Part shown: piece after piece, positions 1 through 64,000 of the stretch
Layout: each line of letters begins with the position of its first letter
Position numbering within the stretch: position 1 is the stretch's first letter
Source of the DNA: Candidatus Nitrosocosmicus sp.
Lineage (GTDB): Bacteria > Methylomirabilota > Methylomirabilia > Rokubacteriales > CSP1-6
Assembly (NCBI GenBank): GCA_035654455.1
Contig: DASRWT010000044.1
Coordinates: 10,926-74,925, forward strand
Length of the DNA stretch: 64,000 nt
Direction: 5' to 3'
The notes under the pieces: model-generated
The model's input: only the letters and a program-made list of their open reading frames with translations
What the model was told of the DNA's origin: nothing
Databases searched by the model: none
Program-made: the position numbers and the translations under genes

Positions 1-1060
1 CGTGACCCGCGTTCCGCGCCACCTGCACGAGGACGAAGGAGAACTCGCCGATCTGGGCCAGGCCCACGCCCACGAGGGCGGCGATGGACAGTGGCTCCCC
101 GAAGAGCCAGACCACGCCGGTCCGGAGCACGGCCTTGCCGGCCACGATGAGCGCGACCAGCACGATGAGGACCGGCAAGTTGTCGAGCACGGTGCGCGGA
201 TCGATGAGGCCGCCCACGGTCACGAAGAAGAGCGCCCCGAAGGTGTCGCGCAGCGGCAAGAGGCGCGCCAGGGTCTCGTGCGCATAGTCCGACTCGCTGA
301 TGATGAGGCCGGCGAGGAAGGCTCCCAGGGCGAGCGACAGCCCGACCGCCTGGGTGAGCGCGGCGGTGCCCAGCCCGATGGCGAGGGCCACCAGGAGGAA
401 GAGCTCGGCGCTGCGCATCCGCGCCATCTGGTTCAGCAGCGGGGGAATCACCCGCGACACCAGATAGAGGAAAGGAACGAGGATGAGGCCGGCCTTGCCC
501 AGCGCCAGCGCAATGGTGACGAAGCGCCCGGGCTCGAGCTCTCCCAGGCTCGGGAGCAAGACCATGAGGGCCACCGCGGCGAGATCCTCGACCAGGGACA
601 GCCCCATCATGATGCGCCCGTGGTGGGAGTGCAGCTCGCCCCGATCGAGGAGGAGCCGCGCCAGCACCATGGTGCTGGACACCGAGATCACCACCCCCAC
701 TGCCAGGCTGGGCAGCACGCCCCAGCCGAGCAGCACGCCGGTGCCGGTCCCCATCCCGATGAACAGCAGCACCGCCAGCGGGCCTCCCAGGAGCGCGATC
801 CACTTGACCCGCATGAGATCGCGGACCGAGAACTCGAGCCCGATGGAGAACATGAGCAGCACCACGCCGATCTCCGCGAAGAGGTCGAACGAGCGCGGAT
901 CGCTCACGGAGGGGCCCGGCGTGAAGGGGCTGATGAGGAGTCCGCCGAAGACATAGCCGAGAATCAGGGGCTGGCGCAGCGCCCACGCCAGCGATCCCCC
1001 CACCACGGCGGCGAGGAAGACGAAGGCGAGATCGGTGAAGACGTGCGGGTCCGAAACCAT
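1..1060 (-). CDS. cation:proton antiporter (CPA2/Kef-type); 3' part runs off the window
   Basis: Not in the ORF track because there is no stop in the window. Reverse-strand ATG at 1060..1058 opens MVSDPHVFTDLAFVFLAAVVGGSLAWALRQPLILGYVFGGLLISPFTPGP...LMFSIGLEFSVRDLMRVKWIALLGGPLAVLLF, a typical Na+/H+-exchanger N-terminus. The listed + ORF 2..1063 is its shadow. Confidence 0.75.
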   Translation of the reverse strand, partial: MVSDPHVFTDLAFVFLAAVVGGSLAWALRQPLILGYVFGGLLISPFTPGPSVSDPRSFDLFAEIGVVLLMFSIGLEFSVRDLMRVKWIALLGGPLAVLLFIGMGTGTGVLLGWGVLPSLAVGVVISVSSTMVLARLLLDRGELHSHHGRIMMGLSLVEDLAAVALMVLLPSLGELEPGRFVTIALALGKAGLILVPFLYLVSRVIPPLLNQMARMRSAELFLLVALAIGLGTAALTQAVGLSLALGAFLAGLIISESDYAHETLARLLPLRDTFGALFFVTVGGLIDPRTVLDNLPVLIVLVALIVAGKAVLRTGVVWLFGEPLSIAALVGVGLAQIGEFSFVLVQVARNAGH

Positions 1061-1197
1061 TGAGGCAATCTAGCATGCGCGGCGCGACGTTCCCTTCACT
1101 CTGGGGCCGCGCGGCGCCTCCGGAGGGGGCTTGCCGCCCCTGGCCGATTGGGTTAGACCTGACCTGCGGGGTCAGCCGGACTCGCAAGGAGAGACCG

Positions 1198-1542
1198 ATG
1201 CCCGAACGCGCAAAAGCCAAGGCCCCCGCCGCCTCGGTGGGTCGTCAGATCAAGGAGCTCGAGGCGCGGCTGGCCCAGCTCGAGGCGACGCTGGCCGAGG
1301 TGCGGTCCGAGGCCGGCAGCTCGAGCGGCGCCACGCGCCTCCGCCTGGAGCGCGTGGCGGAGGCGATGGCCGAGCGGATTGCCGCCACCAGAGCGACGCT
1401 CGGCGACTCCGTGACCCGCGTGAGCCGGGCGCTGTCGAGCTCGCGGGCGCGCGTCGAGCGCGAGGTCTCCGTGCTCACCCGCGGTTTCCGAGCCGGCGTG
1501 CGCGCGGGCCGCGCGGCGTATCGGGCGAAGAAGCGGGGGTAG
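1198..1542 (+). CDS. hypothetical coiled-coil protein (114 aa)
   Basis: Internal ATG of ORF 1060..1542, preceded by AAGGAGA. Ala/Arg/Glu-rich heptad-like sequence IKELEARLAQLEATLAEV. No family recognised. Confidence 0.5.
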   Translation: MPERAKAKAPAASVGRQIKELEARLAQLEATLAEVRSEAGSSSGATRLRLERVAEAMAERIAATRATLGDSVTRVSRALSSSRARVEREVSVLTRGFRAGVRAGRAAYRAKKRG

Positions 1543-1584
1543 AATTCGCTTGGAGGCCTCCCGCGGGAGGCCGACAATACCGAG

Positions 1585-2946
1585 ATGCGCTACGTCCTCC
1601 TCTGCCCCGACGACCTCCTCGAGCACCTCGCCGCCGGCACCACCTTCCCGGGCGATGCGCCGGTATATCTCGTGTCGAGGCCCAGGCTGCGGGCGCGCCT
1701 GGCCCGGTCGGGCGCCTCGGTGGTGGCCGGCGATCCCACGGATCCCGATGCCTACCGAAAGGCGGCAAAGCACCACCGCGGCGCGGTGATCGCGGCGGCG
1801 CCCCCGTCCCGCCTGGCCCGCGCGGTGGCGGCCGCGCGCGAGGCATTCCCGGACGGCCCCGTGCTCGCGGTGACGGATGACGGGCGCGCGGTGCCGGGGG
1901 CCACCACGGTGCCGCTGGGCGCCCTCGGCGAATCGCTCATTCGTCCCGCCCTGGACCGCGCCTGCGGCCGGGCGCGCGTGGAGCGCATCCGCGAGCACTT
2001 CGCGGAAGCGGAGCGGGTGCTCATCCTCATGCAGGACGACCCCGACCCCGATGCCATCGCCTCCGCGCTGGGATTGAAGACCCTGCTGGGCCGCACGCGG
2101 ACCTCGGCGCCGCTCTGCACCTTCGGCACCATCACGCGGCCGGAGAACGTGGCCATGTGCAAGATCCTCGAGATCGAGGTCGAGGAGATCAGCGCGCGCG
2201 AGATCGACCAGTTCGACCGCGTGGCGATGGTGGACGTGCAGCCGTCCTTCCTCGAGGAGCGCTTCGCCGACGTGGACCTCGTGATCGACCATCACCCCGT
2301 GGAGCGGCCCATCAAGGCCCATATCAAGGACGTGCGGCCCGCCTATGGCGCCACCTCCACCATCCTGGTGGAGTACCTCCGCGCCGCCGACGTGAAGATC
2401 AGCCAGCGGCTGGCCACCGCCCTCCTGTACGGGATCAAGTCCGACACCCTCGGCCTGGAGCGCGGCGGCACCAAGGCCGACCTGGACGCGTTCGCGTACC
2501 TCTATCTCCTCGCCAATCACAATGCCATGCGCCGCATCGAGCGGCCGGAGCTGACCGAGACCGCGCTGGACGCTCTCGCCCAGGGGCTGGCCCGGCGCCG
2601 GGTGCTCCATGGCGTCTTCTTCTCCCACCTGGGCGCGGTGGCGGTGGCCGACCTCGTCCCGCAGTTCGCCGACTTCGGGCTGCAGGCCGAGGGCGTGGAG
2701 TGGTCGGTGGTCTCGGGGGTGGTGGGGGGCGAGGTCCACATCTCCATCCGCAACGTCGGCTATGTCCGGAGCGCGGGCGAGGTCGCGCGCGCCGCCTTCG
2801 GCGACCTGGGCTCCGCGGGCGGACACCGCACCATGGCCAAGGCAGTGATTCCTCTCGCGCGTCTCGGCGTCGAGGATGGACGCGGCATCCAGGACCGCGT
2901 GGTCCAGCGCTTTCTGCGCGCGCTGGGCGTCAACGGCAGGGGGTAG
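1585..2946 (+). CDS. DHH-family phosphoesterase (NrnA-like DHH/DHHA1) with extra N-terminal domain
   Basis: Motifs DLVIDHHP (DHH) and GSAGGHRTMAKA (DHHA1 GGGH-like). Confidence 0.8.
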   Translation: MRYVLLCPDDLLEHLAAGTTFPGDAPVYLVSRPRLRARLARSGASVVAGDPTDPDAYRKAAKHHRGAVIAAAPPSRLARAVAAAREAFPDGPVLAVTDDGRAVPGATTVPLGALGESLIRPALDRACGRARVERIREHFAEAERVLILMQDDPDPDAIASALGLKTLLGRTRTSAPLCTFGTITRPENVAMCKILEIEVEEISAREIDQFDRVAMVDVQPSFLEERFADVDLVIDHHPVERPIKAHIKDVRPAYGATSTILVEYLRAADVKISQRLATALLYGIKSDTLGLERGGTKADLDAFAYLYLLANHNAMRRIERPELTETALDALAQGLARRRVLHGVFFSHLGAVAVADLVPQFADFGLQAEGVEWSVVSGVVGGEVHISIRNVGYVRSAGEVARAAFGDLGSAGGHRTMAKAVIPLARLGVEDGRGIQDRVVQRFLRALGVNGRG

Positions 2947-2952
2947 CAGCGG

Positions 2953-3225
2953 GTGGTGGCGGTCTATGTCCTCCTGGTGCTGGTCGGAGCGGCCACCGCG
3001 ATCTTCACCGTCCAGAACACCGACCCGGTGGTGATTCGCTTCATCGGCTGGCGCGTGGAGGGCATGCCGCTGGCCTTGGTGATTCTGCTCTCCCTGCTGG
3101 TCGGTCTCTTCATCGGATCCACCGTAGGCGTGATCCAGCAGCTCCGGCTCCGCGCGCGCATCCGGCAGCTCGAGCGTATTCCGCCCTCCGGCGCGCCGCC
3201 CACGGCGCCGCCGCCGCTGGCCTGA
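2953..3225 (+). CDS. LapA-family / DUF1049 small membrane protein
   Basis: GTG start. Two TM helices followed by a basic LRLRARIRQLE segment. 2-nt gap to mgtE. Confidence 0.6.
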   Translation: MVAVYVLLVLVGAATAIFTVQNTDPVVIRFIGWRVEGMPLALVILLSLLVGLFIGSTVGVIQQLRLRARIRQLERIPPSGAPPTAPPPLA

Positions 3226-3226
3226 A

Positions 3227-4579
3227 ATGGAGCAGGACACCACCGCGAAGCTCGGCGAGACCATTCGCGACCTCCTCGACGGCGGCCGCCACGAGCGCCT
3301 CGCCCAGGTGCTGGAGGAAGCGCACGCCGCCGATATCGCGGCCGCGCTCCGCGATCTCCCCGTCCCCGAGCAGGTCACGCTGTTCCGCCTCCTGAATCGC
3401 GAGCAGGCGGGGGCGGTGCTGTCGGAGCTGGACGATCAGCCCCTGCTCGAGCTCGTGCGCGCGCTGGACGAGGCCGAGATCTCCGGAATCCTCGACCGCA
3501 TGCAGCCGGACGACGCGGCCCAGGTCATCGAGGAGCTCCCCCAAGAGCAGGCGGAGAAGGTCCTCGATCTCATGAAGGAGCAGCAGTCCGAGGACGTCCA
3601 GGAGCTGCTCGAGTACGGGGAGAAGACCGCCGGCCGCATCATGTCGCCCGACGTGCTCTCCGTGCACGAGTACGCCACCGTGGCCCAGGCCATCGACCAC
3701 GTCCGCAAGGCCCCCGCCGCCCAATCCGCCCACTACCTCTATCTGGTGGACGACCACGACCACCTGGTCGGGGTGCTGCCCCTGCGGCGACTCCTCACCG
3801 CGGATCCCGCCACGCCCATCCGGCTTCTCGCCCAGGAGGACGTGGTGACGGTGACGCCGGACACCGATCAGGAGGAGGTGGCGCGCCTCGTCGCCAAGTA
3901 CGACATCGTGACGCTCCCGGTGGTCAACCGCGACCACCGCCTCCTCGGCGCCATCGCGGTTGACGACGTCATCGACGTCATCCGCGAGGAAGCGACCGAG
4001 GACATCCAGCGTCTCGCCGGCGCCGCCGGCGACGAGACGGTCTTCGACTCGCCCTCCGTGGTCTTCCCCCGGCGGCTGCTGTGGCGGTTCATCAACCTCG
4101 CCACCGCCATCCTGGCCGCCTCGGTCATCGGCCTCTTCGAGGATTCCATCAAGTCCCTCGCCACTCTGGCCATCTTCATGCCCATCGTGGCTTCCATGGG
4201 GGGCATCGGCACCACCCAGACCGCGACCGTGGTGGTGCGGGGACTCGCCCTGGGCGACATGACCTCGGCCCATCTCTGGCGGGTGCTCAAGAAGGAGCTC
4301 TGGCTGGGGCTGTCCACCGGCGCCGCCAACGCGGTGGTGATGGCGGTGATCGCCTATGTGTGGAAGGGCCAGCTCCTCCTGTCCCTCATCATCGGGACCG
4401 CGCTGGTCGTCAACATGATGGTGGCGGCGGTGGTGGGAGTCACCATACCCATAGCTCTCAAGATCTTTCGGATCGACCCGGCCATTGCGTCCAGTGTTAT
4501 CATCACGACATTCACGGACGTATGCGGGTTCTTCTCCTTCCTCGGGCTGGCCACGCTGCTCATCAAATTCCTCCTGTGA
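3227..4579 (+). CDS. mgtE: magnesium transporter MgtE
   Basis: N-domain, CBS pair (TAGRIMSPDV..., LPVVNRDHRLLGAIAVDDVIDVI) and C-terminal 5-TM MgtE domain. Confidence 0.95.
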   Translation: MEQDTTAKLGETIRDLLDGGRHERLAQVLEEAHAADIAAALRDLPVPEQVTLFRLLNREQAGAVLSELDDQPLLELVRALDEAEISGILDRMQPDDAAQVIEELPQEQAEKVLDLMKEQQSEDVQELLEYGEKTAGRIMSPDVLSVHEYATVAQAIDHVRKAPAAQSAHYLYLVDDHDHLVGVLPLRRLLTADPATPIRLLAQEDVVTVTPDTDQEEVARLVAKYDIVTLPVVNRDHRLLGAIAVDDVIDVIREEATEDIQRLAGAAGDETVFDSPSVVFPRRLLWRFINLATAILAASVIGLFEDSIKSLATLAIFMPIVASMGGIGTTQTATVVVRGLALGDMTSAHLWRVLKKELWLGLSTGAANAVVMAVIAYVWKGQLLLSLIIGTALVVNMMVAAVVGVTIPIALKIFRIDPAIASSVIITTFTDVCGFFSFLGLATLLIKFLL

Positions 4580-4685
4580 TTCCAGGAGGTAAGAAAGCAC
4601 TTGGCAAGCCCGCGGGCCCTGTGATAAACCTTCGCACGTTGGCCTGCGCCTCACGGGACCGACGGTACCAGGGAGGGCTTCGAGC

Positions 4686-5315
4686 GTGGACGTAGCGCTG
4701 GAAAAACGACAGGTCAAGCGAGCCTACAAGCTGTACGCGCCGGCGTACGATCTGGTCTTCGACTGGATCTTCCATCCCGGTCGCGAGGCTGCGGTCAGGC
4801 TGTGCGACATCCGTTCCGGCCACCACGTGCTCGAGGTGGGCATCGGCACCGGGCTCAATCTTCCCCTCTACCCGAAGTGGAGCCGCATCACCGGGATCGA
4901 TCTCTCCGAGGAGATGCTGCGCAAGGCGCAGGAGCGGGTGCGCGAGCTGGGGCAGACGAATGTGACGCTGCGGGCGATGGACGCCACCGTCATGGAATTC
5001 CCCGACAACGAATTCGACTCGGCCCTGGCCACCTATACCATCAGCGCGGTGCCGGATCCGGTGGGCGTGCTGCGCGAGATGCAGCGGGTGGTGAAGCCGG
5101 GCGGCAGCATCGTGGTGCTCAATCACTTCCGCAGCGACCGGCGGGTGGTGGGGCGCATCGAGGACCTGGTGGCGCCCGTCTGCACGCGGCTGGGATGGAA
5201 GTCCAATCTTCTGCTGGAGCCGCTCCTGGAGCGGGTCGGGCTCACCCCCGAGATCTCCGCCAAGGTCAATCTCTTCAACGGCTGGCGCCTGATCAAGTGC
5301 ACGAACCGGAAGTAG
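4686..5315 (+). CDS. class I SAM-dependent methyltransferase (Methyltransf_11-like)
   Basis: GTG start. Motif I VLEVGIGTGLNL and post-I IDLSEEML. Confidence 0.8.
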   Translation: MDVALEKRQVKRAYKLYAPAYDLVFDWIFHPGREAAVRLCDIRSGHHVLEVGIGTGLNLPLYPKWSRITGIDLSEEMLRKAQERVRELGQTNVTLRAMDATVMEFPDNEFDSALATYTISAVPDPVGVLREMQRVVKPGGSIVVLNHFRSDRRVVGRIEDLVAPVCTRLGWKSNLLLEPLLERVGLTPEISAKVNLFNGWRLIKCTNRK

Positions 5316-5369
5316 CGCCGTAGGCGGCCAACCACCCGAGCCGCCCCCGCAAAGCCGGCGCGTTCGCCG

Positions 5370-6272
5370 CTACTTCGGTCGGGCGAGCCCCATCAGGCTG
5401 ACCGCATCGCGCACCGGATCGTAGTCGGCGTCGGCGGCCTCCTCGAAGCCGTCGATGTTGTAGATGTTCTTCAGCACCGCCGCATGCTCGGGGCCCTTCA
5501 TGGCCAAGAGCGCCGCCTTCACGCGCGCGATCACGTCGGGAGGGAGTCCGGGCCGCGCGCAGATCCCGGCCTCGGGAATGGGCGGCGTCTCGCCCACGAA
5601 GCTCAGCCGGGCGATGAGGGCGGGATCCTTCAGCTCCACCTCGGGAGACTTGTCGAAGGAGGCCGCCGCGTCCACGCGGCCCTGGATGAGCGAGCGCAAG
5701 GCGGACTCGTGCGTCCCCGCGAACAGCGCCTCCTTGAAGAAGGTCCTGGGGTCGCGATCGCGGACCAGCCCCTGCTTGATGAGGAGCATCATCGGGTAGA
5801 TATAGCCCGAGCTCGAAGCGGGATCCACGAAGGCGACGGTCTTGCCGCGCAGGTCCTCCAGGCGCTGGATCCCACTGTCCCTGCGCACGTAGAAGCGCGC
5901 GGTATAGGCGGTCTTCCCCTGCCAGATGTCACGGACCAGGATGAGGCAGCCGGCCTCACGGTTGGCGAGCACGTAGCCCACCGGATGCACGAAGGCCAGA
6001 TCCACCCGGCGACTCCGCAGCGCTTCCACCACCCCCGCGTAGTCGGACGCCACCTGCGCCCGCATCGGCACGCCGGAGAGGCGCGTGATGGTCCGGACGA
6101 AGGCATCGCCCGCCTCCTGGAGCGCGGCGGGGTCGCGCGACGGGGTGAGCGCCATCGTGAGCGGGGCGTCGGCGGCTCGCGCGGGCGCCGGGAAGCTCCC
6201 CCACCCCGGCAGGGTGAGGGCCATCGCGGCGAGGATGATGGCGCAGGGGAGCCGCAACGGGCGGGATCGCAT
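5370..6272 (-). CDS. PhnD-type (phosphonate/phosphite-like) ABC substrate-binding protein, secreted
   Basis: Internal ATG of the artefactual 645-aa ORF. Signal peptide MRSRPLRLPCAIILAAMALTL, then PhnD-like FVHPVGYV...SSSGYIYP. Its start overlaps the stop of the upstream regulator (TGATG). Confidence 0.8.
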   Translation of the reverse strand: MRSRPLRLPCAIILAAMALTLPGWGSFPAPARAADAPLTMALTPSRDPAALQEAGDAFVRTITRLSGVPMRAQVASDYAGVVEALRSRRVDLAFVHPVGYVLANREAGCLILVRDIWQGKTAYTARFYVRRDSGIQRLEDLRGKTVAFVDPASSSGYIYPMMLLIKQGLVRDRDPRTFFKEALFAGTHESALRSLIQGRVDAAASFDKSPEVELKDPALIARLSFVGETPPIPEAGICARPGLPPDVIARVKAALLAMKGPEHAAVLKNIYNIDGFEEAADADYDPVRDAVSLMGLARPK

Positions 6273-7720
6273 CACAGGGCGGTCGCGTCTCCTCGCATGG
6301 CCCCGGACTCGTCGTCGCGGCGAATCCCCCACCCGGCCAGCCGCGCCAGGAGCGTATTCCGGTGCACGCCGAGGCTGCGGGCGGCCCGGCTCTGGTTCCA
6401 GTTTTCCCGCTCGAGCGCGCGCAGGATGTACACCTGCTCGAATCGGTCGCGCGCTTCCTTCAGGGACAACGGAAGCGACTGGGGCGCCCCCGCCGGCCCG
6501 CGCGCCGGCTCGTCGTGGATGGCCAGGTCGAGCGGAAGGTCGTCCAGGCGGATCACCGCGCGGGTGGCCAGGGCCACGCTGCGCTCGATCACGTTCTCGA
6601 GCTCGCGGACATTGCCCGGCCAGTCGTAGGCGGCCAGCGAGGGCAGCGCGCCGCGGGAGATGCCGCGCACGTCCTTCTTGAACTCGCGCGCGTACTTGCG
6701 GATGAAGTGCTCCACCAGGATGGCGATGTCGTCCTTCCGCTCGCGCAGCGGCGGGATCGACAGCGTGGCCACGTTGAGCCGGTAGTAGAGGTCCTCGCGG
6801 AAGGCGCGCGCCCGCACCAGGGAGCGGAGATCCACATTGGTGGCGGCGATCACCCGCACGTCCACCGGAATGGTCTTGGTGCCCCCCAGCCGCTCCACCT
6901 CGCGCTCCTGCAGGGCCCGCAACAGCTTGGCCTGGAGATCCACCCGCAGGCTGCCCACCTCGTCCAGGAAGAGCGTGCCCCCGTGGGCGAGCTCGAAGCG
7001 GCCGAGCTTGCGCGCGTGGGCGCCGGTGAAGGCTCCCTTCTCGTGGCCGAACATCTCCGACTCGAAGAGCCCGTCGGGAATGGCGGCCACGTTGACGGCG
7101 ACGAAGGGCGCGTCGCGGCGGGGGCTCTGGCGGTGCACCGCGCGCGCCACCAGCTCCTTGCCGGTCCCGCTCTCTCCGGTGACGAGCACGGTGGCGTGGG
7201 TCTGCGCCACCTGGGCGATCTGCTCGTAGAGGCGAACCATGGCGGGGTGGCGGCCCACCAGGGAATCGAAGCCGTGGGCGCGATCCAGCTCGGCGCGGAG
7301 ATAGCACACCTCGCGCTCGAGAACCCGCTGCTGCGCCGCCTGCCGCACCAGGAGGTGGATCTCGTCCACGTCGAAGGGCTTCACGATGTAGTCGTAGGCG
7401 CCCGCCTTGATGGCGTCCACCGCGGTGCGCACGTCCGGCACCGCCGTCATCAGGATCACCGCGATGGAATCGTCCAGGGCCAGTATCTTGGGCAGCACCA
7501 CCGGGCCGCGCTCGCCCGGCAGCCGCACGTCGAGCATGGTCACGTCCACACGCCGCGAGCGCACCAGCGCCAGGCCGGCGGCGCCGTCCTCCGCCTCCAG
7601 GACCTCGAAGTCGTGCGTGAGGATCTCCCGGAGCGACTCGCGCACCCCGGGCTCATCGTCGATCACCAGCACCACGGGGTGCGGCCGGTAGACGTGCGTG
7701 GGATCGGGCTCGGCGGACAC
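6272..7720 (-). CDS. sigma54-dependent response regulator (NtrC family bEBP)
   Basis: Receiver domain (VLVIDDE, LDVRLPG), AAA+ domain (GESGTGKE, GAFTGA, ESEMFGHEKGAFTGA) and C-terminal HTH. Confidence 0.9.
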   Translation of the reverse strand: MSAEPDPTHVYRPHPVVLVIDDEPGVRESLREILTHDFEVLEAEDGAAGLALVRSRRVDVTMLDVRLPGERGPVVLPKILALDDSIAVILMTAVPDVRTAVDAIKAGAYDYIVKPFDVDEIHLLVRQAAQQRVLEREVCYLRAELDRAHGFDSLVGRHPAMVRLYEQIAQVAQTHATVLVTGESGTGKELVARAVHRQSPRRDAPFVAVNVAAIPDGLFESEMFGHEKGAFTGAHARKLGRFELAHGGTLFLDEVGSLRVDLQAKLLRALQEREVERLGGTKTIPVDVRVIAATNVDLRSLVRARAFREDLYYRLNVATLSIPPLRERKDDIAILVEHFIRKYAREFKKDVRGISRGALPSLAAYDWPGNVRELENVIERSVALATRAVIRLDDLPLDLAIHDEPARGPAGAPQSLPLSLKEARDRFEQVYILRALERENWNQSRAARSLGVHRNTLLARLAGWGIRRDDESGAMRGDATAL

Positions 7721-7725
7721 GGGGC

Positions 7726-9195
7726 TCAGGGCTCGGACTTGAGCACGACGTACTCGTTCCCGCCGCCGCCCCGCTGGACGTACACGGGCACCACGTCGCC
7801 CGGGCGCACCGCCGTCATGGACTCGCGGAAGCTGTCCACCCCGGTGATGGGACGCCGGTTCACCTCGAGGATGGCGTCACCGGGCCGGATGCCGGCCTCC
7901 GCGCCCGCGCTGCCCGCCTTGACGTCCGTGACCACCACGCCCGCGCGAGCCGAGAGGCCGAAGCGGTCGGCGGCCTCCGCGGTGAGCGGCTCCACGGTGA
8001 GGCCGAGACGCTCCTCGCGCGGCAGGGCCCCCACCGCCAGCTCCTCCGAGGGCTGCTCGCCGATGCGGACCGACAGCGAAGTGAGCCGCTTGTCGCGAAT
8101 CACGGTGAGGGCGGCCGCCTTGCCCGGCTCCACGGCGGCGACGCGCTTCTGGAGGTCGGTGACTTCCTTGATGGGCGTTCCCGCGAACTCCACGATGACA
8201 TCGCCGGCGCGCATCCCCGCGCCCTCCGCGGGCCCGTCCTTCATCACGTCCGACACGACCACGCCGCCGGCGTCCGGAAGGCCGAAGCCCGCGGCGAGGT
8301 CCGGGGTCAGATCCTGGATCACGATGCCCAGCCACCCGCGCACCACGCGCCCGCGGGCGATGAGCTGGCCCATGACCTCGCGCGCCATGTTGATGGGAAT
8401 CGAGAATCCGATGCCCTGGCCGGTGGCGACGATGGCGGTGTTGATGCCGACCACGCGGCCCTGCAGATTGAGCAGGGGCCCGCCCGAGTTGCCGGGATTG
8501 ATGGAGGCGTCGGTCTGGATGAACGCCTCGTAGGTGGCCACGCCCACGCGGGTGCGGCCGGTGGCGGAGATGATGCCAACCGTCACCGTGCGGTCGAGCC
8601 CGAACGGATTGCCGATCGCCACCGCCCACTGCCCCACCTTTAGCCGGTCGGAGTCGCCGAGCTCCGCCACCGGGAGCGAGCCGGGGGGCGCTTCGATCTT
8701 GAGCACCGCCAGGTCGGTCTTGGCGTCCCGGCCCACCAGCGTCGCCTTGAACTTGCGGTCGTCCGACAGCCCCACCTCGATCTCGGTGGCGGTTTCCACC
8801 ACGTGGCTATTGGTGAGGATGTAGCCGCGCGGGTCGACGATCACGCCGGATCCGCTCGCGCGACCCTCGTCGCGGGGGGACCGGCGCCGGAAGAAGCGGT
8901 CGAAGAACTCCTGGCCGAAGAAATCCTTGAAGCGCTCTTCCATCTCCGGGCGATCGGGCACCTCGGACACGGCGGGAGTACGCTTGGACTTGACGTTCAC
9001 GTTGACCACCGCGGGCATCACGCGATCGGCCACGGAGACGAAGGCCGTCTCCAGCGCCTCGAGGATCCGGCCCGGCTCGGGAGTGGCGGGCGCCGGCCGC
9101 TGGGCGGGAGCCGAGGCGGGCGACAGCAGCGACAGCGCGACGAACGCGAGCGTGCCGAGCGCGCCGGAAGTGAAGATCCTACGGACGATGATCAT
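7726..9195 (-). CDS. HtrA/DegP-family periplasmic serine protease with two PDZ domains
   Basis: Signal peptide, catalytic GNSGGPLLN, two PDZ-like repeats. Confidence 0.9.
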   Translation of the reverse strand: MIIVRRIFTSGALGTLAFVALSLLSPASAPAQRPAPATPEPGRILEALETAFVSVADRVMPAVVNVNVKSKRTPAVSEVPDRPEMEERFKDFFGQEFFDRFFRRRSPRDEGRASGSGVIVDPRGYILTNSHVVETATEIEVGLSDDRKFKATLVGRDAKTDLAVLKIEAPPGSLPVAELGDSDRLKVGQWAVAIGNPFGLDRTVTVGIISATGRTRVGVATYEAFIQTDASINPGNSGGPLLNLQGRVVGINTAIVATGQGIGFSIPINMAREVMGQLIARGRVVRGWLGIVIQDLTPDLAAGFGLPDAGGVVVSDVMKDGPAEGAGMRAGDVIVEFAGTPIKEVTDLQKRVAAVEPGKAAALTVIRDKRLTSLSVRIGEQPSEELAVGALPREERLGLTVEPLTAEAADRFGLSARAGVVVTDVKAGSAGAEAGIRPGDAILEVNRRPITGVDSFRESMTAVRPGDVVPVYVQRGGGGNEYVVLKSEP

Positions 9196-9219
9196 GGGAA
9201 CTGGCCTCCGGCGGCCATC

Positions 9220-10629
9220 TTACCCTCGCGCGATGGGCACCGCCAGCGGAGAAGCGAGTGTCACCTCGAGGATACGGCGCGTGTCCTCGGTGACCGGCGC
9301 CGCGCGGCCTCGGCGGAGCCCCGCCACCCAGATGATCTCGCCGTCGGCCTCGAGGAGCGGGATGCGCGACCGCTCCCAGCGCGGCACGCCCGCGTCGATG
9401 AGAAAGGTCTTGAGCCGCCGCTCTCCCGGCCCTCCCCACGGCAGGAACCGGTCGCCGGCGCGCCGCGCCCGCACGGTGAGCCGCGCGGGAACGCGATCGG
9501 CATCGAACTCGGCGTGCGCGGGATCCCGCGCCGGCGCCCAGCCCGCGGGACGGAGGAAGCAGCGCGCGGACAGCCGCGCGCCCAGCTCGGGCAGCGCCAT
9601 CTCGCCCGGCACCTGCCAGACGCGCTCGCGCAGGTCGTCAGGGGGGACGCCCCCCACTCGCACCCACGGCCCGCTGCGCTCGCAGCGCACGCGCCCGAGC
9701 CGCGCCGCGCGCGGCCGGCCCCCGTCGAGCAGGCGGCGCAGGGCGCGCTCGCCCGCCGCCCGCTGCGCGCCGCCGCCGCCGAGGCCCGCCGCCGCCGCGC
9801 GCAGAACCTCGGCGGCGAGCTCGCCGGGCAGGCGCTCGAGCTCCCGCGCCGGCAACACGACGGCGCCGGACGCGGCGCGGCCGATCGCCACCGCGATCGC
9901 GCGCGCCGCCGTCTCCAGCGCCGCCTCCGCCGCGCGCGCCCGCTCGGCGCCGCGCGTCAGCCACTCCACCGCGTCCGACTCCCAGCGCGCCACCAGGAAC
10001 GGCAGCACGTCGTGGCGGATCCGGTTGCGCGTGAACCGGGGATCGGCATTGGTGGCGTCCTCTCGCCAGCCGATCCCGCGGGCGAGCAGGTGCGCCTCGA
10101 CGACGTGCCGGCGGGTCTCCAGCAGCGGCCGGATATAGGGCCCGCGCACGGGCGCGATGCCGCCGAGCCCGCGCGGGCCGGCCCCGTCGAGCAGCCGCAT
10201 GACCACGGTCTCCGCCTGATCGTCGGCGGTGTGCCCGGTGGCCACGCAGGCGGCGCCGGCGGCGGTCGCCGCGCGCCGGAAGGCCGCATAGCGCGCGCGG
10301 CGCGCCGCCGCCTCGAGCCCGTCCCAGGCTCCGCCCGCCGTCGGCCGCGCGATCTCCACCCGCTCGACGCGGAGCGGAATGTTCCAGGCGCGGCAGAGGT
10401 CCGTCACGAAGGCGGCGTCCGTCGCCGACTCGGGGCGAAGACCATGATCGACGTGGACGGCGTGCAGGGTGAGGTCCAGCGCGGGCGCGAGCGCGCGGAG
10501 GGTGTCGAGGAGCGCGACGGAGTCGGCGCCGCCGGATACCGACGCCAAGACGACTTCGCCGCCGCGGAGCATCCCGTGGCGGCGAATGGTGGCGAGACAG
10601 CGAGCGGGCAGGCTAGTGGCGGTGGTCAC
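9220..10629 (-). CDS. tilS: tRNA(Ile)-lysidine synthetase TilS
   Basis: PP-loop SVSGGADS preceded by LATIRRHGML. I chose the GTG at 10629 (the alternative is ATG at 10572). The upstream part of ORF 9220..10896 overlaps the moaDE frame. Confidence 0.8.
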   Translation of the reverse strand: MTTATSLPARCLATIRRHGMLRGGEVVLASVSGGADSVALLDTLRALAPALDLTLHAVHVDHGLRPESATDAAFVTDLCRAWNIPLRVERVEIARPTAGGAWDGLEAAARRARYAAFRRAATAAGAACVATGHTADDQAETVVMRLLDGAGPRGLGGIAPVRGPYIRPLLETRRHVVEAHLLARGIGWREDATNADPRFTRNRIRHDVLPFLVARWESDAVEWLTRGAERARAAEAALETAARAIAVAIGRAASGAVVLPARELERLPGELAAEVLRAAAAGLGGGGAQRAAGERALRRLLDGGRPRAARLGRVRCERSGPWVRVGGVPPDDLRERVWQVPGEMALPELGARLSARCFLRPAGWAPARDPAHAEFDADRVPARLTVRARRAGDRFLPWGGPGERRLKTFLIDAGVPRWERSRIPLLEADGEIIWVAGLRRGRAAPVTEDTRRILEVTLASPLAVPIARG

Positions 10630-11296
10630 ATTCCGACTGCAGCCCCACCCAGACCTCGCCGTCCTCGAAGAACTCCTTCTTCCAGATCGGCACCGTCTCC
10701 TTGAGGGTGTCGATGGCGAAGCGGCAGGCGTCGAAGCCCTCGCCCCGGTGGGCGGTGGACACCGCGATGAGCACGCTCGACTCGCCGATCTCGAGCCGTC
10801 CCACGCGATGGACGAGGGCCAGCCGCCGGATGCCGGGGTATCGCTGGCGCGCCGCCGCCGCGATCTCCCGCATCTTGGCCACCGCCATCGGCGCATGGGC
10901 CTCGTACTCGAGGAACTTCACCCGGCGCCCGCCGGTCTGGTCGCGCACCACGCCCGAAAAGAGCACCACCGCGCCCGCGCCCGGATCCTCCACCGCGGCG
11001 ACCAGGGCCTTCTCGGAGAGCGGCGCCGCCACCAGGTCCACCAGATCGTCGGATCCGCCGCTCACGGGCGGAAAGAGGCAGAGCTCCTCCCCCGGACGGA
11101 GGGAACGCTCGGGCCCGACATAGTCATTGCCCACCGCGAACAACGTGAAAGGGCGGTACGCCGAGAGGGAGGGGAACCGGCTCGTCACCGCCTCCCATGC
11201 CGCCTCGACCGTACCGCCCTCGGGAAGATCCAGCTCGACGCGGTCGCGCCCGGCGGCCTCACGGTAGCGGGCGAACAACCGCACCTGCACCTTCAT
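10613..11296 (-). CDS. fused MoaD-MoaE molybdopterin synthase (sulfur carrier + catalytic subunit)
   Basis: N-terminal ThiS/MoaD fold ending in FPPVSGG, directly continued by a MoaE-like domain (VVLFSGVVRD...FLEYEAH...PIWKKE). Confidence 0.85.
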   Translation of the reverse strand: MKVQVRLFARYREAAGRDRVELDLPEGGTVEAAWEAVTSRFPSLSAYRPFTLFAVGNDYVGPERSLRPGEELCLFPPVSGGSDDLVDLVAAPLSEKALVAAVEDPGAGAVVLFSGVVRDQTGGRRVKFLEYEAHAPMAVAKMREIAAAARQRYPGIRRLALVHRVGRLEIGESSVLIAVSTAHRGEGFDACRFAIDTLKETVPIWKKEFFEDGEVWVGLQSECDHRH

Positions 11297-11313
11297 GCGC
11301 GGCTCCCGCGCGA

Positions 11314-11640
11314 CTAGAACTGGTGGGAGGAGCCGCAGCCGCAGGACGACTTCACGTTGGGGTTCTTGATGGCGAAGCCCGCCCCCATCATGTTGTTGTC
11401 CACGTAGTCGATCTCGCTGCCCGCCACGTACTGCGCGCTCTTGGCGTCCACGAATACCTTCACGCCCTGCGACTCGACCACGTTGTCGTCTTCCGCCGCC
11501 GCGTCATCCCAGCCGAGCTCGTAGGACATCCCCGAGCAACCGCCGCCGACGATGCGGATGCGCAGACCCCACTCGGGTTTGCCCTCTTCGAGCCGCAGCT
11601 CGGAGATCTTCTTCGCGGCCGTTTCGGTCAATGTCACCAT
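11314..11640 (-). CDS. iron-sulfur cluster insertion protein, IscA/ErpA/HesB family
   Basis: 108 aa with GGGCSG and C-terminal CGCGSS motifs. SD AAGGAGG. Confidence 0.9.
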   Translation of the reverse strand: MVTLTETAAKKISELRLEEGKPEWGLRIRIVGGGCSGMSYELGWDDAAAEDDNVVESQGVKVFVDAKSAQYVAGSEIDYVDNNMMGAGFAIKNPNVKSSCGCGSSHQF

Positions 11641-11688
11641 GCGAACCTCCTTGGGAGTTCACGTCCGTGGAGCCTTGGCTCCGTGGTC

Positions 11689-11697
11689 ATTATATCA
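11689..11697 (-). promoter_or_regulatory. candidate extended -10 promoter (TGATATAAT) for the IscA/ErpA-type gene
   Basis: Reverse strand reads TGA TATAAT; the TGA is the stop codon of the SDR gene. No good -35 element. Confidence 0.35.
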
Positions 11698-11720
11698 GAC
11701 CCGCCGAGCGGCGGGTCTGA
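11695..11720 (-). terminator. 11-bp GC-rich hairpin starting at the SDR stop codon (possible operon-end terminator)
   Basis: TCAGACCCGCC-GAGC-GGCGGGTCTGA is a perfect inverted repeat. It is followed on the reverse strand by A/U-rich UAUAAU, not a clean U-tract. Confidence 0.35.
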
Positions 11721-12441
11721 GCACCCCCCGGGCGGGCATCAGGGTCATTTCTTCCAGCGCCGCATTGGGATCCAGGGTCGCCATGAAGAGGGCGGCGTCG
11801 GCCACCTGGCCCGGGCTGATCATGAGCGCCCGGTCGGGGGCGCCGGGGATACCGTCCCAGAGCGGGGTGTCCACCGCCCCCGCGGAGAGCACGCCCACGC
11901 GCACGCCGGTCCCGCGCAGCTCCTCGGTGAGGACACGCCCCAGCCCGAGCAGGCCATACTTGGAGGCGGTATAGGCGGCGCTGCCGGGGAGGGTCCGGCT
12001 GGTGACCATGGAGCCGACCAGGATCAGGGTCCCCCGGCCCTGGGCGACCATGGCGGGCAGGACGGCGCGGCAGCAGAGATACGCGCCCCGCAGGTTCACC
12101 GCCATCATCTCGTCCCAGTCGGCGGGCCGGCTCTCGCTCACCGGGGCGAAAACCGCCACCCCCGCCGCCGCCACCAGCACGTCCACGCGCTCGAGCTCCG
12201 CCCGGGTCCGCGCCACCAGCGCGGCCACCGCCGGCTCCTGGCGCACGTCGGTGGGGACGGCCAGCGCCCGCCCTCCGGCGGCCTCGATCCCCGCCACCAC
12301 GCTGCCGAGCTGCCGCGTCGAGCGCGCGGCCAGCGCCACCGCCGCCCCCTCGCGCGCGAAGGCCTCGGCCACCGCCCGGCCGATGCCGCGCCCCGCGCCG
12401 GTGACGAGGGCGACCTGGCCGGCCAGGCGCTTGTCGCTCAC
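11695..12441 (-). CDS. short-chain dehydrogenase/reductase (candidate sepiapterin-reductase-like step)
   Basis: GTG start overlapping the folE stop (GTGA). TGAGRGIG cofactor motif and YTASK catalytic motif. Confidence 0.85.
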
Positions 12442-13016
12442 GGCATGAGCCCGCCGCGCGACTTGATCAGCTCCATGAACTCCGCCCGCGTCTCCGGCCG
12501 GTCGCGGAAGGCGCCCAGCATGGCCGAGGTCACCGCCTTGGAGTTCTGCTTCTCCACTCCGCGCATGAGCATGCAGAGGTGCAGCCCCTCGACCACCACC
12601 GCCACCCCGCGCGGCTGCAGCACGTCGTTGATGGTGTGCGCGATCTGGGTGGTGAGCCGCTCCTGCACCTGCAGGCGCCGGCTGTACATCTCCACCAGCC
12701 GCGGGATCTTGGACAGCCCCACGATCTTCCGCGACGGCATGTAGGCGATATGCGCCTTGCCGAAGAAGGGAAGCATGTGGTGCTCGCACAGCGAGAAGTA
12801 GTCGATGTCCTTCACCACCACCATCTCGTCGTACTCCTCGGTGAAGAGCGCCGAGTTCAGCACCTCCTCCACGTTCTGGTGATAGCCCGAGGTCAGGTAC
12901 TCGTAGGCCTTGGCCACCCGGGCCGGCGTCCGCTCCAGGCCCTCGCGGCTCGGATCCTCGCCGAGCTCCTTCAGGAGATCGCGGATCAGGCGCTCGATCG
13001 CTTTCAGGTCGCTCAC
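12438..13016 (-). CDS. folE: GTP cyclohydrolase I (FolE type 1)
   Basis: 192 aa; [17 protein letters not shown] and [15 protein letters not shown] motifs. GTG start overlaps the upstream stop (GTGA). Confidence 0.9.
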
Positions 13017-13438
13017 CGGGGGCTCCTTGATGCCTCGCCGCAGTATTCGAACGAGTTGTTGGCGGTCTCGACCACCGCCACCCGCTCCAGGCTCCCGGCC
13101 GGCAGCGCGTCCGCCAGCCAGTGGTAGAACGCGCGGGCCAGGTTCTCGCCGGTGGTGATCACGCCCTCGAGCTCGGGCACCGCGCCGGAGAGATCGTAGT
13201 GGTCGACGCGCTCGAGGAGCACGCGGCGCACGGTGGCGTCCAGCGCCCCGAGGTCGGCGGCCATACCGGTGACGGGGTCGAGGGCGCCCGCCAGCGTCAC
13301 CTCCACCACGTAGTTGTGGCCGTGCGGGCGGTAGCACTGGCCGTACACGCGCTCGTTCTCGGCCGCCGACAGGGCCGCGCTGGCGAGCCGGTGCCCGGCG
13401 CTGAAATGATAGGCGCGCGTGAGCCGGAAACCGCTCAT
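13013..13438 (-). CDS. 6-pyruvoyl-tetrahydropterin / 6-carboxy-tetrahydropterin synthase family (PTPS/QueD), Cys-containing paralog
   Basis: 141 aa; [15 protein letters not shown] (CxxxHGH) and VDHYDL (Asp-His dyad). Confidence 0.9.
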
Positions 13439-13860
13439 GGCCCGAAGTACTCCACGTGGAAGGTGGGGTCCTCCCACAGGCGCAGGCGATGGAGCCGATC
13501 GCCGCCGAGCTTGGGGACGAGCAGCTCCCAGAGCGCACGGACGAGGTTCTCGGTGGTGGGGATCAGCCCTCCCGCGAAGAGCGGGTCCGCGTTGAGATCG
13601 GCGTGATCGAAGCGCTGGATCACCGCGTCGCCCACCACCCGCTTGAGCTCGGCCAGATCCATCAACATGCCGGTGACGGGATCCACCGGGCCCGCCAGGG
13701 TCACCTCCAGCACGTAGTTGTGCCCGTGGGTGACGGTGAGGGAGCCGAAGGCGCGGGCGTTCTCCTCCGCGCTCCAGCGCGACTGCCAGTAGCGGTGGGC
13801 GGAGGAGAACGTGAACTTCCGCGTCACGTAGACGGGGCCGGGAGTCATGGGGGGGGTCAT
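13435..13860 (-). CDS. PTPS/QueD-family paralog lacking the catalytic Cys
   Basis: 141 aa; [16 protein letters not shown] (Leu where the CxxxHGH Cys sits) and FDHADL. ATGA overlaps on both sides. Confidence 0.85.
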
Positions 13861-14933
13861 GGGAGCACGCAATACGATCGTACCGTATCGAGGAAGCGCT
13901 CCGCGACCCTCTCCACGGCATAGTCCGCCACCCGGACCCGGGCCGCCCCGCCGAGCGCCCGCGCTCGCTCCGGGCTGCGCAGGAGGTCCGCCAGCGCATC
14001 CGCCAGCGCCGGCGGGGCCCGCGGCGGGACGAGCACGCCCGTTTCTCCCTCTCGCACCACCTCGGGGACGGCGGCGGCGCGGCACGCCACCACCGGCAGT
14101 CCCGCCGCCATCGCCTCGAGGAAGACGATGCCGAACCCTTCCTGGACCGAGGGCAGACAGAAGCAGTCCGCGTTCACGTACTCCTCCGCGAGCTCGTCCC
14201 AGGTGACGTCGCCCCGGAGGGCCACGGTGTCGCCGAGCCCGAGCTCCGCGTGCAGCCGGACGAGCGCGTCCCATTCCGGGCCCTTTCCCACCACGCGAAC
14301 CCGCAGCCCCGGAATGGCCGGCTTCAATCGTGCCGCGGCATGCAGGAGATCCGGGAAGCGCTTCCGCGCGTACGTCCGACCCACCGCGAGCACGGTGGGG
14401 CCGGGCCGCGGCCGGCGCGGCGCCGCGGCGAGACGAGCCCGCCACGCGGCGAGATCGATGCCCTCCGGGACCACGCCGATGCGGGCGGCGGGCACGCCGT
14501 AGACCTCGGCGGCCACCGCGGCCGAGTAGCGGCTCGGCACCACGACCGCGTCGGCGCGGGCGGTGTTGCGACGCTCCCAGCGCGCCTGCACCCCGAGCAG
14601 CGCCCTCACCAGGCCGCGCTCGTTGCGCAGCTCGTCCGCGATGATCCCCTTGAGCATGACCACGAAGGGCCGGCGGCCGCGACGGCGCGCCCAGAGGAAG
14701 CCGTCGAGATCGCACCCCACCACCAGGTCCGCTCCGCGGGGCGGCGACGCCGCCACCCCCGCATTGTAGAGCCAGCGGTCGAGCGTGTGAAAGCCGGTGC
14801 GGGTGCGAAGGGGGCGCAGCGCGACCGCGTGACCATGCGCCTCGAGGCCGGCGCGGAAGTTCGCGAGCGCGACGTAGGTGCCGCTGCCCTCGCGCGGATT
14901 GAGCGGCGTGGAGGTGAGGACCGCGATGCGCAG
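13857..14933 (-). CDS. GT4-family (Glycos_transf_1) glycosyltransferase; start codon non-canonical or uncertain
   Basis: C-terminal EGFGIVFLEAMAAGLPVV motif. The frame stays open upstream of the tracked GTG (14756) to a stop at 14961..14963 and encodes a typical GT4 N-terminus LRIAVLTSTPLNPREGSGTYV with no ATG/GTG/TTG. Confidence 0.7.
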   Translation of the reverse strand: MRIAVLTSTPLNPREGSGTYVALANFRAGLEAHGHAVALRPLRTRTGFHTLDRWLYNAGVAASPPRGADLVVGCDLDGFLWARRRGRRPFVVMLKGIIADELRNERGLVRALLGVQARWERRNTARADAVVVPSRYSAAVAAEVYGVPAARIGVVPEGIDLAAWRARLAAAPRRPRPGPTVLAVGRTYARKRFPDLLHAAARLKPAIPGLRVRVVGKGPEWDALVRLHAELGLGDTVALRGDVTWDELAEEYVNADCFCLPSVQEGFGIVFLEAMAAGLPVVACRAAAVPEVVREGETGVLVPPRAPPALADALADLLRSPERARALGGAARVRVADYAVERVAERFLDTVRSYCVLP

Positions 14934-14960
14934 CGGGGCGGCCCGGGCGGCGGCGGCCTG

Positions 14961-15746
14961 CTAGCGGCCCTGGAAGCGGGGCGCGCGCTTCTCGAGGAAC
15001 GCGGAGGTGCCTTCCTTGTAGTCCTGACTGTTGAACGTCTCCAGGCCGAGCTCGGCGAGCTCGGCGCGATGCCGATCGGTGATGCCCTCGAAGATGGCGC
15101 GCACCTGGGTCTTGGTGCCGCGGATGGACAGCGGCGCATTGTTCGCGACCTTGCCGAGATACTCGCGGGTGTGCGCCTCGAGCTGGGCGGCGGGCACCAG
15201 GCGCTGGATGAAGCCGATGCGCAGCGCCTCGTCCGCCTCCACCGTGCGCGCCGAGAACAGGATGTCCTTGGCGTACGCGGGCCCCACCAGGTCCACCAGC
15301 TGATGGACGGGATCGAGCCCGTAGATGATGGACAGCCGCGCGGCGGGGATGCCGAACTTCGAACCCTCGGCGGCGAAGCGGAGGTCGCAGGCCATGGCCA
15401 GCGCCATGGCGCCGCCCATGCAGTAGCCGAAGATCATCGCCACCGTGGGCTTGGGGCAGTGGCGGAGTGAGCTATAGGCGAGCTCGGTCTGCTTGTTGTA
15501 GTGGAGCGCGGTCTCCGTGTCCTTGCGGTTTTCCTTGAACTCGGAGATGTCGGCGCCGGAGGCGAAGGCGTCCGTGCCCGCGCCGCGGATGACGATCGCC
15601 CGCACCGCGTCGTCCTTGGCCAGCGCCTGCATCTGCTCCCCGATCGCGGTCCACATCGCCAGGCTGACCGCATTGCGCATCTGCGGCCGGTTGATGGTGA
15701 CGGTGGCGATGCCATCCGCACGCTCGACCAGGATATGATCGCTCAT
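14961..15746 (-). CDS. enoyl-CoA hydratase/isomerase (crotonase family)
   Basis: TINRPQMRNA and GYCMGGAMALAMACD motifs. Confidence 0.9.
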   Translation of the reverse strand: MSDHILVERADGIATVTINRPQMRNAVSLAMWTAIGEQMQALAKDDAVRAIVIRGAGTDAFASGADISEFKENRKDTETALHYNKQTELAYSSLRHCPKPTVAMIFGYCMGGAMALAMACDLRFAAEGSKFGIPAARLSIIYGLDPVHQLVDLVGPAYAKDILFSARTVEADEALRIGFIQRLVPAAQLEAHTREYLGKVANNAPLSIRGTKTQVRAIFEGITDRHRAELAELGLETFNSQDYKEGTSAFLEKRAPRFQGR

Positions 15747-15813
15747 TCCCTTCGCTCCTCTTGGGTCGCGCTCCCGGCCAGGAGCGGTCGATGGCGTCGG
15801 TGTCGGACCCGAA

Positions 15814-15889
15814 TGGTGGCGGCGGGAGGACTCGAACCTCCGACACGGGGCTTATGAGACCCCTGCTCTGCCACCTGAGCTACGCCGCC
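15814..15889 (-). tRNA. tRNA with CAU anticodon (elongator Met, or Ile2 that is read after lysidine modification)
   Basis: Reverse strand GGCGGCGTAGCTCAGGTGGCAGAGCAGGGGTCTCATAAGCCCCGTGTCGGAGGTTCGAGTCCTCCCGCCGCCACCA. It folds as a 7/4/5/5-bp cloverleaf with loop CTCATAA, a G1-C72 pair and encoded CCA. Confidence 0.9.
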
Positions 15890-15898
15890 AAAATGGCG

Positions 15899-15926
15899 TG
15901 GACACGAAAAACCCGTTTGCTATAAT
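15899..15926 (+). promoter_or_regulatory. near-consensus sigma70 promoter TGGACA-N16-TATAAT
   Basis: -35 TGGACA at 15899..15904, a 16-nt spacer, and -10 TATAAT at 15921..15926. It lies about 75 nt upstream of the acidic ORF in a locally low-GC stretch. Confidence 0.5.
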
Positions 15927-16001
15927 CCCGCCGAACGGAGTCCAACAGTAACGACTCTCACCTCTCAAGTCAAGCGCGGCAGCCGCCCGGAGGAGCCTTT
16001 C

Positions 16002-16268
16002 ATGGCATGGCTCAGCACTCGGCCATGGACCGAGAACGAGTTGATCGTCCGCGTGCGTCAGATCGACGACCCCGACGAGGTCGAAGAGGAAGACGACGAG
16101 GAGGATGACGCCGATCTCGAGGACGACGACGAGCTCGACGACGATGATGACGACGAAGAGGACGAGCTCGACGACGACGATGACGTCGAGGACGACGATC
16201 TGGATGAGGACGACGACCTCGACGACGATGACGATGACGAGGAAGAAGAAGACGATGAGGACGAGTAG
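16002..16268 (+). CDS. hyper-acidic small protein (88 aa; poly-Asp/Glu tail)
   Basis: ATG preceded by GGAGGAG at 6 nt. N-terminal MAWLSTRPWTENELIVRVRQI, then 67 residues of which 58 are D or E. Confidence 0.55.
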   Translation: MAWLSTRPWTENELIVRVRQIDDPDEVEEEDDEEDDADLEDDDELDDDDDDEEDELDDDDDVEDDDLDEDDDLDDDDDDEEEEDDEDE

Positions 16269-16310
16269 CTCACCGGCCGCGGCCTAGCCGCCTTCACCAA
16301 GGAGGGCTTC

Positions 16311-17021
16311 ATGGCACTCTTCTCCGAAGCTGGTTGGCTATTCCTCCTGCGCTGGATTCACTTCCTGTCCGGCATCACCTGGATCGGCCTTCTCTACTAC
16401 TTCAACTTCGTCCAGACCCCGTTCTTCGGGGAGACCGAGGCTCCCGTGCGCAGCGGCGCGCAGCAAAAGCTGCTCCCGCGGGCGATGTGGTGGTTCCGCT
16501 GGGGCGCGATGATCACCTTCATCTCCGGCTGGCTCTACTTCTTCCACTGGTGGTACGGGAAGGTGGGCTTCGCGACGAGCTCGGGGGCGTGGGCCATCCT
16601 GCTCGGCGCGCTCCTCGGCTCCCTCATGTGGGCCAATGTCTGGTTCGTCATTCACCCCAAGCAGAAGATCGTCATCCAGAACGCGCTGGACACCGCGGCG
16701 GGCAAGCCGGCCAATCCCGCCGCCGCGCCCTCGGGCGCCCGCGCCGGTCTGGCCTCCCGCACCAACACCATGCTCTCGGTGCCCATGCTCTTCTTCATGG
16801 GCGCGGCGAGCCACCTGCAGGGACTGGCCTTGCCTCGCTCCGGCCTCATGTTCTGGATCGGCGCCATCGTGGTCATGGGCCTCGTGGAGATCAACGCGCT
16901 CAAGGGCACCCCGGGCAAGGGCGCGGCGAAGCCGCTTGCCACCGTGTCCGGCACCCTCTGGGCCGGCTTCATCCTCGCCGCGATCCTCTACGTCTGGTTC
17001 GAGCTGTTGGGCCGGATGTAG
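16311..17021 (+). CDS. polytopic membrane protein resembling the membrane domain of PuuD-type urate hydroxylase (no cytochrome c domain)
   Basis: LLRWIHFLSGITWIGLLYYFNFV resembles my recollection of PuuD N-termini (LLRWLHV..IAWIG..YF). About 6 TM helices. Family assignment is tentative. Confidence 0.6.
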   Translation: MALFSEAGWLFLLRWIHFLSGITWIGLLYYFNFVQTPFFGETEAPVRSGAQQKLLPRAMWWFRWGAMITFISGWLYFFHWWYGKVGFATSSGAWAILLGALLGSLMWANVWFVIHPKQKIVIQNALDTAAGKPANPAAAPSGARAGLASRTNTMLSVPMLFFMGAASHLQGLALPRSGLMFWIGAIVVMGLVEINALKGTPGKGAAKPLATVSGTLWAGFILAAILYVWFELLGRM

Positions 17022-17059
17022 CGCTTCCGCCAGTCGCGCGACCGCGCGAGTGACCGACA

Positions 17060-17092
17060 CGCCGGGTGGGGCCTGAGCCCCTCCCGGCGTTT
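17060..17092. terminator. bidirectional rho-independent-type terminator between convergent genes
   Basis: CGCCGGG-T-GGGGC-CTGA-GCCCC-T-CCCGGCG followed by TTTCAGTT. Confidence 0.5.
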
Positions 17093-17095
17093 CAG

Positions 17096-17428
17096 TTACT
17101 GGAGATAGGCGGCGAGGTCGGGCACGCTGGGAGCGAGGTCAGGCCGGGGCGGCATTACCTTGGTGGGACGCTTGGGCGTGTACCCCGGCGGGTACTCCCC
17201 CCGCACCACGCGCGCCTCGAGCAGCGAGGGCGAGGACCCCTTCACCGCCGGTCCCAGCGTGCCGTCCTTGGCGGGATCGGGATTGTGGCAGGCGACGCAC
17301 TGGCCCAGCCAGAGCTGCTTGCCCTTCTCCGGAGATCCTTTCACGGAAGACACCGGCTGGTCGCCGCAGGCGGCCGCGAGCCAGGCCGCGGCCGCCAGCC
17401 CCGCGGCCTGGCGGAGGCGCCGCTTCAC
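17096..17428 (-). CDS. small c-type cytochrome lipoprotein
   Basis: GTG start overlapping the DUF3501 stop (GTGA). Lipobox WLAAAC and haem motif CVACH. Confidence 0.8.
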   Translation of the reverse strand: MKRRLRQAAGLAAAAWLAAACGDQPVSSVKGSPEKGKQLWLGQCVACHNPDPAKDGTLGPAVKGSSPSLLEARVVRGEYPPGYTPKRPTKVMPPRPDLAPSVPDLAAYLQ

Positions 17429-18012
17429 TGGGCCAGGTCCGGGAGCAGCGCCGCCCGGGTCTCGTCGGAGAGGCGCGTGCGCGCCCGCTCCGCGGGGTGA
17501 TCCAGCACCAGGTGCACCTCGGCCTCGCGGAACGCGCGCGCCGCCTCGGGAGAGAAGCGGAAGCGGACGAAGTGCACCGCGGCGAGCTTGCCCTTCTCCT
17601 CGTCGGAGTGGCCGGCCTCGAACTCGCCGGGCACCGCGAACTCCCGGCCCACCTGCAGCCAGACGTGCTGGCCGGTGTCGATGCCCATCAGCCGGTCCAG
17701 GACGGGCTTGATGCGCGTCATGTCCTCGATCTCGATGAACAGCGTGGCCGACAGCTCCCCGGGCCCGGGCAGGAGCGCATTGTAGACGTCCAGCTCCTCC
17801 TGCACCTTGGCGTCGTCGGCGATCCGCTCCGCGCGGCACATCTCCTGGATCTGGAACAGGACCGTCTCGCGGTTCTCGAAGACGAGCGACAGGTACCGTC
17901 CCACCGACACGCGCCGCCGGCGCTTCAGCTCGATCACGCTCGCCCGCCGCGCGTCGCGGACCTTCTCGTACTCGAAGAAGTTGATCACCTCGTCGGGCCG
18001 GATCTTGTCCAT
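17425..18012 (-). CDS. DUF3501-family protein
   Basis: 195 aa, MDKIRPDEVINFFEYEKVRD...LFIEIED. Recalled as DUF3501, which is typically next to HdrD-like Fe-S proteins and rubrerythrin. Confidence 0.75.
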   Translation of the reverse strand: MDKIRPDEVINFFEYEKVRDARRASVIELKRRRRVSVGRYLSLVFENRETVLFQIQEMCRAERIADDAKVQEELDVYNALLPGPGELSATLFIEIEDMTRIKPVLDRLMGIDTGQHVWLQVGREFAVPGEFEAGHSDEEKGKLAAVHFVRFRFSPEAARAFREAEVHLVLDHPAERARTRLSDETRAALLPDLAQ

Positions 18013-18020
18013 GGCCGCGC

Positions 18021-19295
18021 TCACTCCTCCACCTCGAGCCCGTAGGCCGAGGCGAGGATGCGGATGGGATGCTCGGCGGCGCGGCCGGTGCCCTGGTTGA
18101 TCTGCAGCGCCGCCAGCGGGCAATCGGTGGCCACGCGATCGGGCCGGGCCGCTTCGATGTGCTTGAACAATGGATCGGCCAGCTTCATGGAAAGCTCGAA
18201 GTATTCCTTCTTCATGCCCCAGGTGCCGTCCACCGCCGAGCAGCGTTCCATCGTCTCCACCTCGGCCCCGGTGAGCCGCAGCACGTCGGCGGAGCGCGTG
18301 CCCATGTTCTGCGCCTTGAGATGGCAGGGCAGCTGATACGCGATCTTCCTCGGCGCCTGCGGGAAGTGGGTGTCGAGCCGGCCCTGCGCGTGCAGTCCGG
18401 CCAGATACTCGAAGAGATCGCGGGTGTGGGCCGCCACCAGGTTCGCATCCTCCGAGCCGTCCAGCCACGGATACTCCTGCTTGAGCATGTAGGAGCAGGT
18501 GGGCCCGGGCACCACGATCTCGCGCCCTTCCCGCACCGCCTGCGCCAGGCTCTTCGCGTTGTCCGCGATGAGGGCCTTGGCCTCCTTCACCGCGCCCCCG
18601 TCGAGGTACGGCATGCCGCAGCAGCGCTGGCCGGGAAGGGACACGTCCACTCCGTTCTTCTCCAGCACCGCCACCGCGGCCTTGCCGGTGCCGGGATCGT
18701 TATACTCCACCGAGCAGGTGGTGAAGAGCGCGATTCTCAAGTCGGCCGGCGGCGCCGGCGCGGCGGAGCGGCGGCGCTGGTCGAACCACTTCGAGAAGGT
18801 CTCGCGGTGGAAGAGCGGCAGCTTGCGGTCCTTGTGAATGCCCACCACCGCCTGCATCACCGCCCGGTTGGGCGCGAAGTCGTTCATCCAGTTCGAGACG
18901 GGGGCGGTGAGGCTGCCCAGCCGACCCACCAGCTCGGTATTGCCGAGGAAGCGGTCCTGGAGGGTGACCCCCTTCGCGCGCGCGTCCGCCGAGCGCGCGC
19001 GCAGCATGAGGCGGGGGAAGTCCACCTGCCACCGGTGCGGCGGCGTGTAGGGGCAGTGGTTGTAGCAGAGCTTGCACTGGTAGCAGAGATCCACCACTTC
19101 CTTCACGTCAGAGGCGGGCAGCTTCTCCACGTCTCCGTCCACCGCGTCGACGTCCAGGCGCTCGAACATCACCTTGAACGACGGGCAGAGCGGCAGGCAG
19201 CGCCGGCAACCGGCGCAGATGTCGTAGACGCGGCGAAGCTCCCGGTCCACCGCGTCCTGATTCCAGAATTCCGGCTGCCTGATGTCGAGCGTCAT
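18021..19295 (-). CDS. (Fe-S)-binding protein, heterodisulfide reductase HdrD/GlpC-like with CCG domains
   Basis: Two ferredoxin-type clusters (CAGCRRCLPLCP, CYQCKLCYNHCP) and CCG motifs (RCCGMP, PCH). Confidence 0.85.
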   Translation of the reverse strand: MTLDIRQPEFWNQDAVDRELRRVYDICAGCRRCLPLCPSFKVMFERLDVDAVDGDVEKLPASDVKEVVDLCYQCKLCYNHCPYTPPHRWQVDFPRLMLRARSADARAKGVTLQDRFLGNTELVGRLGSLTAPVSNWMNDFAPNRAVMQAVVGIHKDRKLPLFHRETFSKWFDQRRRSAAPAPPADLRIALFTTCSVEYNDPGTGKAAVAVLEKNGVDVSLPGQRCCGMPYLDGGAVKEAKALIADNAKSLAQAVREGREIVVPGPTCSYMLKQEYPWLDGSEDANLVAAHTRDLFEYLAGLHAQGRLDTHFPQAPRKIAYQLPCHLKAQNMGTRSADVLRLTGAEVETMERCSAVDGTWGMKKEYFELSMKLADPLFKHIEAARPDRVATDCPLAALQINQGTGRAAEHPIRILASAYGLEVEE

Positions 19296-19327
19296 TCCTT
19301 GGGCTCCGAGGTGACCGACGGGTCGTC

Positions 19328-19360
19328 GGGCCGGGCGCCCGGGATCTTGGCGCCCGGCCC
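19328..19360 (-). other. perfect 12-bp GC stem-loop between rubrerythrin and the HdrD-like gene
   Basis: GGGCCGGGCGCC-N9-GGCGCCCGGCCC with no U-tract. Confidence 0.5.
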
Positions 19361-19367
19361 GGAGCGA

Positions 19368-19817
19368 CTAGATCGCGTCGGCCGGATCCTTCCCGGCCAC
19401 CTGGGTGAGGCCCTTGGAGAAGCGGCCGGCGTGCGACTTCTCCGCCTTGGCCAGGGTCTCGAACCACTCCGCCAGCTCGGCATACCCTTCCTCGCGGGCG
19501 GTCTTGGCCATGCCGGGATACATCTGGGTGTACTCGTAGGTCTCGCCCGCCACCGCGGCCTTGAGATTCTTCTCCGTCTTGCCGATGGGCTCGCCGGTGG
19601 CCGGGTCACCGACCTCCTTGAGGAAGTCGAGATGCCCGAAGGCATGGCCCGTCTCCGCGTCCGCGGTGTCCTTGAACAGGCCGGCGATATCCGGGAAGCC
19701 CTCGATGTCGGCCACCCGCGCGAAGTAGAGATAGCGCCGATTGGCCTGCGACTCGCCCGCGAAGGCCTCCTTCAGGTTCTCGTGGCTCTTGCTGCCCTTC
19801 AGACTCTTCCCTGCCAT
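19368..19817 (-). CDS. rubrerythrin-family di-iron protein (no rubredoxin domain)
   Basis: 149 aa; ExxH pairs ([39 protein letters not shown]). SD GAGGAG. Confidence 0.9.
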
Positions 19818-19858
19818 GGTGAATCTCCTCTTGCCCCCGCGGTCGCCCGGGAGGGCGG

Positions 19859-20380
19859 TCAGGATGAACGACGGGACCGCCCGCGCGGGGGGCGATCCGG
19901 CCCGCGCCGGCCGGTGGCCGGACGACACGCGGGACAGCGGCCGAAGAACTCGATGCGGTGGTGCGTGATGGTGAGACCGGTCAGCGCGGCCACCCGGGCG
20001 GATACCGCTCGCGTGGGCGGATCGCAAAGGGGCCCGTCCACGTCGACGATCCGGCCGCAACCGGTGCACGTGAAGTGATGATGACGCTCGACCTTCCCGT
20101 CGAAGCGGGCGTGAGGACCCGGTCGCTCGTGCACGAGGCCCTCGGCCACCAGCAGCCGCAGATTGCGGTACACCGTGCCCAGGCTCACGCGGGGAAGGCG
20201 TCGGCGCACCATGCGGTACACCGCCTCCGCGGTGGGATGAGCCTCGCTGCCGCGCACCACCTCGAGCACGATGCGCCGGGGTCCGGTGAGGCGCAGCCCG
20301 CGGGTGCGCAGCGAGACCGCCGCGCTGGCGGCGGCGGCGGGGGCACGATCCTTTTGATTCTCTTTAGGAATGATTCTCAT
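19859..20380 (-). CDS. Fur-family metalloregulator (PerR/Zur-like)
   Basis: LRLTGPRRIVLEVV wHTH, HHHFTCTGCG and CPAC zinc motifs. I prefer the start at ATG 20380 over the start of the longer tracked ORF at 20419. Confidence 0.8.
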   Translation of the reverse strand: MRIIPKENQKDRAPAAAASAAVSLRTRGLRLTGPRRIVLEVVRGSEAHPTAEAVYRMVRRRLPRVSLGTVYRNLRLLVAEGLVHERPGPHARFDGKVERHHHFTCTGCGRIVDVDGPLCDPPTRAVSARVAALTGLTITHHRIEFFGRCPACRPATGRRGPDRPPRGRSRRSS

Positions 20381-20381
20381 T
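20369..20381. promoter_or_regulatory. Fur/PerR-box-like dyad AATGATTCTCATT overlapping the regulator start codon
   Basis: AATGA-N3-TCATT inverted repeat. TGATTCTC occurs twice (20354..20361 and 20371..20378) in a 35-bp AT-rich patch. Confidence 0.35.
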
Positions 20382-20484
20382 TGCTGCCTCACCGTAGCCG
20401 GGACCGCGGAGGCTGTCAAGCGCTTCGTGTTGCTCCCCCCGAGCGCCTTCCTGTAGACTGACGACCTCAGGAGGACCTGCTCGA

Positions 20485-23298
20485 ATGCCTCAGCCCCGGT
20501 GGCTCCGGATCGAGGGAGCCCGGCAGAACAATCTCAAGAACGTGTCGCTCGCCATTCCCCACGACGCGGTCACCGTGGTCACCGGCGTCTCGGGCTCCGG
20601 AAAGTCGTCGCTCGCGTTCGACACGCTCTTCGCGGAAGGCCAGTGGCGGTACATCGAGTCCCTGTCCACTTACGCCCGCATGTTCCTGGAGCGGGTGGAC
20701 CGGCCCGACGTGGACCGGATCGAGAATATTCGTCCCGCCATCGCCCTGGAGCAGAAGAACCCCGTGCGGACGGCCCGTTCCACGGTGGGAACCGCCACCG
20801 AGCTCTACGACTATCTCCGCCTGCTCTTCGGCCGCATCGGGCGCGTGCACTGCCCGCGCTGCGGGAGCGAGGCGCGCAGCGACGCCGCCGACGCGGTGAC
20901 CGAGGCGCTGTTGCGCGAGCATCCCGATGCGAAGGCGCTGATCTGCTTTCCCCTGCCCGCCGCCCCCGCCGGCGTGGATGCGGCCGCCACCTATGCCGCG
21001 CTCCTGCGCCGGGGCTTCGCCCGCGTCAAGCTGCGGGACGAGGTCCGCGAGCTGGCCGACGCCGGCGGGCAGCCCGCCGACCTGCCCGCCCCCGCGCCGG
21101 GGCAGCCGCTCCTGGTGGTGCTGGACCGCGTGACCCTGGGTCGCGAGTCGCGGCGCCGCGTGGCGGAGTCCCTCGAGGCCGCGCTGGCCGAGGGCGAGGG
21201 CCGGGCCGAGGTGGACGTGCTGGGACGCGCCGTGATCCCGGTCAGCCGCGAGTACCGCTGCCCGACCTGCGAGACCCCGCTCACCCGGCCGCAACCCCTG
21301 CTCTTCTCCTTCAATCACCCGCTGGGCGCCTGCCCCGAGTGCAAGGGCTTCGGCAATATCCTCCGCTACGACGAGCAGCTGGTGGTGCCCGATCCCACCC
21401 GGAGCCTCGCCGACGGCGCGGTGGAGCCCTGGACCCATCCCTCGGGCCGCTGGTACCAGAAGCAGCTGCTGAAGGCGGCCCGGAAGCGCGGGGTGGACGT
21501 GAGCCGGCCCTATGCCGAGCTCCCGGCGCCGGACCGCGCCTGGGTGTACGCGGGGGCCGAGGGCTATGGCGGGATCCAGGGATTCTTCGAGGAGGTGGAG
21601 TCGTACCGCTACAAGCTCCACGTGCGGGTGTTTCTCTCTCGCTATCGCACCCAGTCGCGCTGCCCGCGCTGCGAGGGCACCCGGCTCAAGCCGGAGGCAC
21701 TGTGCGTCAAGGTGGGCGGCGCCACCATCGCCGAGCTCTGCGACCGCACCATCGAGGACCTGGCCGCCTTCGTCGAGAATCTCCGGCTCGGCACCCTCGA
21801 GGCGGCGGTGGCGCGGGACGTGCTCCGGCTCCTCCGCGCCAAGATCTCCTTCCTCCTGCGGGTGGGCCTGGGCTACATCACGCTCGCCCGGCAGACGCGG
21901 ACCCTGTCCGGAGGGGAGGCCCAGCGCATCAATCTCGCCAATCAGCTCGGCGCTCAGCTGGTGGGGACGCTCTATATCCTCGACGAGCCCTCCATCGGCC
22001 TCCACGCGCGCGACACCTCGCGCCTCGCCGAGCTCTGCGGTGAGCTGGCCGCCGCCGGCAATACCGTGGTGGTGGTCGAGCACGACCGCTCGTTCATCCA
22101 GGCGGCGGACTACGTGGTGGAGATGGGACCGGGCTCGGGCGACCGCGGGGGCACCGTCACCTTCGCGGGGAACCAGGCGGAGTTCGCTCGGGATCCGCAC
22201 TCCCTCACCGCGCGCTACCTCACCGGCCGCGACAGCATCCCGCTGCCCATCACCCGGCGCGAGGGCCGGCGCGCCCTGGTGGTGCGCGGCGCCCGGGCCC
22301 ACAACCTCAAGAACGTCACCTTCCGCATTCCGCTCCACACCCTCACCTGCGTGTCCGGGGTGTCCGGATCAGGCAAGTCCACCCTCGTGCACGAGACCCT
22401 GTACCGGGCGGTGGCCCGGCACTTCAAGGTGGACTTCAAGACGCCCGGCGAGCACGATGAGGTGCGCGGCCTGGAGTACCTCAAGGGCGTGCGTCTCATC
22501 GATCAGGAGCCCATCGGCCGCACGCCTCGCTCGAATCCCGTCACCTACGTGAAGGTCTTCGACGAGATCCGCAAGCTCTTCGCGGCGCTGCCGCGGGCGC
22601 GGACGCTGGGCCTCAGCTCGGGCGCGTTCTCCTTCAACGTGCCGGGCGGCCGCTGCGAGGCGTGCGAGGGCGGTGGCTTCCAGAAGCTGGAGATGTATTT
22701 CTTCGAGGACGTCTACGTGTCGTGTCCGGAGTGCGAGGGCCGCCGTTACCGGGCGGAGGTGCTCAAGGTCACCTACAAGGGCAAGGACATCAGTCAGGTC
22801 CTGCAGCTCACCGTGGACGAAGCGATGGACTTCTTCGGGGCCCATACCGTGCTGGCGCGGCGGCTCAAGCTTCTCCAGGACGTGGGGCTGGGCTATCTCC
22901 GGCTGGGCCAGCCCGCCACCACGCTGTCCGGCGGCGAGGCCCAGAGGCTGAAGATCGCCGCCGAGCTGGGGACCCGCCAGACCTCGGATCACCTCTATAT
23001 CCTGGACGAGCCCACCACCGGGCTCCACCTCGACGACGTCAAGAAGCTGCTGGTCGTGCTCAGCCGCCTGGTCGACAGCGGCAACACCGTCCTCGTGGTG
23101 GAGCATCACCTGGACGTGATCAAGACCGCGGACTGGGTGGTGGACCTCGGGCCCGAGGGCGGGGGCGCCGGGGGCGCCATCATCGCCGAGGGCACGCCGG
23201 AGGAGCTCGCGCAGGTGGACGGATCCTATACCGGCAAGTTCCTCCGGGAGCTGCTGCCTCGACCCAATGGCAAGACCGCCGGCGGGCGAGCGGGATGA
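20485..23298 (+). CDS. uvrA: UvrA-family excinuclease ABC subunit A (sequence diverged from canonical UvrA)
   Basis: 937 aa; two ABC modules (GVSGSGKSS twice, LSGGEAQR twice) and zinc modules CPRC/CPTC/CPEC/CPRC/CEAC/CPEC. Confidence 0.85.
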
Positions 23299-24587
23299 CG
23301 GCCCACCACAGCCTGGAAGCGGTCGGGATCCTCTTCCTGGGCTTGTTCTTCTACTCGTACACGTTCGACTGGCTCTCCGGCGCGCGGCCGCTTCACCGGT
23401 CCCTGCGCGCCCTCCTCCATGGTCTCGGCTTCGGTGCCCTCACGGTGGCCACCATGATCGCGCGCATCGAGATCGCTCCCGGCATCTACATCGATGCCCG
23501 CGCGGCGCCGGTGGCCCTCATCGGCCTGTTCGAGGGCCTGCCGGCGGCCCTGATCACCGCCGCCATCGGCTGCATCTACCGCCTCCTGATCGGCGGGGAC
23601 GGGGTCTGGGTCGGCCTGTTCAGCCTCATCGCCATTGCGATCGTGGCCGGAATCACGCACCGATGGGCACGGCATGACGGCCGCACGCGTCCCCGTCACG
23701 TCATCGCGCTCTCCGCCGCCGCCTATGTCGTGACCTTCCTCGCCTTCTCCCTCCTCGGCGCCCGCGGCCTGGCGCTCTTCTCGCGCATGTGGTTGGAGTA
23801 CGCCTTGCTGTGCGTGGTGGCGATCGGGCTCGTGGCGCGGCTCTTCTACGACGTGGCCGATCAGCACCGGCTGGCCGCCGAGCAGGGACGCTTCCGCGCC
23901 GTGCTCGACGAGGCCAGCGACGCCATCCGCATCATCGACTGCGACAGCCAGCGCATCGTGGACGTCAACCGGGCCGACTGCGCCCTGTCGGGATACTCGC
24001 GCGAGGATCTGGTGGGGCGCTACCGCCGCGAGTTCTGGCCGGACGACCCCGAGTTTCGCCGGCGCCAGGAGGTCCTCTTCGCCGAAACGTACGCCGCCGG
24101 ATATCAGGAGACGAAGGGCTCGCTCTTCCGCAATCGATCGGGGACGGTGATGCCGGTGGACACCACCCAGCGCATCGTCGAGTTCCAGGGCCGGCGCTAC
24201 GAGATCGTGATCTGGCGCGACGCGGCGGCGCGCATCGCGGCGGAGACGACGGACCGCGAGACCTCCGAGCTGCGGGCGGCCACCCTGCTCGCCCGCGCCG
24301 CGGCGCACGAGATCAACAATCCGCTCGCCGTCGTTCTCGGATACCTGCAGCTGATGGCCACCCGCCTGGCCCCCGACGCCAAGGAGTCCGCGTGGGTCCG
24401 GCACATGACGGACGCCTGCGGCCGCATCCGGGACTCCGTGGGACGCTTCAACAGCCTCACCAAGATCGAGAGCACCACTCCCGTCCGGGGCGCCTCCGCC
24501 ATGCTCGACAGCGCGCGCTCCTCCATTCCCGCCCCGTCCGCTTCCGAGCCGCCCGCGCCATCGCCGTCCCGCCCGCCCGCTCCGTGA
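23295..24587 (+). CDS. membrane sensor: 5TMR-LytS-type domain + PAS + HisKA (DHp) domain, no HATPase domain
   Basis: ATGA overlap with the uvrA stop. 5-6 TM helices, a PAS-like segment, and H-box AAHEINNPLAVVLGYLQL. The protein ends about 70 aa later in a Pro/Ser-rich tail. Confidence 0.75.
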   Translation: MTAHHSLEAVGILFLGLFFYSYTFDWLSGARPLHRSLRALLHGLGFGALTVATMIARIEIAPGIYIDARAAPVALIGLFEGLPAALITAAIGCIYRLLIGGDGVWVGLFSLIAIAIVAGITHRWARHDGRTRPRHVIALSAAAYVVTFLAFSLLGARGLALFSRMWLEYALLCVVAIGLVARLFYDVADQHRLAAEQGRFRAVLDEASDAIRIIDCDSQRIVDVNRADCALSGYSREDLVGRYRREFWPDDPEFRRRQEVLFAETYAAGYQETKGSLFRNRSGTVMPVDTTQRIVEFQGRRYEIVIWRDAAARIAAETTDRETSELRAATLLARAAAHEINNPLAVVLGYLQLMATRLAPDAKESAWVRHMTDACGRIRDSVGRFNSLTKIESTTPVRGASAMLDSARSSIPAPSASEPPAPSPSRPPAP

Positions 24588-25819
24588 GCGCACCGCTCTA
24601 CTACGGGTGGGTCGTCGTCGCCGGCGCCTTTCTGGTCCTCTTCCTCGCCTACGGCACCCAGTACGCGTTCGGCGTCTTCTTCGCCGCGCTGCTCGCCGAG
24701 TTCCACTGGTCGCGCGCCAGCCTCTCCGGCGCCTTCTCGCTCTATGCCTTCGTCTACAGCGCCTTCGGGCTCGTCGCGGGGCGCCTGACCGACCGCTGGG
24801 GACCGCGCGCGGTCATCGGCGGGGGCGGCGTGCTCCTCGGGGCCGGCCTCGCCGGCATGAGCCGGGTGGACGCATTGTGGCAACCGTATCTCCTCTACGG
24901 CGGTGTGGCCGCGCTCGGCATGTCCACCGCCTTCGTCCCCTGCAATGCCACCGTGGTGCGGTGGTTCGTGCGCCGCCGCGGCCTCGCGGTGGGGCTGGCC
25001 AGCGCGGGCGGCAGTCTCGGCACCTTCATCCTGCCTCCGGTCGCCCACTGGCTCGTGAGCGGGCTCGGCTGGAGGGGCGCCTATCTCGCCTTTGGCGCGG
25101 CGGTATTCATCGTGCTCAATGGCGTCGCGCTCCTGATGCGCCGCGATCCCGAATCCTTGGGCCTCCATCCAGACGGCGCCGCCCGTTCCACTTCCACGGA
25201 CGCCGAGGCCGCCGGCTGGCCGGTGCGCGCCGCCATGCGCACCCGCGCCTTCTGGATGCTCTTCTTCATCTTTGGCCTCACCTGGGTGTCGGTCTTCGTG
25301 CCGCTCGTACACCTGGTGCCGCTGGCGCGCGATCTCGGCGTGGATCCGCTCCGCGCGGCCACCCTCATCAGCGCGCTGGGCATTGCCGCGGTGGCGGGAC
25401 GCGTGACCATGGGATGGGTGTCGGATCGCACCGGCCGCCGTCCGATCCTCGCGGTGGGGCTGGCGCTGCAGGTCGCTTCCTTCGTGGGGCTCGCCTACGC
25501 GACGGGATTGTCCGCGCTCTACGCGGCCGCCCTGACCTTCGGGTTCTCCTACGGCACGATCTCGACCATCTTCCCCGCCATGGTGGCGGACTTCTTCGGC
25601 CGCGCCAATGCGGGGAGCCTGGTGGGGTTCCTCTTCGGGATTGCCGCACCCACGGCGGCCATCGGTCCGGTGGCGGCGGGCTGGATCTACGACCGCCAGG
25701 GCGGGTATGGCCTCGCCTGGTGGCTGAGCGCGGGCATCAACATGGTGGCGCTGGCCCTGCTCGGTTTCGCGCGGCCGCCGGGGCCGGCGCCGATTGACCG
25801 TCCCGCGCGCGCCCGCTAG
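24584..25819 (+). CDS. MFS transporter (oxalate/formate-antiporter-like)
   Basis: GTGA overlap with the upstream stop. 12 predicted TM helices; GRLTDRWGPR and DRTGRRP loops. Confidence 0.85.
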   Translation: MSAPLYYGWVVVAGAFLVLFLAYGTQYAFGVFFAALLAEFHWSRASLSGAFSLYAFVYSAFGLVAGRLTDRWGPRAVIGGGGVLLGAGLAGMSRVDALWQPYLLYGGVAALGMSTAFVPCNATVVRWFVRRRGLAVGLASAGGSLGTFILPPVAHWLVSGLGWRGAYLAFGAAVFIVLNGVALLMRRDPESLGLHPDGAARSTSTDAEAAGWPVRAAMRTRAFWMLFFIFGLTWVSVFVPLVHLVPLARDLGVDPLRAATLISALGIAAVAGRVTMGWVSDRTGRRPILAVGLALQVASFVGLAYATGLSALYAAALTFGFSYGTISTIFPAMVADFFGRANAGSLVGFLFGIAAPTAAIGPVAAGWIYDRQGGYGLAWWLSAGINMVALALLGFARPPGPAPIDRPARAR

Positions 25820-25884
25820 ACTGTCCCGGCCGCCGAGTTCCCCGCCGGGGAGACGGCGCCAACGAACGTCACCAGGGAGGCGCG

Positions 25885-27099
25885 ATGGCCGGGCTCAAGG
25901 ACAAGTACTGCATCGTCGGCGTCGGCGAAACCGAGTACAGCCGCGACTCGCGCCGGAGCACCCGCGCGATGGCGGTGGAGGCGATCCGGAAGGCGATGGA
26001 CGACGCCGGGCTCGCCGGCGCCCAGGTGGACGGGATGATGTCGTATCAGAGCGGCGACTCCACGCCGGCGCCCTGGATCTCCGGCGACCTCGGCATGCGG
26101 CTGAACTTCTACATGGACGTGTTCGGCGGCGGCTCGTCCACCGAGGCCCTGGTGGGGCTCGCCATCGGCGCCATCGAGGCGGGGATGTGCAACACGGTGG
26201 CGCTGTTCCGCTCGATGAACGGCTATTCCGACTTTCGCATCGGGGGCACGGGGGCGCGCGCGGCCCAGCCGGTGCGCGGGCTGGACCTGGCGCAGGTGCC
26301 CTTCGGCATGCGAAGCGCGGGCCAGAACTTCGCGCCCACCTTCATGCGACACATGTACGAATACGGCACCACCTCGGAGCAGGTGGCGGCGGTGCGCGTG
26401 GCCCACAGCAAGCACGCCTCCCAGAACCCCAAGGCCTTCCTCAAGGACCGCGTGACGGTGGCCGACGTGGTGGGCTCGCGCTGGATCGTGAAGCCGCTGC
26501 ATCTCCTCGACTGCTGCCTGGAGACGGACAATGCCACCGCGCTCATCGTCACCTCCGCCGAGCGCGCGCGCGACCTCAAGCGGAAGCCTGCCGTCATCAT
26601 GGGCGTGGCGGGCCGGGTCAACAAGCCGCGGCTGGACTTCCACTGGGCCCACGGCCCGATCAGCCGCGTGGCCGGCCACTACGCCAAGGAGGTCGTGTTC
26701 GGTCAGGCCGGCATCCGGCCGGAGGACGTGAACGTGACCGGCTCCTACGACGCCTTCACCTTCACCACCATGCTCCAGCTCGAGGAGTACGGCTTCTGCA
26801 AGAAGGGCGAGGGCGGGGCCTACGTCGCGAGCGGCATCATCGAGCTGGGCGGCAAGCGTCCCAACAACACCTCCGGCGGGCACCTCTGCGAGGGATACAC
26901 CCACGGGATGAGCATGGTCATCGAGAACGTGCGCCAGCTGCGCGGGACCGTGGACGACTACTGCCCGGGCGCGGCGGAGGGCAAGCACTCCTACGACTAC
27001 GCGAAGGGCAAGTGCCGGCAGGTCAAGGACCCGCGCATCACCATGAACCTCGGCTGGGCGATGCCGCCCACCGGCTCGGCCCTGATCCTCCACAACTGA
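25885..27099 (+). CDS. thiolase-fold protein (SCP-x / lipid-transfer type)
   Basis: IVGVGETEYSR N-terminus and NTSGGHLCEGYTHGM C-terminal motif. Confidence 0.85.
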   Translation: MAGLKDKYCIVGVGETEYSRDSRRSTRAMAVEAIRKAMDDAGLAGAQVDGMMSYQSGDSTPAPWISGDLGMRLNFYMDVFGGGSSTEALVGLAIGAIEAGMCNTVALFRSMNGYSDFRIGGTGARAAQPVRGLDLAQVPFGMRSAGQNFAPTFMRHMYEYGTTSEQVAAVRVAHSKHASQNPKAFLKDRVTVADVVGSRWIVKPLHLLDCCLETDNATALIVTSAERARDLKRKPAVIMGVAGRVNKPRLDFHWAHGPISRVAGHYAKEVVFGQAGIRPEDVNVTGSYDAFTFTTMLQLEEYGFCKKGEGGAYVASGIIELGGKRPNNTSGGHLCEGYTHGMSMVIENVRQLRGTVDDYCPGAAEGKHSYDYAKGKCRQVKDPRITMNLGWAMPPTGSALILHN

Positions 27100-27115
27100 G
27101 AGCGGAGACCACCCC

Positions 27116-27622
27116 ATGGCCAACGTGGAATACCGCGGCATGAACCTGGTGATCCCCGAGAACGACTCGGAGTGGCGAGAGCACTTCAAGCTGGCCCGCC
27201 AGCGCCGCAAGCTCGTCCTCCGCAAGTGCGCGAAGTGCGGGCTCATGCGCTATCCGCCCAGCCACGGCTGCCCCTGGTGCCCCTCGCAGGAATGGAGCTG
27301 GCAGGAGGTGTCGGGCGGCGGCCACATCTATTCCTATGAGGTGGTGCACCACGCCATCCAGCCCGGCTTCAAGGAGTGGACGCCCTACACGGTGGCCCTG
27401 GTGGAGCTGGACGAGCAGCGGGGCGCGCCCACCGCCGACGAGGCGCTCCGCATCATCGCCAACGTGGTCACGCGCGAGTTCCGCCCCGAGCCCGAGGCCA
27501 ATATCGCCATCGGCAAGCGGGTGCGGGTGGTCTTCCAGGAGATCGGAGAAGACTGGGCCCTGCCCCAGGTGAGCCTCACCGACGAGCCCCCGGTGGGCCG
27601 GGTGTGGAGCTTCCCCGGCTAG
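27116..27622 (+). CDS. Zn-ribbon + OB-fold protein (DUF35), usual partner of the thiolase
   Basis: CAKCG...CPWC ribbon followed by an OB-fold segment. Confidence 0.85.
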   Translation: MANVEYRGMNLVIPENDSEWREHFKLARQRRKLVLRKCAKCGLMRYPPSHGCPWCPSQEWSWQEVSGGGHIYSYEVVHHAIQPGFKEWTPYTVALVELDEQRGAPTADEALRIIANVVTREFRPEPEANIAIGKRVRVVFQEIGEDWALPQVSLTDEPPVGRVWSFPG

Positions 27623-27633
27623 CCAGTCGCGTC

Positions 27634-28158
27634 CTATCCGCGCGTGAGCCGCGCCACGATGCTCTCGAAGGCCTTGTCCGCCAGCGCACGCACCTCATCC
27701 CGGGTGAGCGTCTGGATGGGGTGCGGCACCATCACCGTCTCGTAGTCCAGCGCGCCCAGCGCAGAAGCCTGCGCGCGCGCCGCCCGCTGGAACTCCGTCG
27801 AGATGACGGTGGCGGTGGGTATCCCGTGATCCTCGAAGAAAACGCCGTCGTGCACACTGCACGTTGTGCAGGACCCTCAGTCGGCGAGGCCCTCGATGAG
27901 CACCTCCGTGTCCTCGAGGATCTTCTTGCGGAGATCCTCCGGCGCGGGGCGCGCGAAGGTGGGCTTCTTGAGGCGATGAATGGCCCGGGGCCGGTGCCGC
28001 TCGCGGAGGAGCTCCTCGACGCGGTCCAGCAGATGATCGCCCTTGGCCTTGGAGATGTCCAGCAGGGTGATCACCTTGCCGTCGAGGGAGTCGGGGCGCG
28101 GCGCGCGGCGCCGCGTCACCGCCACGGAATCGGTGGGATCCAGGAATTCTTCGCTCAT
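27634..28158 (-). CDS. UGSC-motif selenoprotein (174 aa; Sec encoded by TGA 27877..27879)
   Basis: ORFs 27877..28158 and 27634..27855 are in the same frame. Read-through gives ...VLIEGLAD-U-GSCTTCSVHDGVFFEDHGIP.... A SECIS-like hairpin lies directly 3' of the TGA. Confidence 0.75.
27847..27874 (-). promoter_or_regulatory. candidate bacterial SECIS stem-loop
   Basis: mRNA GUC(C)UGCACA-ACGUGCAG-UGUGCA(C)GAC begins 2 nt after the UGA. The apical loop contains GU. Confidence 0.5.
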
Positions 28159-28166
28159 AGCGCCTC

Positions 28167-29216
28167 CTAGTCGGCGTCGATCTTGCGATGCACCATCCGC
28201 GACATCTTGGGAAAGGTCCAGCCCGCCACCACCGCCGAGAAGCGGCCGGCGGTGCCGCCCGCCACCACGAACTTGAGGTTGGCCGGCTCACGGAATTTCG
28301 CCATCAGCGTCTCCTCGGTGGCGGGGGCGGCGAACTTGGCCAGCACGTGGGCGGGCAGCCCCTCCCCGCCGTCCACCCCCGGAATGAGGGCGCGCACCGG
28401 CTTGCGCAGCCGCTCCCAGAGGTAGGCGCGCATGCGGTCCCGATCCCACCCGTCCCCGGCGAGCAGGCGCGCGTGCTCGGGGGAGAGGACGATCAGCGTG
28501 TCCCCGTGATGGGTGGACTTGTGATGGGAGATCACCGCCAGCGAGTGGGTGAGGGTGATGAGGAGATCCTCACCCCGCCGGCTCAGGTGATCGTAGACGG
28601 TCTGCGGCGCCGCGCCCGCGAAGACGCTGATCACGCTCTCGCCGGGCGCGAAGCCCGCTTCCACCGAGAGCGGCGACCAGGGGCTCTCCTCCTCGTTCTC
28701 CGCGATGCAAAAGGTGAAGTAGCCCGGATGCGCCAGCGTGGACATGGTGATGCCGCCCGCGGCGGCCCCGCCCAGATTGCGCACGATGAGGCGGAGCGCG
28801 CGCCCGATGGTGGCATTGGCGCGGTGGCCGGGCCCGAAGACGCCCGCTCCCGCATTGAGGTCGAGGCGCTTGCGCACGGGCCCGTTCACGATGAACAGCG
28901 GCGCCACGCTATTGGTGGTGGCGGACACGCCGTGGAGGTCGAAAGCGTCGTCGCACATCGCGTCCACGCCCGCGATCACCACCGGCAGATACTCCGGCCG
29001 GCAGCCCGCCATCACCGCGTTGACCGCGATCTTCTCCACGGTGGCGCGGCCGAAGTTGGGCGGCACGAGGGCCACCAGCTCGTCGGCGGCGCGGCCGGTG
29101 GCGGCCACCGCCGCCGCCACCCGCTCGCGGGTGGGAGGCACCACCGGCAGCCCGTCGGTCACGCCCCGCGCGTGGAGCGTCTCGAACGGATCGTCGGCGG
29201 ACGCCATCGCGCTCAC
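28167..29216 (-). CDS. conserved-looking protein of unknown function (349 aa)
   Basis: Clean ORF 8 nt upstream of the selenoprotein gene. Motifs TDGLPVVPPT, AVNAVMAGCRPEY and HGVSATTNS. No family recognised. Confidence 0.75.
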   Translation of the reverse strand: MSAMASADDPFETLHARGVTDGLPVVPPTRERVAAAVAATGRAADELVALVPPNFGRATVEKIAVNAVMAGCRPEYLPVVIAGVDAMCDDAFDLHGVSATTNSVAPLFIVNGPVRKRLDLNAGAGVFGPGHRANATIGRALRLIVRNLGGAAAGGITMSTLAHPGYFTFCIAENEEESPWSPLSVEAGFAPGESVISVFAGAAPQTVYDHLSRRGEDLLITLTHSLAVISHHKSTHHGDTLIVLSPEHARLLAGDGWDRDRMRAYLWERLRKPVRALIPGVDGGEGLPAHVLAKFAAPATEETLMAKFREPANLKFVVAGGTAGRFSAVVAGWTFPKMSRMVHRKIDAD

Positions 29217-29220
29217 CGCA

Positions 29221-29868
29221 TCACGGCCGGCAGGCCTGGAAGCGCGCGTAGTCTCCCGCGGCCCGGCTCTTCGTATCGTCGGCGTCGGTGAGGACGGCGA
29301 TGCCCGCCGGCGCGGGGACCTCGGTCTCCTTGAAGCGCGCGCGGTAGTCCTCCAGCACGTTGACCCGCTCCTCCACCCACTGCCCCTTCGGGCTGGGGCC
29401 GCTGCGCAGCACCCGCGCCTGGGTCAACCCGGCGCTCGAGGTCAAGGACGTGCCCACCGGGACCGCCGCGCTCCAGACGTACTTGAGCGACTTGAGCGAC
29501 ACCGAGGAATGCGGCCACACCGCGTACACGGACAGCGCGCTGTCGTTGGTCTTGCTCTGGCGCTCGTCCGAGCCCTTCGGATGCTCCTGGAGGCGCCAGG
29601 CCCAGGTCAGCACCGGATAGGCGGCGAGATCCCATGGCTGCTCGCGCGCGGCCTGGATGCCGATGCCGTCGGACACCGCGGCGAGGAACCGGCGCCCGCC
29701 TTCCTCGCGCACCGTGTACACGCCGCGCCCGGAGTCCTTGCGGAGCTTCCAGCCGGCGGGGAACGCGCCCGGCGCGGCGCGCGAGAAGTCGTCCAGCACG
29801 ATGCAGTCGGCGGCGAACGCGATCCCGGGGGACAGGACCAGGGCGAGGGCGACGAGAAGTGTGCGCAT
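29221..29868 (-). CDS. secreted DUF3047-like protein
   Basis: Signal peptide MRTLLVALALVLSPGIAFA. Body recalled as DUF3047 (WKLRKDSGRGVYTV...YVWS). Confidence 0.7.
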   Translation of the reverse strand: MRTLLVALALVLSPGIAFAADCIVLDDFSRAAPGAFPAGWKLRKDSGRGVYTVREEGGRRFLAAVSDGIGIQAAREQPWDLAAYPVLTWAWRLQEHPKGSDERQSKTNDSALSVYAVWPHSSVSLKSLKYVWSAAVPVGTSLTSSAGLTQARVLRSGPSPKGQWVEERVNVLEDYRARFKETEVPAPAGIAVLTDADDTKSRAAGDYARFQACRP

Positions 29869-29885
29869 GCCTACAGCATGCCTGG

Positions 29886-31295
29886 CTACCGCCCGCGGCG
29901 CCACCACTGATGCACGAGCTGGTCCACCACCTGGACGAGCTGCGACACCGTGCGGCACTCCTTCACGATGTCGCACGAGGGCGAATACAGCGGCATCACG
30001 CTGTCGCCGATCCCCCAGCCCCACTGGCCCTCGGGATTGAGCCAGATGATCCCCTTCACGCGCTCCCGGATCTGACGAATGGCCCAGGCCTGGGGGTCGT
30101 TGTAGTTGTTGCGCGCGTCCCCCAGGATGAGCACGGTGGTCTTCCGGTCCAGCGAGTCCAGCTCGGTGCGGACGAAGCGGTTGAAGGCATAGCCGAAATC
30201 GGAGCGGCAGTGATAGTCCACCGGCGAGCCCTTGAGCGCCCACTCGATGGCGCGGTCCACCGGGAAGGTCTTGAAGGCCTGGCTGACCTCGGCGATCTCG
30301 GATACGAACACGTAGGAGCGCATCCGGGAGAAGCAGTCCTGGAGGCTCCACACCAGCTGGAGCATGAAGCGCGAGGCATTGCGCACCGAGTCTGACACGT
30401 CGCAGAGGGTGACGAGCTTGGGCTTTTCCCGGTGCCGGCGGCGGTAGCGCACCTCCATGGGAATGCCGCCATACTGCAGACTTTTCCTGATGGTCCGCCG
30501 CGAGTCGAGGCGCCCCTTCTCCTCCTGGCGCTGGCGGAGGGCGAGGGCGTCCTTGATCTTGCGGGCCAGCCGGGCCACCACCGCCTTCATCTGGGCCACC
30601 TCGTCCGGCGAGAGCGCGAACAGCGGCTTGTCGGTGAGGACCTCCCGGGTGAGCTTTTCGCCCTCCCGGAAGGCCCGCCGCTCGAGCTCGCGCTCCACGT
30701 GCTGCCGGATCATGCGCCGGAACGCCTCCAGGCGGAGATCGAGGTAGTTGCGGATGCGGGCGAGCTGGCCGGGATCGAGGCCCTGCGCCTCCAGCATCTG
30801 CATGATGCGGGACAGGTCCCGCTCGATGGCCTCCCAGTCGAACTTGTCGTAGATGCGCCGGGAGAAATAGCCGATCTGGAGGAAGTACATGAGCCGCTCG
30901 AGCCCGGCCCCCTGCCCCTGGCCGCGGATGGCCATCTCCATCTCGGCGCCCTCACCGCGGAGCATGAGCTCGGTCATGTCGTCCATCTCGAGCCCGTCCT
31001 GGGCCATGAGCTTGTCGAGCAGCTCGCGCATCTTCGGATCCTCGGGCCCCAGCGCCTTCTTGAGCCCGGCACCCAGCGCCTCGAGGTCCAGGAAGTAGAG
31101 GTCGAAGATGCGATCGAAGGTCGGCAGGTCGCGGGATTCCTTCACCAGCGTGGCGGCCAGCGCGGACTTGAAGGTCTCTCGCGTCTCCACGCCGATCTCG
31201 GCGGAGGCGGCGAGGGCGTCCAGCGCCTCGCTGGTGGAGATGCGCAGCTCCGCCCGGCGCAAGTCGCTGATGAACTCCAGAATTCTTTGGTCCAT
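29886..31295 (-). CDS. VWA-domain protein, CoxE-like
   Basis: N-terminal ISDLRRAELRISTSEALDA..., C-terminal VWA domain with LCDVSDS (MIDAS DxSxS) and TTVLILGDARNN. Confidence 0.85.
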   Translation of the reverse strand: MDQRILEFISDLRRAELRISTSEALDALAASAEIGVETRETFKSALAATLVKESRDLPTFDRIFDLYFLDLEALGAGLKKALGPEDPKMRELLDKLMAQDGLEMDDMTELMLRGEGAEMEMAIRGQGQGAGLERLMYFLQIGYFSRRIYDKFDWEAIERDLSRIMQMLEAQGLDPGQLARIRNYLDLRLEAFRRMIRQHVERELERRAFREGEKLTREVLTDKPLFALSPDEVAQMKAVVARLARKIKDALALRQRQEEKGRLDSRRTIRKSLQYGGIPMEVRYRRRHREKPKLVTLCDVSDSVRNASRFMLQLVWSLQDCFSRMRSYVFVSEIAEVSQAFKTFPVDRAIEWALKGSPVDYHCRSDFGYAFNRFVRTELDSLDRKTTVLILGDARNNYNDPQAWAIRQIRERVKGIIWLNPEGQWGWGIGDSVMPLYSPSCDIVKECRTVSQLVQVVDQLVHQWWRRGR

Positions 31296-31350
31296 CTAGT
31301 AGCCTGTGCGCGACCTACGACGGTCGGCGGTTGGGCCTCTTCGCCCTTTT

Positions 31351-31429
31351 GGGCTCATCGGGGCGTGGTCTCGATGGTGAGCACTCGCGCGTGGGGGCTC
31401 ATCGGGGCGTCGTTCCCATCGTGAGCACT
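31351..31429 (-). repeat. two 35-bp imperfect direct repeats (period 44 bp) in the spacer upstream of the CoxE-like gene
   Basis: 31351..31385 and 31395..31429 match at 30 of 35 positions. Reverse strand: AGTGCTCAC-N-ACGCCCCGATGAGCCC. Confidence 0.8.
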
Positions 31430-31430
31430 G

Positions 31431-31985
31431 TCATCGGGAGAAGGTCACCCAGGAGGACTTGAAGACGTCTTCGTTGCCGTCGCGGCTGATGGGATGGAGC
31501 CGGCCGTCCTCGAGCCGCAGGAGCCCGTGGAAGGAGCCGCGGCAGACGAGGTGGGTCATGCGGAACTTCCAGCCGAGCGAGCCGAGGGGCACCTCCTCGT
31601 CCTGCTCCACCGCGCGGGTCACGTCGGGAACGTCGCCCACCAGGTGCAGCACCCTCACCGGCCCCTCCGCGCAGCGCAGGCCGAGCACGACCTTGTAGGA
31701 CAGGCCCTGGCGGAACGTCTCCACCGTCATCTCGCCGGGATGCAGCAGGTGCGGCACCGCGTCCGGCATGGTGGCCCGGAAGAAGTCGCGCGGCGTCGGG
31801 TGCACGTAGTAGAAGTGCCAGCGGCCGGCGGCGGAGATCCAGAGCTTGGTGTACTCGCCCAGCGCGCCCGAGACGCAGCGACCGCCCTCGATGAGCACGG
31901 GCCCCGACGGCCCCAGTTCGGGGAGCCGGATGCGGGGCGAGGGAAACCACAGCTCGCGGAACTCGGAGAGGCCCGCCCAGTCCAT
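31431..31985 (-). CDS. hypothetical protein (184 aa)
   Basis: ATG 9 nt downstream of the MoxR stop. No family recognised. Confidence 0.6.
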   Translation of the reverse strand: MDWAGLSEFRELWFPSPRIRLPELGPSGPVLIEGGRCVSGALGEYTKLWISAAGRWHFYYVHPTPRDFFRATMPDAVPHLLHPGEMTVETFRQGLSYKVVLGLRCAEGPVRVLHLVGDVPDVTRAVEQDEEVPLGSLGWKFRMTHLVCRGSFHGLLRLEDGRLHPISRDGNEDVFKSSWVTFSR

Positions 31986-31994
31986 GACCGCCGC

Positions 31995-32915
31995 CTACTT
32001 GGCCGGCGCCTCGGCGAGCACCTTGTCCAGCGCGCCCCGCACCCGCTCGAGGTCCTTCTCGTGCTTGACGAGCATGGTGAGGGTGGACTCCACCAGCTCG
32101 CGGTCCATCGAGTCCGCGTTGAGGATCACCAGGGAGCGCGCCCAGTCGAGGCTCTCCGACACCGACGGCGCCTTCCGGAGCTCGAGGCCGCGGATCTTGT
32201 TCACCACTCCCACCACCGCCTGGGCCAGGCGCTCCGGGAGCTCCGGGACCTTGAGCCGGATGATGGCGAGCTCCTCGTCCGGAGGCGGGAAGTCGATGAA
32301 GAGGTGGAGGCACCGGCGCTTGAGGCCGTCGGACAGCTCACGCGCATTGTTCGAGGTGAGCACGACCAGCGGAATATTGGTGGCCTTGATGGTGCCGAGC
32401 TCGGGCACGGACACCTGGAAGTCCGAGAGGACCTCGAGCAGGAACGCCTCGAATTCCGGCTCCGCCTTGTCGATCTCGTCCACGAGCAGCACCACCGGAT
32501 CCTCCGACTCGATGGCCTGGAGCAGCGGCCGCGGAGAGAGAAAGCGGTGGGAGAAGAAGGCGTCGTCCTGACCGGAGATCTTGGCCACCGCGTCCGGCAG
32601 CGAGGGGGCGTCGGCGATCAGCTCGCCGATCCGATCGCGGAGGAGCTGGGTATAGAGGAGCTGCTTGGCGTACTTCCACTCGTAGAGCGCCTTGCCCTCG
32701 TCGAGCCCCTCGTAGCACTGGAGGCGGATGAGCCGTCGGTTCGTGATCTCGGCCAGTGTCTTGGCCAGCTCGGTCTTCCCCACGCCCGCGGGCCCCTCGA
32801 TGAGCACCGGCCGGCCCATCTTCGCCGCGAGATACACCACGGTGCAGATGCGCCGGTTGGCGATGTAGCGGGCGTTCTTGAAGCCTTGCTGAACATCCTC
32901 CACCGATCGGAACAT
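31995..32915 (-). CDS. MoxR-family AAA+ ATPase (CoxD-like)
   Basis: Walker A GPAGVGKT and Walker B LLVDEIDK. Start at MFRSVED preceded by AAGGAG. Confidence 0.9.
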   Translation of the reverse strand: MFRSVEDVQQGFKNARYIANRRICTVVYLAAKMGRPVLIEGPAGVGKTELAKTLAEITNRRLIRLQCYEGLDEGKALYEWKYAKQLLYTQLLRDRIGELIADAPSLPDAVAKISGQDDAFFSHRFLSPRPLLQAIESEDPVVLLVDEIDKAEPEFEAFLLEVLSDFQVSVPELGTIKATNIPLVVLTSNNARELSDGLKRRCLHLFIDFPPPDEELAIIRLKVPELPERLAQAVVGVVNKIRGLELRKAPSVSESLDWARSLVILNADSMDRELVESTLTMLVKHEKDLERVRGALDKVLAEAPAK

Positions 32916-33000
32916 GGCGGCTCCTTGGAATGAATTGGCGTTCATCCTAGCATTACGACGCGGGTTTGGCGAGCGGCCTGCGCGGTGGGACACTGAGGTT

Positions 33001-34110
33001 GTGACCGACGAGCGCGCGCGCGGCTACCATCGTATCCAGCTGGGCCTTTCCCTCCTGGCCTTCGCGCTCGGCGTGGGCTATCTGTCCGCCGTGCTCGCCA
33101 CCGGCGCGAGCGCGCGGCTGGCCGCGCGCCTCGCGGAGTGGACCGCGCGGCCTTGGGTCGCACTGGGCGTCATGGCCCTCGTGGTGGGCGCGGGCTGGCG
33201 CCTTGTCACGCTCCCGCTGAGCTGGCTGAGCGGGTTCTGGCTGCCCCGGCGCTTCGGCCTCCTCCACCAGCCCTTCGCGCGCTGGGCCTGGGACGCGGCG
33301 AAGGCGGGCGCGATCGGCGGCGTGCTGGGCCTGGCCGGTGTCGAGGTGGTCTACGCGCTGCTGCGCTGGACGCCGTGGTGGTGGCTCGCCGCCGCCGCCG
33401 TCTTCCTCGCCGCCGCCGTCCTCCTCACGCTGGTCGCGCCGGTCTGGCTGATCCCGCTCTTCTATCGACTCGAGCCCCTGGCGGACGGGGAGCTGCGCGA
33501 GCGCCTCCTCCGGCTCGGCCGGCGAACGGGCGTGCCGGTGCTGGGCGTCTGGGTGGGCGATCAATCCCGCAAGAGCCGCACCGCGAACGCCGCGGTGACC
33601 GGGCTCGGCCGAACCCGGCGGATCATCCTGTTCGACACCCTCGTGCGCGACTTTCCTCCCGAAGAGATCGAGGCGGTGCTGGCGCACGAGCTGGCCCACC
33701 ACGCGCATGCCGACATCTGGCGCGGGCTCGCGGTTCAGGGCGCAGTCACCCTCGCGACCTTCTGGCTGGCCGATCGGCTGCTCGCCGTCGGCGCGTCAGG
33801 GCTCGGCCTCGCGGGGCCGGCGGACATCGCCGGGCTCCCGCTCCTCCTCCTCATCGCGGTGGGCGCGGGCGTCGTCGCGCTGCCCCTGACGAATGGCTGG
33901 TCTCGCCATGTGGAGCGTCAGGCCGACGACTTCGCGGTGCGCGCCCTCGGATCTGCCGGCGCCTTCATTGCGGCCATGGAGCGGCTGGCCCGGCTCAACC
34001 TCGCCGAGCGCGAGCCCCATCGGCTCAAGGAGATCCTGCTGTACTCCCATCCGGCCATCGGGCGCCGGGTGGCCCGGGCTCAGGCCCTGGCGGCGGGGTC
34101 GGTCGGCTGA
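33001..34110 (+). CDS. M48-family (Ste24/HtpX-like) membrane metalloprotease
   Basis: HELAHHAH zinc motif and several TM helices. I chose GTG 33001 (GAGG upstream) because the start of the longer tracked ORF (32914) overlaps the divergent MoxR start. Confidence 0.8.
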   Translation: MTDERARGYHRIQLGLSLLAFALGVGYLSAVLATGASARLAARLAEWTARPWVALGVMALVVGAGWRLVTLPLSWLSGFWLPRRFGLLHQPFARWAWDAAKAGAIGGVLGLAGVEVVYALLRWTPWWWLAAAAVFLAAAVLLTLVAPVWLIPLFYRLEPLADGELRERLLRLGRRTGVPVLGVWVGDQSRKSRTANAAVTGLGRTRRIILFDTLVRDFPPEEIEAVLAHELAHHAHADIWRGLAVQGAVTLATFWLADRLLAVGASGLGLAGPADIAGLPLLLLIAVGAGVVALPLTNGWSRHVERQADDFAVRALGSAGAFIAAMERLARLNLAEREPHRLKEILLYSHPAIGRRVARAQALAAGSVG

Positions 34111-34177
34111 CACTGTATCCGGCAGCTTGTTATCAAGCCGACGTGAGCTCGTCCAGCCGATCCAGAACACGCAGTCT

Positions 34178-34193
34178 TTTCAACTAGTTGAAA
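34178..34193. promoter_or_regulatory. perfect 16-bp palindrome TTTCAACTAGTTGAAA (candidate regulator site)
   Basis: Located 11 bp upstream of the sigma54 -24 element in a low-GC spacer. Confidence 0.5.
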
Positions 34194-34204
34194 CCCTGTT
34201 TTGC

Positions 34205-34220
34205 TGGCACTCCTCTTGCT
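34205..34220 (+). promoter_or_regulatory. sigma54 promoter TGGCAC-N5-TTGCT
   Basis: Exact match to the -24/-12 consensus. It ends 24 nt before the GTG of the kinase gene, with GGAG in between. Confidence 0.6.
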
Positions 34221-34243
34221 GCCCAGTAGGCTCGGAGACTCAA

Positions 34244-35557
34244 GTGGCCACCAATGGAACGACCGTGCCCGAGACGAACCCCAGGCCCTCCAGCCCGCCG
34301 AGCTCGCTGGTGCGGCACCTGCGGGTGCTCCGCATCGTGTCCGAGGCGGTGAGCCGGTCCCTTGACCTCGAGGAAGTCCTCGATCGCTCACTCGACGCCC
34401 TCACCGAGGTGACGGGGCACGAGATCTCGAGCCTGCATCTGGTGTCCCCGGATGGCGAGCGCCTGCTCCTCCGCGGCGATCGCGGCCTCTCCCCGCGTCT
34501 CCGCGAGGTCAACCTCGTCCTGCCCATGGGGGTGGGGCTCATCGGCACCGTGGCGCAATCCGGCCAGCCGCGCCGGGTGGACGACGTCACGCGCTCCCGC
34601 GACCTCCTGCAAGCGGCCCGCGAGGCGGTGATCGCGGACGGGATTCACGCCTTCGTCTGCGTCCCCATCCGCGCGCGCCAGCGCCTGCTGGGCACGCTCT
34701 CGCTCGGGCGCCAGACCGGCCATCGCTTCTCCGACGCGGAAGTCTCGCTGCTCGAGTGCGTGTCCGATCAGATCGGGCTGGCGCTGGACAATGCCCGGCT
34801 CTACTCGGAGACGCGGCACCAGCTCCAGGAGCACGAGAAGTCGCGGGCGGCGGCGGTGCGCGCGGAGCGGATGTCCGCCATCGACGGCCTCGCCGCGGGC
34901 GTGGCCCACGAGATCAACAATCCGCTCACCATCATCCTGGGCCAGATTCACGTGATGCTGCAGGGGGACCCGGGGGAAGAGCTGCAAACCCAGCTCCGGG
35001 TCATCGACGGCGCCGCCAAGCGCGCGGCCAAGATCGTGAAGGACCTGCGCTCCTTCGCCGAGCCTTCGCCCGCTCAGCGCGCCCCCGTCTCGATCCCGTC
35101 GCTCATCCGGCAGGTGCTCGACGCCAACGAGTCGCGCCTCCGCGCCGATCACGTGGAGTGGGAGACCAACCTCGAGCAGGTGCCCACCATCTGGGCCGAC
35201 GGCACCCAGCTCGGCCAGGTGCTCCAGAGCCTGGTGGACAATGCCCGCTTCGCGATGGCGGCCTCTCGCGAGGGCGGCCGACTCACTCTCCGGGTCATGC
35301 CGGTGCCCTCCGGCGTGCGGATCGAGGTTGCCGACGACGGCCCCGGCATCCTGCCGAATCATCTGCCCCGCATATTCAATCCGTTCTTCACCACCAAGGG
35401 GCCGGACCAGGGTCGCGGGCTGGGGCTGGCCGTCGCCCACGGCATCATCAAGGAGCACGGAGGCCGGCTCTGGGCGGAGAACGGCGCCTCCGGCGGGGCC
35501 CTCCTCGTCATCGAGCTCCCGGTGAGCCTCCGCCGCACCGAACGCGTTCCTGCCTGA
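34244..35557 (+). CDS. cytoplasmic GAF-domain sensor histidine kinase
   Basis: GAF segment, H-box AHEINNPLTIILGQ, N-box LVDNARFAM, G1 DDGPGI and G2 GRGLGLAV. Confidence 0.85.
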   Translation: MATNGTTVPETNPRPSSPPSSLVRHLRVLRIVSEAVSRSLDLEEVLDRSLDALTEVTGHEISSLHLVSPDGERLLLRGDRGLSPRLREVNLVLPMGVGLIGTVAQSGQPRRVDDVTRSRDLLQAAREAVIADGIHAFVCVPIRARQRLLGTLSLGRQTGHRFSDAEVSLLECVSDQIGLALDNARLYSETRHQLQEHEKSRAAAVRAERMSAIDGLAAGVAHEINNPLTIILGQIHVMLQGDPGEELQTQLRVIDGAAKRAAKIVKDLRSFAEPSPAQRAPVSIPSLIRQVLDANESRLRADHVEWETNLEQVPTIWADGTQLGQVLQSLVDNARFAMAASREGGRLTLRVMPVPSGVRIEVADDGPGILPNHLPRIFNPFFTTKGPDQGRGLGLAVAHGIIKEHGGRLWAENGASGGALLVIELPVSLRRTERVPA

Positions 35558-35604
35558 CCGCTCCCCTCCTCCGATCCGGAATCGCTGTGGTAGGCTGGAG
35601 CGCC

Positions 35605-35814
35605 ATGCGGCGCCTTCTCGCTCCTGCGCTCTTCTGTCTCGCCCTCACCCTCGTCGCCGCCTGCGCGCCCGTGAGCCGCTCGGCGCCCCGCAGCAGCAGC
35701 AGCACATCGGTGCGATGCGTGAATCCGGGCGACTCCGGCGGCGCGGGCGCCGCCGCCTCGTCCGACGCGCCCGATCGGCCGCTCTTCTTCTTCTTCTGCG
35801 TCCAGTCGCCCTGA
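35605..35814 (+). CDS. possible small lipoprotein (69 aa)
   Basis: Signal peptide with lipobox LVAAC and GGAG upstream. The sequence is low complexity, so the call is weak. Confidence 0.35.
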   Translation: MRRLLAPALFCLALTLVAACAPVSRSAPRSSSSTSVRCVNPGDSGGAGAAASSDAPDRPLFFFFCVQSP

Positions 35815-35925
35815 CCGCGTCGCGCGATCTCTCTTTCGAGCCCCGTTGTTGAGCGCGTCGGGGGCCCATGCTAGGCTCCGCTCTGTTCGCCGCCGTCCAT
35901 CATCAGACCACTCCGGAGGATCCGC

Positions 35926-37098
35926 ATGAGCACCGCGAAGGACACCGTCACCCAGGCCGTCGACGGCATCGCCGACGAGCTCGAAGCTCTTTCCCGCCGC
36001 ATTCACGACCACCCGGAGCTGGCCTACGCGGAAACGCGGGCCGCGGGCTGGCTGACCGAGTTCCTCGCCGGCAAGGGCTTCAAGGTCGAACCGGGCGTCG
36101 CGGGAGTGGACACCGCCTTCCGCGCCACCCTCGAGACGGGTGAAGGGCCGACCATCGCGATCATGTGCGAGTACGACGCGCTGCCCGGCATCGGGCACGC
36201 CTGCGGCCACAACGTGATCGCGGCTTCCGGCGCGGGGGCCGGCGCCGCGCTGGCGCTCGCGAAGGGTGTCTTGCCCCGGGGCCGGATCCAGGTGATCGGG
36301 ACTCCGGCGGAAGAGGGCGGCGGCGGGAAGAACCGCCTCATCAAGGGCGGGATCTTCAAGGACGTGGACTGCGCCATGATGATCCACGGCTTCGACCGCA
36401 CCATCCTGCATCAGGATCTGCTCGGCATCGTGCGCGGGACATTCGAGTTCCAGGGCAAGGCCTCCCACGCCTCCGCCGACCCCTGGGAAGGGGTGAACGC
36501 GCTGGACGCCTGCATCGGGACCTTCAACGCGGTGAGCATGATGCGCCAGCAGATGCGACCGGACTGCCGCGTTCACGGGATCATCACCAACGGGGGCGCC
36601 GCCGCCAATATCATCCCGGAGTCCGCGGCGGCCGTCTTCTACGTGCGCGCTCCGCGCATCGAGGTGATGTGGGACCTCTACAAGCGCGTGGTGGCCTGCG
36701 CGGAGGGCGCGGCCAAGGCGGCCGGCGCCACCGTGACGGTGACGCAGGGAGCCGACAACGTCTACGAGCCCTTGAAGCGCAATCAGACGCTGCTCGATCT
36801 CTTCGCCGCCAACATGGCCACCGTCGGCCTCGCCGAGGGCCCGCCCGTGCTCGATCGGCTCGGCTCCTCGGATGTCGGCAATGTGAGCCAGGTCATTCCC
36901 ACCATTCAGCCCATGATCGGCATCGCCCCGCTGGGGACGGCCATTCACACGCGCGAGTTCGCCGACGCGGCGGTGAAGCCGCTGGCGCGCGCCGGGCTCC
37001 TCGCCGCCGCCAAGACCATGGCGCTCACCACCTTCGATCTCCTCGCCGATCCGGCCCGGGTGCGGGCGGCGAAGGACGAATTCGCGCGGAGCCGCTAG
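35926..37098 (+). CDS. M20-family amidohydrolase/peptidase
   Basis: EYDALPGIGHACGHN and GTPAEEGGGGK motifs. Confidence 0.9.
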   Translation: MSTAKDTVTQAVDGIADELEALSRRIHDHPELAYAETRAAGWLTEFLAGKGFKVEPGVAGVDTAFRATLETGEGPTIAIMCEYDALPGIGHACGHNVIAASGAGAGAALALAKGVLPRGRIQVIGTPAEEGGGGKNRLIKGGIFKDVDCAMMIHGFDRTILHQDLLGIVRGTFEFQGKASHASADPWEGVNALDACIGTFNAVSMMRQQMRPDCRVHGIITNGGAAANIIPESAAAVFYVRAPRIEVMWDLYKRVVACAEGAAKAAGATVTVTQGADNVYEPLKRNQTLLDLFAANMATVGLAEGPPVLDRLGSSDVGNVSQVIPTIQPMIGIAPLGTAIHTREFADAAVKPLARAGLLAAAKTMALTTFDLLADPARVRAAKDEFARSR

Positions 37099-37100
37099 CC

Positions 37101-38303
37101 ATGGCCGGCGCGAACCCGACGCTCGACGCCGCGAAGAGCAAGGTCGCGGAGGCGGTGGACCGACTCAGCGGCGAGCTGGAGGCGCTGAGCCTCCAGATCC
37201 ACGGCAATCCGGAGCTCTGCTTCAAGGAGGAGAAGGCCTCCGCGTGGCTGGCCGAGTTTCTCGGCAAGCACGGGGCCCAGGTGGAGAGGGGCGTGGGGGG
37301 CCTGCCCACCGCGTTCCGGGCCACCATTCCCGGGCAAGGTCCCGGGCCCACGGTGGCCATCCTCGCCGAGTACGACGCGCTGCCGGGCATCGGGCACGCG
37401 TGCGGGCACAACATCATCGCGACCTCGGGCGCGGGGGCCGGCGCGGCGCTGGCCGCCGCGCTCAAGACCCTGCCCTTCGCGGGACGCATCCAGGTCATCG
37501 GCACGCCCGCCGAGGAAGGCGGCGCGGGCAAGGTGCGGCTCATGGAGGCGGGGGTCTTCAAGGACGTGGACGCGGCGATGATGATTCACGGGCGTCCCGG
37601 CACCCAGGTGTGGCGGCCGAGCCTCGGCATCATCAAGGTGAAGGTGGAGTTCCTCGGCCGCGCCGCCCATGCCTCGTCCTGGCCCTGGCGCGGCGTCAAT
37701 GCGCTGAACGCCATGATCCAGCTCTTCGTGGCGCTCGACCAGATGCGCCAGCAGGTGAAGCCGGACGCGCGCATCCACGGCGTCATCACCAAGGGCGGCG
37801 ATCAGGCCAACATCATTCCCGAGCACACCGCCGCCGAGTTCTACCTCCGCGCGCCCACCCGCGACTACTGCAAGGTCCTGCTGCGGAAGTTCGAGGCCGT
37901 CGCGGAGGGGGCGGCGCTGGCCACCGGCTGCACCGCCAAGGTGATGCCGGACGACATCATCCACGACCCGCTGAAGCCGAACTTCACCATGGCCGCGCTG
38001 TTCAGGCAGAACCTCGAGCGCATCGACTTCCCCGAGGATCCGGACGACGGGCAGGCCGGCTACGGCTCCACCGACTGCGGCAATGTGAGCCAGGCTCTCC
38101 CGACCATTCATCCGTATATCCGCATCAGCCCCGACGGAATTCCCGGCCACTCGCGCGAGTTCGCCGAGTGGGCGAAGTCCCCGATCGCGCATACCGGCAT
38201 GGTGGCGGCGGCCAAGACCCTGGCCATGACCGCGCTGGACCTCCTCGCCGAGCCCGACGAGCTGCGCAAGGCGAAAGCAGAATTCGCGTCGACCGCGGGA
38301 TAG
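37101..38303 (+). CDS. M20-family amidohydrolase/peptidase, tandem paralog
   Basis: Starts 2 nt after the previous stop. Same motifs: EYDALPGIGHACGHN and GTPAEEGGAGK. Confidence 0.9.
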   Translation: MAGANPTLDAAKSKVAEAVDRLSGELEALSLQIHGNPELCFKEEKASAWLAEFLGKHGAQVERGVGGLPTAFRATIPGQGPGPTVAILAEYDALPGIGHACGHNIIATSGAGAGAALAAALKTLPFAGRIQVIGTPAEEGGAGKVRLMEAGVFKDVDAAMMIHGRPGTQVWRPSLGIIKVKVEFLGRAAHASSWPWRGVNALNAMIQLFVALDQMRQQVKPDARIHGVITKGGDQANIIPEHTAAEFYLRAPTRDYCKVLLRKFEAVAEGAALATGCTAKVMPDDIIHDPLKPNFTMAALFRQNLERIDFPEDPDDGQAGYGSTDCGNVSQALPTIHPYIRISPDGIPGHSREFAEWAKSPIAHTGMVAAAKTLAMTALDLLAEPDELRKAKAEFASTAG

Positions 38304-38345
38304 TCGGGGGACGAGCGGAGCGGCCGCGGATGGCCCGCGGCTAGT

Positions 38346-38939
38346 CTAGGCGCCGGACCCCGGGGTCGGCCGCTTGCCCGCCCCCAGCAGCTTCCGGACC
38401 TGGTTGATATGGTCCAGCGTGTGAAGGCGGAAAGCGAAGACGGCGTACGCCTTCCACGCGATCTCCTCCTCCCAGTGAAGGGGCGCGTCGCGGCCGTCGG
38501 CCCCGCGCACATTTACCACCGCCACCACCGGCGCCCGCGCGTCGGTGGGGACGTCGCGCGCCCCCTCGAGCACGCGGAGCGCGGCGGCGTGCTGGGCGTG
38601 GAGCGCGACGCGCAGCGCGTCCCAGGGGCGCGCGAGCGGATCGGAAGACTGGAGCCCGGCCGGGATGGGCGGGCCGGCGGGGCGGCGCCCGGCGAGGAGA
38701 TCCACCAGCTCGCCCACGCTCGGCTCGTGGGTGAGGATGAGGTGGTCCACCACCTCGTGAATGCTCCACTCGCCCGGGAGCGGCCGGCCGCCCGCCTCCC
38801 CCGCCGACACCGGCGCCAGCAGCGCCTCCATGGTCTCGAAGGCGGCCGCCACTCGCGCGCACACCTCGGCCAGCGGCAACCCGTCGCCCTTGTCCCGCAG
38901 GTACTCCCGCATCCGGACTTGCTCCATCAGCTCGGTCAT
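38346..38939 (-). CDS. DinB-family protein
   Basis: WSIHEVVDHL and HTLDH histidine motifs. ATGA overlap with the TetR stop. Confidence 0.75.
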   Translation of the reverse strand: MTELMEQVRMREYLRDKGDGLPLAEVCARVAAAFETMEALLAPVSAGEAGGRPLPGEWSIHEVVDHLILTHEPSVGELVDLLAGRRPAGPPIPAGLQSSDPLARPWDALRVALHAQHAAALRVLEGARDVPTDARAPVVAVVNVRGADGRDAPLHWEEEIAWKAYAVFAFRLHTLDHINQVRKLLGAGKRPTPGSGA

Positions 38940-39544
38940 CGCTCGCCTCCCCGGCGGAGATACGCCCACAGAACGTCGGTGCAGAGCCGCTCCGCCTCGG
39001 CCCGCGGCAGGCCGCGGCGGTCGAAGGTGTGCTGCAGCGAGAGCCCGTCGAGGAGCCCGAGCACCGCGGCGGCGGCGGCGAGCGGGTCGATCCGTCTGAA
39101 CACGCCGGTGGCCACTCCGCCCGCGATCATGCGGGCGATGAGGCGGCGGCTGCGCGCATAGGTCCGCGCATTGAGCGTGGCCAGGGCCCGGTCGTGCAAG
39201 CTCTCGCCCCAGAACTCGATGAACACCGTCCAGAACTCGCGGTCGCGCGCCGCCACCGTCAGGCACGCCCGCACCAGCGCGCGGAGGCGCCCGCGCGCGT
39301 CGCGCGCGCCGCGCGCCTCCGCGGCCACCCGGCGGTCCAGGTCGGCGGTGACCCGCAGGGCGGCGGCGGCGAGGATGGCCCGCTTGTCCGCGAAGTAGTA
39401 GTGGAGGATGCCCTGGCTGAGGCCGGCGGCGACGGCCACGCGCTTCATGGTGAGGCCGGCATAGCCGTCGCGGGCCAGACAGCGGATGGTGGCGCGAACG
39501 ATCTGCTCGCGCCGGAGAGCGGCCACGCCGACCCTGGGGGTCAT
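38936..39544 (-). CDS. TetR-family transcriptional regulator
   Basis: N-terminal HTH: RREQIVRATIRCLARDGYAGLTMKRVAVAAGLSQGILHYYF. Confidence 0.9.
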   Translation of the reverse strand: MTPRVGVAALRREQIVRATIRCLARDGYAGLTMKRVAVAAGLSQGILHYYFADKRAILAAAALRVTADLDRRVAAEARGARDARGRLRALVRACLTVAARDREFWTVFIEFWGESLHDRALATLNARTYARSRRLIARMIAGGVATGVFRRIDPLAAAAAVLGLLDGLSLQHTFDRRGLPRAEAERLCTDVLWAYLRRGGER

Positions 39545-39604
39545 CCCCCCAGGGTCTACGTGATTTTTATTGGTTGGTCAATCAGTTTAAAACCCTCGCC
39601 TCGT

Positions 39605-40135
<531 letters not shown>

Positions 40136-40223
40136 CGGTTGGTCTCCTTAGGGTGGTTGGGGGTGGGGGTGGTTGCTCAGGCTGGCGGCGGTGCTCCTGG
40201 AAGCGGTCCCGGTCCGGCGGCCG

Positions 40224-41813
40224 TCAGGGCGCGGTCGAGCGGCGCGTCTCGGCGGCGCGCTCGGCAGCCAGCCGGCCGGTTTCCGCGCCGCTGGGGTCGA
40301 CATGGCGCATGGCAGCCGCCAGCGCGGCATGTCCGGCTTGCTCCGCGATGAGCCGGTGCATCGCCTGGCAGACGCGCCGGTACGCCGGATGGCCCTGCGG
40401 CGCGGTGCGGAGCTCGAGCATGTGCATGGCCTCGCGGGCGTTCATCTCCATGTAATACCGCACGCGGTAGGCCATGGCCACCGCATAGGGGGCCACCGCG
40501 GCGAGGCCCGCGCCCGCGAGCTCGGCGTGGAGCGCGGCGGAGTCATCCATCACGCGGGTCCAGTCCGCAAGGGCGCCCGCCTCGGCGATCTCGTCTCCCA
40601 TCACCCAGCCGTGCCGAGTCGAGAGCGGCTGCCACTCCAGGGTGAGCAGCCGGTGACGCTGGAGATCGCGGAAGGCGCCGTAGTCGCCCAGCACGTCGAA
40701 CCGGTACGCGGTGCGCTCGAAGGCCCGGCCCGGCTTGTGGCGGCGGTTCTCGCGCGCGCCGATGTAGGCCTGGAGCACGCGCCGGCGCTCCTCGGGCCCG
40801 AGCTTCCGGGCGAGGGCGAGGAGCTGATCATCAGGCAGGTCGGAGGCGGCGTACAAGGCCGCCGCCACCACCTTCACCTCGCCGTCCGGATCCCAGTCGG
40901 TCAGTGTCACCTCGGATCGCGGCTCGGGCTCGATCCCCGCCAGCAGCGTCTCCGCCGCCGCGCGCGTGGCGCGGGCAGTATCCGCGAGGTACCGCGCCCA
41001 GACGCCGCCGCGCTCCGGCCGCTCCAGGCGCTTGAGGAAGGCCGGAATCACCTTGCGTAGCTCGACAAGCATGAGCTCTGCTTCGTCGCGCGCCTCGCGT
41101 AGCGGATGCGCGCGCATGCGGAGGAGGAGCGCCTCATAGCCCTGAGCGGTGCCGAATATGCCGACATTGGAGCGTGTGGCCGCGGGCAGCAAGCCGCGCA
41201 GGCTGTCCAGCGCCTTGGCCCGCATGGTCATGCGCCAGGGCCCCTCGGCCTGGCCGGGCTCGCGCGGCACGCGCGCCGACCAGAAGGCCTGCATGGGCTC
41301 GAGCCAGCGCGCGTAGGTCTCGAAGGCGCGATCGAGAGCTTCCACGTAGCGCGGGCGCAGGAGATGGCCGTCGAGCTCGGAGGGAACATGGTACTTCCAG
41401 GCCCCGTCCGGCCGGTCCGTGTACGGCACGTAGCGGGTCGACTGCTCGAGATAGGCCATGAGCCGGCCCCACTCGAGCACCTTGGTGAGGAGGTTGGAGG
41501 CGCCCTCGCAGGCCAGGTGCACCCCGCCGAGCTGGGCGACGGAGTCGTCGCCGTAGTCCGAGAGCACGCGCTCGTAGAGCGCGTCCGCGCGGGTGGTGCC
41601 GACGTCTGGACTGCCGGCGCCGACGGGACCTTCGCGAAACTCGTCCAGGTACAGCCGCCGGAGAGACTTGGCCGAGCGCGAATAGCGCGCGAACAGCGCG
41701 CCCTTCACCACTTCGGGGAGATTGACGAGGGCGAAGACGGGCCCGTCGAGATTGGTGAAATGCGGCGCGAGGGCGGCACGTTCCTCGGCGGTGAACGTTT
41801 CCACGACGGTCAT
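40224..41813 (-). CDS. long-form FAD-dependent thymidylate synthase ThyX-like protein (529 aa)
   Basis: ARYSRS and FRDLQRHR (RHR) ThyX-type motifs. ATG at 41813. Confidence 0.75.
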   Translation of the reverse strand: MTVVETFTAEERAALAPHFTNLDGPVFALVNLPEVVKGALFARYSRSAKSLRRLYLDEFREGPVGAGSPDVGTTRADALYERVLSDYGDDSVAQLGGVHLACEGASNLLTKVLEWGRLMAYLEQSTRYVPYTDRPDGAWKYHVPSELDGHLLRPRYVEALDRAFETYARWLEPMQAFWSARVPREPGQAEGPWRMTMRAKALDSLRGLLPAATRSNVGIFGTAQGYEALLLRMRAHPLREARDEAELMLVELRKVIPAFLKRLERPERGGVWARYLADTARATRAAAETLLAGIEPEPRSEVTLTDWDPDGEVKVVAAALYAASDLPDDQLLALARKLGPEERRRVLQAYIGARENRRHKPGRAFERTAYRFDVLGDYGAFRDLQRHRLLTLEWQPLSTRHGWVMGDEIAEAGALADWTRVMDDSAALHAELAGAGLAAVAPYAVAMAYRVRYYMEMNAREAMHMLELRTAPQGHPAYRRVCQAMHRLIAEQAGHAALAAAMRHVDPSGAETGRLAAERAAETRRSTAP

Positions 41814-41829
41814 CTTAACGCAGCCCGGC

Positions 41830-42105
41830 TCAGCCGCCATAGCCCCAGTTCCAGCAGGGCAGGCGTTCCTTCCAGAACCAGTCGTCGCAGAGCTGCTCGT
41901 CACAGCGCTGCCGGCATTCACCCGCGGTGAGGTTCGGGGTGCAGGAGAGCTTGCCCTCCGCGCGGCAGTAGCACGAGCCGAGAAATTCCGCTCGGGCGGG
42001 CTCGGCCGCGCGTGACTCGGTGGCCGGCGCTGCCACCGCCAGCAGCGCGACGAGGGCAAGCCGGGAAGCGCGGGCGTCGAGGCGCGGGGTGCGCATTGAC
42101 CCCAT
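41830..42105 (-). CDS. small secreted Cys/Trp-rich protein (91 aa)
   Basis: GGGAGG SD, a signal peptide, and a mature part with 7 Cys that ends WFWKERLPCWNWGYGG. Confidence 0.55.
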   Translation of the reverse strand: MGSMRTPRLDARASRLALVALLAVAAPATESRAAEPARAEFLGSCYCRAEGKLSCTPNLTAGECRQRCDEQLCDDWFWKERLPCWNWGYGG

Positions 42106-42131
42106 TCCAGCACCTCCCTATACTCCGCGCA

Positions 42132-43391
42132 ATGGCTCGCGGCCTCGTGTTCAGCACCTCGATCGCCGGCATCCTGCTCGTGACGCTTCCAGCGGCGCCC
42201 GCGCCCTCCACCACCGTCCGCGCGGTGGCCGCGATCGGTGAATCGGCCCCCGGCGGCGGGCGCTTCGGCGGGTTCACCGTGGAGTCGCTGCCCGTTCTGG
42301 CTCCCACCAATAGCCGGGGACAGGTCGCCTTCTTCGCCACCATTCATCGCGGCTCCGCCGGCGAGGGGTTCTTTCTCCGCTCGCGCGATCGGATAACGAA
42401 GATCGCGCGCGAAGGCGACGTGGTGCCGGGCGTGGGCGCGCTCTCGGGCTTCGGCCGTCATCCCATTCCCGCCTTGAACGAATCGGGAGCGGTGGCGTTT
42501 GCGGCGGCGGTCGCCGGCGGCAAGACGGTGGAGGGCATCTTCCTTTTCGCCCGGGGCCGACTCCAGCCGGTGGCGCTCAGCGGCGGGCCGGCGCCCGGCG
42601 TCTCGTCGGGAACGCTCGCGGGCGTCGAATCCCCCGCCCTCAACGACCGGGGCGACGTGGTCTTCCTCGCCACGGTGAGACGGGGACGCGAGAGCCTGGA
42701 GGCCGTCTACATTCGGGAGGCGAGCGGCAAGCTCCGCAAGGTTGTCGCCCAGGGCGATCCCGCGCCCGCGGGCGGGAGCTTCGCGGGCTTCGGCGCCCCC
42801 GTGCTGAACAACAAGGGCGTGGTCGGCTTCGCCGCCGCCGTGGAGGGCAAGTCGGTGCCGGGCGGCATCTTCCTCGCCACGAGTGATCAGGTGCGGATGC
42901 TGGTGGGTGCGGGTGACGACAGTCCCGTGGGTGGCATCTTCTTCAAGTTCTCGGAGCGGCTCAGCCTCAATGACGCGGGCGCGGTGGCCTTCAATGCCGT
43001 GCTCAAGGACGCGCCTTCCGCGGGCGGGCAATTCGTGGTGCAGGCGGGCCGGGTCCTCAAGGTGGCGGTGGTCGGCGACGCAGCGCCCGGCGGCGGCGCC
43101 TTTTCGCATTTCGGGCTCTGGCCCGGTCTCAATGCGCGCGGCAGCCTCGCGTTCGTCGCCTCGGTGGACGGCGGGCCGAGCCCGATGGCGGTGTTCGTGG
43201 GGGGGCCGGGGCTGGTGGAGCGGATCGCCGCGGTCGGGGATGACTTGCCCGGGGGCCGGCTCCAGTCCTTCGGTCTCTATCCTCTGGTCGCCATCAACAA
43301 TGCGGGCGGCGTGACCTTCGCCACCGCCCCCACCGCCACCGGCGAAGGGGTCGAGGGGATCTTTCTGGCCGGATCCGACGCGCGGCCCTGA
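42132..43391 (+). CDS. secreted protein with seven NxxGxxAF-type repeats (beta-propeller-like)
   Basis: Repeats NSRGQVAFFA, NESGAVAFAA, NDRGDVVFLA, NNKGVVGFAA, NDAGAVAFNA, NARGSLAFVA and NNAGGVTFAT, about 50 aa apart. Confidence 0.7.
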   Translation: MARGLVFSTSIAGILLVTLPAAPAPSTTVRAVAAIGESAPGGGRFGGFTVESLPVLAPTNSRGQVAFFATIHRGSAGEGFFLRSRDRITKIAREGDVVPGVGALSGFGRHPIPALNESGAVAFAAAVAGGKTVEGIFLFARGRLQPVALSGGPAPGVSSGTLAGVESPALNDRGDVVFLATVRRGRESLEAVYIREASGKLRKVVAQGDPAPAGGSFAGFGAPVLNNKGVVGFAAAVEGKSVPGGIFLATSDQVRMLVGAGDDSPVGGIFFKFSERLSLNDAGAVAFNAVLKDAPSAGGQFVVQAGRVLKVAVVGDAAPGGGAFSHFGLWPGLNARGSLAFVASVDGGPSPMAVFVGGPGLVERIAAVGDDLPGGRLQSFGLYPLVAINNAGGVTFATAPTATGEGVEGIFLAGSDARP

Positions 43392-43403
43392 GCGGGGCGC
43401 GCG

Positions 43404-44450
43404 TCAGTTCATGTCGTAGGGCGGATACTCGACGAAGACGTTGGCGGCGGTGATGAAGAGATGCCGCGTGGCGGTGCGCGGCGGCACCGGCTCGCCCCGC
43501 AGCATCCGGAGGGCGAGCGGCAGCACGTCGTAGCCATAGCGGTCCATATAGAACGCCACCGACCCGATCACGATGCTGCCGCGGTTGTTCGGGTCGATCT
43601 CCTTCTTGTCGTTGATCCCGCCGTGGATGGTCCGGTCCACGCCGTGGCTCGCAATGGCGGCGTCCGAGGCGCGTCCGGCCTGCTCGAGCGCGCTCTTGGC
43701 GGCGAGCGCGGTGGTATCGTCCGTGGCCGCCACCAGCACCTTGGCTCCGGGATGCGCGGCGAGATACTTGCCCAGGAGCGCCCCCACCCGTGCGGGATTG
43801 CCCTGGGTGTCCAGCGTGACCGGCTTCACGCCGGGGAGCTTCGCGCGAAGCCCCTCCACCACGCCCTGCACCCGCTCAGGCACGCGATCGACCCTCGCCT
43901 CGACCGGTCCCACGATGACGGCGACCGTCGGCTGGCCGCGCCAGGAGCGCGCGGCGAACTGGCCCAGCGCCTCCCCCGCGATGCGTCCGGCGGCGAGGTT
44001 GTCCACGGTGTACAGCGGCGCACCCGGCACGGGATGATTCACCGCCAGGATGGGAATGCCCGCGGCCTTGAGACGCGCGGCGATGGCGGCATTGGCGTCC
44101 GGATCCTGGCAATACAGGACGTAGAGGTCCACCTTCCGCGCGATGGCGTCCTCGGCATTGGCCTGCGCCTTCTTCCCGTCGCGCTGGTTGTCGTAGAAAA
44201 GAACCTCCACCGGCAGCTTCCGGGCCGCGAGGGCGAAACCCGACCGGATCTCTCCGCCCGTGAAGCCCGTGCCCTCCAGCGTGACCCCGGGCTCTTCGGT
44301 GAGGTTGGCGAACGCGATCGTGTAGCGTCGCTCTTGACCGTGGGCGGGGAGGGCGGCGAGAAGCGAGGCGCCCGCGAGCGGCGCCGCCAGGAGGGTCAGA
44401 CAGAACCGCCGGCGCCCCTCTCGGAGCGCCGGCGCCGTGTTCTGCGTCAC
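43404..44450 (-). CDS. periplasmic sugar-type ABC substrate-binding protein (Peripla_BP family), orphan
   Basis: RRRF-containing signal peptide and a type-I PBP fold sequence. Confidence 0.8.
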   Translation of the reverse strand: MTQNTAPALREGRRRFCLTLLAAPLAGASLLAALPAHGQERRYTIAFANLTEEPGVTLEGTGFTGGEIRSGFALAARKLPVEVLFYDNQRDGKKAQANAEDAIARKVDLYVLYCQDPDANAAIAARLKAAGIPILAVNHPVPGAPLYTVDNLAAGRIAGEALGQFAARSWRGQPTVAVIVGPVEARVDRVPERVQGVVEGLRAKLPGVKPVTLDTQGNPARVGALLGKYLAAHPGAKVLVAATDDTTALAAKSALEQAGRASDAAIASHGVDRTIHGGINDKKEIDPNNRGSIVIGSVAFYMDRYGYDVLPLALRMLRGEPVPPRTATRHLFITAANVFVEYPPYDMN

Positions 44451-44465
44451 GAGGGCTCCCCGCGC

Positions 44466-45479
44466 TTAGCGGATGCCCTCGATGGCGACGAAGTTGCCGG
44501 TCAGCCCGACGGCCTTGGGCACCGTCATGCTGAAGAAGAACGTGGCACGGTTGGTCGCCGCCGCCTCGGCGGCGATGAGGTCGGTGCGCACGTTCTCGAT
44601 GATGTGGATGCCGTTGTCCGTGAGCAGGATATTGTGGACGGGGAACGCTTCCTTCGGGTCCTCGCTGGGGATCACCTCGACCACCCAGGTGTCGGTGCCC
44701 ACCGCCACCACCTTCTGGGACACGAGCCACTTGGCGGCGTCCTTGCCGATGCCGGGGGCGGCGCTGTTGTAGACCGCGTTCTGCTTGGGGAACTGCTCGA
44801 AGAGGTCGCCCCACCCGGTGTGGATGACGACGATGTCGCCTTCGCGCAGGGTCACGTTGTACATCCGGAGCCCCGCCTGGAGATCGGCGGTGGTGATGAG
44901 GGTGCCCCCGTCGAGACAGGGCTTGCGGCAGGCCGCGTTGGTCTTGAGCTTGCCGGCGGCCTGGAAGACCTTCACCATGTCGATCACCACGCCGCGCGTC
45001 GCGAAGGACTTGAGATGCTCCAGACCCAGCTTGGTCATGTTGTTCTGGTTGATGAACTTACCCATCGCGATCTGGTTGAAGTAGCAATCCTTCCGCCCGA
45101 TGTGGCCCATGCCGTCCAGATGGGTCCCCACATGGCTCTGGCTGAGCCAGGTATCTTCCATGTAGGTGAGCTGGTTCTCGCCGTACGCTCCGCCGGGCGC
45201 CAGGCTGGTGGCGGTGAGTATGGTCTTGGTGAAGCGGCTCCCGAAGAGCGGGACTCCGTCCACCAATGGGTACGACATCACGACTACCTTGCCTTCCTGG
45301 ATCTCGGCGGCGGCCGCCTTGGTGACGGCAGGGGTGATGCGGTTGGTCGCGCCGGTCTGGTCATTCGGGCCCCAGGGTGACGGGGGCACCAGGGTCTTGC
45401 AATCGGTCTGGGCGAACGCCAGTGATGCCGAGGTGAGAAGCAGGACGGCGGACGCGCCGAGGACGGATCGAATCCTCAT
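44466..45479 (-). CDS. secreted cyclase-family protein (kynurenine-formamidase-like fold)
   Basis: Signal peptide and HVGTHLDGMGH motif. Confidence 0.8.
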   Translation of the reverse strand: MRIRSVLGASAVLLLTSASLAFAQTDCKTLVPPSPWGPNDQTGATNRITPAVTKAAAAEIQEGKVVVMSYPLVDGVPLFGSRFTKTILTATSLAPGGAYGENQLTYMEDTWLSQSHVGTHLDGMGHIGRKDCYFNQIAMGKFINQNNMTKLGLEHLKSFATRGVVIDMVKVFQAAGKLKTNAACRKPCLDGGTLITTADLQAGLRMYNVTLREGDIVVIHTGWGDLFEQFPKQNAVYNSAAPGIGKDAAKWLVSQKVVAVGTDTWVVEVIPSEDPKEAFPVHNILLTDNGIHIIENVRTDLIAAEAAATNRATFFFSMTVPKAVGLTGNFVAIEGIR

Positions 45480-45585
45480 GCCACATACCCCTTTCCGCAA
45501 TGAAAGGAACCGCACGGCACGCGTGTGGGCGGTGCCCGACGCCGGGGATTCTGAGCCGACGCCCCGGTGAAGTCAATACCCGCGA

Positions 45586-45954
45586 TCAGCCCCGTCGGAG
45601 GTAGGAATCCCCCCCGGTGAACATGTCCTCGCGGGGCGGCGCGAAGACGTCGATGACCTCGGTGTCCTCGGGGAAGAAGGCCTCATGGGGGGTATTGCCG
45701 GGAATGACTCCGCAGTCGCCGGCGCGGCACACGCGCTTCTCGCCGTCGAGGTCGAAGTCCATGCGGCCGGAGATCATCCAGAAGATCTGCTCGTGCGGGT
45801 GCTGGTGGCGGGCGGCATGCGCCCCCGCCTTCATGCGCCAGAAGACGATCATGCCCTTGTCGCCCACCACGATGCGGCGGGTGATCTTGTCGCCGATCTT
45901 CTCCTCGGGGACCTCGTCGAGATTGACGTAGCCGTGCATCACGGGAATCGCCAT
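45586..45954 (-). CDS. cupin-domain protein
   Basis: HQHPHEQIFWMISG and GDCGVIPGNTPHE cupin motifs. Confidence 0.8.
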   Translation of the reverse strand: MAIPVMHGYVNLDEVPEEKIGDKITRRIVVGDKGMIVFWRMKAGAHAARHQHPHEQIFWMISGRMDFDLDGEKRVCRAGDCGVIPGNTPHEAFFPEDTEVIDVFAPPREDMFTGGDSYLRRG

Positions 45955-46089
45955 GCGGGAGGCCTCCTGGGCGTCGGATGGATCGTGCCCCGACCCTAGC
46001 CAGCCGCCCCCGGCAAGTCAAGCGGCGTTGACCCGCTCCCGGGGCGCGTGGGATACTTTCGCCGTTCCTACCAACCCCGGGGAGGCACC

Positions 46090-46275
46090 ATGCCGAACAT
46101 CACCGTCCAGTGGTACGCCGGCCGCACCGATCAGCAGAAGCGCGAGATCACCCAGGCCATCACGGAGGCCATGGTGACGATCGCCAAGACCACCGCCGAC
46201 CAGGTCCATATCGTCTTCCAGGACGTGGAGAAGTCCAACTGGGGCTATAACGGCAAGCTCGCGAGCGACAAGTAG
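46090..46275 (+). CDS. 4-oxalocrotonate tautomerase family protein
   Basis: MPNITVQW provides Pro1 after Met removal. 61 aa. GGGAGG SD. Confidence 0.85.
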   Translation: MPNITVQWYAGRTDQQKREITQAITEAMVTIAKTTADQVHIVFQDVEKSNWGYNGKLASDK

Positions 46276-46283
46276 GAGCCGCC

Positions 46284-47201
46284 ATGCTCGACCTCAAGGG
46301 GATCACGCCCGCCACCGTCCTTCCGCTGACGCCCGACGCCCAGATCGACGAGCCCGAGCTGCGCAAGTACATCCGCTGGATTGCCGGTCAGGGCATCAAG
46401 GCGGTGGCGGTCAACGTGGATACCGGGGAGGGCCCGCATCTCTGGCATGACGAGAAGCTGCGCGTCCTCCGCATCTACAGAGAAGAGCTGGCGGGCCGGG
46501 GCATCCCCATCGTCGCCGGGCTCGGCGCCTCCTTCACCGCGCAGGCGGTGAAGTACGCCAAGGAGTATCGCGAGGCGGGGGCCGAGGCCTTCCTGGTCTT
46601 CCCCATCACCGCCTATCTGGGCCAGCCCCTCGACCCCGAGGTGCCCTACCGCTACCACCGGGCCATCGCCGACGAGGTCGGGCTCCCCCTGGTCATCTTC
46701 ACGCTGCAGCCGGCGCTGGGCGGGGTGGCCTTCGACGACGAGACCTTGCTGCGGCTCATCGAGATCCCCCAGGTGGTGGCCATCAAGGAGGCGCTCTTCG
46801 ACGCCAAGCGCTTCCGCGAGATCGTGGACGTGGTGCGGCGCGCCCCGCGGCGAATCACAGTGCTCACCGGCAACGACAACTTCATCTGGGAGTCCTATCT
46901 CCTCGGCGCCGAGGGCGCGCTGCTGGGCGCCTGCGCGGTCACCACCCGCACTCACGTGGAGGTGCACGCGGCGGCCATGCGCGGCGACTGGGCGACGGCG
47001 CGCGAGAAGGGCGACCGCATCCAGAAGCTGGTGGACGTGGTGTTCGCGGCGCCGGTGCGCGACTATCGCGCGCGCTCCAAGGAAGTGCTGGTCATGCAGG
47101 GCGTGATCCAGCACGCCCACATGCGCCCCCCGCTCCTGCCCATCAGCGCCGACGATCGCGCGCGGCTCAAGCGCGCCCTCGAGGAGGCCGGGGAGCTTTA
47201 G
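46284..47201 (+). CDS. dihydrodipicolinate synthase / N-acetylneuraminate lyase family aldolase
   Basis: DapA-family length and motifs (GEGPHL, VVAIKEA Schiff-base Lys region). Confidence 0.85.
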   Translation: MLDLKGITPATVLPLTPDAQIDEPELRKYIRWIAGQGIKAVAVNVDTGEGPHLWHDEKLRVLRIYREELAGRGIPIVAGLGASFTAQAVKYAKEYREAGAEAFLVFPITAYLGQPLDPEVPYRYHRAIADEVGLPLVIFTLQPALGGVAFDDETLLRLIEIPQVVAIKEALFDAKRFREIVDVVRRAPRRITVLTGNDNFIWESYLLGAEGALLGACAVTTRTHVEVHAAAMRGDWATAREKGDRIQKLVDVVFAAPVRDYRARSKEVLVMQGVIQHAHMRPPLLPISADDRARLKRALEEAGEL

Positions 47202-47306
47202 CCGAGCCGCCCCACCCTTTGCGATCGAGAGCAACGCCCCGCACTACCGCCTGGGCACGAGCTGCGAGATGTGCCAGCGCCACGTGACGGAGCTGCCCAC
47301 GTACTG

Positions 47307-48110
47307 ATGCTGAACGGGCCCAAGTTCGTGGAGGTCTCGGACCTGGTGCGGGTCTTCCCCACCCCCGAGGGGCCGGTGCGGGCGCTGGACGGATTGTCCT
47401 TCGACGTCCGCCGGGGCGAGTTCCTCTCCGTGGTGGGCCCGTCCGGCTGCGGCAAGAGCACGCTGGCCATGCTCATCGCCGGCCTGCTGCGCCCGACGTC
47501 GGGCGTGATCACGGTGGACGGCCGCGCGGTTGACCGGCCCCAGACCGATCTCGGCATCGTGTTCCAGAACGCGGTGCTGCTGGCCTGGCGCACCGCGCTC
47601 GACAATGTGCTCCTCCAGCTCGAGATGCGCGGGCTCGATCCCCGGAGCTACCGCGATCGGGCGTGGGAGCTCCTCCGCAGCGTGGGACTGGAGGGCTTCG
47701 AGCGCCGGCTTCCCCACGAGCTGTCGGGCGGCATGCGCCAGCGCGTGGCCATCTGCCGGGCCCTCATCCACGACCCGCCGCTCCTGCTCATGGACGAGCC
47801 CTTCGGGGCCCTGGACGCGCTCACCCGCGATCAGATGACGCTCGACATCCAGGGCATCTGCGCGCGGGGCGGCAAGACGGTGCTCTTCATCACCCACTCC
47901 ATCACCGAGGCGGTGTTCCTGTCCGATCGGGTGATCGTGATGACCCCGCGACCGGGCCGCATCGACAGCGTGGTGGAGGTGGAGCTGCCCCGTCCGCGGC
48001 GGCTGGCGGTGCGGGAGCTTCCCGCCTTCGCGGGCTATGTGCGCGGGATCCGCGACCGGTTCATGGCCCAGGGTGTCCTGCGCGACATCGAGGAGGCGCC
48101 CGCGCCATGA
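47307..48110 (+). CDS. ABC transporter ATP-binding protein (NitT/TauT family)
   Basis: Walker A GPSGCGKST, signature LSGGMRQR and Walker B LLLMDEP. Confidence 0.85.
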   Translation: MLNGPKFVEVSDLVRVFPTPEGPVRALDGLSFDVRRGEFLSVVGPSGCGKSTLAMLIAGLLRPTSGVITVDGRAVDRPQTDLGIVFQNAVLLAWRTALDNVLLQLEMRGLDPRSYRDRAWELLRSVGLEGFERRLPHELSGGMRQRVAICRALIHDPPLLLMDEPFGALDALTRDQMTLDIQGICARGGKTVLFITHSITEAVFLSDRVIVMTPRPGRIDSVVEVELPRPRRLAVRELPAFAGYVRGIRDRFMAQGVLRDIEEAPAP

Positions 48111-48883
48111 CCTGGCGCGACTGGAGCCCGCCGCTGCTCACCCTGGTGGCGATGGTGGTGGTGTGGGAGCTCGCGGTCGCTCTCCTCCGGGTGCCGGAGT
48201 ACATCCTGCCCGCGCCGCGGGGCATCGCCGCCGCCATGGTGAAGGAGTGGCGCTATCTCGCGCAGCACACCTGGATCACCGTCCAGGAGGTGCTGCTGGG
48301 CTTCGCGATGGCGGTGGCGGTCGGCATCCCCATCGCCATGGCCATCGTGTACTCTCCCCTGATCGAGCGGGCGATCTACCCCCTCCTGGTGGGCTCCCAG
48401 TCGGTGCCCAAGATCGCCATCGCACCGCTCCTGATCTTCTGGGCCGGGCTCGGGCTCTTCCCCAAGGTGCTGGTGGCCTTTCTCATCTCGTTCTTCCCCA
48501 TCATCATCGACACCGTGGTGGGGCTCCGATCGGTGGAGCCCGAGATGCTGCATCTCGCGCGCTCCATGGGCGCGGGAGCCGGGCGCACCTTCGTCAAGAT
48601 CCGCTTTCCCACCGCGCTGCCCAACATCTTCGCCGGGCTCAAGGTGGCGGTGACACTCTCGGTGGTGGGCGCCATCGTGGGCGAGTTCATCCAGGCCGAC
48701 CGGGGGCTCGGCTATGCGCTCCTCCAGGCCAATGCCGTCATGGACACGCGGCTGGGCTTTGCCGCCATCATCGTGCTCTCGGCGGTCGGCATCGCCATGT
48801 TCGTGGCCGTGGATCTCCTCGAGCGGCGGCTCATCCCCTGGCACGCGTCGCACCGCTCCGAGCTGGCCGCCGGCACTCTCTAA
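48107..48883 (+). CDS. ABC transporter permease (NitT/TauT family)
   Basis: ATGA overlap. Binding-protein-dependent permease EAA-like region ARSMGAGAGRTFVKIRFP. Confidence 0.9.
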   Translation: MTWRDWSPPLLTLVAMVVVWELAVALLRVPEYILPAPRGIAAAMVKEWRYLAQHTWITVQEVLLGFAMAVAVGIPIAMAIVYSPLIERAIYPLLVGSQSVPKIAIAPLLIFWAGLGLFPKVLVAFLISFFPIIIDTVVGLRSVEPEMLHLARSMGAGAGRTFVKIRFPTALPNIFAGLKVAVTLSVVGAIVGEFIQADRGLGYALLQANAVMDTRLGFAAIIVLSAVGIAMFVAVDLLERRLIPWHASHRSELAAGTL

Positions 48884-48910
48884 CGCAATTTCTCAAGGAG
48901 GACACCCCAC

Positions 48911-49915
48911 ATGTCCCGACGTCCCGCGCTGCTCGCCATCCTCGTCGCCCTCGCCGCGCTTGCCGCCGCCGCCCTGCCCGCGCCGGCCCAGGCCCCGCGC
49001 GACAAGGCCACGCTCAAGCTGAACTTCTACGCCTACGGCGAGCACGCCGCCTTCGCGTACGGGGTCGAGAAGGGAATCTACGCCGAGGACGGGATCGAGC
49101 TCACCATCGTGGAGGGGGGCGGCTCGGGCAAGGTGGTCCAGGAGATCGGCATCGGGAGCGAGCGCTTCGGCTACGCCGATGCCACCACCATGGCCAACCT
49201 CGTCTCCAAGGGGTTGCCGGTCAAGATGATCGCGAACTATGTCCAGACCAGCCCCATGTCCATCATCTTCTTCGCGGACGCCGGCATCAAGTCGCCCAAG
49301 GACCTCGAAGGCAAGAAGGTCTCCTTCACCGCGGGCGACTCGCTGCACCAGAATTTCCCCGCCCTCATCAAGCTCAACCGGGTGGACAAGTCGAAGGTCC
49401 AGGAGGTGCTGCTCGCCCCCGCCGCGAAGCAGACGGCGGTGATGACGGGCACGGTGGACGCCATGGGCGGCTACTACACCACCCAGGCCGGGCTCATCGA
49501 GTCCGAGACCAAGAAGAAGGTGGCGTATATCCGCTACACCGACTTCGGGGTGGGCGCGATGACTCAGGGGCTCTTCGTGCACACCAAGAATCTCGGCGAG
49601 AAGTCGCTGAATTGCCGCATGGTGCGGGCCACCGGGCGGGCCTGGCAGGCGGCCATGAAGGATCCCGACGGCGCGGTGGCGGCCCTGCACAAGCTCTTCC
49701 CCAAGACCAACAAGGGCCTCGTCGACCTGACCAAGAAGCAGTGGCAGGACTCGGCCGACCTCCTCTACACGAAATCCTCACAGGGCAAGACTCCCGGCCT
49801 CATGATGAAGGAGGACTGGGATACCCTGCTGAGCCTGGCCAAGGAATACGGGGGGCTCGAGCCGGTGAAGGCGCACGCGGACTACTACACGAACGAATTC
49901 TTCGACTGCAAGTAA
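48911..49915 (+). CDS. ABC substrate-binding protein (NMT1/THI5-like)
   Basis: Signal peptide plus NMT1-like fold sequence. Confidence 0.9.
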   Translation: MSRRPALLAILVALAALAAAALPAPAQAPRDKATLKLNFYAYGEHAAFAYGVEKGIYAEDGIELTIVEGGGSGKVVQEIGIGSERFGYADATTMANLVSKGLPVKMIANYVQTSPMSIIFFADAGIKSPKDLEGKKVSFTAGDSLHQNFPALIKLNRVDKSKVQEVLLAPAAKQTAVMTGTVDAMGGYYTTQAGLIESETKKKVAYIRYTDFGVGAMTQGLFVHTKNLGEKSLNCRMVRATGRAWQAAMKDPDGAVAALHKLFPKTNKGLVDLTKKQWQDSADLLYTKSSQGKTPGLMMKEDWDTLLSLAKEYGGLEPVKAHADYYTNEFFDCK

Positions 49916-49925
49916 AAGGGATCCC

Positions 49926-50915
49926 ATGGCCAAGCTCAAGGTCGGTTTCATCCCCATCGAGGGGGGGCGTTACTACAAGGAGGCCCTCGAGGAGGTCGTC
50001 CGCGCCGAGGACCTTGGATTCCACTCGGTGTGGATGGAGGAGCACCACTCCGTGGTGAATCACTACTGGCCGTCGCCCTTGCCGGTGCTGGCGGGCTTCG
50101 CCACCCGCACCAGCAAGATGGTGCTGGGCACCGATATCCTGGTGGCGCCCTTCTACCACCCCACCCGGCTGGCGGAGGATTGCGCGCTGCTCGACATCAT
50201 GTCGAACGGGCGCTTCATCCTCGGCATCGCCATCGGCTACAAGCCGGACGAGTTCGCGCTCTACGGCGCCGAGCTGGAAAAACGTGGGGCCCGCTTCGAG
50301 GAGCAGATGGCGATCGTGAAGGGCCTGTGGACCAAGGACCGGATCACGCACAAGGGCGCCTACTATCAGCTCGAGGGCAGCCTCGAGCCCAAGCCTTTGA
50401 CCCCGGGTGGGCCGCCGGTGTGGATCGGCGGCTGGGGCGACATCACGCTCCGCCGCGCCGCCACAATGGCCGACAACTGGATTCCCGGCCCCACCGGCGA
50501 GCTGCCACGCCTCCTCAAGGGCAAGGCGCAATTCCTGGCCAATCGCAAGGCGGCGGGCATCACCGCCCCCGTCGCGGAGTGGCCGCTCACGCGCGACGTC
50601 ATCATCGCCGATACCGAGAAGCAGGCGCGGGAGCTGGCCGAGCAGCACATCATGGTGTCGTACCGGAAGGAATACGCGGGCGGCTGGCGCCACCCGTTCA
50701 TCGACGCCTCCATCGCGGTGGACCTCGACAAGGTCAAGAAGGATCGCTTCCTGATCGGCAGTCCCGACCAGGTCATCCGCGATCTCAAGCCGTTCGTGGA
50801 GCAGTACGGCATGGACCACCTGATCTGTCGGCTCTTCTTCCCCGGGATGCCCCACACGCACATCATGCGCGAGCTGGAGCTCCTGGCGAAGGAGGTCATG
50901 CCGGCTTTCAAGTGA
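49926..50915 (+). CDS. LLM-class (luciferase-like) flavin/F420-dependent oxidoreductase
   Basis: LGFHSVWMEEHH and GRFILGIAIGY motifs. Confidence 0.9.
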   Translation: MAKLKVGFIPIEGGRYYKEALEEVVRAEDLGFHSVWMEEHHSVVNHYWPSPLPVLAGFATRTSKMVLGTDILVAPFYHPTRLAEDCALLDIMSNGRFILGIAIGYKPDEFALYGAELEKRGARFEEQMAIVKGLWTKDRITHKGAYYQLEGSLEPKPLTPGGPPVWIGGWGDITLRRAATMADNWIPGPTGELPRLLKGKAQFLANRKAAGITAPVAEWPLTRDVIIADTEKQARELAEQHIMVSYRKEYAGGWRHPFIDASIAVDLDKVKKDRFLIGSPDQVIRDLKPFVEQYGMDHLICRLFFPGMPHTHIMRELELLAKEVMPAFK

Positions 50916-51613
50916 GCGAGCGCTCCCCCGAACGCGCCCTGGTCACCCCGACCGTCGCGCTCGAGCCGCGCGACGGCGGCTTCTCTCCGCGCCGCGCGCT
51001 GGTGGAGGCGCTGACCCGCGCCGGGCTCTGGGGGGCAGCGCTGGCCCTGGCGTGCTGGATGCTCCAGGAGGCCGGCTTCGCGCTCGCCACCGGCTACGGG
51101 CTGCCCGACATCGCCGCGCGCTTCCTCATGCTGGCGGCGTACTTCTTCCTCGGCGCCGCGTGCGGGCTCGTCCATGCCCTGGCGGGCAGCGCGCGGGGCG
51201 TGGTCGAGCGCGTCGAGCGCGTGCTCCAGACACGCCTCGAGCCACAGATGACGGGGCTGCTCGGCCGCATGTTCCCCAATACGCGATCGATCACCATTGT
51301 CCAGATCGAGGCGGCGGTGGATCGGCTCATCGCGCTGGCGGCGGATCCGTCGCGCCAGGGCCTGCCGCGGATGCTGCTCGGCTGGGCGCTCCGGCGAGGC
51401 GCGGCGGCGCTGCTGCGCGAGGCGCGGGCGCGCGCGGGCGCCGACGGCCGGCTGACCCTCGCCGAGGCGTCCACGCTCATCCGCGAGCACCTCGTGGGCC
51501 TGGTGATGGGCCAGCTCCGCTCGCGGCTGGCCATCGCGCGCCAGCTCGCCCTCTGGATCCCGGGCCTCGCCGTGCTGGGCCCGGCGGCCTGGCTCGCCCT
51601 CCGGAGCGCATGA
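50912..51613 (+). CDS. hypothetical membrane protein
   Basis: GTGA overlap upstream and ATGA overlap downstream. Hydrophobic segments. No family recognised. Confidence 0.55.
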   Translation: MSERSPERALVTPTVALEPRDGGFSPRRALVEALTRAGLWGAALALACWMLQEAGFALATGYGLPDIAARFLMLAAYFFLGAACGLVHALAGSARGVVERVERVLQTRLEPQMTGLLGRMFPNTRSITIVQIEAAVDRLIALAADPSRQGLPRMLLGWALRRGAAALLREARARAGADGRLTLAEASTLIREHLVGLVMGQLRSRLAIARQLALWIPGLAVLGPAAWLALRSA

Positions 51614-53082
51614 GCGGCTTGCCGGTGGCGCTCAAGGCCGCGTCCTTCCACGTGCGGAGCCTGCGCACGCGCCTGCCCTTCCGCTACGGCATCGTCACCC
51701 TCACCCATTTCCCGCTCCTGCATCTCGCCGTCGAGGTGGAGACCGCGGACGGCCGGCGGGGCCGCGGCTTCGCCGCCGACAACCTGCCCCCCAAGTGGTT
51801 CGACAAGGACCCGCGGAAGAGCTTCCGCGACAATGTCGAGGACGAGCTGGCGTCCATCCGGGCCGCCGAGACCGCCTACCTCGACGCCGGGCGGGCGCCC
51901 CGCGCGCTCTTCGACATCTGGGAAGAGGCGTACGGCGCCTCCCGCCGGCAGAGCCGGAGCCTGGGGCTCAATGGGCTGACCGCGTCCTTCGGCTCCTCGT
52001 TCTTCGAGCGAGCGCTCGCAGACGCCGCCGGGCGCCTGGCCGGCCTCGACGTGGTGGGCATGCTGCGGGCGAACACGCTGGGCCTCCGGCCGGAGGCGGC
52101 GCACCCCGGGCTGACGCTCGAGCACGTGCAGGCGTGGGCGATGGCGCCGCCGCCGGAGCACGTCGCCGTGCGCCACACCGTGGGCCTCCTCGATCCCATC
52201 GTCGCCGCCGACGTGCCCGCGGACGGCTGGCTGCACGACGGCCTGCCCCAGACGCTCGAGGAATGCGTCACCGCGTATGGCCTCACCCACTTCAAGCTGA
52301 AAGTGGGGGGCTCGCTCGACGCGGACCTCGACCGCCTGGCCGCCATCGCGGCCACGCTCGACCGCCTCGTCCCCGGGCGCTATGTGGCGACCCTCGACGG
52401 CAACGAGCAGTACAAGTCCATGGGCGACTTCGCGCGCCTGGTGGACGCGATGGAGCGGACGCCCGCGCTCGCGCGCCTCGTCGCCGCCATCGCCTTCATC
52501 GAGCAGCCGCTCGATCGCGCGATTGCCCTCGATCCCCTCGCCACCGAGGGGCTGGGAGAGCTGGGCCGGCGCATCCCCATGCTCATCGACGAGAGCGACG
52601 CCGAGCTGGACTCCTTCCGCGCCGCGGTCACACTCGGCTACCGGGGCGTCTCCACCAAGAACTGCAAGGGCGTCGTGAAGTCCATCCTCAACCGCTCGCT
52701 GGTGGAGCGGGAGAACCGCGGCCGCGCGCCCGCCGCGCGGCTCTTCATGAGCGCGGAAGACCTCACCAATGTCCCGGTGGTGCCGCTGCAGCAGGATCTC
52801 GCCACCGTGCGCGCCCTCGGGATCGGCCATGTGGAGCGGAACGGGCACCACTACGTGCGGGGCCTCGCCCACTGCTCCTCCGCCGAGCGCGGTCTCGCCA
52901 CCCGGCACCACCCCGATCTCTACGAGGGCGACGCGCGCGAGGCACGGCTCCGGATCGAGGGCGGGCGGCTCCGCGTGGGCTCCCTCGCCGCCCCCGGCTA
53001 CGGCGTCGGCTTCGACCCGGATCTGGGCTCGATGACGCCACTCGAGCGGTGGAGCCCGGCCGACGTGGAGAGCCGCGCGTGA
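51610..53082 (+). CDS. enolase-superfamily (mandelate racemase / muconate lactonizing-like) enzyme
   Basis: KxK (FKLKVGG) and metal ligands LDGNEQY, IEQP and IDESD. Confidence 0.7.
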   Translation: MSGLPVALKAASFHVRSLRTRLPFRYGIVTLTHFPLLHLAVEVETADGRRGRGFAADNLPPKWFDKDPRKSFRDNVEDELASIRAAETAYLDAGRAPRALFDIWEEAYGASRRQSRSLGLNGLTASFGSSFFERALADAAGRLAGLDVVGMLRANTLGLRPEAAHPGLTLEHVQAWAMAPPPEHVAVRHTVGLLDPIVAADVPADGWLHDGLPQTLEECVTAYGLTHFKLKVGGSLDADLDRLAAIAATLDRLVPGRYVATLDGNEQYKSMGDFARLVDAMERTPALARLVAAIAFIEQPLDRAIALDPLATEGLGELGRRIPMLIDESDAELDSFRAAVTLGYRGVSTKNCKGVVKSILNRSLVERENRGRAPAARLFMSAEDLTNVPVVPLQQDLATVRALGIGHVERNGHHYVRGLAHCSSAERGLATRHHPDLYEGDAREARLRIEGGRLRVGSLAAPGYGVGFDPDLGSMTPLERWSPADVESRA

Positions 53083-54122
53083 TCGCCTACCGGGCGAACC
53101 GCTCGTTCGCGTGGAACGCGGCGCATCCGCCCAAGCTGCCGGCGCGGCCGCGCAAGCGCATCGCCCATCCGCCGGCGCTGCTCTTCGGGCGGCGCGTGGC
53201 GAGCCCCATCGGCATCGCCGCGGGGCCGCTCCCGAACTCGAAGTGGATCGAGGCCTATGCGAGGCTCGGCTACGGCATCTTCACCTACAAGACGGTGCGC
53301 AGCGCGGCCCGGCTGGCCTACCCGGCGCCCAACCTCCTCTTCTGCCGGCTCGGAGATCCCGCGGTGGCGGAGGCCAAGGCGCCGCGCAAGCTCGATCCCG
53401 CCGCGGTCACCTGGGCCACCTCGTTCGGCCTGCCCTCGGCCGCGCCGGACGCGTGGCGCGCCGACGTCAAGCGCGCGCGCGCCAAGCTCGCCGCGGATCA
53501 GCTCCTGCTCGTGAGCGTGGTGGGAACGCCCGCGCCGGGCGGCGACGCCGAGCAGCTCGCGCAGGACTATGCCACCTGCGCGCGCTGGGCGGCGGAGGCG
53601 GGGGCGGATGTGGTGGAGGTGCATCTGTCGTGTCCCAACACCTCGGCCGAGCAGGCCCACATGGTCTACGAGGACAAGGAGCTGGCGGGTCTCATCGTCG
53701 AGCGCGTGCGCCGCGTGACGGGCGGGGTGCCGCTGGTGGCAAAGCTGGGCGCGCTGGCCGGCCCGCGCGCGCTTCACGAGCTGGCCACGCGCCTGGCCCC
53801 CTGGCTCGACGGCTTCGTCCTCGTCAACGGCCTGCAGCGGAAGGTGATCAAGCCCGAGGGCAATCCCGCCTTTCCCGGGACGGGCCGGGACCTGGCGGGC
53901 GTGGTCGGCGCCGGCGTCTACGACACCTGCCGGATCCAGGTGGAGGAGCTGCTCGCCTGGCGCAAGGCCGGCGCCTGGGATCGCGCGATCTTCGCCGTGG
54001 GCGGCCTCACCACCGCCGCTCGCGCCCGCGCCGCCCTCGACGCGGGCGCCAATGCCGCGCTCGTCGCCACCGCCGCGCTGGTCGATCCCCTCTTCGCCGC
54101 GCGCTTCCCCGCGAAGCGGTAG
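53079..54122 (+). CDS. dihydroorotate-dehydrogenase / dihydropyrimidine-dehydrogenase (PreA)-like TIM-barrel flavoprotein
   Basis: GTGA overlap. IGIAAGP, VHLSCPNT (catalytic Cys motif) and AVGGLTT. Confidence 0.8.
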   Translation: MIAYRANRSFAWNAAHPPKLPARPRKRIAHPPALLFGRRVASPIGIAAGPLPNSKWIEAYARLGYGIFTYKTVRSAARLAYPAPNLLFCRLGDPAVAEAKAPRKLDPAAVTWATSFGLPSAAPDAWRADVKRARAKLAADQLLLVSVVGTPAPGGDAEQLAQDYATCARWAAEAGADVVEVHLSCPNTSAEQAHMVYEDKELAGLIVERVRRVTGGVPLVAKLGALAGPRALHELATRLAPWLDGFVLVNGLQRKVIKPEGNPAFPGTGRDLAGVVGAGVYDTCRIQVEELLAWRKAGAWDRAIFAVGGLTTAARARAALDAGANAALVATAALVDPLFAARFPAKR

Positions 54123-54136
54123 GTCGCGGGGAGCGC

Positions 54137-55336
54137 GTGCGTGCGATAGGCTCGGGTCCCGTGCACACCGTGATCGTCGCGGCCATGCTGATTCTCGCCC
54201 AGGGCGCCGGACTTCCAGACGGGTCCGCGCTCGCGCAGACCCCCGGCACCTGGCAAGAGCTTCCCGACACGCGGCTGACCGAGTCGCGGATCGTGTGCGG
54301 AAACAAGGACGCGCCGGCAGCTCCACCGGGCTGTCTGCCCAAGGGGGTCCCGCACGGTGGCAACAATATCCTCGGGGCCAGCGTGGGGGCGTGGGTCAGC
54401 GGCGACCTCGATACCCAGCGCGGCGAGCTCGTGATTCCTCGGGGCGGCGGGCACGCCGACTGGCCGGGCAATCAGGTGGTGGCGTTCCGACCCCCGGACG
54501 GGAACAAGCCGGGCGAATGGCGACTCCGGCGAGACATGTCCATGGCGTTCCCTCCCATGCCGAAGGGGCCCTTCGCCTCGATCTACTCCGACGACACGCC
54601 CGCCTCGGTCCACTCCTACGACTGCGTGGCGTATCTGGCGAGCGTCGATCGGATGTGGAGCGCGGGGGGCATCTACTGGTCCCCGGCCGGCAACTCCGAC
54701 CGCGTCACCTTCTGGTGGAATCCCGGAGACGCGTCATGGGCGCGAAAGGCCGACCGCCCGGGCGGCTATGGCTGCGCGAGCGTGTGGGATCCGCGCGGGG
54801 AGCGCGTGCTGATCCGGCTGTCGGGCGAGTTCGTCGCCTATGCCCCCAGGACCGACACCTACACGAAACTCTTTGGACAGCAGGGCGGCATCATGTCCTC
54901 GAGCTCCTCCCTCGCCCTGGATCCGGCCGGGCGCAAGATCTATCGGCTCGCTCCGCCCGCGAAATCGCCCAGTATCCGGATGATCGACCTGGAGGCGCTG
55001 GACGCGAAGGAGCAGGTGCTGGCCACCGAGGGTGACGTCGGCATCGAGAATCTCGCCGGCGTCGCGCTGCGGGTCCACGCGGGGCGCGTGATCGGCGTGG
55101 GCAAGACGGAAGACGGCAAGCACGGCGCCCTTCACATCCTCGATCCCACCAATTGCGGGCGCGCCATCCAGCCCAAGTGCCGCTGGGAGCGCCACGTGCC
55201 TGCCGACGAGGTGCATCCGCCGCCGCCGGTGGCGCAGGGCGTGTGGAAGCGCTTCTTCGAGCTGGGCGGGCGCTTCTACTACGTGAACAGCGCCGGCCAG
55301 AACGTCTGGGTGTTCACGCCGGCCGCCGCCCGCTGA
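54137..55336 (+). CDS. secreted hypothetical protein
   Basis: Hydrophobic N-terminus. No family recognised. The GTG start is uncertain. Confidence 0.5.
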   Translation: MRAIGSGPVHTVIVAAMLILAQGAGLPDGSALAQTPGTWQELPDTRLTESRIVCGNKDAPAAPPGCLPKGVPHGGNNILGASVGAWVSGDLDTQRGELVIPRGGGHADWPGNQVVAFRPPDGNKPGEWRLRRDMSMAFPPMPKGPFASIYSDDTPASVHSYDCVAYLASVDRMWSAGGIYWSPAGNSDRVTFWWNPGDASWARKADRPGGYGCASVWDPRGERVLIRLSGEFVAYAPRTDTYTKLFGQQGGIMSSSSSLALDPAGRKIYRLAPPAKSPSIRMIDLEALDAKEQVLATEGDVGIENLAGVALRVHAGRVIGVGKTEDGKHGALHILDPTNCGRAIQPKCRWERHVPADEVHPPPPVAQGVWKRFFELGGRFYYVNSAGQNVWVFTPAAAR

Positions 55337-55340
55337 GACA

Positions 55341-56771
55341 TCAGCGCGGCACCACGGCCGGGATGCGGTCGGCCCAGGGGTGGGCCGCCTCGAAGACCGC
55401 CGCCGCCCGCAGCACCGCCGCCTCGCCCCCGCGCTTCCCCACGATCTGGAGCCCCACCGGCAGGCCGTCCCGCGTGAAGCCGGCCGGGATCGATATCGCC
55501 GGCAGGCCCAGCACGGAGAAGGCGTAGGTCAGGAAGGACCGCTGGAGCATCTTCCCTACCGGCTTGCCGTCCACCGTCATCGCATGACTTTGCTCGAGGG
55601 GGAACGGCGGCGTGGATGACGTCGGCGTGATCCAGAGATCGCGCCCGGCCAGGAACTCCCGCACGCGATTCCACAGCGCGGTGCGGAGCAGCTCGCCCCG
55701 CGCGACCTCGGCCGAGGTGAGCGCCAGCCCCAGCTCGGTGTTCTCGACCAGGCCCGCCTGCAGCGCCTCGCGGTGCCGCGGCAGCTTCTCCGCGTGGCGC
55801 GCCACCATCAGCAAGCCGCGCGTCAGCCGGACGATCTCCGGCACCTCGGTCATGTCGGGGCAGGCCGGCTCCATGCGCGCCCCCGCCTTGCCGAAGACCT
55901 CCACCGCGGCCCCGAATACCTCGCGCACCTCCCGGTCCACCGCCACCAGCCCGCCCAGATCCGGTGTCCACGCGATGCGCCACCCCTTCACCGACGCGCC
56001 TTTCAGCGCACGCACGAACTCTCCCGTGTCCACCGCATACGAGATCGGCGAGCGCTCGTCGGGACCCGCCATCACCGACAGCATCAGCGCGGCGTCGGCC
56101 ACCGTCCGCGCCATCGGGCCCTCCACCGAGTAGGTGTCCCAGGCGAGCACCGACGGAAAGCGCGGGATGAGCCCGGGCGTGGTGCGAAAGCCGACCACGC
56201 CGCAGTGAGACGCCGGCCCGCGGAGCGACCCGCCCAGATCCGTCCCCTCCGCGATCGGGCACATGCCGGTGGCCAGCGCCGCCGCGGAGCCGCCGCTCGA
56301 CCCGCCGGCGGTGCGGGCGAGGTTCCACGGATTGCGCGTGGCGCCGAAGACCGCGTTCACCGTGTTCGGCCCGAAGGCGAACTCCGGCGTATTGGTCTTG
56401 CCGAGCACGATGGCTCCCGCCTTCCGCAGCCGTTCCACCACCAGCGCGTCCGCCTCCGGCACATGGTCCTTGAACAAGGTGGAGCCGTACGTGGTGAGGA
56501 GGCCCCTGGTCTGGGTCACGTCCTTGATCCCGACCGGCACGCCGAAGAGCGGCGGCAGCGTCTTGCCGCGGCGGAGCCCGGCGGTGGCTTGCCGCGCCTC
56601 CCGCAGCGCGGCGTCCCGTGCCAGCGTGACGAACGCGTTCACCTGGGGATTCACGGCGTCGATGCGGGCCAGCACCGCCTGCATGACCTCCAGCGGCGAG
56701 ACCTTGCGGGCGCGGTAGAGGCGGGCGAGCTGCGCGGCGGGGGTGAAGGCGAGGTCGCGAGGAGGCGTCAT
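55341..56771 (-). CDS. amidase (amidase-signature family)
   Basis: GGSSGGSAAALA signature and a KD..T..G.LTTYGS region. Confidence 0.9.
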   Translation of the reverse strand: MTPPRDLAFTPAAQLARLYRARKVSPLEVMQAVLARIDAVNPQVNAFVTLARDAALREARQATAGLRRGKTLPPLFGVPVGIKDVTQTRGLLTTYGSTLFKDHVPEADALVVERLRKAGAIVLGKTNTPEFAFGPNTVNAVFGATRNPWNLARTAGGSSGGSAAALATGMCPIAEGTDLGGSLRGPASHCGVVGFRTTPGLIPRFPSVLAWDTYSVEGPMARTVADAALMLSVMAGPDERSPISYAVDTGEFVRALKGASVKGWRIAWTPDLGGLVAVDREVREVFGAAVEVFGKAGARMEPACPDMTEVPEIVRLTRGLLMVARHAEKLPRHREALQAGLVENTELGLALTSAEVARGELLRTALWNRVREFLAGRDLWITPTSSTPPFPLEQSHAMTVDGKPVGKMLQRSFLTYAFSVLGLPAISIPAGFTRDGLPVGLQIVGKRGGEAAVLRAAAVFEAAHPWADRIPAVVPR

Positions 56772-56793
56772 TCGACGATTGTAGGCTTTCGGA

Positions 56794-57597
56794 TCATGTA
56801 TCCGCTCGCCTCGCCTCCGGCTGCGGCTCGCCAAACGTCAGCGTCTCGTAGATTTCCAGCGCGAGTCGGCCGAACGCCGGATCCGCGCGCTGGGCCATGG
56901 TGCGCGGACGCGGGAGCGCCACCTCCACCACCCGCGCCACGCGGCCGGGGCGCGGGGTCATCACCACCACGCGATCGGCCAGGAACACCGCCTCGGGAAT
57001 GGAGTGGGTGACGAAGAGGATGGTCTTGCGCTGCTCGGCGGGGCCGGTGGTCTCGCCCCAGACGCGCAGCAGCTCGAGGTTCATCTCGTCGCGCGTCATG
57101 GCGTCCAGCGCGCCGAAGGGCTCGTCCATGAGGAGAATCGGCGGATCCAGTATCAGCGCGCGACACAGCGAGGCCCGCTGCTGCATGCCGCCCGAGAGCT
57201 CGGCGGGGTACTTCTCGGCGAAGCCGGCGAGGCCGGTCGTCCGCAGGAGCTCCCGGGCCCGCTCGCGATAGTCGGCGCGCCGGCGGCCGGCGAGATCCAC
57301 GGGCAGGAGGACATTGTCCAGCAGCCGGCGCCAGCGGAGCAGCACCGGCGCCTGGAAAACCATGCCCACCGCGGGGATGGGCGCGACCACGGGGCGACCT
57401 TCCACGCGGGCGCGCCCCGCGGTGGGGGGCCGGAGTCCCGCCACCACCCGAAGAAGGGTGGATTTCCCGCAGCCCGAGGGGCCGACGAGGGCGACCAGCT
57501 CCCCGCGGCCCACGCCGAACGAGATGCCGCTCAACGCCTCGACGGGGCCGCTCGGCGAGGGATAGGTCATGCCGACGCCGTCGAGCTCGATCAGCAT
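56794..57597 (-). CDS. ABC transporter ATP-binding protein (NitT/TauT family), second system
   Basis: GPSGCGKST, LSGGMQQR and LLMDEP motifs. The ORF track fuses it with upstream out-of-frame sequence. Confidence 0.9.
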   Translation of the reverse strand: MLIELDGVGMTYPSPSGPVEALSGISFGVGRGELVALVGPSGCGKSTLLRVVAGLRPPTAGRARVEGRPVVAPIPAVGMVFQAPVLLRWRRLLDNVLLPVDLAGRRRADYRERARELLRTTGLAGFAEKYPAELSGGMQQRASLCRALILDPPILLMDEPFGALDAMTRDEMNLELLRVWGETTGPAEQRKTILFVTHSIPEAVFLADRVVVMTPRPGRVARVVEVALPRPRTMAQRADPAFGRLALEIYETLTFGEPQPEARRADT

Positions 57598-57632
57598 GGC
57601 CGGGGCCGCGCGCCCGCGGGGCGCATTCCCGG

Positions 57633-58631
57633 CTAGCGCATGCTCTTGGGCGGCTCGATCCGGGTCAGGAAGGAGTTGGTGAACACCTCGTCGCAGCTCA
57701 CCTTTTTCGGGACCTCCATGTACGTGTTGATCAGCTCCACCGTGCGGCACATCTTGGCGCGGTCCATCCAGCCGATCCCGTTCTGCGCATAGCGGTCGGT
57801 CTTCATGAGCTCGAGCCCCAGCATCATGTTCGGCTCGATGAGGGCGAGGTCGATCTCGGGCACGCGCTTCCGGAAGATCTCCAGCGCGGCCTTGGGATTC
57901 TCCATCACGTCCCGCCAGCCCCGGTAGGACGCCTCCAGGAAGTCCTTCAGCACCTTGGGCCGCTCGTTCATCGTCTTCTCGCTCGCCATGATGGACATGG
58001 AGTACGTGTCGAAGCCGTACTGGAACCACGGCATGCGGACGAGGTTCTCCTTGCCCACCGCCTTCTCCCAGAAGGGCTGCCCGGTGGTGTAGTCGGGCAC
58101 GGCATCCGCGCGCTTCTCGGACAGCGCCACGAACTTGGCCGCGGGCTCGATGTTCACCCAGGTCACCTTCTTCTCGTCGATGCCGTTGATGCGCGCGAAG
58201 GCGGGGAAGAGCTGGCGCTGCGAGTCGCCCGGCGGCGCGGCCAGGGTCTTGCCCTCGAGGTCCTTGGGCTTGACGATGCCGGTGTCCTTGCGCGTCCAGA
58301 TGTTCAGCGGCGTGAGGTCGAACACCGCCCCCACCACCTTGATCTTGGCGCCCTTGGCCACCAGCGGGATCACCACGCTGGCATCGGCCAGGCCCACGTC
58401 GGCGCGGCCGGTGTCCACCTTGGCGATGGAGTCGCCCGAGCCCTTGGAGTTCTGGAGCTCGACCTCGAGGCCCTTGTCCCTGTAGTAGCCCTTCTCCAGC
58501 GCCACCCAGTAGGCGGCGTGGTCGCCGACGGCGAACCAGTTCAGCGCGAACACCACCTTCTGCGGCGCCTGGGCAAAGGCGGCGGGGACGAAGCTGAGGG
58601 CGAGGACGGCGGCGAGGACGAGACGGAGCAT
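57633..58631 (-). CDS. ABC substrate-binding protein (NMT1/THI5-like), second system
   Basis: Signal peptide MLRLVLAAVLALSFVPAAFA. AAGGAG SD. Confidence 0.9.
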   Translation of the reverse strand: MLRLVLAAVLALSFVPAAFAQAPQKVVFALNWFAVGDHAAYWVALEKGYYRDKGLEVELQNSKGSGDSIAKVDTGRADVGLADASVVIPLVAKGAKIKVVGAVFDLTPLNIWTRKDTGIVKPKDLEGKTLAAPPGDSQRQLFPAFARINGIDEKKVTWVNIEPAAKFVALSEKRADAVPDYTTGQPFWEKAVGKENLVRMPWFQYGFDTYSMSIMASEKTMNERPKVLKDFLEASYRGWRDVMENPKAALEIFRKRVPEIDLALIEPNMMLGLELMKTDRYAQNGIGWMDRAKMCRTVELINTYMEVPKKVSCDEVFTNSFLTRIEPPKSMR

Positions 58632-58645
58632 GAGCTTCTCCTTGG

Positions 58646-59413
58646 TCACGAGGCGGCGCCGGTCTCCGCCCAGGGGGCGAGCCGGCGCGCGGCAAGGTCG
58701 ACGGCGCCGTAGAGCACGAGGCCGATGACGGAGATCCAGACGAGGGCGGCGAAGGCCACCGGCGTGTTGAGGTTGGTCTGGCTGACGACGATCACGCTGC
58801 CCAGCCCGGCCTGCGAGGCAACGAACTCGCCCACGATGGCGCCCACCACCGCGGCGGTGGCGGTGATCTTGAGCGCGCCGAGGATGTAGGGAAAGGCGTT
58901 CGGGATACGGATAGTGGCGAACACCTTCCACTTGGGCGCGCCGAAGACGCGCCCGAGGTCGAGCATGTCCGACTCCACCTGGGTGAGCCCCACCGCGGTA
59001 TTGATGACCACCGGGAAGAAGCCGATGAGGGCTCCGATGAGCATGTTCGGGAAGATGCCGTAGCCGAGCCACAGGAGAAAGAGCGGCGCCACCGCCACCT
59101 TCGGCAAGGTGTTGACGAAGACCAGGAAGGGCACCAGCGCGCGGGCGGCGGCGGGCGACCACGCGATGGCGGTGCCCAGCAGCACGCCCACCGCGCCCGC
59201 GACGAGGAAGGCGCCCACGATCTCCACGCTGGTGATCCAGATGTGATGCGCCCACGGGATGCGGAAGTCCACCGTGGCCCGCAGCACCGCCCACGGGCCC
59301 GGCAGGAGGTACTCGCGGATCTTGAGCACGGACACCGCGAGCTGCCACGCCGCGAGCAGCGACGCGAAGAGGATCAGCGAGGGCACGTGACGGCGGAGGG
59401 CGGTGGATCGCAT
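58646..59413 (-). CDS. ABC transporter permease, second system
   Basis: Six TM helices and LGRVFGAPKWKVFATIRIP EAA-like loop. Confidence 0.9.
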   Translation of the reverse strand: MRSTALRRHVPSLILFASLLAAWQLAVSVLKIREYLLPGPWAVLRATVDFRIPWAHHIWITSVEIVGAFLVAGAVGVLLGTAIAWSPAAARALVPFLVFVNTLPKVAVAPLFLLWLGYGIFPNMLIGALIGFFPVVINTAVGLTQVESDMLDLGRVFGAPKWKVFATIRIPNAFPYILGALKITATAAVVGAIVGEFVASQAGLGSVIVVSQTNLNTPVAFAALVWISVIGLVLYGAVDLAARRLAPWAETGAAS

Positions 59414-59482
59414 GCGCAGATGCGGCAATTGTCCGGCCGGCCCGCCGGGCCTGTCAATGGCGTTTGTGATAGGTTGAGGACG

Positions 59483-60475
59483 ATGCGCTGGCTCATCGTC
59501 CTGCCCTTCGAGCGGGCCGAGCACATGGGGATGGACCTCCGCGACGAGCTCCGCGCGCTGGGCCACGAGGTCCGGACCTTCGCCTACCGCCGCGACAACC
59601 CGCTCTACAAGAACCGCGGCACCAAGGCCGCCTATCAGCTCTGGATCCTGCGCCGGCTCGAGCGCGCCTGCCTCGACTGGCGCCCGGCGGTGGTGATGGT
59701 GGTCAAGGGCGGGCCCATCACGCCGGGCGTGATCCGCCGGGTCAAGGCGCGAGTGGACACGCTGTTCGTGAATCTCTTCCCCGACAACCCGCTGTGGATG
59801 ATCCCCTTCGAGCATATCGAGGCCTACGATCTCTTCCTCACCAAGGAGCGGTACGCGCTGCGCTCGCTGGAGGGCGTGGGGCTGCGGAACCTCCACTACC
59901 TGCCGCTCTACTGCGTGCCGGAGATGCACCATCCGGTGACGCCCACGCCGGAGCAGGCGCGCCAGCTCCGGGGCACGGTGGCCTTCGTGGGCAGCCACTA
60001 TCCGTATCGCGAGCGCTTGGTGCGCGAGCTGGCCTTCTATCCCATGCGCCTCTGGGGCCGCGGGTGGGACCGCGCGGAGTCGTCCGAGGTGCGCAACCTC
60101 GTCGCGGGCGGACCGGTATGGGGCGAGGCCAAGCTGGCGATCTACTCGGGGGCCACGCTGTCGCTCAACCACCATCACCCGATGAACGACATCGTGGGGG
60201 TGAACACGCGCGCCTTCGAGCTGGCCGCCTCCGGCGCCTGCCAGGTGGCGGATCACAAGGACGAGCTTCCCTCGCTCTTCGTCCCCGGCCACGAGGTGAT
60301 CACCTACCGCGATCTCCACGAGCTGCGCCGCCATCTCGACTACTACCTCGCCCATCCCGACGAGGCGCGCGAGATCGGCCAGAACGCGCTCAAGCGCGCC
60401 CTGGGCGAGCACACGCTGCGGCACCGGATCGAGGAGATCGTCCACGAGCTGGACCGGCGGTTTGGAGTCCACTAG
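59483..60475 (+). CDS. CgeB-family / DUF3880-like glycosyltransferase
   Basis: Recalled similarity to spore-maturation CgeB-type GTs (VAFVGSHYPYR...NTRAFELAASGACQV). Confidence 0.6.
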   Translation: MRWLIVLPFERAEHMGMDLRDELRALGHEVRTFAYRRDNPLYKNRGTKAAYQLWILRRLERACLDWRPAVVMVVKGGPITPGVIRRVKARVDTLFVNLFPDNPLWMIPFEHIEAYDLFLTKERYALRSLEGVGLRNLHYLPLYCVPEMHHPVTPTPEQARQLRGTVAFVGSHYPYRERLVRELAFYPMRLWGRGWDRAESSEVRNLVAGGPVWGEAKLAIYSGATLSLNHHHPMNDIVGVNTRAFELAASGACQVADHKDELPSLFVPGHEVITYRDLHELRRHLDYYLAHPDEAREIGQNALKRALGEHTLRHRIEEIVHELDRRFGVH

Positions 60476-61709
60476 CCTCGCCACCGGGCTCCGCTGCATC
60501 GACTGCGGCGCCACGCATCCGCTGGGCTACACGCTGGAGTGCCGCGCCTGCGCGGGGCTGCTCGAGCTGATCTACGACACTGCCCGGCTGGTCCACGACG
60601 GCCGGGTCCTTCTCGCCGGCACCGGACTGTGGCGCTACGCCGCCGTGCTCCCCATCGCCGACCCGTCCCATCGCGTCACCCTGGGCGAGGGCGGCAGCCC
60701 GTTGCTGGAATGCCCGCGCCTGGCGCGCGAGCTCGGGGTGCGGCGGCTCCTGGTCAAGTACGAGGGCTCCGGCCCCACCGGCACCGTGAAGGACCGCTCC
60801 TCCGCCACCGCGGTCGCCGCCGCGCTCCAGTTCAACTTCCGCGCGACCTCGGTGGTGTCGAGCGGCAATGCCGGCTCCTCGGTGGCTGCCTATTCCGCGC
60901 GGGCGGGCCTGCGGTCGCTGATCTTCGCCTACGAGAAGACGTCCGCGCCCAAGCTCCTGCACATGGCGGCCGCCGCCACCGATCTCGTGCTCTACGCGGG
61001 CGTCTACGACGACCTCATCGGCCTCTGGGATGACCTCGTGGAGCAGCGGCTCTTCTTCGACTGCGGGGCCTCGCGCAATCCCTACAAGCACGAAGGCAAG
61101 AAGACCATCGCCTACGAGATCGCGGAGCAGCTCGACTGGAAGCCGCCCGAGGTCGTGGTGGCGCCGGTGGCGGTGGGCGAGACCTTCATCGCCGCCGCGC
61201 GCGGCTTCGCGGAGATGGAGCAGGCGGGCTGGATCCCCCGCCGGCCGCGCATGGTCGCCGCCCAGGCGACGCGCGCCAACGCCATCTCGAGCGCATGGCG
61301 CGAGAACCGGCCGTTGACCCCGCTCAAGATCGGGTACACGGTCGCGGAGGGCCTCGCCGCCGGCAACCCAGGGAAGAAGGGCGAGTGGGTGCTCCGCATC
61401 CTCCGGGACAGCGGGGGCGTGGCCGGAGACGCCGAGGACGCCGCCATCCTGGCCGCCCAGGCACGGCTGGCGAGGGTCGAGGGGATCTGGGCGGGGCCCA
61501 CCGGAGCGGCCAGCTTCGCCGTCCTCGAGCGGCTCCTCGCGGAGCGCGCCCTGGACCCGGACGGCACAATTTGCGTGATCGTCAGCGAGACCGGGCTCAA
61601 GACTGAGGCCGCCGCCCCGAGCCGACGCGCCACCGCCTTCGACGCCGCCTCGCTGCGCCGGCTGGTGGAGGAGCGGCTCGGCCGCTCCCCGTCCACGTCT
61701 TCGCGCTGA
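60462..61709 (+). CDS. threonine-synthase-like PLP enzyme with N-terminal Zn ribbon
   Basis: TTG start overlapping the previous gene by 14 nt. CIDCG...CRAC ribbon, PLP-Lys motif TGTVKDR and SSGNAG. Confidence 0.8.
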   Translation: MESTSLATGLRCIDCGATHPLGYTLECRACAGLLELIYDTARLVHDGRVLLAGTGLWRYAAVLPIADPSHRVTLGEGGSPLLECPRLARELGVRRLLVKYEGSGPTGTVKDRSSATAVAAALQFNFRATSVVSSGNAGSSVAAYSARAGLRSLIFAYEKTSAPKLLHMAAAATDLVLYAGVYDDLIGLWDDLVEQRLFFDCGASRNPYKHEGKKTIAYEIAEQLDWKPPEVVVAPVAVGETFIAAARGFAEMEQAGWIPRRPRMVAAQATRANAISSAWRENRPLTPLKIGYTVAEGLAAGNPGKKGEWVLRILRDSGGVAGDAEDAAILAAQARLARVEGIWAGPTGAASFAVLERLLAERALDPDGTICVIVSETGLKTEAAAPSRRATAFDAASLRRLVEERLGRSPSTSSR

Positions 61710-61827
61710 CGAGGTTGGTCGATCCGTACCGGCACATTTGACACACCCGCCTGACTGCTCGCGCGCCGGGCTCCGGACGTCAACCGACCCGGACCCAGGA
61801 AAACAGCGGGTTGCAAAAGAGGAGCGT

Positions 61828-61847
61828 CGACGCGCGCGCGCGCGTCG
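61828..61847. repeat. perfect 20-bp palindrome with alternating CG core
   Basis: CGACGCGCGCGCGCGCGTCG in the spacer upstream of the MlaC-like gene. Confidence 0.8.
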
Positions 61848-61878
61848 GCCGGGCATATCGCTTGCACTCCCCTGTGGC

Positions 61879-62472
61879 ATGACGCCGACTCGCCTGCTCC
61901 TGTCCGTGGCCATGGTCCTCCTCGCGCTCTGGGGCGCCGCGCACGTGGCGGCGGACTCGGTCACCGACCGCCTCCGTCCGGAGATCGAGCGGGTGCTGCA
62001 GACCCTCGACGACCCCACGCTCAAGCCCGCGGCCAGGGCGTCCGAGCGGCGCCAGGCGCTCCGCGACATCACCAACGGCATCTTCGACTGGGCGGAGATG
62101 GCACATCGCGCGCTGGGCCCGCACTGGGACGCGCGCAGCGAGGCCGAGCGGGCGGAGTTCTCGGACCTCTTCCGCGGCCTCGTCGAGCGCGCCTACCTCG
62201 CCAAGATCGAGCGGTATGGCGGCGAGAAGATCGCCTACGCGGGCGAGTCGGTGGATGGGGAGCAGGCCACCGTCCGCACGCGGGTGGTCATGCGCCAGGG
62301 CGACGTGAGCATCGACTATCGGCTGAGCGCCCGCGGCGACCGCTGGCTCATCTACGATGTGGTGGTGGACGGCATCAGCATCACCGCCAACTACCGGGCC
62401 CAGTTCAGCGAGGTCCTGACCAAGTCCTCCTATCAGGAGCTCGTCAAGCGGATCCGCGCACGCGTGTCCTGA
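61879..62472 (+). CDS. MlaC/Ttg2D-family phospholipid-binding periplasmic protein
   Basis: Signal peptide, then the toluene-tolerance Ttg2D-like pattern (FDWAEMAHRALGPHW...YRAQF). Confidence 0.8.
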   Translation: MTPTRLLLSVAMVLLALWGAAHVAADSVTDRLRPEIERVLQTLDDPTLKPAARASERRQALRDITNGIFDWAEMAHRALGPHWDARSEAERAEFSDLFRGLVERAYLAKIERYGGEKIAYAGESVDGEQATVRTRVVMRQGDVSIDYRLSARGDRWLIYDVVVDGISITANYRAQFSEVLTKSSYQELVKRIRARVS

Positions 62473-63139
62473 TCCGGCGAAGCCCCAGCCGCCGCGCCGC
62501 CAGCGCGGCCATGCGCCGGTCCCGCTCCACGCCGATCCACCGCCGTCCCGCTCGCGCCGCCAGCAGGGCCACCGTCCCCGCGCCGAGGAAAGGATCCAGG
62601 ACCGCGCCGCGCTTGCGGCTCACCGCCAGCAGCCGCCGGATCACCGCCGGTGGCGTGGCGTCCCAGCGGCTCTCGGGGTGCGACCACGGCAGCGGCAGCA
62701 TCCAGGCCAGGGTCACCGATCGGGGCCGGACCGGATGGGCGCCCGCCTTGCGGAAGCGGAGGACATAGTTGATCCGGTTGTCCCACCGCTCGCGCGACCG
62801 CACCTGGGCCCAGCAGCCCTTGGCCTGGAGCGTCCAGCCCGCGCGGCGCATCGCGTCCGTGACGAGTCCGTCCAGGCCGGCCCATTGTCGCCCGTCGTGG
62901 CGGTCGCCGATGACGAGCCAGCAATCGCCGTCGGGGGCGAGCACGCGCCGCCACTGCCGGCCGAATTCCGTGGCCAGGGTCCGCGCCCAGCGCTGGGCGG
63001 AGGCAAGGCCGCGCCCCCGCACCCAGTACGGGGGCGAGGTGATGATCACGGCCACCTCCCCCGTCGCGATGGCGCCGAGACGGCGGCCGTCTCCCACGAT
63101 GAGCCGCCCCCGGCCGTCCGCGGACGCATACGTGGTCAC
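62444..63139 (-). CDS. DNA methyltransferase, N4/N6 beta-class (PF01555-like)
   Basis: Motif IV ITSPPYW precedes motif I LDPFLGAGT. GTGA overlap with the upstream MBL gene. The 3' end overlaps the convergent MlaC-like gene by 29 nt. Confidence 0.85.
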   Translation of the reverse strand: MTTYASADGRGRLIVGDGRRLGAIATGEVAVIITSPPYWVRGRGLASAQRWARTLATEFGRQWRRVLAPDGDCWLVIGDRHDGRQWAGLDGLVTDAMRRAGWTLQAKGCWAQVRSRERWDNRINYVLRFRKAGAHPVRPRSVTLAWMLPLPWSHPESRWDATPPAVIRRLLAVSRKRGAVLDPFLGAGTVALLAARAGRRWIGVERDRRMAALAARRLGLRRIRTRVRGSA

Positions 63140-63909
63140 AGGGGATATGGGATGAACTCTTCCGCGATCTCCACCTCGCCGTCGAACGACTGCCGGGCCT
63201 CGTCGGCGAGGGCGGCCGGGGCGTCGTGATGGGCGGTATCGATGTGGGCGAGGATGAGGCGGCGCACCCGGGCGCGCGCCGCGATCTCTCCCGCCTGCCG
63301 GGCCGTGGAGTGCACGCCGTGACGGGCGCGGTCGCCCTCGGAGAAGGTCGCCTCGTGAATGAGGGTGTCGGCGCTCCCGGCGAGCTCCACCACCGCCTCG
63401 CAGGGCTCGGTGTCCGAGGAGTAGACGACCGACGGCGCCGCCGCCGCGTCGAAGCGCAGGGCCAGGTTGGGCATGGGCCCATGCGCATTGGGCGAGGCGG
63501 AGAGCGTGAAGGGGCCGGTACGGCCAATGGCGGCGCGCGGGAGAGCCGGCACCGGCTCCAGGCGCAGCGGAAAGAGCTCGGGCCGGTCGAGGATGCGGAA
63601 GACGCGCAGCAGCTCCCGGAGGGGCTCCGCGTGCTCTTCACGGCAATTGATCGTCAGCGCGGCGGTGCGTCCCATCAGGGCGAGCCCGCGGATGAGAGAC
63701 GGCAGCCCGTAGGAGTGGTCCACGTGGAGGTGGGTGATCACCACCCGCGTCACGCTCTGCGGGTCCACGGCGGCCAGCAGCAGCTTCTGGATGGGGCTGC
63801 CCCCGCAGTCCACCAGCACCGACTCCGCGCCGCCCACGAAGATCAGCGAGGTATTGTCCCGGCGCAGGGACGGCACCGCGCCGGAGGTGCCGAGAAAAGC
63901 GAAGTGCAC
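63136..63909 (-). CDS. MBL-fold hydrolase, short RNase Z/ElaC-like
   Basis: FLGTSGAVPS...DCGG...ITHLHVDHSYGLP motif series. Confidence 0.85.
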   Translation of the reverse strand: MHFAFLGTSGAVPSLRRDNTSLIFVGGAESVLVDCGGSPIQKLLLAAVDPQSVTRVVITHLHVDHSYGLPSLIRGLALMGRTAALTINCREEHAEPLRELLRVFRILDRPELFPLRLEPVPALPRAAIGRTGPFTLSASPNAHGPMPNLALRFDAAAAPSVVYSSDTEPCEAVVELAGSADTLIHEATFSEGDRARHGVHSTARQAGEIAARARVRRLILAHIDTAHHDAPAALADEARQSFDGEVEIAEEFIPYPL

Positions 63910-63920
63910 GCGCGCGCCGG

Positions 63921-64000
63921 TCAGGCGCGGGTGCGCCGGAGCATGATGGGGACGGCGATCAGGGCCGCGGCCACGCTGAGCAGGCTCACCACTTGAGCCA
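63921..64000 (-). CDS. 3' end of an unidentified membrane protein gene (partial)
   Basis: The reverse frame ends ...VVSLLSVAAALIAVPIMLRRTRA then TGA at 63921..63923. Only 26 codons are visible. Confidence 0.3.
   Translation of the reverse strand, partial: AQVVSLLSVAAALIAVPIMLRRTRA

What the first reader, a model, noticed from the sequence alone, without database searches (positions are those of the whole stretch)
11695..14933. GT4 / PTPS / PTPS / FolE / SDR operon with four consecutive 4-nt overlaps: probable glycosylated tetrahydropterin pathway
Five minus-strand genes are chained by ATGA or GTGA start/stop overlaps at 13857..13860, 13435..13438, 13013..13016 and 12438..12441. Known chemistry: GTP cyclohydrolase I makes dihydroneopterin triphosphate, PTPS converts it to 6-pyruvoyl-tetrahydropterin, and an SDR (sepiapterin reductase) yields tetrahydrobiopterin. 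In cyanobacteria and Chlorobium a group-1 type glycosyltransferase (BGluT-like, from memory) attaches a sugar, giving biopterin glucoside, tepidopterin or limipterin. The set here contains exactly these four activities and lacks queC/queE, so it is not a queuosine operon. It also lacks folB/folK/folP, so it is not a folate operon. Pterin glycosides are poorly studied outside phototrophs, and the product and role here are unknown.
Basis: partly seen in the sequence, partly recalled or inferred. Interest (0 to 1): 0.65.

Follow-up and report, generated by a model that had tools for sequence, protein, structure and literature searches.

The report
Split-PTPS tetrahydropterin operon with glycosyltransferase
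A soil bacterium of the phylum Methylomirabilota (Rokubacteria) carries a tightly packed, phylum-wide conserved operon that most likely turns GTP into a tetrahydrobiopterin-like pterin using a two-gene "split" form of the key enzyme PTPS. The attached sugar-transferase gene may add a sugar to that pterin, but it is not related to the known pterin sugar-transferases.

Summary
Five minus-strand genes (GT4, PTPS-A, PTPS-B, FolE, SDR) are chained by four ATGA/GTGA overlaps at the stated coordinates. One correction: the GT begins at a CTG (14933), with no ATG, GTG or TTG before 14756.

Both PTPS copies resemble mammalian BH4-type PTPS (E 1e-23 to 1e-27) far more than QueD (about 1e-8). PTPS-A has Leu in place of the catalytic Cys; PTPS-B keeps the Cys. 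Chloroflexota carry the same module as one fused two-domain PTPS, followed by FolE and a 40%-identical SDR. PTPS-A matches the N-domain of that protein and PTPS-B the C-domain. Among related two-domain PTPS proteins, the last domain keeps the Cys in 74 of 79 and the first domain in only 20 of 73. A BH4-type route (GTP to H2NTP to 6-pyruvoyl-H4-pterin to reduced pterin) is therefore well supported (about 0.7).

The glycoside step is weaker (about 0.4). The GT is not a BGluT/PgtA-family member. It shows no N-domain similarity to an Arthrospira PGT, and BGluT structures rank only 34-47 by fold. Its closest structural relatives are MshA, GlgM, SPS and BshA, and its acceptor domain is basic. The Chloroflexota module has no GT.

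I rate this a new variant of a known kind, of moderate interest.

The parts
13857..14933 (-). GT4 retaining-type GT-B glycosyltransferase, 358 aa. It starts at CTG 14933-14931 and stops at TGA 13859-13857. The EX7E motif is EGFGIVFLE.
   Evidence: Pfam PF00534 at 1e-38 and PF13439. Full-length homologues of 351-367 aa start M/V-RIAVL at this position. The AF2 model has pLDDT 92 and needs residues 2-6 as the first strand. The best folds are MshA, GlgM, SPS and BshA.
13435..13860 (-). PTPS-A, 141 aa. It is a PTPS-fold protein with the Zn histidines, the Asp-His pair, the T-T-E stretch and the Glu all kept. The catalytic Cys is replaced by Leu ([10 protein letters not shown]).
   Evidence: Pfam PTPS at 1.8e-30. 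Best PDB hits are human and rat PTPS at 9e-24 and 4e-23, against QueD at about 1e-8. Leu is conserved in orthologues. It is 52% identical to the N-domain of Chloroflexota bimodular PTPS.
13013..13438 (-). PTPS-B, 141 aa. It is the catalytic PTPS copy, with Cys35, His16/39/41, Asp79-His80 and Glu124. The motif is [10 protein letters not shown], that is CxxxHGH through a 2-residue deletion relative to mammalian Cx5HGH.
   Evidence: Pfam PTPS at 6.6e-30. Rat PTPS 1b66 scores 2.4e-27, against QueD at 3e-8. It nests among C-terminal domains of two-domain PTPS proteins in a domain tree. It is 44-46% identical to the Chloroflexota C-domain.
12438..13016 (-). FolE, GTP cyclohydrolase I, 192 aa, GTG start.
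   Evidence: TIGR00063 at 262 bits (cut-off 181.6) and NF006825 at 277 bits. It is 60% identical to the FolE next to the Chloroflexia bimodular PTPS.
11695..12441 (-). Classical SDR, 248 aa (TGxxxGIG, YxxxK, Arg after strand 2). It is the candidate 6-pyruvoyl-tetrahydropterin / sepiapterin reductase.
   Evidence: Pfam adh_short at 1.4e-52. The best NCBIfam model is NF005672 (PRK07454) at 197 bits, below its cut-off of 234. It is 40% identical to the SDR of the Chloroflexia PTPS-FolE-SDR module, which has the same best model at 195 bits.
14961..15746 (-). Enoyl-CoA hydratase (crotonase), the constant upstream neighbour of the GT. Its TAG stop is in frame with the GT and lies 27 nt before the CTG. 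Its role in the pathway is unknown.
   Evidence: NF004781 at 321 bits, above its cut-off of 291. It is adjacent to the GT in L001 (read from the sequence; the gene table does not list it), L003, L005, L011, L012 and one further contig.
12438..12441 (-). GTGA overlap of the FolE stop and the SDR start.
13013..13016 (-). GTGA overlap of the PTPS-B stop and the FolE start.
13435..13438 (-). ATGA overlap of the PTPS-A stop and the PTPS-B start.
13857..13860 (-). ATGA overlap of the GT stop and the PTPS-A start.

Best explanation
This is an operon conserved across Methylomirabilota (Rokubacteria). Its core is PTPS-A, PTPS-B, FolE and the SDR, and this core makes a tetrahydrobiopterin-type pterin from GTP.

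Proposed route:
- FolE converts GTP to 7,8-dihydroneopterin triphosphate. This follows from family membership.
- PTPS-A and PTPS-B together form a heteromeric PTPS. This is inferred. PTPS-B supplies the catalytic Cys. PTPS-A has lost the Cys but keeps the Zn site, the Asp-His pair and the Thr-Thr-Glu pterin-binding stretch, so it would complete the inter-subunit active sites.
- This arrangement mirrors two-domain bacterial PTPS proteins, in which the first domain usually lacks the Cys. The product would be 6-pyruvoyl-tetrahydropterin.
- The SDR then reduces the side-chain keto groups to give a biopterin-like tetrahydropterin. This is inferred from the conserved PTPS-FolE-SDR linkage in two phyla.

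The GT4 enzyme is translationally coupled to PTPS-A. It probably transfers a sugar with retention (alpha linkage) onto the pterin side chain or onto a phosphorylated intermediate, giving a pterin glycoside. This last step is inferred from linkage only.

My odds: operon real and conserved 0.97; BH4-type pterin made by the core 0.7; the GT acts on that pterin 0.4.
For: - Overlaps and families are confirmed.
- Both PTPS copies hit rat and human PTPS at E 1e-23 to 1e-27 and QueD only at about 1e-8. Both score below the QueD model cut-off (60 against 89 bits).
- The Zn histidines, Asp-His and Glu are conserved in both copies. Leu replaces Cys in all PTPS-A orthologues. PTPS-A keeps TTE where PTPS-B has TGE.
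- A search of 1.8 billion representatives with PTPS-A returns mostly two- and three-domain PTPS proteins. The last domain has Cys in 74 of 79 and the first domain in 20 of 73.
- PTPS-B nests within the C-terminal domains in a domain tree (support 0.88-0.90).
- Chloroflexia bacterium SDU3-3 and soil Chloroflexota contigs have bimodular PTPS, then FolE, then an SDR in the same order.
- PTPS-A best matches the N-domain (52%, 128-130 bits, against 85-103 for the C-domain). PTPS-B best matches the C-domain.
- The SDRs are 40% identical and share the same best NCBIfam model. The FolE proteins are 60% identical.
- Published work: dual-domain PTPS-II orthologues are the BH4-forming enzymes of bacteria, and PTPS-II of Synechococcus PCC 7942 has PTPS activity (PMC5041015; the title of Kong 2006 as cited).
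- An SDR makes chemical sense only if a keto side chain (6-pyruvoyl) is produced.
- The GT-PTPS-A junction overlaps or abuts in all Methylomirabilota loci.
- Pterin glycosides made by GT-B enzymes are known (PMC4133829; PMC3546692).
Against: - PTPS-B has the CxxxHGH spacing that de Crecy-Lagard and co-workers use as the QueD (PTPS-I) signature, not Cx5HGH.
- The SDR is generic. No sepiapterin or pteridine reductase is among its 60 best PDB matches.
- The GT shows no acceptor-domain similarity to a characterised PGT. BGluT ranks low by sequence and by fold.
- The GT N-domain is basic (pI 10-11), whereas the PGT N-domain is acidic. Its nearest structures act on anionic small acceptors (inositol-P, Glc-1-P, Fru-6-P, malate).
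- The Chloroflexota module has no GT.
- Within Methylomirabilota the conserved block also includes plainly unrelated genes (crotonase, IscA, MoaD/E, TilS, HtrA). Adjacency there may reflect inherited synteny, effectively a single evolutionary event.
- No BH4-using enzyme was found.
Confidence: 0.5

Rival explanations
1. The core (PTPS-A/B, FolE, SDR) makes an unglycosylated BH4-like cofactor. The GT, together with the crotonase upstream, belongs to a different process. It would glycosylate a small anionic metabolite, as MshA, BshA, GlgM or sucrose-phosphate synthase do, or an envelope precursor. It merely shares the transcript.
For: - The Chloroflexota module lacks any GT.
- The closest folds are MshA (TM 0.84), GlgM, SPS, PglA and BshA.
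- The acceptor domain is basic.
- There is no similarity to the PGT N-domain.
- The crotonase, and in L011 and L012 a family III CoA-transferase, always precede the GT.
- The synteny block includes unrelated housekeeping genes.
Against: - The GT stop overlaps or abuts the PTPS-A start in every locus across 62-100% identical lineages.
- No deacetylase, ligase or other partner of a thiol or sugar pathway is nearby.
- There is precedent for pterin glycosides in bacteria that make BH4.
Confidence: 0.3
2. PTPS-B is a QueD-type 6-carboxy-tetrahydropterin synthase. FolE plus PTPS-B would then feed 7-deazaguanine (preQ0/queuosine) synthesis, and the rest of the pathway is encoded elsewhere.
For: - The CxxxHGH spacing in PTPS-B and its orthologues matches the PTPS-I signature.
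- NCBI names some homologues 6-carboxytetrahydropterin synthase.
- The tRNA-modification gene tilS lies downstream.
Against: - Both copies score below the QueD model cut-off (60 against 89 bits).
- Their E-values to rat and human PTPS are 15 to 19 orders of magnitude better than to E. coli-type QueD.
- PTPS-B nests among Cx5HGH C-domains.
- No queC/queE/queF is within 10 kb in any locus.
- No preQ1 riboswitch is present.
- An SDR has no substrate in that route.
Confidence: 0.08
3. The PTPS pair replaces dihydroneopterin aldolase (a PTPS-III-type bypass), so the cluster serves folate synthesis.
For: FolE is shared with folate synthesis, and PTPS paralogues are known to replace FolB (PMC5041015, PMC2229834).
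Against: - Neither copy has the ExxHGH signature. PTPS-A reads LTVTHGH and PTPS-B reads CYRPHGH.
- No folK, folP or folC is adjacent.
- No THF riboswitch is present.
- The SDR and the GT would be unexplained.
Confidence: 0.03

Closest known systems
Bacterial BH4 pathway with dual-domain PTPS-II (Synechococcus sp. PCC 7942; Kong et al. 2006, as cited in PMC5041015, PMC3546692 and PMC5227711)
   Same: The route is GTP cyclohydrolase I, a PTPS of the mammalian type, and a reductase. The PTPS consists of two PTPS modules, of which typically only the second keeps the catalytic Cys. The order Cys-less module then Cys module is the same.
   Different: Here the two modules are separate, translationally coupled genes. 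PTPS-B has a 2-residue shorter Cys loop (CxxxHGH). The host is a non-phototrophic soil phylum. I could not compare directly with the Synechococcus protein because no sequence was obtainable.
Chloroflexota PTPS::PTPS - FolE - SDR - Rieske cluster (Chloroflexia bacterium SDU3-3, Roseiflexaceae, soil contigs; uncharacterised)
   Same: Gene order is the same and the parts are orthologous. PTPS-A matches the N-domain at 52%, PTPS-B the C-domain at 44-46%, FolE is 60% identical and the SDR 40% identical with the same best NCBIfam model.
   Different: The PTPS is fused there. That cluster has no GT and no crotonase, and a Rieske ferredoxin follows the SDR.
Cyanobacterial pteridine glycosyltransferases (BGluT of Synechococcus PCC 7942, PDB 5ZE7/5ZES/5ZER; PsBGluT 9V0L; PgtA slr1166; Arthrospira CY-007/CY-049 PGTs)
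   Same: They share the GT-B fold, are about 355 residues long, and belong to a GT4-like retaining type. Their host pathway makes BH4.
   Different: There is no detectable N-domain similarity (BLASTP E 0.78). Only the C-domain matches, at E 6e-12 and rank 11-12. TM is 0.64-0.69 at ranks 34-47, against 0.84 for MshA. The N-domain charge is opposite. The Arthrospira PGT is not clustered with pterin genes on the side I could see.
QueD / PTPS-I (6-carboxy-tetrahydropterin synthase)
   Same: It shares the T-fold, the Zn histidines and the CxxxHGH spacing with PTPS-B, and it uses the same substrate, H2NTP.
   Different: Overall similarity is much lower (about 1e-8). Both copies fall below the family cut-off. 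There are no que genes nearby, and an SDR and a second Cys-less copy are present.
MshA / BshA / GlgM / sucrose-phosphate synthase (GT4 enzymes acting on small anionic acceptors)
   Same: They are the best structural and sequence neighbours of the GT. All have the EX7E motif and a basic acceptor domain.
   Different: Identity is only 22-25%. None of their pathway partners is present, and the GT is linked to pterin genes.
PTPS-IV / SCO6650-type orphan GTP-derived glycoside cluster (seen in earlier AI notes)
   Same: It also combines a Cys-less PTPS-fold protein with a GT4 and a GTP cyclohydrolase.
   Different: That cluster uses GTP cyclohydrolase II or III, a RibD_C reductase and a methyltransferase. 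PTPS-A does not hit 3D7J and lacks the FGPAQ signature.

Membership tests
PTPS-II (BH4-forming 6-pyruvoyl-tetrahydropterin synthase) | Signature CxxxxxHGH (PMC5041015) | tested here: not met
   PTPS-B reads C-YRP-HGH (CxxxHGH). The alignment to rat PTPS shows a 2-residue deletion in this loop. PTPS-A has Leu at the Cys position.
PTPS-II (BH4-forming 6-pyruvoyl-tetrahydropterin synthase) | Closest overall similarity to characterised PTPS, with the Zn His triad, Cys, Asp-His and Glu kept | tested here: met
   Rat 1b66 and human 3i2b are the top PDB hits for both copies, at 2.4e-27 and 1.8e-24 for PTPS-B and 4e-23 and 9.2e-24 for PTPS-A. PTPS-B has the full catalytic set HCHHDHE. PTPS-A has HLHHDHE.
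PTPS-II (BH4-forming 6-pyruvoyl-tetrahydropterin synthase) | Enzyme activity: H2NTP converted to 6-pyruvoyl-tetrahydropterin | not testable with these tools
   This needs an enzyme assay.
Dual-domain (bimodular) bacterial PTPS | Two PTPS modules in the order N (often Cys-less) then C (Cys), linked with FolE | tested here: met
   The modules are present as two overlapping genes rather than one chain. PTPS-A matches the N-domain and PTPS-B the C-domain reciprocally. Cys is kept in 20 of 73 first domains and 74 of 79 last domains. Synteny with FolE and the SDR is shown.
QueD / PTPS-I | CxxxHGH motif | tested here: met
   Met in PTPS-B only.
QueD / PTPS-I | Score above the TIGR03367 equivalog cut-off | tested here: not met
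   The scores are 60.2 and 60.5 bits against a cut-off of 89.25.
QueD / PTPS-I | Clustering or co-occurrence with queC/queE | tested here: inconclusive
   These genes are absent within about 10 kb in all loci.
PTPS-III (FolB bypass) | ExxHGH motif | tested here: not met
   The position holds T in PTPS-A and Y in PTPS-B.
PTPS-IV (SCO6650 type) | FGPAQ signature and similarity to 3D7J | tested here: not met
   The motif is absent from both sequences. 3D7J is not among the PDB hits at E <= 0.001.
Pteridine glycosyltransferase (BGluT/PgtA/PGT) | Homologous acceptor (N-terminal) domain | tested here: not met
   BLASTP against Arthrospira platensis PGT residues 1-214 gives E = 0.78. The phmmer match to BGluT 5ZER covers only residues 167-327.
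Pteridine glycosyltransferase (BGluT/PgtA/PGT) | BGluT as nearest characterised relative | tested here: not met
   BGluT ranks 11-12 by sequence (5.9e-12, against 8.6e-21 for 7QSG). It ranks 34-47 by Foldseek, with TM 0.64-0.69.
Pteridine glycosyltransferase (BGluT/PgtA/PGT) | Transfers a sugar to a tetrahydropterin | not testable with these tools
   This needs an enzyme assay. It remains possible by convergence.
GT4 retaining GT-B glycosyltransferases | PF00534 and PF13439 domains, EX7E motif, two Rossmann domains | tested here: met
   The EX7E motif is EGFGIVFLE. The AF2 model has pLDDT 92 and pTM 0.90 and a GT-B topology. Its top folds are all GT4 enzymes.
Sepiapterin reductase / pteridine reductase | Specific relatedness to characterised SR (mammalian, Chlorobium tepidum) or to PTR1/FolM/PruA | tested here: not met
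   None appears among the 60 best of 161 PDB sequences at E <= 1e-20. The best is the metagenomic SDR 3RKR. No SR model is among the 25 best NCBIfam hits.
Sepiapterin reductase / pteridine reductase | Conserved linkage with PTPS and FolE across phyla | tested here: met
   A 40%-identical SDR with the same best model (NF005672) follows PTPS-FolE in Chloroflexota.
GTP cyclohydrolase I (FolE) | Score above the equivalog cut-off; CEHH and HxC Zn motifs | tested here: met
   TIGR00063 scores 262 bits against a cut-off of 181.6. SLCEHH and LHLCM are present.

The most novel reading that the evidence does not exclude
Methylomirabilota, a non-phototrophic and uncultured soil phylum, make a previously undescribed pterin glycoside, possibly built on a phosphorylated pterin. 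The PTPS would be an obligate heteromer of a catalytic subunit and a Cys-less pseudo-enzyme subunit. The sugar would be added by a GT4 that evolved pterin glycosylation independently of the cyanobacterial BGluT/PgtA family. That GT4 is translated from a conserved CTG start.
Probability: 0.3. Interest if true: 0.6.

Novelty: new variant of a known kind. Interest (0 to 1): 0.45.

Why it matters
A 2026 review (PMC13259868) describes biopterin as rare in bacteria and archaea. Pterin glycosides are known essentially from cyanobacteria and green sulfur bacteria. A BH4-type module conserved across the abundant soil phylum Methylomirabilota, and present in fused form in Chloroflexota, would widen the known range of bacterial BH4 chemistry.

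It would also offer a natural split version of the dual-domain PTPS. That makes it possible to test why one module can lose its catalytic Cys.

The module points to an SDR clade (PRK07454-like) as a candidate bacterial sepiapterin reductase. If the GT acts on the pterin, it would be a second, independent origin of pteridine glycosyltransferases.

No paper in the searchable library links Rokubacteria or Methylomirabilis with biopterin.

Tried and rejected
No genome-wide search was possible for phhA, PCD, DHPR, NOS, queC/E/F/tgt, folB/K/P, a second folE or further COG0720 genes.
- A regex scan of the window for PCD, aromatic amino acid hydroxylase and PP-loop motifs found only TilS and one chance HHP.
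- A look-up of the window's own 299-aa GT call found nothing on record.
- Kong 2006, Lee 2010 and Phillips 2012 are not held. What I say about dual-domain bPTPS-II beyond the cited title and PMC5041015 rests on memory.
The locus was cut at the contig end, so only residues 1-214 were obtained.
- A named-genome survey of the cluster was therefore not possible. Taxonomy rests on NCBI names attached to a few homologues.
- Searches with the GT, and with a 60%-identical PTPS-A representative, stayed within Methylomirabilota because only the best 120 hits are listed.
- A FastTree of PTPS domains placed PTPS-A with single-domain proteins rather than with N-domains. Direct BLAST against Chloroflexota N- and C-domains shows the A-to-N and B-to-C correspondence. 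The deep branching of these short domains is unresolved.
- I considered read-through of the crotonase TAG into the GT, which is in frame in the window, and rejected it. In L005 the frames differ by one base.
- I considered the promoter-like site at 14791-14763, just upstream of GTG 14756, and set it aside. It lies in codons for the conserved FHT...YN motif and is not kept in L005.
- No Rfam element other than one tRNA was found.

Full report
OBSERVATION

The minus strand between 11695 and 14933 carries five consecutive genes:
- GT4 glycosyltransferase, 13857-14933
- PTPS-A, 13435-13860
- PTPS-B, 13013-13438
- FolE, 12438-13016
- an SDR, 11695-12441

The stop of each gene overlaps the start of the next by four bases.

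Pfam and NCBIfam confirm the families:
- The GT matches Glycos_transf_1 and Glyco_transf_4.
- Both small proteins match PTPS, and both score below the QueD cut-off.
- FolE scores above its equivalog cut-off.
- The last gene is a generic classical SDR.

One correction concerns the GT start. The codon at 14933 is CTG. With canonical starts the ORF would begin only at GTG 14756. That would remove the first strand-helix-strand of the Rossmann fold, which a confident AlphaFold model requires (pLDDT 92).

In relatives, 4-nt overlaps occur at about 9% of same-strand junctions outside the cluster. Four in a row is therefore far from a chance pattern.

ORGANISM AND CONSERVATION

- Homologues carry NCBI names from Candidatus Rokubacteria, Methylomirabilota and Ca. 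Methylomirabilis.
- The stretch is held by many soil and rhizosphere metagenomes.
- Contigs from four of these runs match the GT 5' region without any difference.
- In every Methylomirabilota locus I opened, the order is crotonase, GT, PTPS-A, PTPS-B, FolE, SDR, IscA/ErpA, MoaD/MoaE, TilS. This covers GT identities from 63% to 72%, in L001, L003/L004, L005/L006, L011, L012 (truncated after the second PTPS) and one contig without DNA.
- Most junctions inside the five-gene core overlap or abut.
- Because the conserved block also holds clearly unrelated genes, conservation inside the phylum is weak evidence of shared function by itself.

THE PTPS PAIR

The two copies are 43% identical without gaps.
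- PTPS-B has the full catalytic set of rat PTPS: three Zn histidines, Cys, Asp-His and Glu.
- PTPS-A has Leu at the Cys position but keeps everything else. This is conserved in orthologues.
- PTPS-A keeps the Thr-Thr-Glu stretch where PTPS-B has Thr-Gly-Glu. From memory of the rat structure, these residues and the Asp-His pair reach into a neighbouring subunit's active site. The two proteins therefore look complementary.

Against the PDB, both copies hit rat and human PTPS at 1e-23 to 1e-27 and E. coli-type QueD at about 1e-8. By the published signature scheme (PMC5041015), PTPS-B's C-x3-HGH would be read as QueD. The alignment shows this spacing arises from a two-residue deletion in an otherwise mammalian-type sequence, including the C-terminal ETxNNxxEYxGE.

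An exhaustive HMMER search with PTPS-A returned mainly proteins of 270-290 residues with two PTPS domains, and some with three. In the two-domain proteins the last domain keeps the Cys in 74 of 79 cases. The first domain keeps it in only 20 of 73. PTPS-B nests within the C-terminal domains in a domain tree.

CROSS-PHYLUM SYNTENY

One group of two-domain proteins belongs to Chloroflexota: Roseiflexaceae, Oscillochloris and Chloroflexia bacterium SDU3-3. In SDU3-3 and in soil contigs, the two-domain PTPS is followed directly by FolE, an SDR and a Rieske ferredoxin.
- PTPS-A matches the N-domain best: 52% identity and 128-130 bits, against 85-103 bits for the C-domain.
- PTPS-B matches the C-domain best.
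- FolE is 60% identical.
- The SDR is 40% identical over its full length.
- Both SDRs have the same best NCBIfam model, NF005672/PRK07454, at 197 and 195 bits.

The window's PTPS-A, PTPS-B, FolE and SDR are therefore the split form of a module conserved in a second phylum with different flanks. This is the strongest evidence that these four genes work together.

The literature identifies dual-domain PTPS-II as the enzyme responsible for BH4 synthesis in bacteria (PMC5041015; the title of Kong et al. 2006 as cited). An SDR makes chemical sense only downstream of a keto-bearing product such as 6-pyruvoyl-tetrahydropterin.

I put the BH4-type reading of the core at about 0.7.

THE SDR

It is a classical NADP-type SDR. 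Its best PDB match is a metagenomic SDR (3RKR). No sepiapterin or pteridine reductase appears among its 60 best matches. It is therefore not a member of a known sepiapterin reductase family. Its assignment rests on linkage.

THE GT

I obtained the first 214 residues of a characterised-family pteridine glycosyltransferase from Arthrospira platensis, by searching for primer sequences published in PMC4133829.
- BLASTP against the window's GT finds nothing (E 0.78).
- The PDB holds BGluT of Synechococcus PCC 7942. The GT matches it only in the donor-binding C-domain (5.9e-12). It ranks behind MshA-like, SPS, BshA, PimA and PimB' entries.
- By Foldseek, the BGluT structures rank 34-47 (TM 0.64-0.69). 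MshA (TM 0.84), GlgM, sucrose-phosphate synthase, PglA and BshA lead.
- The GT's N-domain is basic (pI 10-11 across the family). The PGT N-domain is acidic.
- The Chloroflexota module has no GT.

The GT is therefore not BGluT-like. If it glycosylates the pterin, it does so by convergence, and its acceptor may be anionic, for example a phosphorylated pterin.

Two things support a link to the pterin. The junction with PTPS-A is persistently overlapped or abutted. Pterin glycosides are also known in BH4-producing bacteria. I put this step at about 0.4.

RIVALS

- An unrelated GT sharing the transcript: 0.3.
- A QueD role for PTPS-B: 0.08.
- A FolB bypass: 0.03.

No que or fol genes lie within about 10 kb of the cluster in the relatives' loci, and no riboswitch lies near it.

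WHAT COULD NOT BE DONE

COMPARISON AND NOVELTY

The pathway type is known: GCH-I, PTPS-II, a reductase, and sometimes a glycosyltransferase. Four things are new here:
- The host phylum. No paper in the library links it with biopterin.
- The split PTPS with a conserved Cys-less partner.
- An SDR clade not previously tied to pterins.
- A GT4 unrelated to the known pteridine glycosyltransferases.

I classify it as a new variant of a known kind, of moderate interest.

Noticed in passing
window 14931-14933 (minus strand); L001 9932; L005 8937; L011 7971: The codon at the conserved GT start position (M/V-RIAVL in homologues) is CTG in the window and in three other lineages, and GTG in L003 and L012. 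About a third of the 120 best GT homologue clusters are called 40-70 residues short. The AF2 model needs those residues. This looks like conserved CTG initiation, in L005 only 1 nt after the crotonase stop.
   Followed up: partly
L003 11925-13529 and L004 2358-3962: The FolE of a 65%-related lineage is 534 aa. Its GTP_cyclohydroI domain is split by a Vint/LAGLIDADG insert, so FolE carries an intein there.
   Followed up: no
L007 8001-10585; L009/L010 8001-10861: Chloroflexota conserve bimodular PTPS, FolE, SDR and a Rieske ferredoxin, followed by a metallophosphatase, a DeoC-family aldolase and a nitroreductase. This is an uncharacterised pterin cluster in its own right.
   Followed up: partly
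proteins P0132, P0134, P0154, P0155, P0178, P0184, P0210, P0220 and others: Three-domain PTPS proteins of about 380-420 aa exist. Only the last domain regularly keeps the catalytic Cys.
   Followed up: no
window 15814-15889 (minus strand): A tRNA-Met (CAT) lies just upstream of the crotonase gene, at the head of the minus-strand gene row. A tRNA-like stretch sits at the same place in L001.
   Followed up: no
L011 5941-7916; L012 5606-7560; L003 8808-9176: A family III CoA-transferase overlaps the crotonase start by 4 nt upstream of the GT in two lineages. It is a 122-aa remnant in L003 and is absent from the window.
   Followed up: no
window 14791-14763 (minus strand): A promoter-like TTCACA-17-TACAAT lies inside the GT coding region, ending 7 nt before GTG 14756. 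It sits in codons of a conserved motif and is not kept in L005, so it is probably chance.
   Followed up: partly
window 10613-11296; L005 12492-13198: MoaD and MoaE are fused in the window, L001, L003 and L011, but are separate genes in L005/L006.
   Followed up: no
L001 9128-9915: The crotonase gene is present in L001 but was not listed as a called gene. Its sequence near 9800-9860 differs from the window in a way that suggests a frame disruption.
   Followed up: no

What the first reader, a model, noticed from the sequence alone, without database searches (positions are those of the whole stretch)
15899..16268. 88-aa hyper-acidic protein (58 of the last 67 residues Asp/Glu) behind a near-consensus promoter
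In a roughly 70 percent GC genome, a locally low-GC stretch carries TGGACA-N16-TATAAT (15899..15926), a leader of about 70 nt, a strong SD (GGAGGAG at 6 nt) and an ORF. The ORF encodes MAWLSTRPWTENELIVRVRQI followed by DDPDEVEEEDDEEDDADLEDDDELDDDDDDEEDELDDDDDVEDDDLDEDDDLDDDDDDEEEEDDEDE. The net charge is about -58, and only P, V, A and L interrupt the acidic run. The signals suggest high expression. Polyanionic proteins of this kind can act as DNA mimics (anti-restriction or regulator decoys), as cation (Ca, Mg, Fe) buffers, or as chaperone-like solubilisers. The short structured N-terminus may be a docking module. The gene lies 43 nt upstream of a PuuD-like membrane protein gene. I know of no described family matching this.
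Basis: seen in the sequence. Interest (0 to 1): 0.65.

Follow-up and report, generated by a model that had tools for sequence, protein, structure and literature searches.

The report
Conserved hyper-acidic small protein of Rokubacteria
This is a real, transcribed gene for an 88-residue, structureless protein that is two-thirds aspartate and glutamate. It founds an unannotated family found so far only in the uncultured soil phylum Rokubacteria, its function is unknown, and by E. coli rules its sequence should be very hard for a ribosome to translate.

Summary
ORF 16002..16268 encodes 88 aa with 58 Asp/Glu in the last 67 residues. It lies behind TGGACA-N16-TGcTATAAT and a GGAGGAG Shine-Dalgarno sequence.

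It is a gene, not a microsatellite.
- 35 related loci in Rokubacteria (Methylomirabilota) carry the same architecture. Each has a short Trp/Arg/Pro N-terminus (M-x-W/F-L/R-x-x-R-P-W) followed by a 30-90 residue Asp/Glu tail with Leu/Phe about every fifth residue.
- Each has a GGAGG site and nearly all keep the same extended -10 promoter.
- Conserved N-terminal codons vary synonymously.
- Strain variants in soil metagenomes fall mostly at third codon positions. The only indel seen is 3 nt.
- Eight RNA-type soil and rhizosphere data sets (seven labelled metatranscriptomes, one unlabelled run) hold near-identical contigs. One starts at 15933, 7 nt after the -10 hexamer, and none reaches further upstream.

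No Pfam, NCBIfam, PHROGs, PADLOC or PDB match exists. Among billions of database proteins only 6-8 unnamed relatives appear. AlphaFold predicts no structure.

The gene is paired divergently with a tRNA-Met(CAT) gene and usually precedes a PuuD-like membrane protein gene. In some genomes the tRNA/acidic block is inverted, which argues for a trans-acting product.

The most likely role is a disordered cytoplasmic polyanion that binds basic partners. This is inferred only. The anti-restriction DNA-mimic idea is not supported.

The parts
15814..15889 (-). tRNA-Met(CAT) gene, divergent partner of the acidic gene. It has a G1-C72 pair, so it is an elongator type; Met versus Ile2 identity is undecided.
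   Evidence: ARAGORN and Rfam tRNA at 64.4 bits. The same tRNA lies divergent to the acidic gene in 29 of the 33 loci where it was found, and within 300 nt in about 20.
15899..15926 (+). Promoter of the acidic gene: -35 TGGACA, 16-nt spacer, extended -10 TGcTATAAT, followed by a C-rich discriminator (CCCGCCG).
   Evidence: 11 of 12 matches. (TGnTATAAT twice in 64 kb, 0 expected). The motif is conserved in nearly all 36 loci. RNA contigs start at 15933-15975 and never upstream.
15933..16001 (+). 5' leader of the acidic-gene mRNA, 68-69 nt, with no significant RNA structure.
   Evidence: The X31 RNA contig begins at 15933. The leader fold has z = +0.52 against shuffles. Rfam finds nothing there.
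15945..15973 (-). Candidate promoter of the tRNA gene inside the leader: -35 TTGACT (15973..15968), 17-nt spacer, -10 TACTGT (15950..15945). Its start site would be about 5 nt from that of the acidic gene, so the two promoters overlap face to face.
   Evidence: TTGACT/TTGACA-N17-TACTGT/TAATGT is conserved 55-59 nt upstream of the tRNA 5' end in the window, L001, L002, L014, L016, L020, L021 and L038; the same motif is present in L034, where the tRNA end was not mapped precisely. It is absent where the tRNA is not adjacent. Function is inferred, not shown.
15989..15995 (+). Shine-Dalgarno sequence GGAGGAG, 6 nt before the ATG.
   Evidence: A GGAGG-type site lies 5-10 nt before the start codon in all 36 loci.
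16002..16268 (+). Coding sequence of the 88-aa hyper-acidic protein, including the TAG stop.
   Evidence: Family conservation. Transcription.
16002..16064 (+). N-terminal module, residues 1-21 (MAWLSTRPWTENELIVRVRQI). The family core is M-x-[WFL]-[LR]-x-x-[RH]-P-W.
   Evidence: Alignment. Synonymous codon variation at the conserved Pro, Arg, Leu and Gly with an invariant Trp. Pairwise differences at codon positions 1/2/3 are 191/229/309 and 143/130/195.
16065..16265 (+). Polyanionic tail, residues 22-88: 58 Asp/Glu, interrupted only by Leu, Val, Ala and Pro.
   Evidence: Across 36 proteins the tail is 50.5% D, 26.7% E, 6.4% L, 3.4% A, 2.5% V and 2.0% F. The modal spacing between hydrophobic residues is 5. 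AlphaFold2 gives pLDDT 64, pTM 0.14 and no secondary structure.
16269..16310 (+). 42-nt spacer to the next gene, carrying that gene's Shine-Dalgarno sequence (AGGAGGG, 16300..16306). No terminator is present.
   Evidence: The terminator scan finds none here. The fold has z = -0.93. RNA contigs of close relatives span the junction (X27 16243..16490, X25 16250..16582).
16311..17021 (+). Gene for a 236-aa PuuD-like membrane protein (Urate_ox_N), probably in one operon with the acidic gene.
   Evidence: PF06181, E 4e-14. It lies directly downstream of the acidic gene in 29 of 36 loci and in L081-L084.
17096..17428 (-). Convergent cytochrome c lipoprotein gene, the usual partner of the membrane gene. 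Given as context, not as part of the acidic gene.
   Evidence: Weak Cytochrom_C match. The membrane gene and cytochrome c gene sit together in 71 of 81 loci across phyla, with or without the acidic gene.

Best explanation
Shown: 16002..16268 is a genuine, transcribed protein-coding gene. It defines an unannotated family of small proteins (52-109 aa) seen so far only in Rokubacteria (phylum Methylomirabilota).

Family anatomy:
- A 10-22 residue N-terminus rich in Trp, Arg and Pro.
- A disordered tail that is 48-73% Asp/Glu (net charge -30 to -73), built from units of about four to five acidic residues followed by one Leu, Phe or Val.
- A conserved near-consensus extended -10 promoter. In the window's clade it overlaps, face to face, the probable promoter of a divergent tRNA-Met(CAT) gene.
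- Usually the gene is the first of a two-gene operon with a PuuD-like membrane protein.

Inferred: the product acts in trans in the cytoplasm as a soluble, disordered polyanion.
- Most probably it binds and buffers strongly basic partners such as nucleic-acid-binding, ribosomal or nucleoid proteins, by nucleic-acid-like electrostatic attraction.
- The regularly spaced Leu/Phe would serve as contact points. This is how prothymosin-alpha handles histone H1, and how the acidic tail of the Bacillus RNA polymerase delta subunit competes with nucleic acid.
- The bulky N-terminal residues and the spaced Leu/Phe probably also keep the ribosome from falling apart while it translates the acidic run, that is, they counteract intrinsic ribosome destabilisation.

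The confidence of 0.4 refers to this inferred mode of action. That it is a real, expressed, conserved coding gene I hold at about 0.9.
For: Coding and conservation:
- 35 related loci carry an ORF of the same architecture. Each has a GGAGG site 5-10 nt before the start.
- The N-terminal motif is kept through synonymous codon changes, with an excess of third-position differences.
- There are no in-frame stops in 2384 tail codons, although TAA and TAG are one step from GAA and GAG.
- Leu CTC (120) and Phe TTC (48), two mutational steps from GAC, outnumber the one-step neighbours AAC (14), CAC (11), TAC (7) and GGC (26).

Population data:
- Contigs from two independent soil metagenomes are identical across the gene.
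- 6 of 8 variants in a third metagenome are at codon position 3; five are synonymous and one is E>D. The others are A37D and V62A.
- The single indel seen is an in-frame CGA.

Expression:
- Near-exact contigs appear in eight RNA-type data sets (seven labelled metatranscriptomes, one unlabelled run), with 5' ends at 15933-15975 and none upstream.
- At 97% likeness the gene is one of only a handful in a 20-kb stretch seen in all four runs.
- The only other TGnTATAAT promoter in the window drives an IscA-like housekeeping gene that is also seen in all four runs.

Disorder: AlphaFold2 on the family alignment gives pTM 0.14 and no secondary structure.

Trans action: the tRNA/acidic block is inverted in 5-7 loci. 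There the acidic gene precedes an enoyl-CoA hydratase or CoA-transferase gene instead of the membrane gene, yet it keeps its promoter, Shine-Dalgarno site and architecture.

Analogies from the literature:
- The delta subunit has a disordered acidic C-terminal region with net charge -47 (PMC7749165).
- Prothymosin-alpha and H1 form a high-affinity complex in which both stay disordered (PMC7661507).
- Bulky residues and tunnel occupancy counteract ribosome destabilisation by Asp/Glu runs (bioRxiv 10.1101/2021.02.02.429294).
Against: - No partner is identified and nothing here tests binding.
- The usual operon partner is a membrane redox-type protein rather than a nucleic-acid-binding protein. 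That would fit a metal-ion or membrane-linked role as well or better.
- Asp outnumbers Glu 1.9:1 in the tails, against 0.76:1 in ordinary genes of the window. This is more typical of cation-binding polyanions than of prothymosin-like proteins.
- The N-terminal motif is short, loosely conserved and absent from L038, L045 and L080.
- RNA contigs carry no strand information, so the sense of the transcript rests on where the 5' ends lie.
- Contig depth does not show exceptional abundance.
- Metatranscriptomes can contain DNA.
- Translation of the ORF has not been observed.
Confidence: 0.4

Rival explanations
1. Cation buffer or store. The polyanion binds Mg2+, Ca2+, Fe, Mn or polyamines in the cytoplasm and serves metal homeostasis. 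It may work together with the haem/cytochrome-type membrane module encoded downstream and the neighbouring rubrerythrin/PerR-type cluster.
For: - It is in an operon with the PuuD-like membrane gene in 29 of 36 loci, and in the contigs carrying two further database relatives (four contigs).
- The DUF3501/HdrD-like/rubrerythrin cluster is adjacent in about 20 of the 36 loci.
- The tails prefer Asp strongly (D:E 1.9:1, against 0.76:1 in ordinary genes).
- The charge density is very high and no structure is predicted.
Against: - Selection for Leu/Phe about every fifth residue has no obvious role in binding ions.
- The link to the membrane gene is broken in the loci with the inverted block.
- The membrane gene and its cytochrome c partner occur in many phyla without any acidic gene.
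- There is no metal-related regulator site at the promoter, which looks constitutive or stable-RNA-like.
Confidence: 0.22
2. Cis-acting sensor ORF. The product is irrelevant. Translation of the extreme Asp/Glu run aborts when ribosomes are destabilised, for example at low Mg2+. The degree of read-through then sets expression of the downstream gene, as in the MgtL leader of mgtA.
For: - The acidic tract starts at residue 10-22 in every member. This is inside the N-terminal 20-30 residues where destabilisation risk is greatest in E. coli (bioRxiv 10.1101/2021.02.02.429294).
- A run of 20 Asp aborts more than half of translation in vitro (PMC11162784).
- The next gene follows after 11-60 nt without a terminator.
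Against: - The tails are 30-90 residues long with a conserved composition and spacing, far more than a sensor needs; MgtL has 17 residues.
- The downstream gene has its own strong Shine-Dalgarno site, and the spacer has no significant alternative structure.
- The downstream gene is not a Mg2+ transporter.
- After inversion of the block the acidic gene keeps all its features in front of unrelated genes, with gaps of 100-220 nt.
- Spaced bulky residues look like an adaptation to finish translation rather than to abort it.
Confidence: 0.1
3. General protectant. An abundant, heat- and desiccation-stable disordered polyanion keeps other proteins soluble in a soil bacterium that faces drying, like the eukaryotic 'Hero' proteins or the chaperone action of polyphosphate.
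For: - The organism and all relatives come from soil, rhizosphere and groundwater.
- The promoter is strong and the transcript is detected in many soil metatranscriptomes.
- The sequence is fully disordered and of extreme charge.
Against: - There is no sign of stress regulation.
- The C-rich discriminator and the overlap with a tRNA promoter look more like growth-linked expression. This reading is inferred from E. coli rules.
- The family is confined to one phylum, although many soil phyla face the same stress.
Confidence: 0.1
4. DNA-mimic inhibitor of restriction or other defence systems (Ocr/ArdA-like).
For: It is small and very acidic, with a strong promoter. The neighbouring tRNA gene is an integration hot spot, shown by half-tRNA copies in L008, L013, L020, L021 and L080.
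Against: - It occupies a conserved chromosomal position between housekeeping-type genes across the phylum.
- There are no PHROGs or PADLOC matches.
- No fold is predicted, whereas Ocr and ArdA are folded DNA-shaped dimers (the statement about Ocr and ArdA is from established knowledge).
- No phage or plasmid genes are nearby.
Confidence: 0.03
5. Not a protein gene. The stretch is a GAN triplet repeat kept open by chance, or the real product is encoded on the opposite strand (poly-Ser frame) or in the +2 frame.
For: GAN repeats leave the +2 frame and two antisense frames open automatically; ORFs 16058..16312 (-) and 16105..16287 (+) exist. RNA contigs carry no strand information.
Against: - Only the sense frame has a conserved start, Shine-Dalgarno site and N-terminal peptide in 36 of 36 loci.
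- RNA 5' ends sit just downstream of the sense promoter.
- Interruptions are biased to Leu/Phe rather than to one-step neighbours.
- Strain variation is mainly at the third codon position, with a single 3-nt indel.
Confidence: 0.03

Closest known systems
Prothymosin-alpha (vertebrate linker-histone chaperone)
   Same: It is small (about 110 aa), fully disordered and about half Asp/Glu, with very high net negative charge. It acts by polyelectrolyte binding to a highly basic partner without folding (PMC7661507). This is a functional analogy only.
   Different: - It is eukaryotic and nuclear, Glu-rich rather than Asp-rich, and shows no sequence relationship.
- It lacks the Trp/Arg/Pro N-terminus and the regular Leu/Phe spacing.
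- No basic partner is known for the Rokubacteria protein.
C-terminal region of the RNA polymerase delta subunit (RpoE) of Bacillus subtilis
   Same: It is a bacterial, cytoplasmic, intrinsically disordered acidic tract of about 80 residues with net charge -47. It acts as a nucleic-acid competitor on RNA polymerase (PMC7749165).
   Different: - Delta has a folded 90-residue N-terminal domain that docks on the polymerase. The protein here has only a motif of about 10-20 residues and no Pfam match.
- Delta is confined to Firmicutes and relatives.
- The tract here is more extreme, up to -73.
MgtL and other Asp/Glu/Pro-rich leader peptides that act through intrinsic ribosome destabilisation
   Same: It has an acidic sequence close to the N-terminus of a small ORF placed just upstream of a membrane protein gene. 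By E. coli rules, translation of such a sequence is prone to abort.
   Different: - MgtL is 17 aa and lies in the leader of a Mg2+ transporter gene.
- The ORF here is 52-109 aa with a conserved composition, has its own strong promoter, and keeps its features when moved in front of other genes.
Phage and plasmid DNA mimics (T7 Ocr, ArdA)
   Same: Small, very acidic proteins expressed from strong promoters.
   Different: - Ocr and ArdA are folded dimers whose surface charges copy the DNA backbone, and they are carried by mobile elements (established knowledge).
- Here no fold is predicted, the context is chromosomal, and there are no PHROGs or PADLOC matches.
Eukaryotic poly-acidic tracts such as the 56-residue Asp/Glu repeat of yeast YOR054C
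   Same: Very long uninterrupted or nearly uninterrupted Asp/Glu tracts. These have been used as test cases for ribosome destabilisation and its relief by ABCF factors (PMC11162784).
   Different: That paper states that tracts like 20 Asp are present in eukaryotic proteomes but not in the E. coli proteome. The present family is a bacterial example, and its tract begins within the first 22 residues.

Membership tests
Any curated protein family (Pfam-A, NCBIfam) | Score above the family's curated cut-off | tested here: not met
   No families at E <= 0.01 in Pfam and none at E <= 1 in NCBIfam. The profile of 33 members finds no PDB chain at E <= 1.
Ocr/ArdA-type DNA-mimic anti-restriction proteins | Folded protein whose acidic surface imitates B-form DNA | tested here: not met
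   AlphaFold2 on the 33-sequence alignment gives pLDDT 64, pTM 0.14 and no secondary-structure element.
Ocr/ArdA-type DNA-mimic anti-restriction proteins | Carried in early or leading regions of phages, plasmids or conjugative elements | tested here: not met
   The position between the hydratase gene, the tRNA gene and the membrane gene is conserved across Rokubacteria contigs of up to 4 Mb. There are no PHROGs or PADLOC hits.
MgtL-type regulatory leader ORFs (intrinsic ribosome destabilisation) | Asp/Glu/Pro-rich motif within the first residues of the ORF | tested here: met
   The acidic tract (at least 7 of 10 residues) starts at residue 10-22 in all 36 members.
MgtL-type regulatory leader ORFs (intrinsic ribosome destabilisation) | Very short ORF within the leader of the regulated gene, with alternative RNA structures coupling translation to downstream expression | tested here: not met
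   The ORF is 52-109 aa. The spacer fold is not significant (z -0.93). The downstream gene has its own Shine-Dalgarno site.
MgtL-type regulatory leader ORFs (intrinsic ribosome destabilisation) | Fixed cis linkage to the regulated gene (a Mg2+ transporter in the known cases) | tested here: not met
   The downstream gene is PF06181, not a transporter. In 7 of 36 loci the ORF precedes other genes.
RNA polymerase delta subunit (RpoE) | Folded N-terminal domain of about 90 residues (HARE-HTH type) preceding the acidic tract | tested here: not met
   The N-terminus is only 10-22 residues, has no Pfam match and no predicted structure.
Functional class: disordered polyanionic binders of basic proteins (prothymosin-alpha-like). 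This is a class, not a homologous family. | More than about half Asp/Glu, no stable structure | tested here: met
   48-73% Asp/Glu and no predicted structure.
Functional class: disordered polyanionic binders of basic proteins (prothymosin-alpha-like). This is a class, not a homologous family. | High-affinity binding to a polycationic macromolecular partner | not testable with these tools
   This needs pull-downs or biophysics. No partner gene is evident from the gene neighbourhood.
New family proposed here (Rokubacteria small hyper-acidic protein) | N-terminal M-x-[WFL]-[LR]-x-x-[RH]-P-W motif, then a tail of at least 30 residues of [DE]4-5 units separated by Leu/Phe/Val, behind a TGnTATAAT promoter and a GGAGG site | tested here: met
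   The window protein aligns with 32 such proteins. A profile search of 1.84 billion representative proteins returns only 6 hits, all with this architecture.

The most novel reading that the evidence does not exclude
Rokubacteria make an abundant bacterial counterpart of prothymosin-alpha. In this reading it is a free, fully disordered polyanion whose gene shares an overlapping, mutually exclusive promoter region with a tRNA gene, so its level is tied to synthesis of the translation apparatus. It would chaperone or buffer highly basic ribosomal or nucleoid proteins, or polyamines and Mg2+. Because its own synthesis is extremely prone to ribosome destabilisation, its output would also gauge ribosome integrity and Mg2+ supply. 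That would form a feedback loop between cation status and polyanion level. The family would also show that bacterial ribosomes can be adapted, through N-terminal tunnel-filling residues, spaced bulky residues and perhaps ABCF factors, to translate 50-90 residue acidic tracts starting at residue 10-22.
Probability: 0.12. Interest if true: 0.85.

Novelty: new variant of a known kind. Interest (0 to 1): 0.55.

Why it matters
- The family is conserved across the Rokubacteria-type loci sampled here (36 of about 40), is transcribed in soils worldwide, and is almost invisible in protein databases. Only 6-8 unnamed and often mis-started entries exist among billions, so standard annotation skips it.
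- It is a natural bacterial case of the sequence type that the ribosome-destabilisation field has had to build artificially or borrow from yeast: a 50-90 residue Asp/Glu tract that begins inside the first 22 residues. The literature states that such tracts are absent from E. coli.
- It therefore offers a ready test of which features let a bacterial ribosome get through such a tract. Candidates are the N-terminal bulky residues, Leu/Phe every fifth residue, bL31 and ABCF factors.
- If the product is a free polyanionic chaperone or buffer, it would extend the prothymosin type of 'disordered polyelectrolyte' function to bacteria.
- If the function turns out to be simple ion buffering, the finding is of moderate, mostly annotational value.

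Tried and rejected
I therefore could not search the window's own genome for paralogues, ABCF or bL31 genes, or survey Methylomirabilota genome by genome.
- A whole-protein word-indexed search found nothing, because 8000 low-complexity candidates swamped it.
- The same search limited to residues 1-40 of the window protein found 2 candidates, neither of which scored. The window's N-terminus is a diverged version of the motif.
- Repeating that search with L014 gave 8 unnamed relatives.
- Pfam, NCBIfam, PHROGs, PADLOC and PDB profile searches were all empty.
- Rfam found only the tRNA.
- I looked for a conserved RNA structure in the 5' leader and for a terminator or switch between the two genes. 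Neither region folds better than shuffled sequence. The conservation of the leader is better explained by a tRNA promoter on the other strand.
- I looked for inverted repeats flanking the tRNA/acidic block that could explain its inversion. Only GAGCTC-type palindromes inside the acidic tract were found.
- One database relative gave a contig without DNA and another was not on record, so they added no context.
- Earlier notes of this scan on other hyper-acidic proteins concern unrelated families.
- I did not use the metagenome-contig scan, because patterns taken from the Asp/Glu tract would mostly return unrelated acidic sequences.
Full report
**1. The observation**

The ORF at 16002..16268 (+) exists as described. 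It has 88 codons: MAWLSTRPWTENELIVRVRQI, then 67 residues of which 58 are Asp or Glu. The net charge is -57.

TGGACA-N16-TATAAT lies at 15899..15926 with a TG extension. It is the only promoter-like site in 1.8 kb, against 0.1 expected. TGnTATAAT occurs only twice in the whole 64-kb window, with none expected.

GGAGGAG ends 6 nt before the ATG. The local fall in G+C to about 0.60 follows from A at every second codon position. The gap to the next gene is 42 nt. That gene is a PF06181 (Urate_ox_N) membrane protein.

Its 5' end is 10 nt from the -35 hexamer.

**2. Origin and relatives**

The genome-contig scan with the membrane protein returned 80 loci. The closest are MAGs of Candidatus Rokubacteria (phylum Methylomirabilota). 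A few carry other labels (Verrucomicrobiia, Binatia, Acidoferrum) but have the same locus and an identical tRNA, so they are probably mis-binned.

A six-frame scan found an acidic ORF in 35 of these loci, all of the Rokubacteria type. None occurs in the Binatia, Myxococcota, Bdellovibrionota or 'Deltaproteobacteria' loci.

The proteins are 52-109 aa, 48-73% Asp/Glu, with net charge -30 to -73.
- Every one has a GGAGG-type site 5-10 nt before its start codon.
- Nearly every one has T(G/T)GACA-N16-17-TGyTATAAT followed by a C-rich discriminator.
- The N-termini share M-x-[WFL]-[LR]-x-x-[RH]-P-W, often followed by I-E-D-E-E-N-P-x-Y. Three members (L038, L045, L080) lack the motif.

**3. Coding, not a microsatellite**

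GAN repeats keep several frames open automatically, so frame conservation alone proves little. Four other lines of evidence do.

(a) Only the sense frame has a conserved start, Shine-Dalgarno site and N-terminal peptide.

(b) The conserved Pro, Arg, Leu and Gly codons of the N-terminus vary synonymously and Trp is invariant. Pairwise differences at codon positions 1/2/3 are 191/229/309 and 143/130/195 in two subfamilies.

(c) The 2384 tail codons contain no stop, although TAA and TAG are one step from GAA and GAG. The interruptions are not the one-step neighbours of GAC (AAC 14, CAC 11, TAC 7, GGC 26) but mainly CTC (120) and TTC (48). The modal spacing between hydrophobic residues is 5, and the modal acidic run is 4.

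(d) In soil metagenomes the gene is identical in two independent assemblies. In a third, 6 of 8 variants are at third codon positions; five are synonymous and one is E>D. The other two are A37D and V62A, and there are no indels. The one indel seen anywhere is an in-frame CGA.

**4. Expression**

Fourteen runs labelled metatranscriptomic, from soil, rhizosphere, plant and sediment samples, hold words of the gene. I laid eight RNA-type runs on the window: seven labelled metatranscriptomic and one (X39) whose kind is not on record.
- All eight give near-exact contigs (0-4 mismatches) over the leader and the unique 5' part of the ORF.
- Their 5' ends are at 15933 (X31), 15946 (X25, X39), 15949 (X26), 15950 (X35), 15959 (X29) and 15975 (X27, X28). 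None extends upstream.
- Position 15933 is 7 nt after the -10 hexamer, which is the expected start site.

At 97% likeness, only a handful of genes in a 20-kb stretch are seen in all four runs. They are the acidic gene, rubrerythrin, an IscA-like gene and a few others. The IscA-like gene lies behind the window's only other TGnTATAAT. Contigs of close relatives span the junction into the membrane gene, and no terminator lies between the two genes.

Caveats: contigs have no strand, contig depth is a poor measure of abundance, and DNA carry-over cannot be excluded. The lack of coverage on the flanking genes argues against DNA carry-over.

**5. Not in any catalogue**

- Pfam, NCBIfam, PHROGs, PADLOC and PDB give nothing.
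- A profile of 33 members searched against 1.84 billion representative proteins gives six hits at E < 0.001. All are true members, and several are mis-started in the antisense of the tRNA gene.
- A word-indexed search of 5.8 billion proteins gives eight unnamed singletons.
- The contigs carrying two of these hits (four contigs, including Hainich groundwater assemblies) again place the gene directly upstream of a Urate_ox_N gene.
- AlphaFold2 on the alignment predicts no structure (pLDDT 64, pTM 0.14).

**6. Gene neighbourhood**

Two links stand out.

The first is to the membrane gene. In 29 of 36 loci the acidic gene sits 11-60 nt upstream of it. The membrane gene itself almost always pairs with a convergent cytochrome c lipoprotein gene (71 of 81 loci), in many phyla and without any acidic gene. 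The acidic gene is therefore a Rokubacteria-specific addition to that position.

The second link is to the tRNA. The tRNA-Met(CAT) gene is divergent to the acidic gene in 29 of the 33 loci where it was found, and about 20 of these lie within 300 nt.

In L005, L006, L012 and L015 the whole tRNA/acidic block is inverted between the hydratase gene and the membrane gene. L017, L027 and L029 show the same with extra genes. In these loci the acidic gene precedes the hydratase or a CoA-transferase gene, and the tRNA faces the membrane gene. The acidic gene keeps its promoter, Shine-Dalgarno site and architecture there. This argues that its product acts in trans rather than as a leader of the membrane gene.

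**7. Promoter geometry (inferred)**

In the window's clade only 112 nt separate the tRNA 5' end from the ATG. The one conserved promoter-like element for the tRNA is TTGACT-N17-TACTGT on the minus strand (15973..15945). It lies 55-59 nt from the tRNA and inside the acidic gene's leader. It is missing where the tRNA is not adjacent.

The leader has no significant RNA fold, so this DNA-level reading explains its conservation best. The two start sites would be about 5 nt apart, so two polymerases could not occupy both promoters at once.

The discriminator after TATAAT is C-rich, with C at the second position in nearly all loci. In E. coli that feature marks rRNA- and tRNA-type, ppGpp-sensitive promoters (established knowledge). 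Whether this holds in Rokubacteria is unknown.

**8. Mechanism**

What is shown is a real, transcribed, conserved gene for a disordered polyanion. How it works is inference.

I favour a trans-acting cytoplasmic polyanion that binds basic macromolecular partners. The regular Leu/Phe spacing is under selection and is typical of acidic disordered regions that grip basic proteins. There is no signal peptide, and the gene works in different contexts. The known analogues are the delta-subunit tail (net -47, PMC7749165) and prothymosin-alpha (PMC7661507).

A cation-buffer role is nearly as plausible. Asp exceeds Glu 1.9:1, and the usual operon partner and neighbours are redox or iron-related.

A cis-acting sensor role through intrinsic ribosome destabilisation is attractive on paper. 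The acidic tract begins at residue 10-22, where the risk is highest in E. coli. Twenty Asp abort more than half of translation in vitro. The cited paper also states that tracts like 20 Asp are absent from the E. coli proteome. The length, the conserved composition and the inversion cases speak against it.

The same literature suggests why the N-terminus is bulky (Trp, Arg, Phe, Leu) and why Leu/Phe recur. Bulky residues near the peptidyl-transferase centre counteract destabilisation.

**9. Oddities left open**

The hydrophobic interruptions use NTC codons almost exclusively. CTC:CTG is 120:18, against 58:59 in ordinary genes. GTC:GTG is 44:10, against 26:60. These codons are the reverse complements of GAG, GAA, GAC and GAT, and they create GAGCTC-type palindromes. 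This hints at an origin by local strand switching, followed by selection for Leu and Phe over Val and Ile.

**10. Verdict**

- Novelty: an undescribed family that is a new variant of a known kind, the disordered polyanionic proteins.
- Interest is moderate to fairly high, mainly for the translation and disordered-protein fields.
Distribution outside the 80 fetched loci and co-occurrence with translation factors remain untested.

Noticed in passing
window 15814-16268; L005, L006, L012, L015, L017, L027, L029: The tRNA-Met(CAT)/acidic-gene pair behaves as a divergent block of about 0.5 kb that is inverted in some genomes. Either promoter can therefore face the hydratase gene or the membrane gene. 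No flanking inverted repeats were found in the window.
   Followed up: partly
L008 2154-2194; L013 1158-1193; L020 3646-3685; L021 3617-3656; L080 3453-3491: Half copies of the tRNA-Met gene (positions 1-40 or 41-76) lie near the locus. They look like attachment-site scars from elements that integrated into this tRNA.
   Followed up: no
window 11689-11697 (-) and 11314-11640 (-): The only other TGnTATAAT in the window (TGATATAAT) lies upstream of an IscA/ErpA-like iron-sulfur assembly gene. RNA contigs for that gene appear in all four metatranscriptomes. Extended -10 consensus promoters may mark the most strongly expressed genes of this organism.
   Followed up: partly
window 16311-17428; 71 of 81 loci: The PuuD-like membrane gene, which lacks a cytochrome domain, is almost always followed by a convergent small cytochrome c lipoprotein gene. 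The pairing is seen in Rokubacteria, Binatia, Myxococcota and Bdellovibrionota, so it is probably a split PuuD-like unit.
   Followed up: partly
window 16065-16265 and the tails of all 36 loci: Leu, Phe, Val and Ile in the tails use CTC, TTC, GTC and ATC almost exclusively. These are the reverse complements of the acidic codons and create GAGCTC-type palindromes. Ordinary genes of the window use CTC and CTG equally and prefer GTG.
   Followed up: partly
P0004, P0001, P0003, P0006 (database relatives): Gene callers start these ORFs too far upstream. In P0004 the call runs through the antisense of the tRNA gene ('WWRREDSNLRHGAYETPALP'). The same antisense-tRNA translation appears in ORFs of L024 and L070. 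It is a recurrent annotation artefact.
   Followed up: no
window 15750-15825: One metatranscriptome contig (X29, no mismatch) runs from the 3' end of the tRNA into the start of the enoyl-CoA hydratase gene. This suggests read-through from the tRNA into that gene.
   Followed up: no
L002, L007, L013: MAGs labelled Verrucomicrobiia, Binatia and Acidoferrum carry this Rokubacteria-type locus with a 100% identical tRNA. The contigs are probably mis-binned.
   Followed up: no

What the first reader, a model, noticed from the sequence alone, without database searches (positions are those of the whole stretch)
27634..28158. In-frame TGA plus hairpin: a U-G-S-C motif selenoprotein that ORF callers split in two
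The track lists two small minus-strand ORFs (27877..28158 and 27634..27855). They are in the same frame, separated only by TGA (27877..27879) and 21 nt. Reading through gives ...EVLIEGLAD-U-GSCTTCSVHDGVFFEDHGIPTATV..., a 174-aa protein with Sec in a U-G-S-C redox-type motif. Two nt after the UGA the mRNA can fold as GUC(C)UGCACA-[ACGUGCAG]-UGUGCA(C)GAC (27847..27874), which is the position and shape expected for a bacterial SECIS. From memory, NCBI has a protein family named UGSC family (seleno)protein of about this size, and its function is unknown. A nonsense-mutation pseudogene would not be expected to place the stop exactly at a C/U-GSC motif with a hairpin behind it.
Basis: partly seen in the sequence, partly recalled or inferred. 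Interest (0 to 1): 0.85.

Follow-up and report, generated by a model that had tools for sequence, protein, structure and literature searches.

The report
UGSC-family selenoprotein gene, split by callers
The two small ORFs are one gene for a selenocysteine-containing protein of the already described UGSC family; its UGA is followed by a conserved E. coli-type SECIS hairpin, and its function is still unknown but is tied to the uncharacterised gene just upstream.

Summary
On the minus strand, ATG 28158 runs through TGA 27879-27877 to TAG 27636-27634 and gives 174 aa with ...EGLAD-U-GSCTTCSVHD. The fused protein passes the curated cut-offs of NCBIfam NF041046 (UGSC family (seleno)protein) and Pfam PF24696.

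Of 80 related genomic loci from at least six phyla, 78 have TGA at this column and an open, constrained frame behind it. Cys-form homologues place Cys there.

G23 and U24 sit in the loop at the same distance from UGA as in E. coli fdhF. Third codon positions 18, 21, 24 and 27 are invariant in 91 Sec forms but vary freely in 57 Cys forms that encode almost the same peptide.

The family has been known since 2007-2008, so this is ordinary. Sec machinery could not be checked: none lies in the window.

Beyond the finding:
- A 349-aa protein with no Pfam or NCBIfam match lies next to UGSC in 111 of 119 loci.
- It is fused to UGSC in some eukaryote-like proteins.
- Some lineages add a thioredoxin-like CxxC domain to it.

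Together these suggest a two-subunit selenol/thiol redox enzyme; that part is inferred.

The parts
27634..28158 (-). Complete UGSC-family selenoprotein CDS (174 aa, Sec at residue 94, stop TAG 27636-27634)
   Evidence: frame; NF041046 163.9 bits, PF24696 173.3 bits; orthologues; the same codon-position constraint on both sides of the TGA
27877..27879 (-). In-frame UGA read as selenocysteine (column D-[U/C]-G-S-C)
   Evidence: TGA in 78/80 genomic loci; Cys (TGC/TGT) in 57 unique Cys-form genes at the same column; the only TGA in the window with a coding frame on both sides
27849..27863 (-). Core SECIS hairpin CGUGCA-GUG-UGCACG (nt +17..+31 from the U of UGA; G23 and U24 in the loop)
   Evidence: MFE and centroid structure; 98% of pair cells kept in 91 Sec forms against 68% in 57 Cys forms; loop GUN in 91/91; third-position entropy 0 at nt 18, 21, 24, 27 against 1.80, 0.63, 1.62, 1.51 bits in Cys forms; fdhF SECIS has G23, U24 and U26-C30 at the same positions
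28163..28168 (-). AGGAGG ribosome-binding site of the UGSC gene, overlapping the stop codon (TAG 28169-28167) of the upstream gene
   Evidence: Read directly; in related loci the two genes overlap by 4 nt
28167..29216 (-). Partner gene: 349-aa protein with no Pfam or NCBIfam match, adjacent or fused to UGSC
   Evidence: no family, no PDB match by sequence; at least 8000 homologues, almost all unnamed or 'hypothetical protein'; adjacent in 108, nearby or fused in 3 more, of 119 loci; AF2 pLDDT 88.8; weak fold match to class I fumarate hydratase

Best explanation
One gene, 27634-28158 (-), encodes a 174-aa UGSC-family selenoprotein.

How the UGA is read. UGA 27879-27877 is most likely decoded as selenocysteine by SelB and Sec-tRNA(Sec). 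A minimal bacterial SECIS directs this: a 6-bp stem with a G-U-N loop at nt +17..+31, with G23 and U24 placed as in E. coli fdhF. The conserved UGA, the hairpin and the selection on the downstream frame are shown here. Sec insertion itself is inferred.

What the protein does. It carries an invariant D-[U/C]-G-S-C-x-x-C-x-x-H-D motif. It is the small subunit of a two-gene module whose large subunit is the uncharacterised 349-aa protein encoded just upstream.

Most likely mechanism (inferred). The selenol acts as the nucleophilic or redox centre on a substrate bound by the large subunit. It is then resolved through overlapping U-x-x-C and C-x-x-C pairs as a selenenylsulfide-to-disulfide relay. 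A thioredoxin-type CxxC module re-reduces it. That module is fused to the partner in proteobacteria and actinobacteria, and is presumably free-standing in this organism.
For: Identity:
- The fused protein passes the family cut-offs, and all 21 diverse full-length members match PF24696.
- TGA is conserved in 78/80 loci from Methylomirabilota, Entotheonella/Tectimicrobiota, Binatia, Actinomycetota, Poribacteria and alpha- and gamma-proteobacteria.
- Cys forms align Cys at the same column.

Translation past the UGA:
- In 57 close relatives, codon-position entropy is 0.42/0.28/0.91 upstream and 0.38/0.26/0.95 downstream.

SECIS:
- Third positions 18, 21, 24 and 27 are invariant in 91 Sec forms and variable in 57 Cys forms. 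Ser codon 8 is AGT (TGT, Cys, in 11) in Sec forms, but TCN or AGC in 56/57 Cys forms.
- G23 and U24 and the 3' arm UGCAC match fdhF in position (their role in SelB binding per PMC8659212).

Lineage:
- A Methylomirabilota MAG is reported to hold 63 predicted selenoprotein genes (PMC13188914).

Partner link:
- The partner is adjacent in 108 and nearby or fused in 3 more of 119 loci, for Sec and Cys forms alike.
- Natural partner-UGSC fusions exist, one cluster holding a Norrisiella sphaerica protein.

Redox reading:
- Long-form partners carry an N-terminal Trx-like domain with C-x-T-C and a conserved RPGCGS motif.
- The partner has an invariant Cys72.
- Sec forms far outnumber Cys forms (255 against 21 in GOS; PMC2398784).
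Against: - No selA, selB, selD or tRNA-Sec lies in the 64 kb or in 60 related loci. The rest of the genome could not be read.
- There is no compensatory covariation in the stem, because it hardly varies. Part of its pairing potential comes from the peptide itself (TGC and CAC codons; Cys forms still keep 68% of pair cells).
- No Rfam family matches.
- For function: no sequence similarity to thioredoxin-fold, GrdB/PrdB or any solved structure.
- No structure of UGSC was predicted here.
- 8 of 119 loci lack the partner.
- The C-x-x-C-x-x-C-x-x-H spacing also fits a metal site.
Confidence: 0.88

Rival explanations
1. The U/C-x-x-C-x-x-C-x-x-H-D motif is a metal or Fe-S cluster site, not a redox relay. 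On this reading UGSC is the ligand-bearing small subunit of a hydro-lyase-like enzyme. This rival concerns function only; the gene would still be a selenoprotein.
For: - Three invariant Cys/Sec, plus His and Asp, at a spacing of 3.
- The best, non-significant PDB sequence hits are the CGxC..C zinc sites of MDR dehydrogenases.
- The partner model's top fold hits are class I [4Fe-4S] fumarate hydratases, which exist as two-subunit enzymes (7xky_A, E = 1.6e-4, prob 0.97).
- In Methylomirabilota the operon also holds MoxR AAA+ and VWA (CoxE-like) genes. From general knowledge, such pairs are often cofactor-insertion chaperones.
Against: - TM-scores are only 0.31-0.36.
- hhalign against E. coli TtdA and TtdB finds nothing.
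- The partner keeps only one invariant and one near-invariant Cys.
- The MoxR and VWA genes are not linked to UGSC outside Methylomirabilota.
- A strong preference for Sec over Cys and fused Trx-like CxxC domains are typical of redox catalysis.
- No natural Sec-ligated Fe-S or structural Zn site is known to me.
Confidence: 0.2
2. The TGA is a true stop: a nonsense-mutation pseudogene, a sequencing error, or two separate small genes.
For: - Gene callers and most database entries treat it that way, giving 95-aa and 79-aa products.
- Sec machinery has not been shown for this genome.
Against: - The same TGA occurs in 78/80 loci across phyla.
- The seven codons between the TGA and the first possible start (GTG 27855) encode the invariant GSCTTCS and are conserved.
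- The downstream frame shows the same purifying selection as the upstream one.
- The RNA hairpin is constrained only in TGA-bearing genes.
- Full-length Cys forms exist.
Confidence: 0.02
3. UGA is read through by something other than Sec, such as a reassigned code (UGA = Trp or Gly) or near-cognate suppression.
For: None specific; it is a formal possibility for any in-frame UGA.
Against: - Many well-supported genes in the window end in TGA, for example MgtE, UvrA and the sigma-54 activator.
- The column aligns with Cys, not Trp or Gly, in homologues.
- A SelB-type hairpin follows the UGA.
Confidence: 0.02
4. UGSC is a stand-alone thioredoxin-fold oxidoreductase, as the 2008 paper suggested, and its adjacency to the upstream gene is only synteny.
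For: [quoted passage not shown]
Against: - No Trx-family Pfam or PDB match, even at E<=10, for 21 members.
- Adjacency holds across at least six phyla while every other neighbour changes.
- Gene fusions exist.
Confidence: 0.08

Closest known systems
UGSC family (seleno)protein: NCBIfam NF041046, Pfam PF24696, the 'UGSC-containing protein' of Zhang & Gladyshev (Hyphomonas neptunium ABI76733.1; GOS, 255 Sec and 21 Cys forms)
   Same: Full-length HMM match above the curated cut-offs. The same U-G-S-C motif, the same size, and Sec/Cys alternation at one column.
   Different: Nothing essential; this is an orthologue in a Methylomirabilota (Rokubacteria) genome. Added here: the motif extends to D-[U/C]-G-S-C-x-x-C-x-x-H-D, and the partner gene is near-universal.
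E. coli fdhF SECIS (17-nt minimal hairpin, nt 15-31 after UGA)
   Same: The hairpin ends at nt 31. G23 and U24 are in the apical loop and the 3' arm U26-G27-C28-A29-C30 is at identical positions (PMC8659212).
   Different: No bulged U17 (C17 pairs with G31). The loop has 3 nt (GUN) rather than 4 (GGUC). The lower stem is not conserved.
Selenoprotein B of glycine and D-proline reductases (GrdB/PrdB, Pfam PF07355)
   Same: A small Sec protein with a UxxC motif (motif listed in PMC2398784). From general knowledge, it works with a separately encoded substrate-binding subunit and is re-reduced by a thioredoxin system. This is a 'works like' analogy.
   Different: No sequence similarity (no PF07355 hit at E<=10 in 21 members). 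The partner is unrelated to PrdA or GrdE by Pfam. The hosts are mostly aerobes from soil, water and sponges.
Class I [4Fe-4S] fumarate hydratase / L-tartrate dehydratase alpha subunit (PDB 7xky_A, 6mso, 5l2r); applies to the partner only
   Same: The best fold matches of the confident partner model (E = 1.6e-4, prob 0.97). These enzymes also have a large plus small two-subunit layout.
   Different: TM 0.31-0.36. No profile similarity to TtdA. The three cluster-binding Cys are not conserved in the partner.

Membership tests
UGSC family (seleno)protein (NF041046 / PF24696) | Whole-protein HMM score above the curated cut-off | tested here: met
   163.9 bits against 125 (NCBIfam, equivalog; profile 1-147 of 147) and 173.3 against 25 (Pfam, profile 2-171 of 172)
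UGSC family (seleno)protein (NF041046 / PF24696) | [U/C]-G-S-C motif at the aligned column, with Cys in non-Sec homologues | tested here: met
   D-[U/C]-G-S-C-x-x-C-x-x-H-D is invariant in 21 diverse members; 57 unique Cys-form genes have TGC or TGT at the column
Bacterial selenoprotein gene | In-frame UGA conserved among orthologues, with a constrained reading frame behind it | tested here: met
   78/80 loci have TGA; downstream codon-position entropy 0.38/0.26/0.95 against 0.42/0.28/0.91 upstream
Bacterial selenoprotein gene | SECIS hairpin closely downstream of UGA with G (and U) in the apical loop (the 16-37 nt spacing rule of bSECISearch is recalled from memory; fdhF geometry per PMC8659212) | tested here: met
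   19 nt lie between UGA and the loop; the loop is GUN in 91/91 Sec forms; 98% of stem pair cells are kept; synonymous sites are frozen only in Sec forms; same geometry as fdhF
Bacterial selenoprotein gene | selA, selB, selC (tRNA-Sec) and selD present in the genome | not testable with these tools
   None in the window or in 60 related loci. The rest of the genome is not available. Literature: a Methylomirabilota MAG with 63 predicted selenoproteins.
Bacterial selenoprotein gene | Selenium shown in the protein (75Se labelling or mass spectrometry) | not testable with these tools
   Needs an experiment
Thioredoxin-fold thiol/selenol oxidoreductases | Trx fold with the redox motif at the N-terminus of a helix | tested here: inconclusive
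   No Trx-type Pfam or PDB sequence match for UGSC at E<=10.
GrdB/PrdB selenoprotein B (PF07355) | Sequence membership in PF07355 | tested here: not met
   No hit at E<=10 for 21 members
Class I Fe-S hydro-lyase alpha subunit (partner gene) | Shared fold | tested here: inconclusive
   Foldseek 7xky_A E = 1.6e-4, prob 0.97, but TM 0.31/0.36 and rmsd 13.7
Class I Fe-S hydro-lyase alpha subunit (partner gene) | Sequence-profile similarity and three conserved cluster-ligand cysteines | tested here: not met
   hhalign against E. coli TtdA: prob 0.1. Only C72 is invariant and C170 near-invariant. No Fumerase Pfam hit.

The most novel reading that the evidence does not exclude
UGSC and its partner form a widespread, uncharacterised two-subunit selenoenzyme. 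The partner alone has at least 8000 homologues and no family model. The large subunit is a distant structural relative of Fe-S hydro-lyase alpha subunits, and the small subunit supplies a Sec-x-x-Cys-x-x-Cys-x-x-His centre. That centre could be a three-step selenol/thiol relay or a Sec-ligated metal site. Either would be an enzyme type not yet described, possibly acting on a carboxylate substrate, because GntR/FCD regulators and carboxylate transporters flank it in two alpha-proteobacterial loci.
Probability: 0.25. Interest if true: 0.65.

Novelty: already known. Interest (0 to 1): 0.3.

Why it matters
For annotation, two 'hypothetical' fragments should be merged into one selenoprotein CDS. 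The same error affects hundreds of database entries, where 95-aa and 79-aa halves are listed separately.

For biology, UGSC is one of the most abundant aquatic selenoprotein families (PMC2398784), yet it has no known function. Three results here make that function testable, for instance with the Cys-form pair of a cultivable Bradyrhizobium:
- near-obligate pairing with an unannotated 349-aa protein;
- a Trx-like domain fused to that protein in some lineages;
- the extended U-x-x-C-x-x-C-x-x-H-D motif.

The Sec-form against Cys-form comparison is also a clean natural control. It shows that a SECIS imposes both codon choice and an amino-acid change (Thr to Val/Leu/Met) on the protein.

Tried and rejected
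- AF2 of the partner from a single sequence failed (pLDDT 34.6). It was repeated with a 132-row alignment.
The N-terminal half was used instead.
- Rfam at gathering threshold found only tRNA-Met.
- PDB sequence and profile searches found nothing significant for UGSC or the partner.
- hhalign of the partner and UGSC against E. coli TtdA and TtdB found nothing.
- My guess of a DmpA/S58 Ntn-hydrolase rested on one member at E = 0.085. The fold search did not support it.
- Neighbour analysis outside Methylomirabilota found no recurrent gene other than the partner.
- MoxR, VWA, DUF3047 and the thiolase/OB-fold genes are lineage-specific synteny.
- tRNA-Sec was sought in 60 loci and not found.
- Figure S1A of the 2008 paper ('Unknown_1' fusion) is an image, so I could not confirm that it is the partner.
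- Paper searches for Sec in Rokubacteria and for UAG-Sec in Geodermatophilus were unproductive.

Full report
OBSERVATION

On the minus strand an ORF starts at ATG 28158, preceded by AGGAGG. It reaches TGA at 27879-27877 and continues in the same frame to TAG 27636-27634. Read-through gives 174 aa with ...EVLIEGLAD-U-GSCTTCSVHDGVFFEDHGIP....

The window has 70% G+C and many spurious ORFs. I therefore applied a filter for true coding frames: GC3 at least 0.8 and GC1 greater than GC2 on both sides of the stop. Under it, this is the only in-frame TGA in 64 kb. Many well-supported genes of the window end in TGA, so the genome uses UGA as a stop.

FAMILY

With U written as C, the fused protein scores 163.9 bits against NCBIfam NF041046 'UGSC family (seleno)protein' (equivalog, cut-off 125). 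It scores 173.3 bits against Pfam PF24696 'UGSC' over the whole profile.

The family is in the literature:
- It was first mentioned for Hyphomonas neptunium and an Olavius symbiont (PMC1976440).
- It is listed among the most abundant GOS selenoprotein families, with 255 Sec and 21 Cys forms, a UxxC motif, 'likely a Trx-like fold' and a fusion to an 'Unknown_1' domain (PMC2398784).
- A 2026 review still lists it among selenoproteins whose functions remain largely uncharacterised (PMC13188914).

HOMOLOGUES

- Among the 120 closest protein clusters, about 100 end exactly at ...E[AG]LAD.
- Among 50%-identity representatives of 1.84 billion proteins, 476 match the N-terminal half. Among the best 150 listed, most are about 95 aa long and end at the same column.
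- A scan of one genome per species returned at least 529 relatives. In the best 80 loci, 78 have TGA followed in frame by GSC[TI][TS]C[SC][VLM]HD and about 80 further codons.
- These loci come from Methylomirabilota/Rokubacteria, Entotheonella/Tectimicrobiota, Binatia, Actinomycetota, Poribacteria and alpha- and gamma-proteobacteria.
- The closest locus, at 94% identity, is a Rokubacteria MAG, so the window is from that phylum.
- Full-length Cys forms (Bradyrhizobium, Rhodoplanes, soil metagenomes) align Cys with the Sec column.
- Across 21 diverse members the invariant block is D-[U/C]-G-S-C-x-x-C-x-x-H-D.

THE FRAME BEHIND THE UGA IS TRANSLATED

In 57 close relatives, the mean entropy at codon positions 1/2/3 is 0.42/0.28/0.91 upstream of the TGA and 0.38/0.26/0.95 downstream. 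Selection is therefore the same on both halves.

SECIS

Positions are numbered from the U of UGA as 1. In 91 unique Sec-form sequences, third codon positions 6, 9, 12 and 15 vary. Positions 18, 21, 24 and 27 have zero entropy, and variation resumes further downstream, fully from position 39.

The frozen block folds as C17-G18-U19-G20-C21-A22 / G23-U24-N25 / U26-G27-C28-A29-Y30-G31, which is window 27863..27849. It is the MFE and centroid structure, with dG -7.4 kcal/mol.

- Pairs are kept in 98% of cells. The only changes are G18-C30 to G-U (13 sequences) and A22 to U (11 sequences, which widens the loop).
- The loop is GUN in 91/91.

The control is 57 unique Cys-form genes that encode CGSCTSCSTHD.

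| Feature | 91 Sec forms | 57 Cys forms |
|---|---|---|
| Third-position entropy at nt 18 / 21 / 24 / 27 (bits) | 0 / 0 / 0 / 0 | 1.80 / 0.63 / 1.62 / 1.51 |
| Codon 8 | AGT (TGT in 11) | TCN or AGC in 56/57 |
| Codon 9 | NUG (Val/Leu/Met) | ACN (Thr) |
| Stem pair cells kept | 98% | 68% |

The constraint is therefore at the RNA level and specific to UGA-bearing genes. It even dictates an amino-acid difference.

The E. coli fdhF SECIS was confirmed verbatim in 5419 genomes. It has G22-G23-U24-C25 in its loop and U26-G27-C28-A29-C30 as its 3' arm. G23, U24 and the 3' arm therefore occupy the same positions as here. U17 and G23 are described as the SelB-binding sites, and U17, G23 and U24 as the conserved positions (PMC8659212).

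The differences from fdhF are no bulged U17, a 3-nt loop and no conserved lower stem.

Its top pairs fail in 18-21 of 91 sequences, and it leaves G18 and C21 unexplained.

There is no compensatory covariation because the stem hardly varies. Folding energy alone is not exceptional (z +0.54 and -1.07). No Rfam family matches.

SEC MACHINERY

The window holds only tRNA-Met and no selA, selB or selD. Sixty related loci hold no tRNA-Sec. This is expected for such short stretches and leaves the test open. A review reports a Methylomirabilota MAG with 63 predicted selenoprotein genes, so the phylum does use Sec.

WHAT IT WORKS WITH

The gene immediately upstream (28167-29216, 349 aa) ends in a stop that overlaps the UGSC ribosome-binding site.

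- It has no Pfam or NCBIfam match and no PDB relative by sequence or profile.
- It nevertheless has at least 8000 homologues, almost all unnamed or 'hypothetical protein'; one is labelled 'thioredoxin, partial'.
- Among 119 loci with enough upstream DNA, it is directly upstream of UGSC in 108: 72 Sec, 35 Cys and 1 TAG. It is nearby or fused in 3 more.
- All other neighbours change between phyla.
- Natural fusions of partner followed by UGSC exist. They are truncated at the TGA by gene callers. One such cluster contains a protein of the alga Norrisiella sphaerica.
- Partners in proteobacteria, Geodermatophilus and one unplaced MAG carry an extra N-terminal domain of about 140 aa. It has KR[DE]C-x-T-C and a conserved RPGCGS motif, and a weak AhpC-TSA/thioredoxin Pfam signal.
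- The catalytic part has invariant C72, T100, T101, R132, N134, R139, E173, E175, W180, D209, E247, H248 and K307.
- With a 132-row alignment, AF2 gives a confident model (pLDDT 88.8, pTM 0.88).
- Its best PDB matches are class I [4Fe-4S] fumarate hydratases (7xky_A, E = 1.6e-4, prob 0.97), but with TM only 0.31-0.36.
- There is no profile similarity to E. coli TtdA or TtdB. I treat this as a lead, not a classification.

MECHANISM

Shown: one CDS, a conserved UGA, an fdhF-like SECIS under RNA-level selection, a translated downstream half, and an obligate-looking partner.

Inferred: SelB-dependent Sec insertion. UGSC is the small redox subunit whose selenol attacks a substrate held by the partner. 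It is resolved via C97 and C100 and re-reduced by a Trx-type CxxC module.

The main functional rival is a metal or Fe-S site formed by U/C, C, C and H. The motif spacing, the fold lead and the MoxR-VWA genes of the Methylomirabilota operon favour it. Several points count against it:
- the Sec preference;
- the fused Trx-like domains;
- the lack of conserved cluster ligands in the partner;
- the lineage-restricted MoxR-VWA linkage.

VERDICT

The finding is a correct re-annotation of a member of a family described since 2007-2008 and modelled in NCBIfam and Pfam, so its novelty is low. The residual interest lies in the unknown function and in the unannotated partner family.

Noticed in passing
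L072:4265-4267 (Geodermatophilus sp. LHW52908, NZ_QVQH01000007.1): The Sec column of UGSC is TAG instead of TGA. The same CGUGCA-GUG-UGCACG hairpin lies behind it, the downstream frame is intact and the partner is upstream. From memory, Geodermatophilaceae have been reported to decode Sec at UAG; I could not verify this in the paper library.
   Followed up: partly
L020:4268-4270 (Methylomirabilia MAG JBHIAB010000064.1; protein P0001): The column is CGA (Arg) and about 36 codons of the C-terminal half are missing, yet NCBI names the product 'UGSC family (seleno)protein'. It is probably a decayed copy or an assembly artefact. No partner lies upstream.
   Followed up: partly
L170:4067-4110 and L171:1509-1552 (partner-UGSC fusions P0288, P0347): The fusion genes keep TGA and the CGUGCA/UGCACG stem, but codon 8 is ATC, so the loop is UCA rather than GUN. 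This would fit eukaryotic hosts that use a 3'-UTR SECIS. Only one fusion cluster is traced to a eukaryote (Norrisiella sphaerica).
   Followed up: partly
L005:6565-7035, L006, L069, L072, L074, L078, L083 (N-termini of long-form partners): An extra domain of about 140 aa with a conserved KR[DE]C-x-T-C (Trx-like) motif and a second conserved motif, RPGCGS. The window's partner lacks it.
   Followed up: partly
window 29221-33023 (-): A tightly packed run upstream of the partner: MoxR-type AAA+ (31995-33023), a 187-aa protein with no Pfam match (31431-31994), VWA_CoxE (29886-31295) and DUF3047 (29221 to about 29886). It is conserved with UGSC only inside Methylomirabilota.
   Followed up: partly
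L012, L022, L061 (Methylomirabilota) and L081, L082, L087 (Poribacteria): UGSC occurs without the partner next to it. In the Methylomirabilota cases DUF3047 is directly upstream. In L081 (Poribacteria) a TPR protein and ClpB flank it; the neighbours in L082 and L087 were not annotated.
   Followed up: no
window 25885-27622 (+): A thiolase-like lipid-transfer protein (404 aa) and a ChsH2-type OB-fold/zinc-ribbon protein (168 aa) converge on the UGSC gene. The OB-fold ORF ends at 27622, 12 nt from the UGSC stop, and no terminator search was made. Syntenic only within Methylomirabilota.
   Followed up: no
window 40224-43403 (-): A 1059-codon open frame whose only Pfam match is ThyX (Thy1) at residues 604-788. 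The ORF is probably over-extended by the high G+C content, or it covers more than one gene.
   Followed up: no
window 39605-40147 (-) and 18021-19367 (-): A Redoxin/AhpC-TSA protein and a CCG/4Fe-4S (GlpC/HdrD-like) protein. Both families have Sec-containing members elsewhere. Here both are uninterrupted ORFs, and the coding-frame scan found no other read-through TGA.
   Followed up: partly
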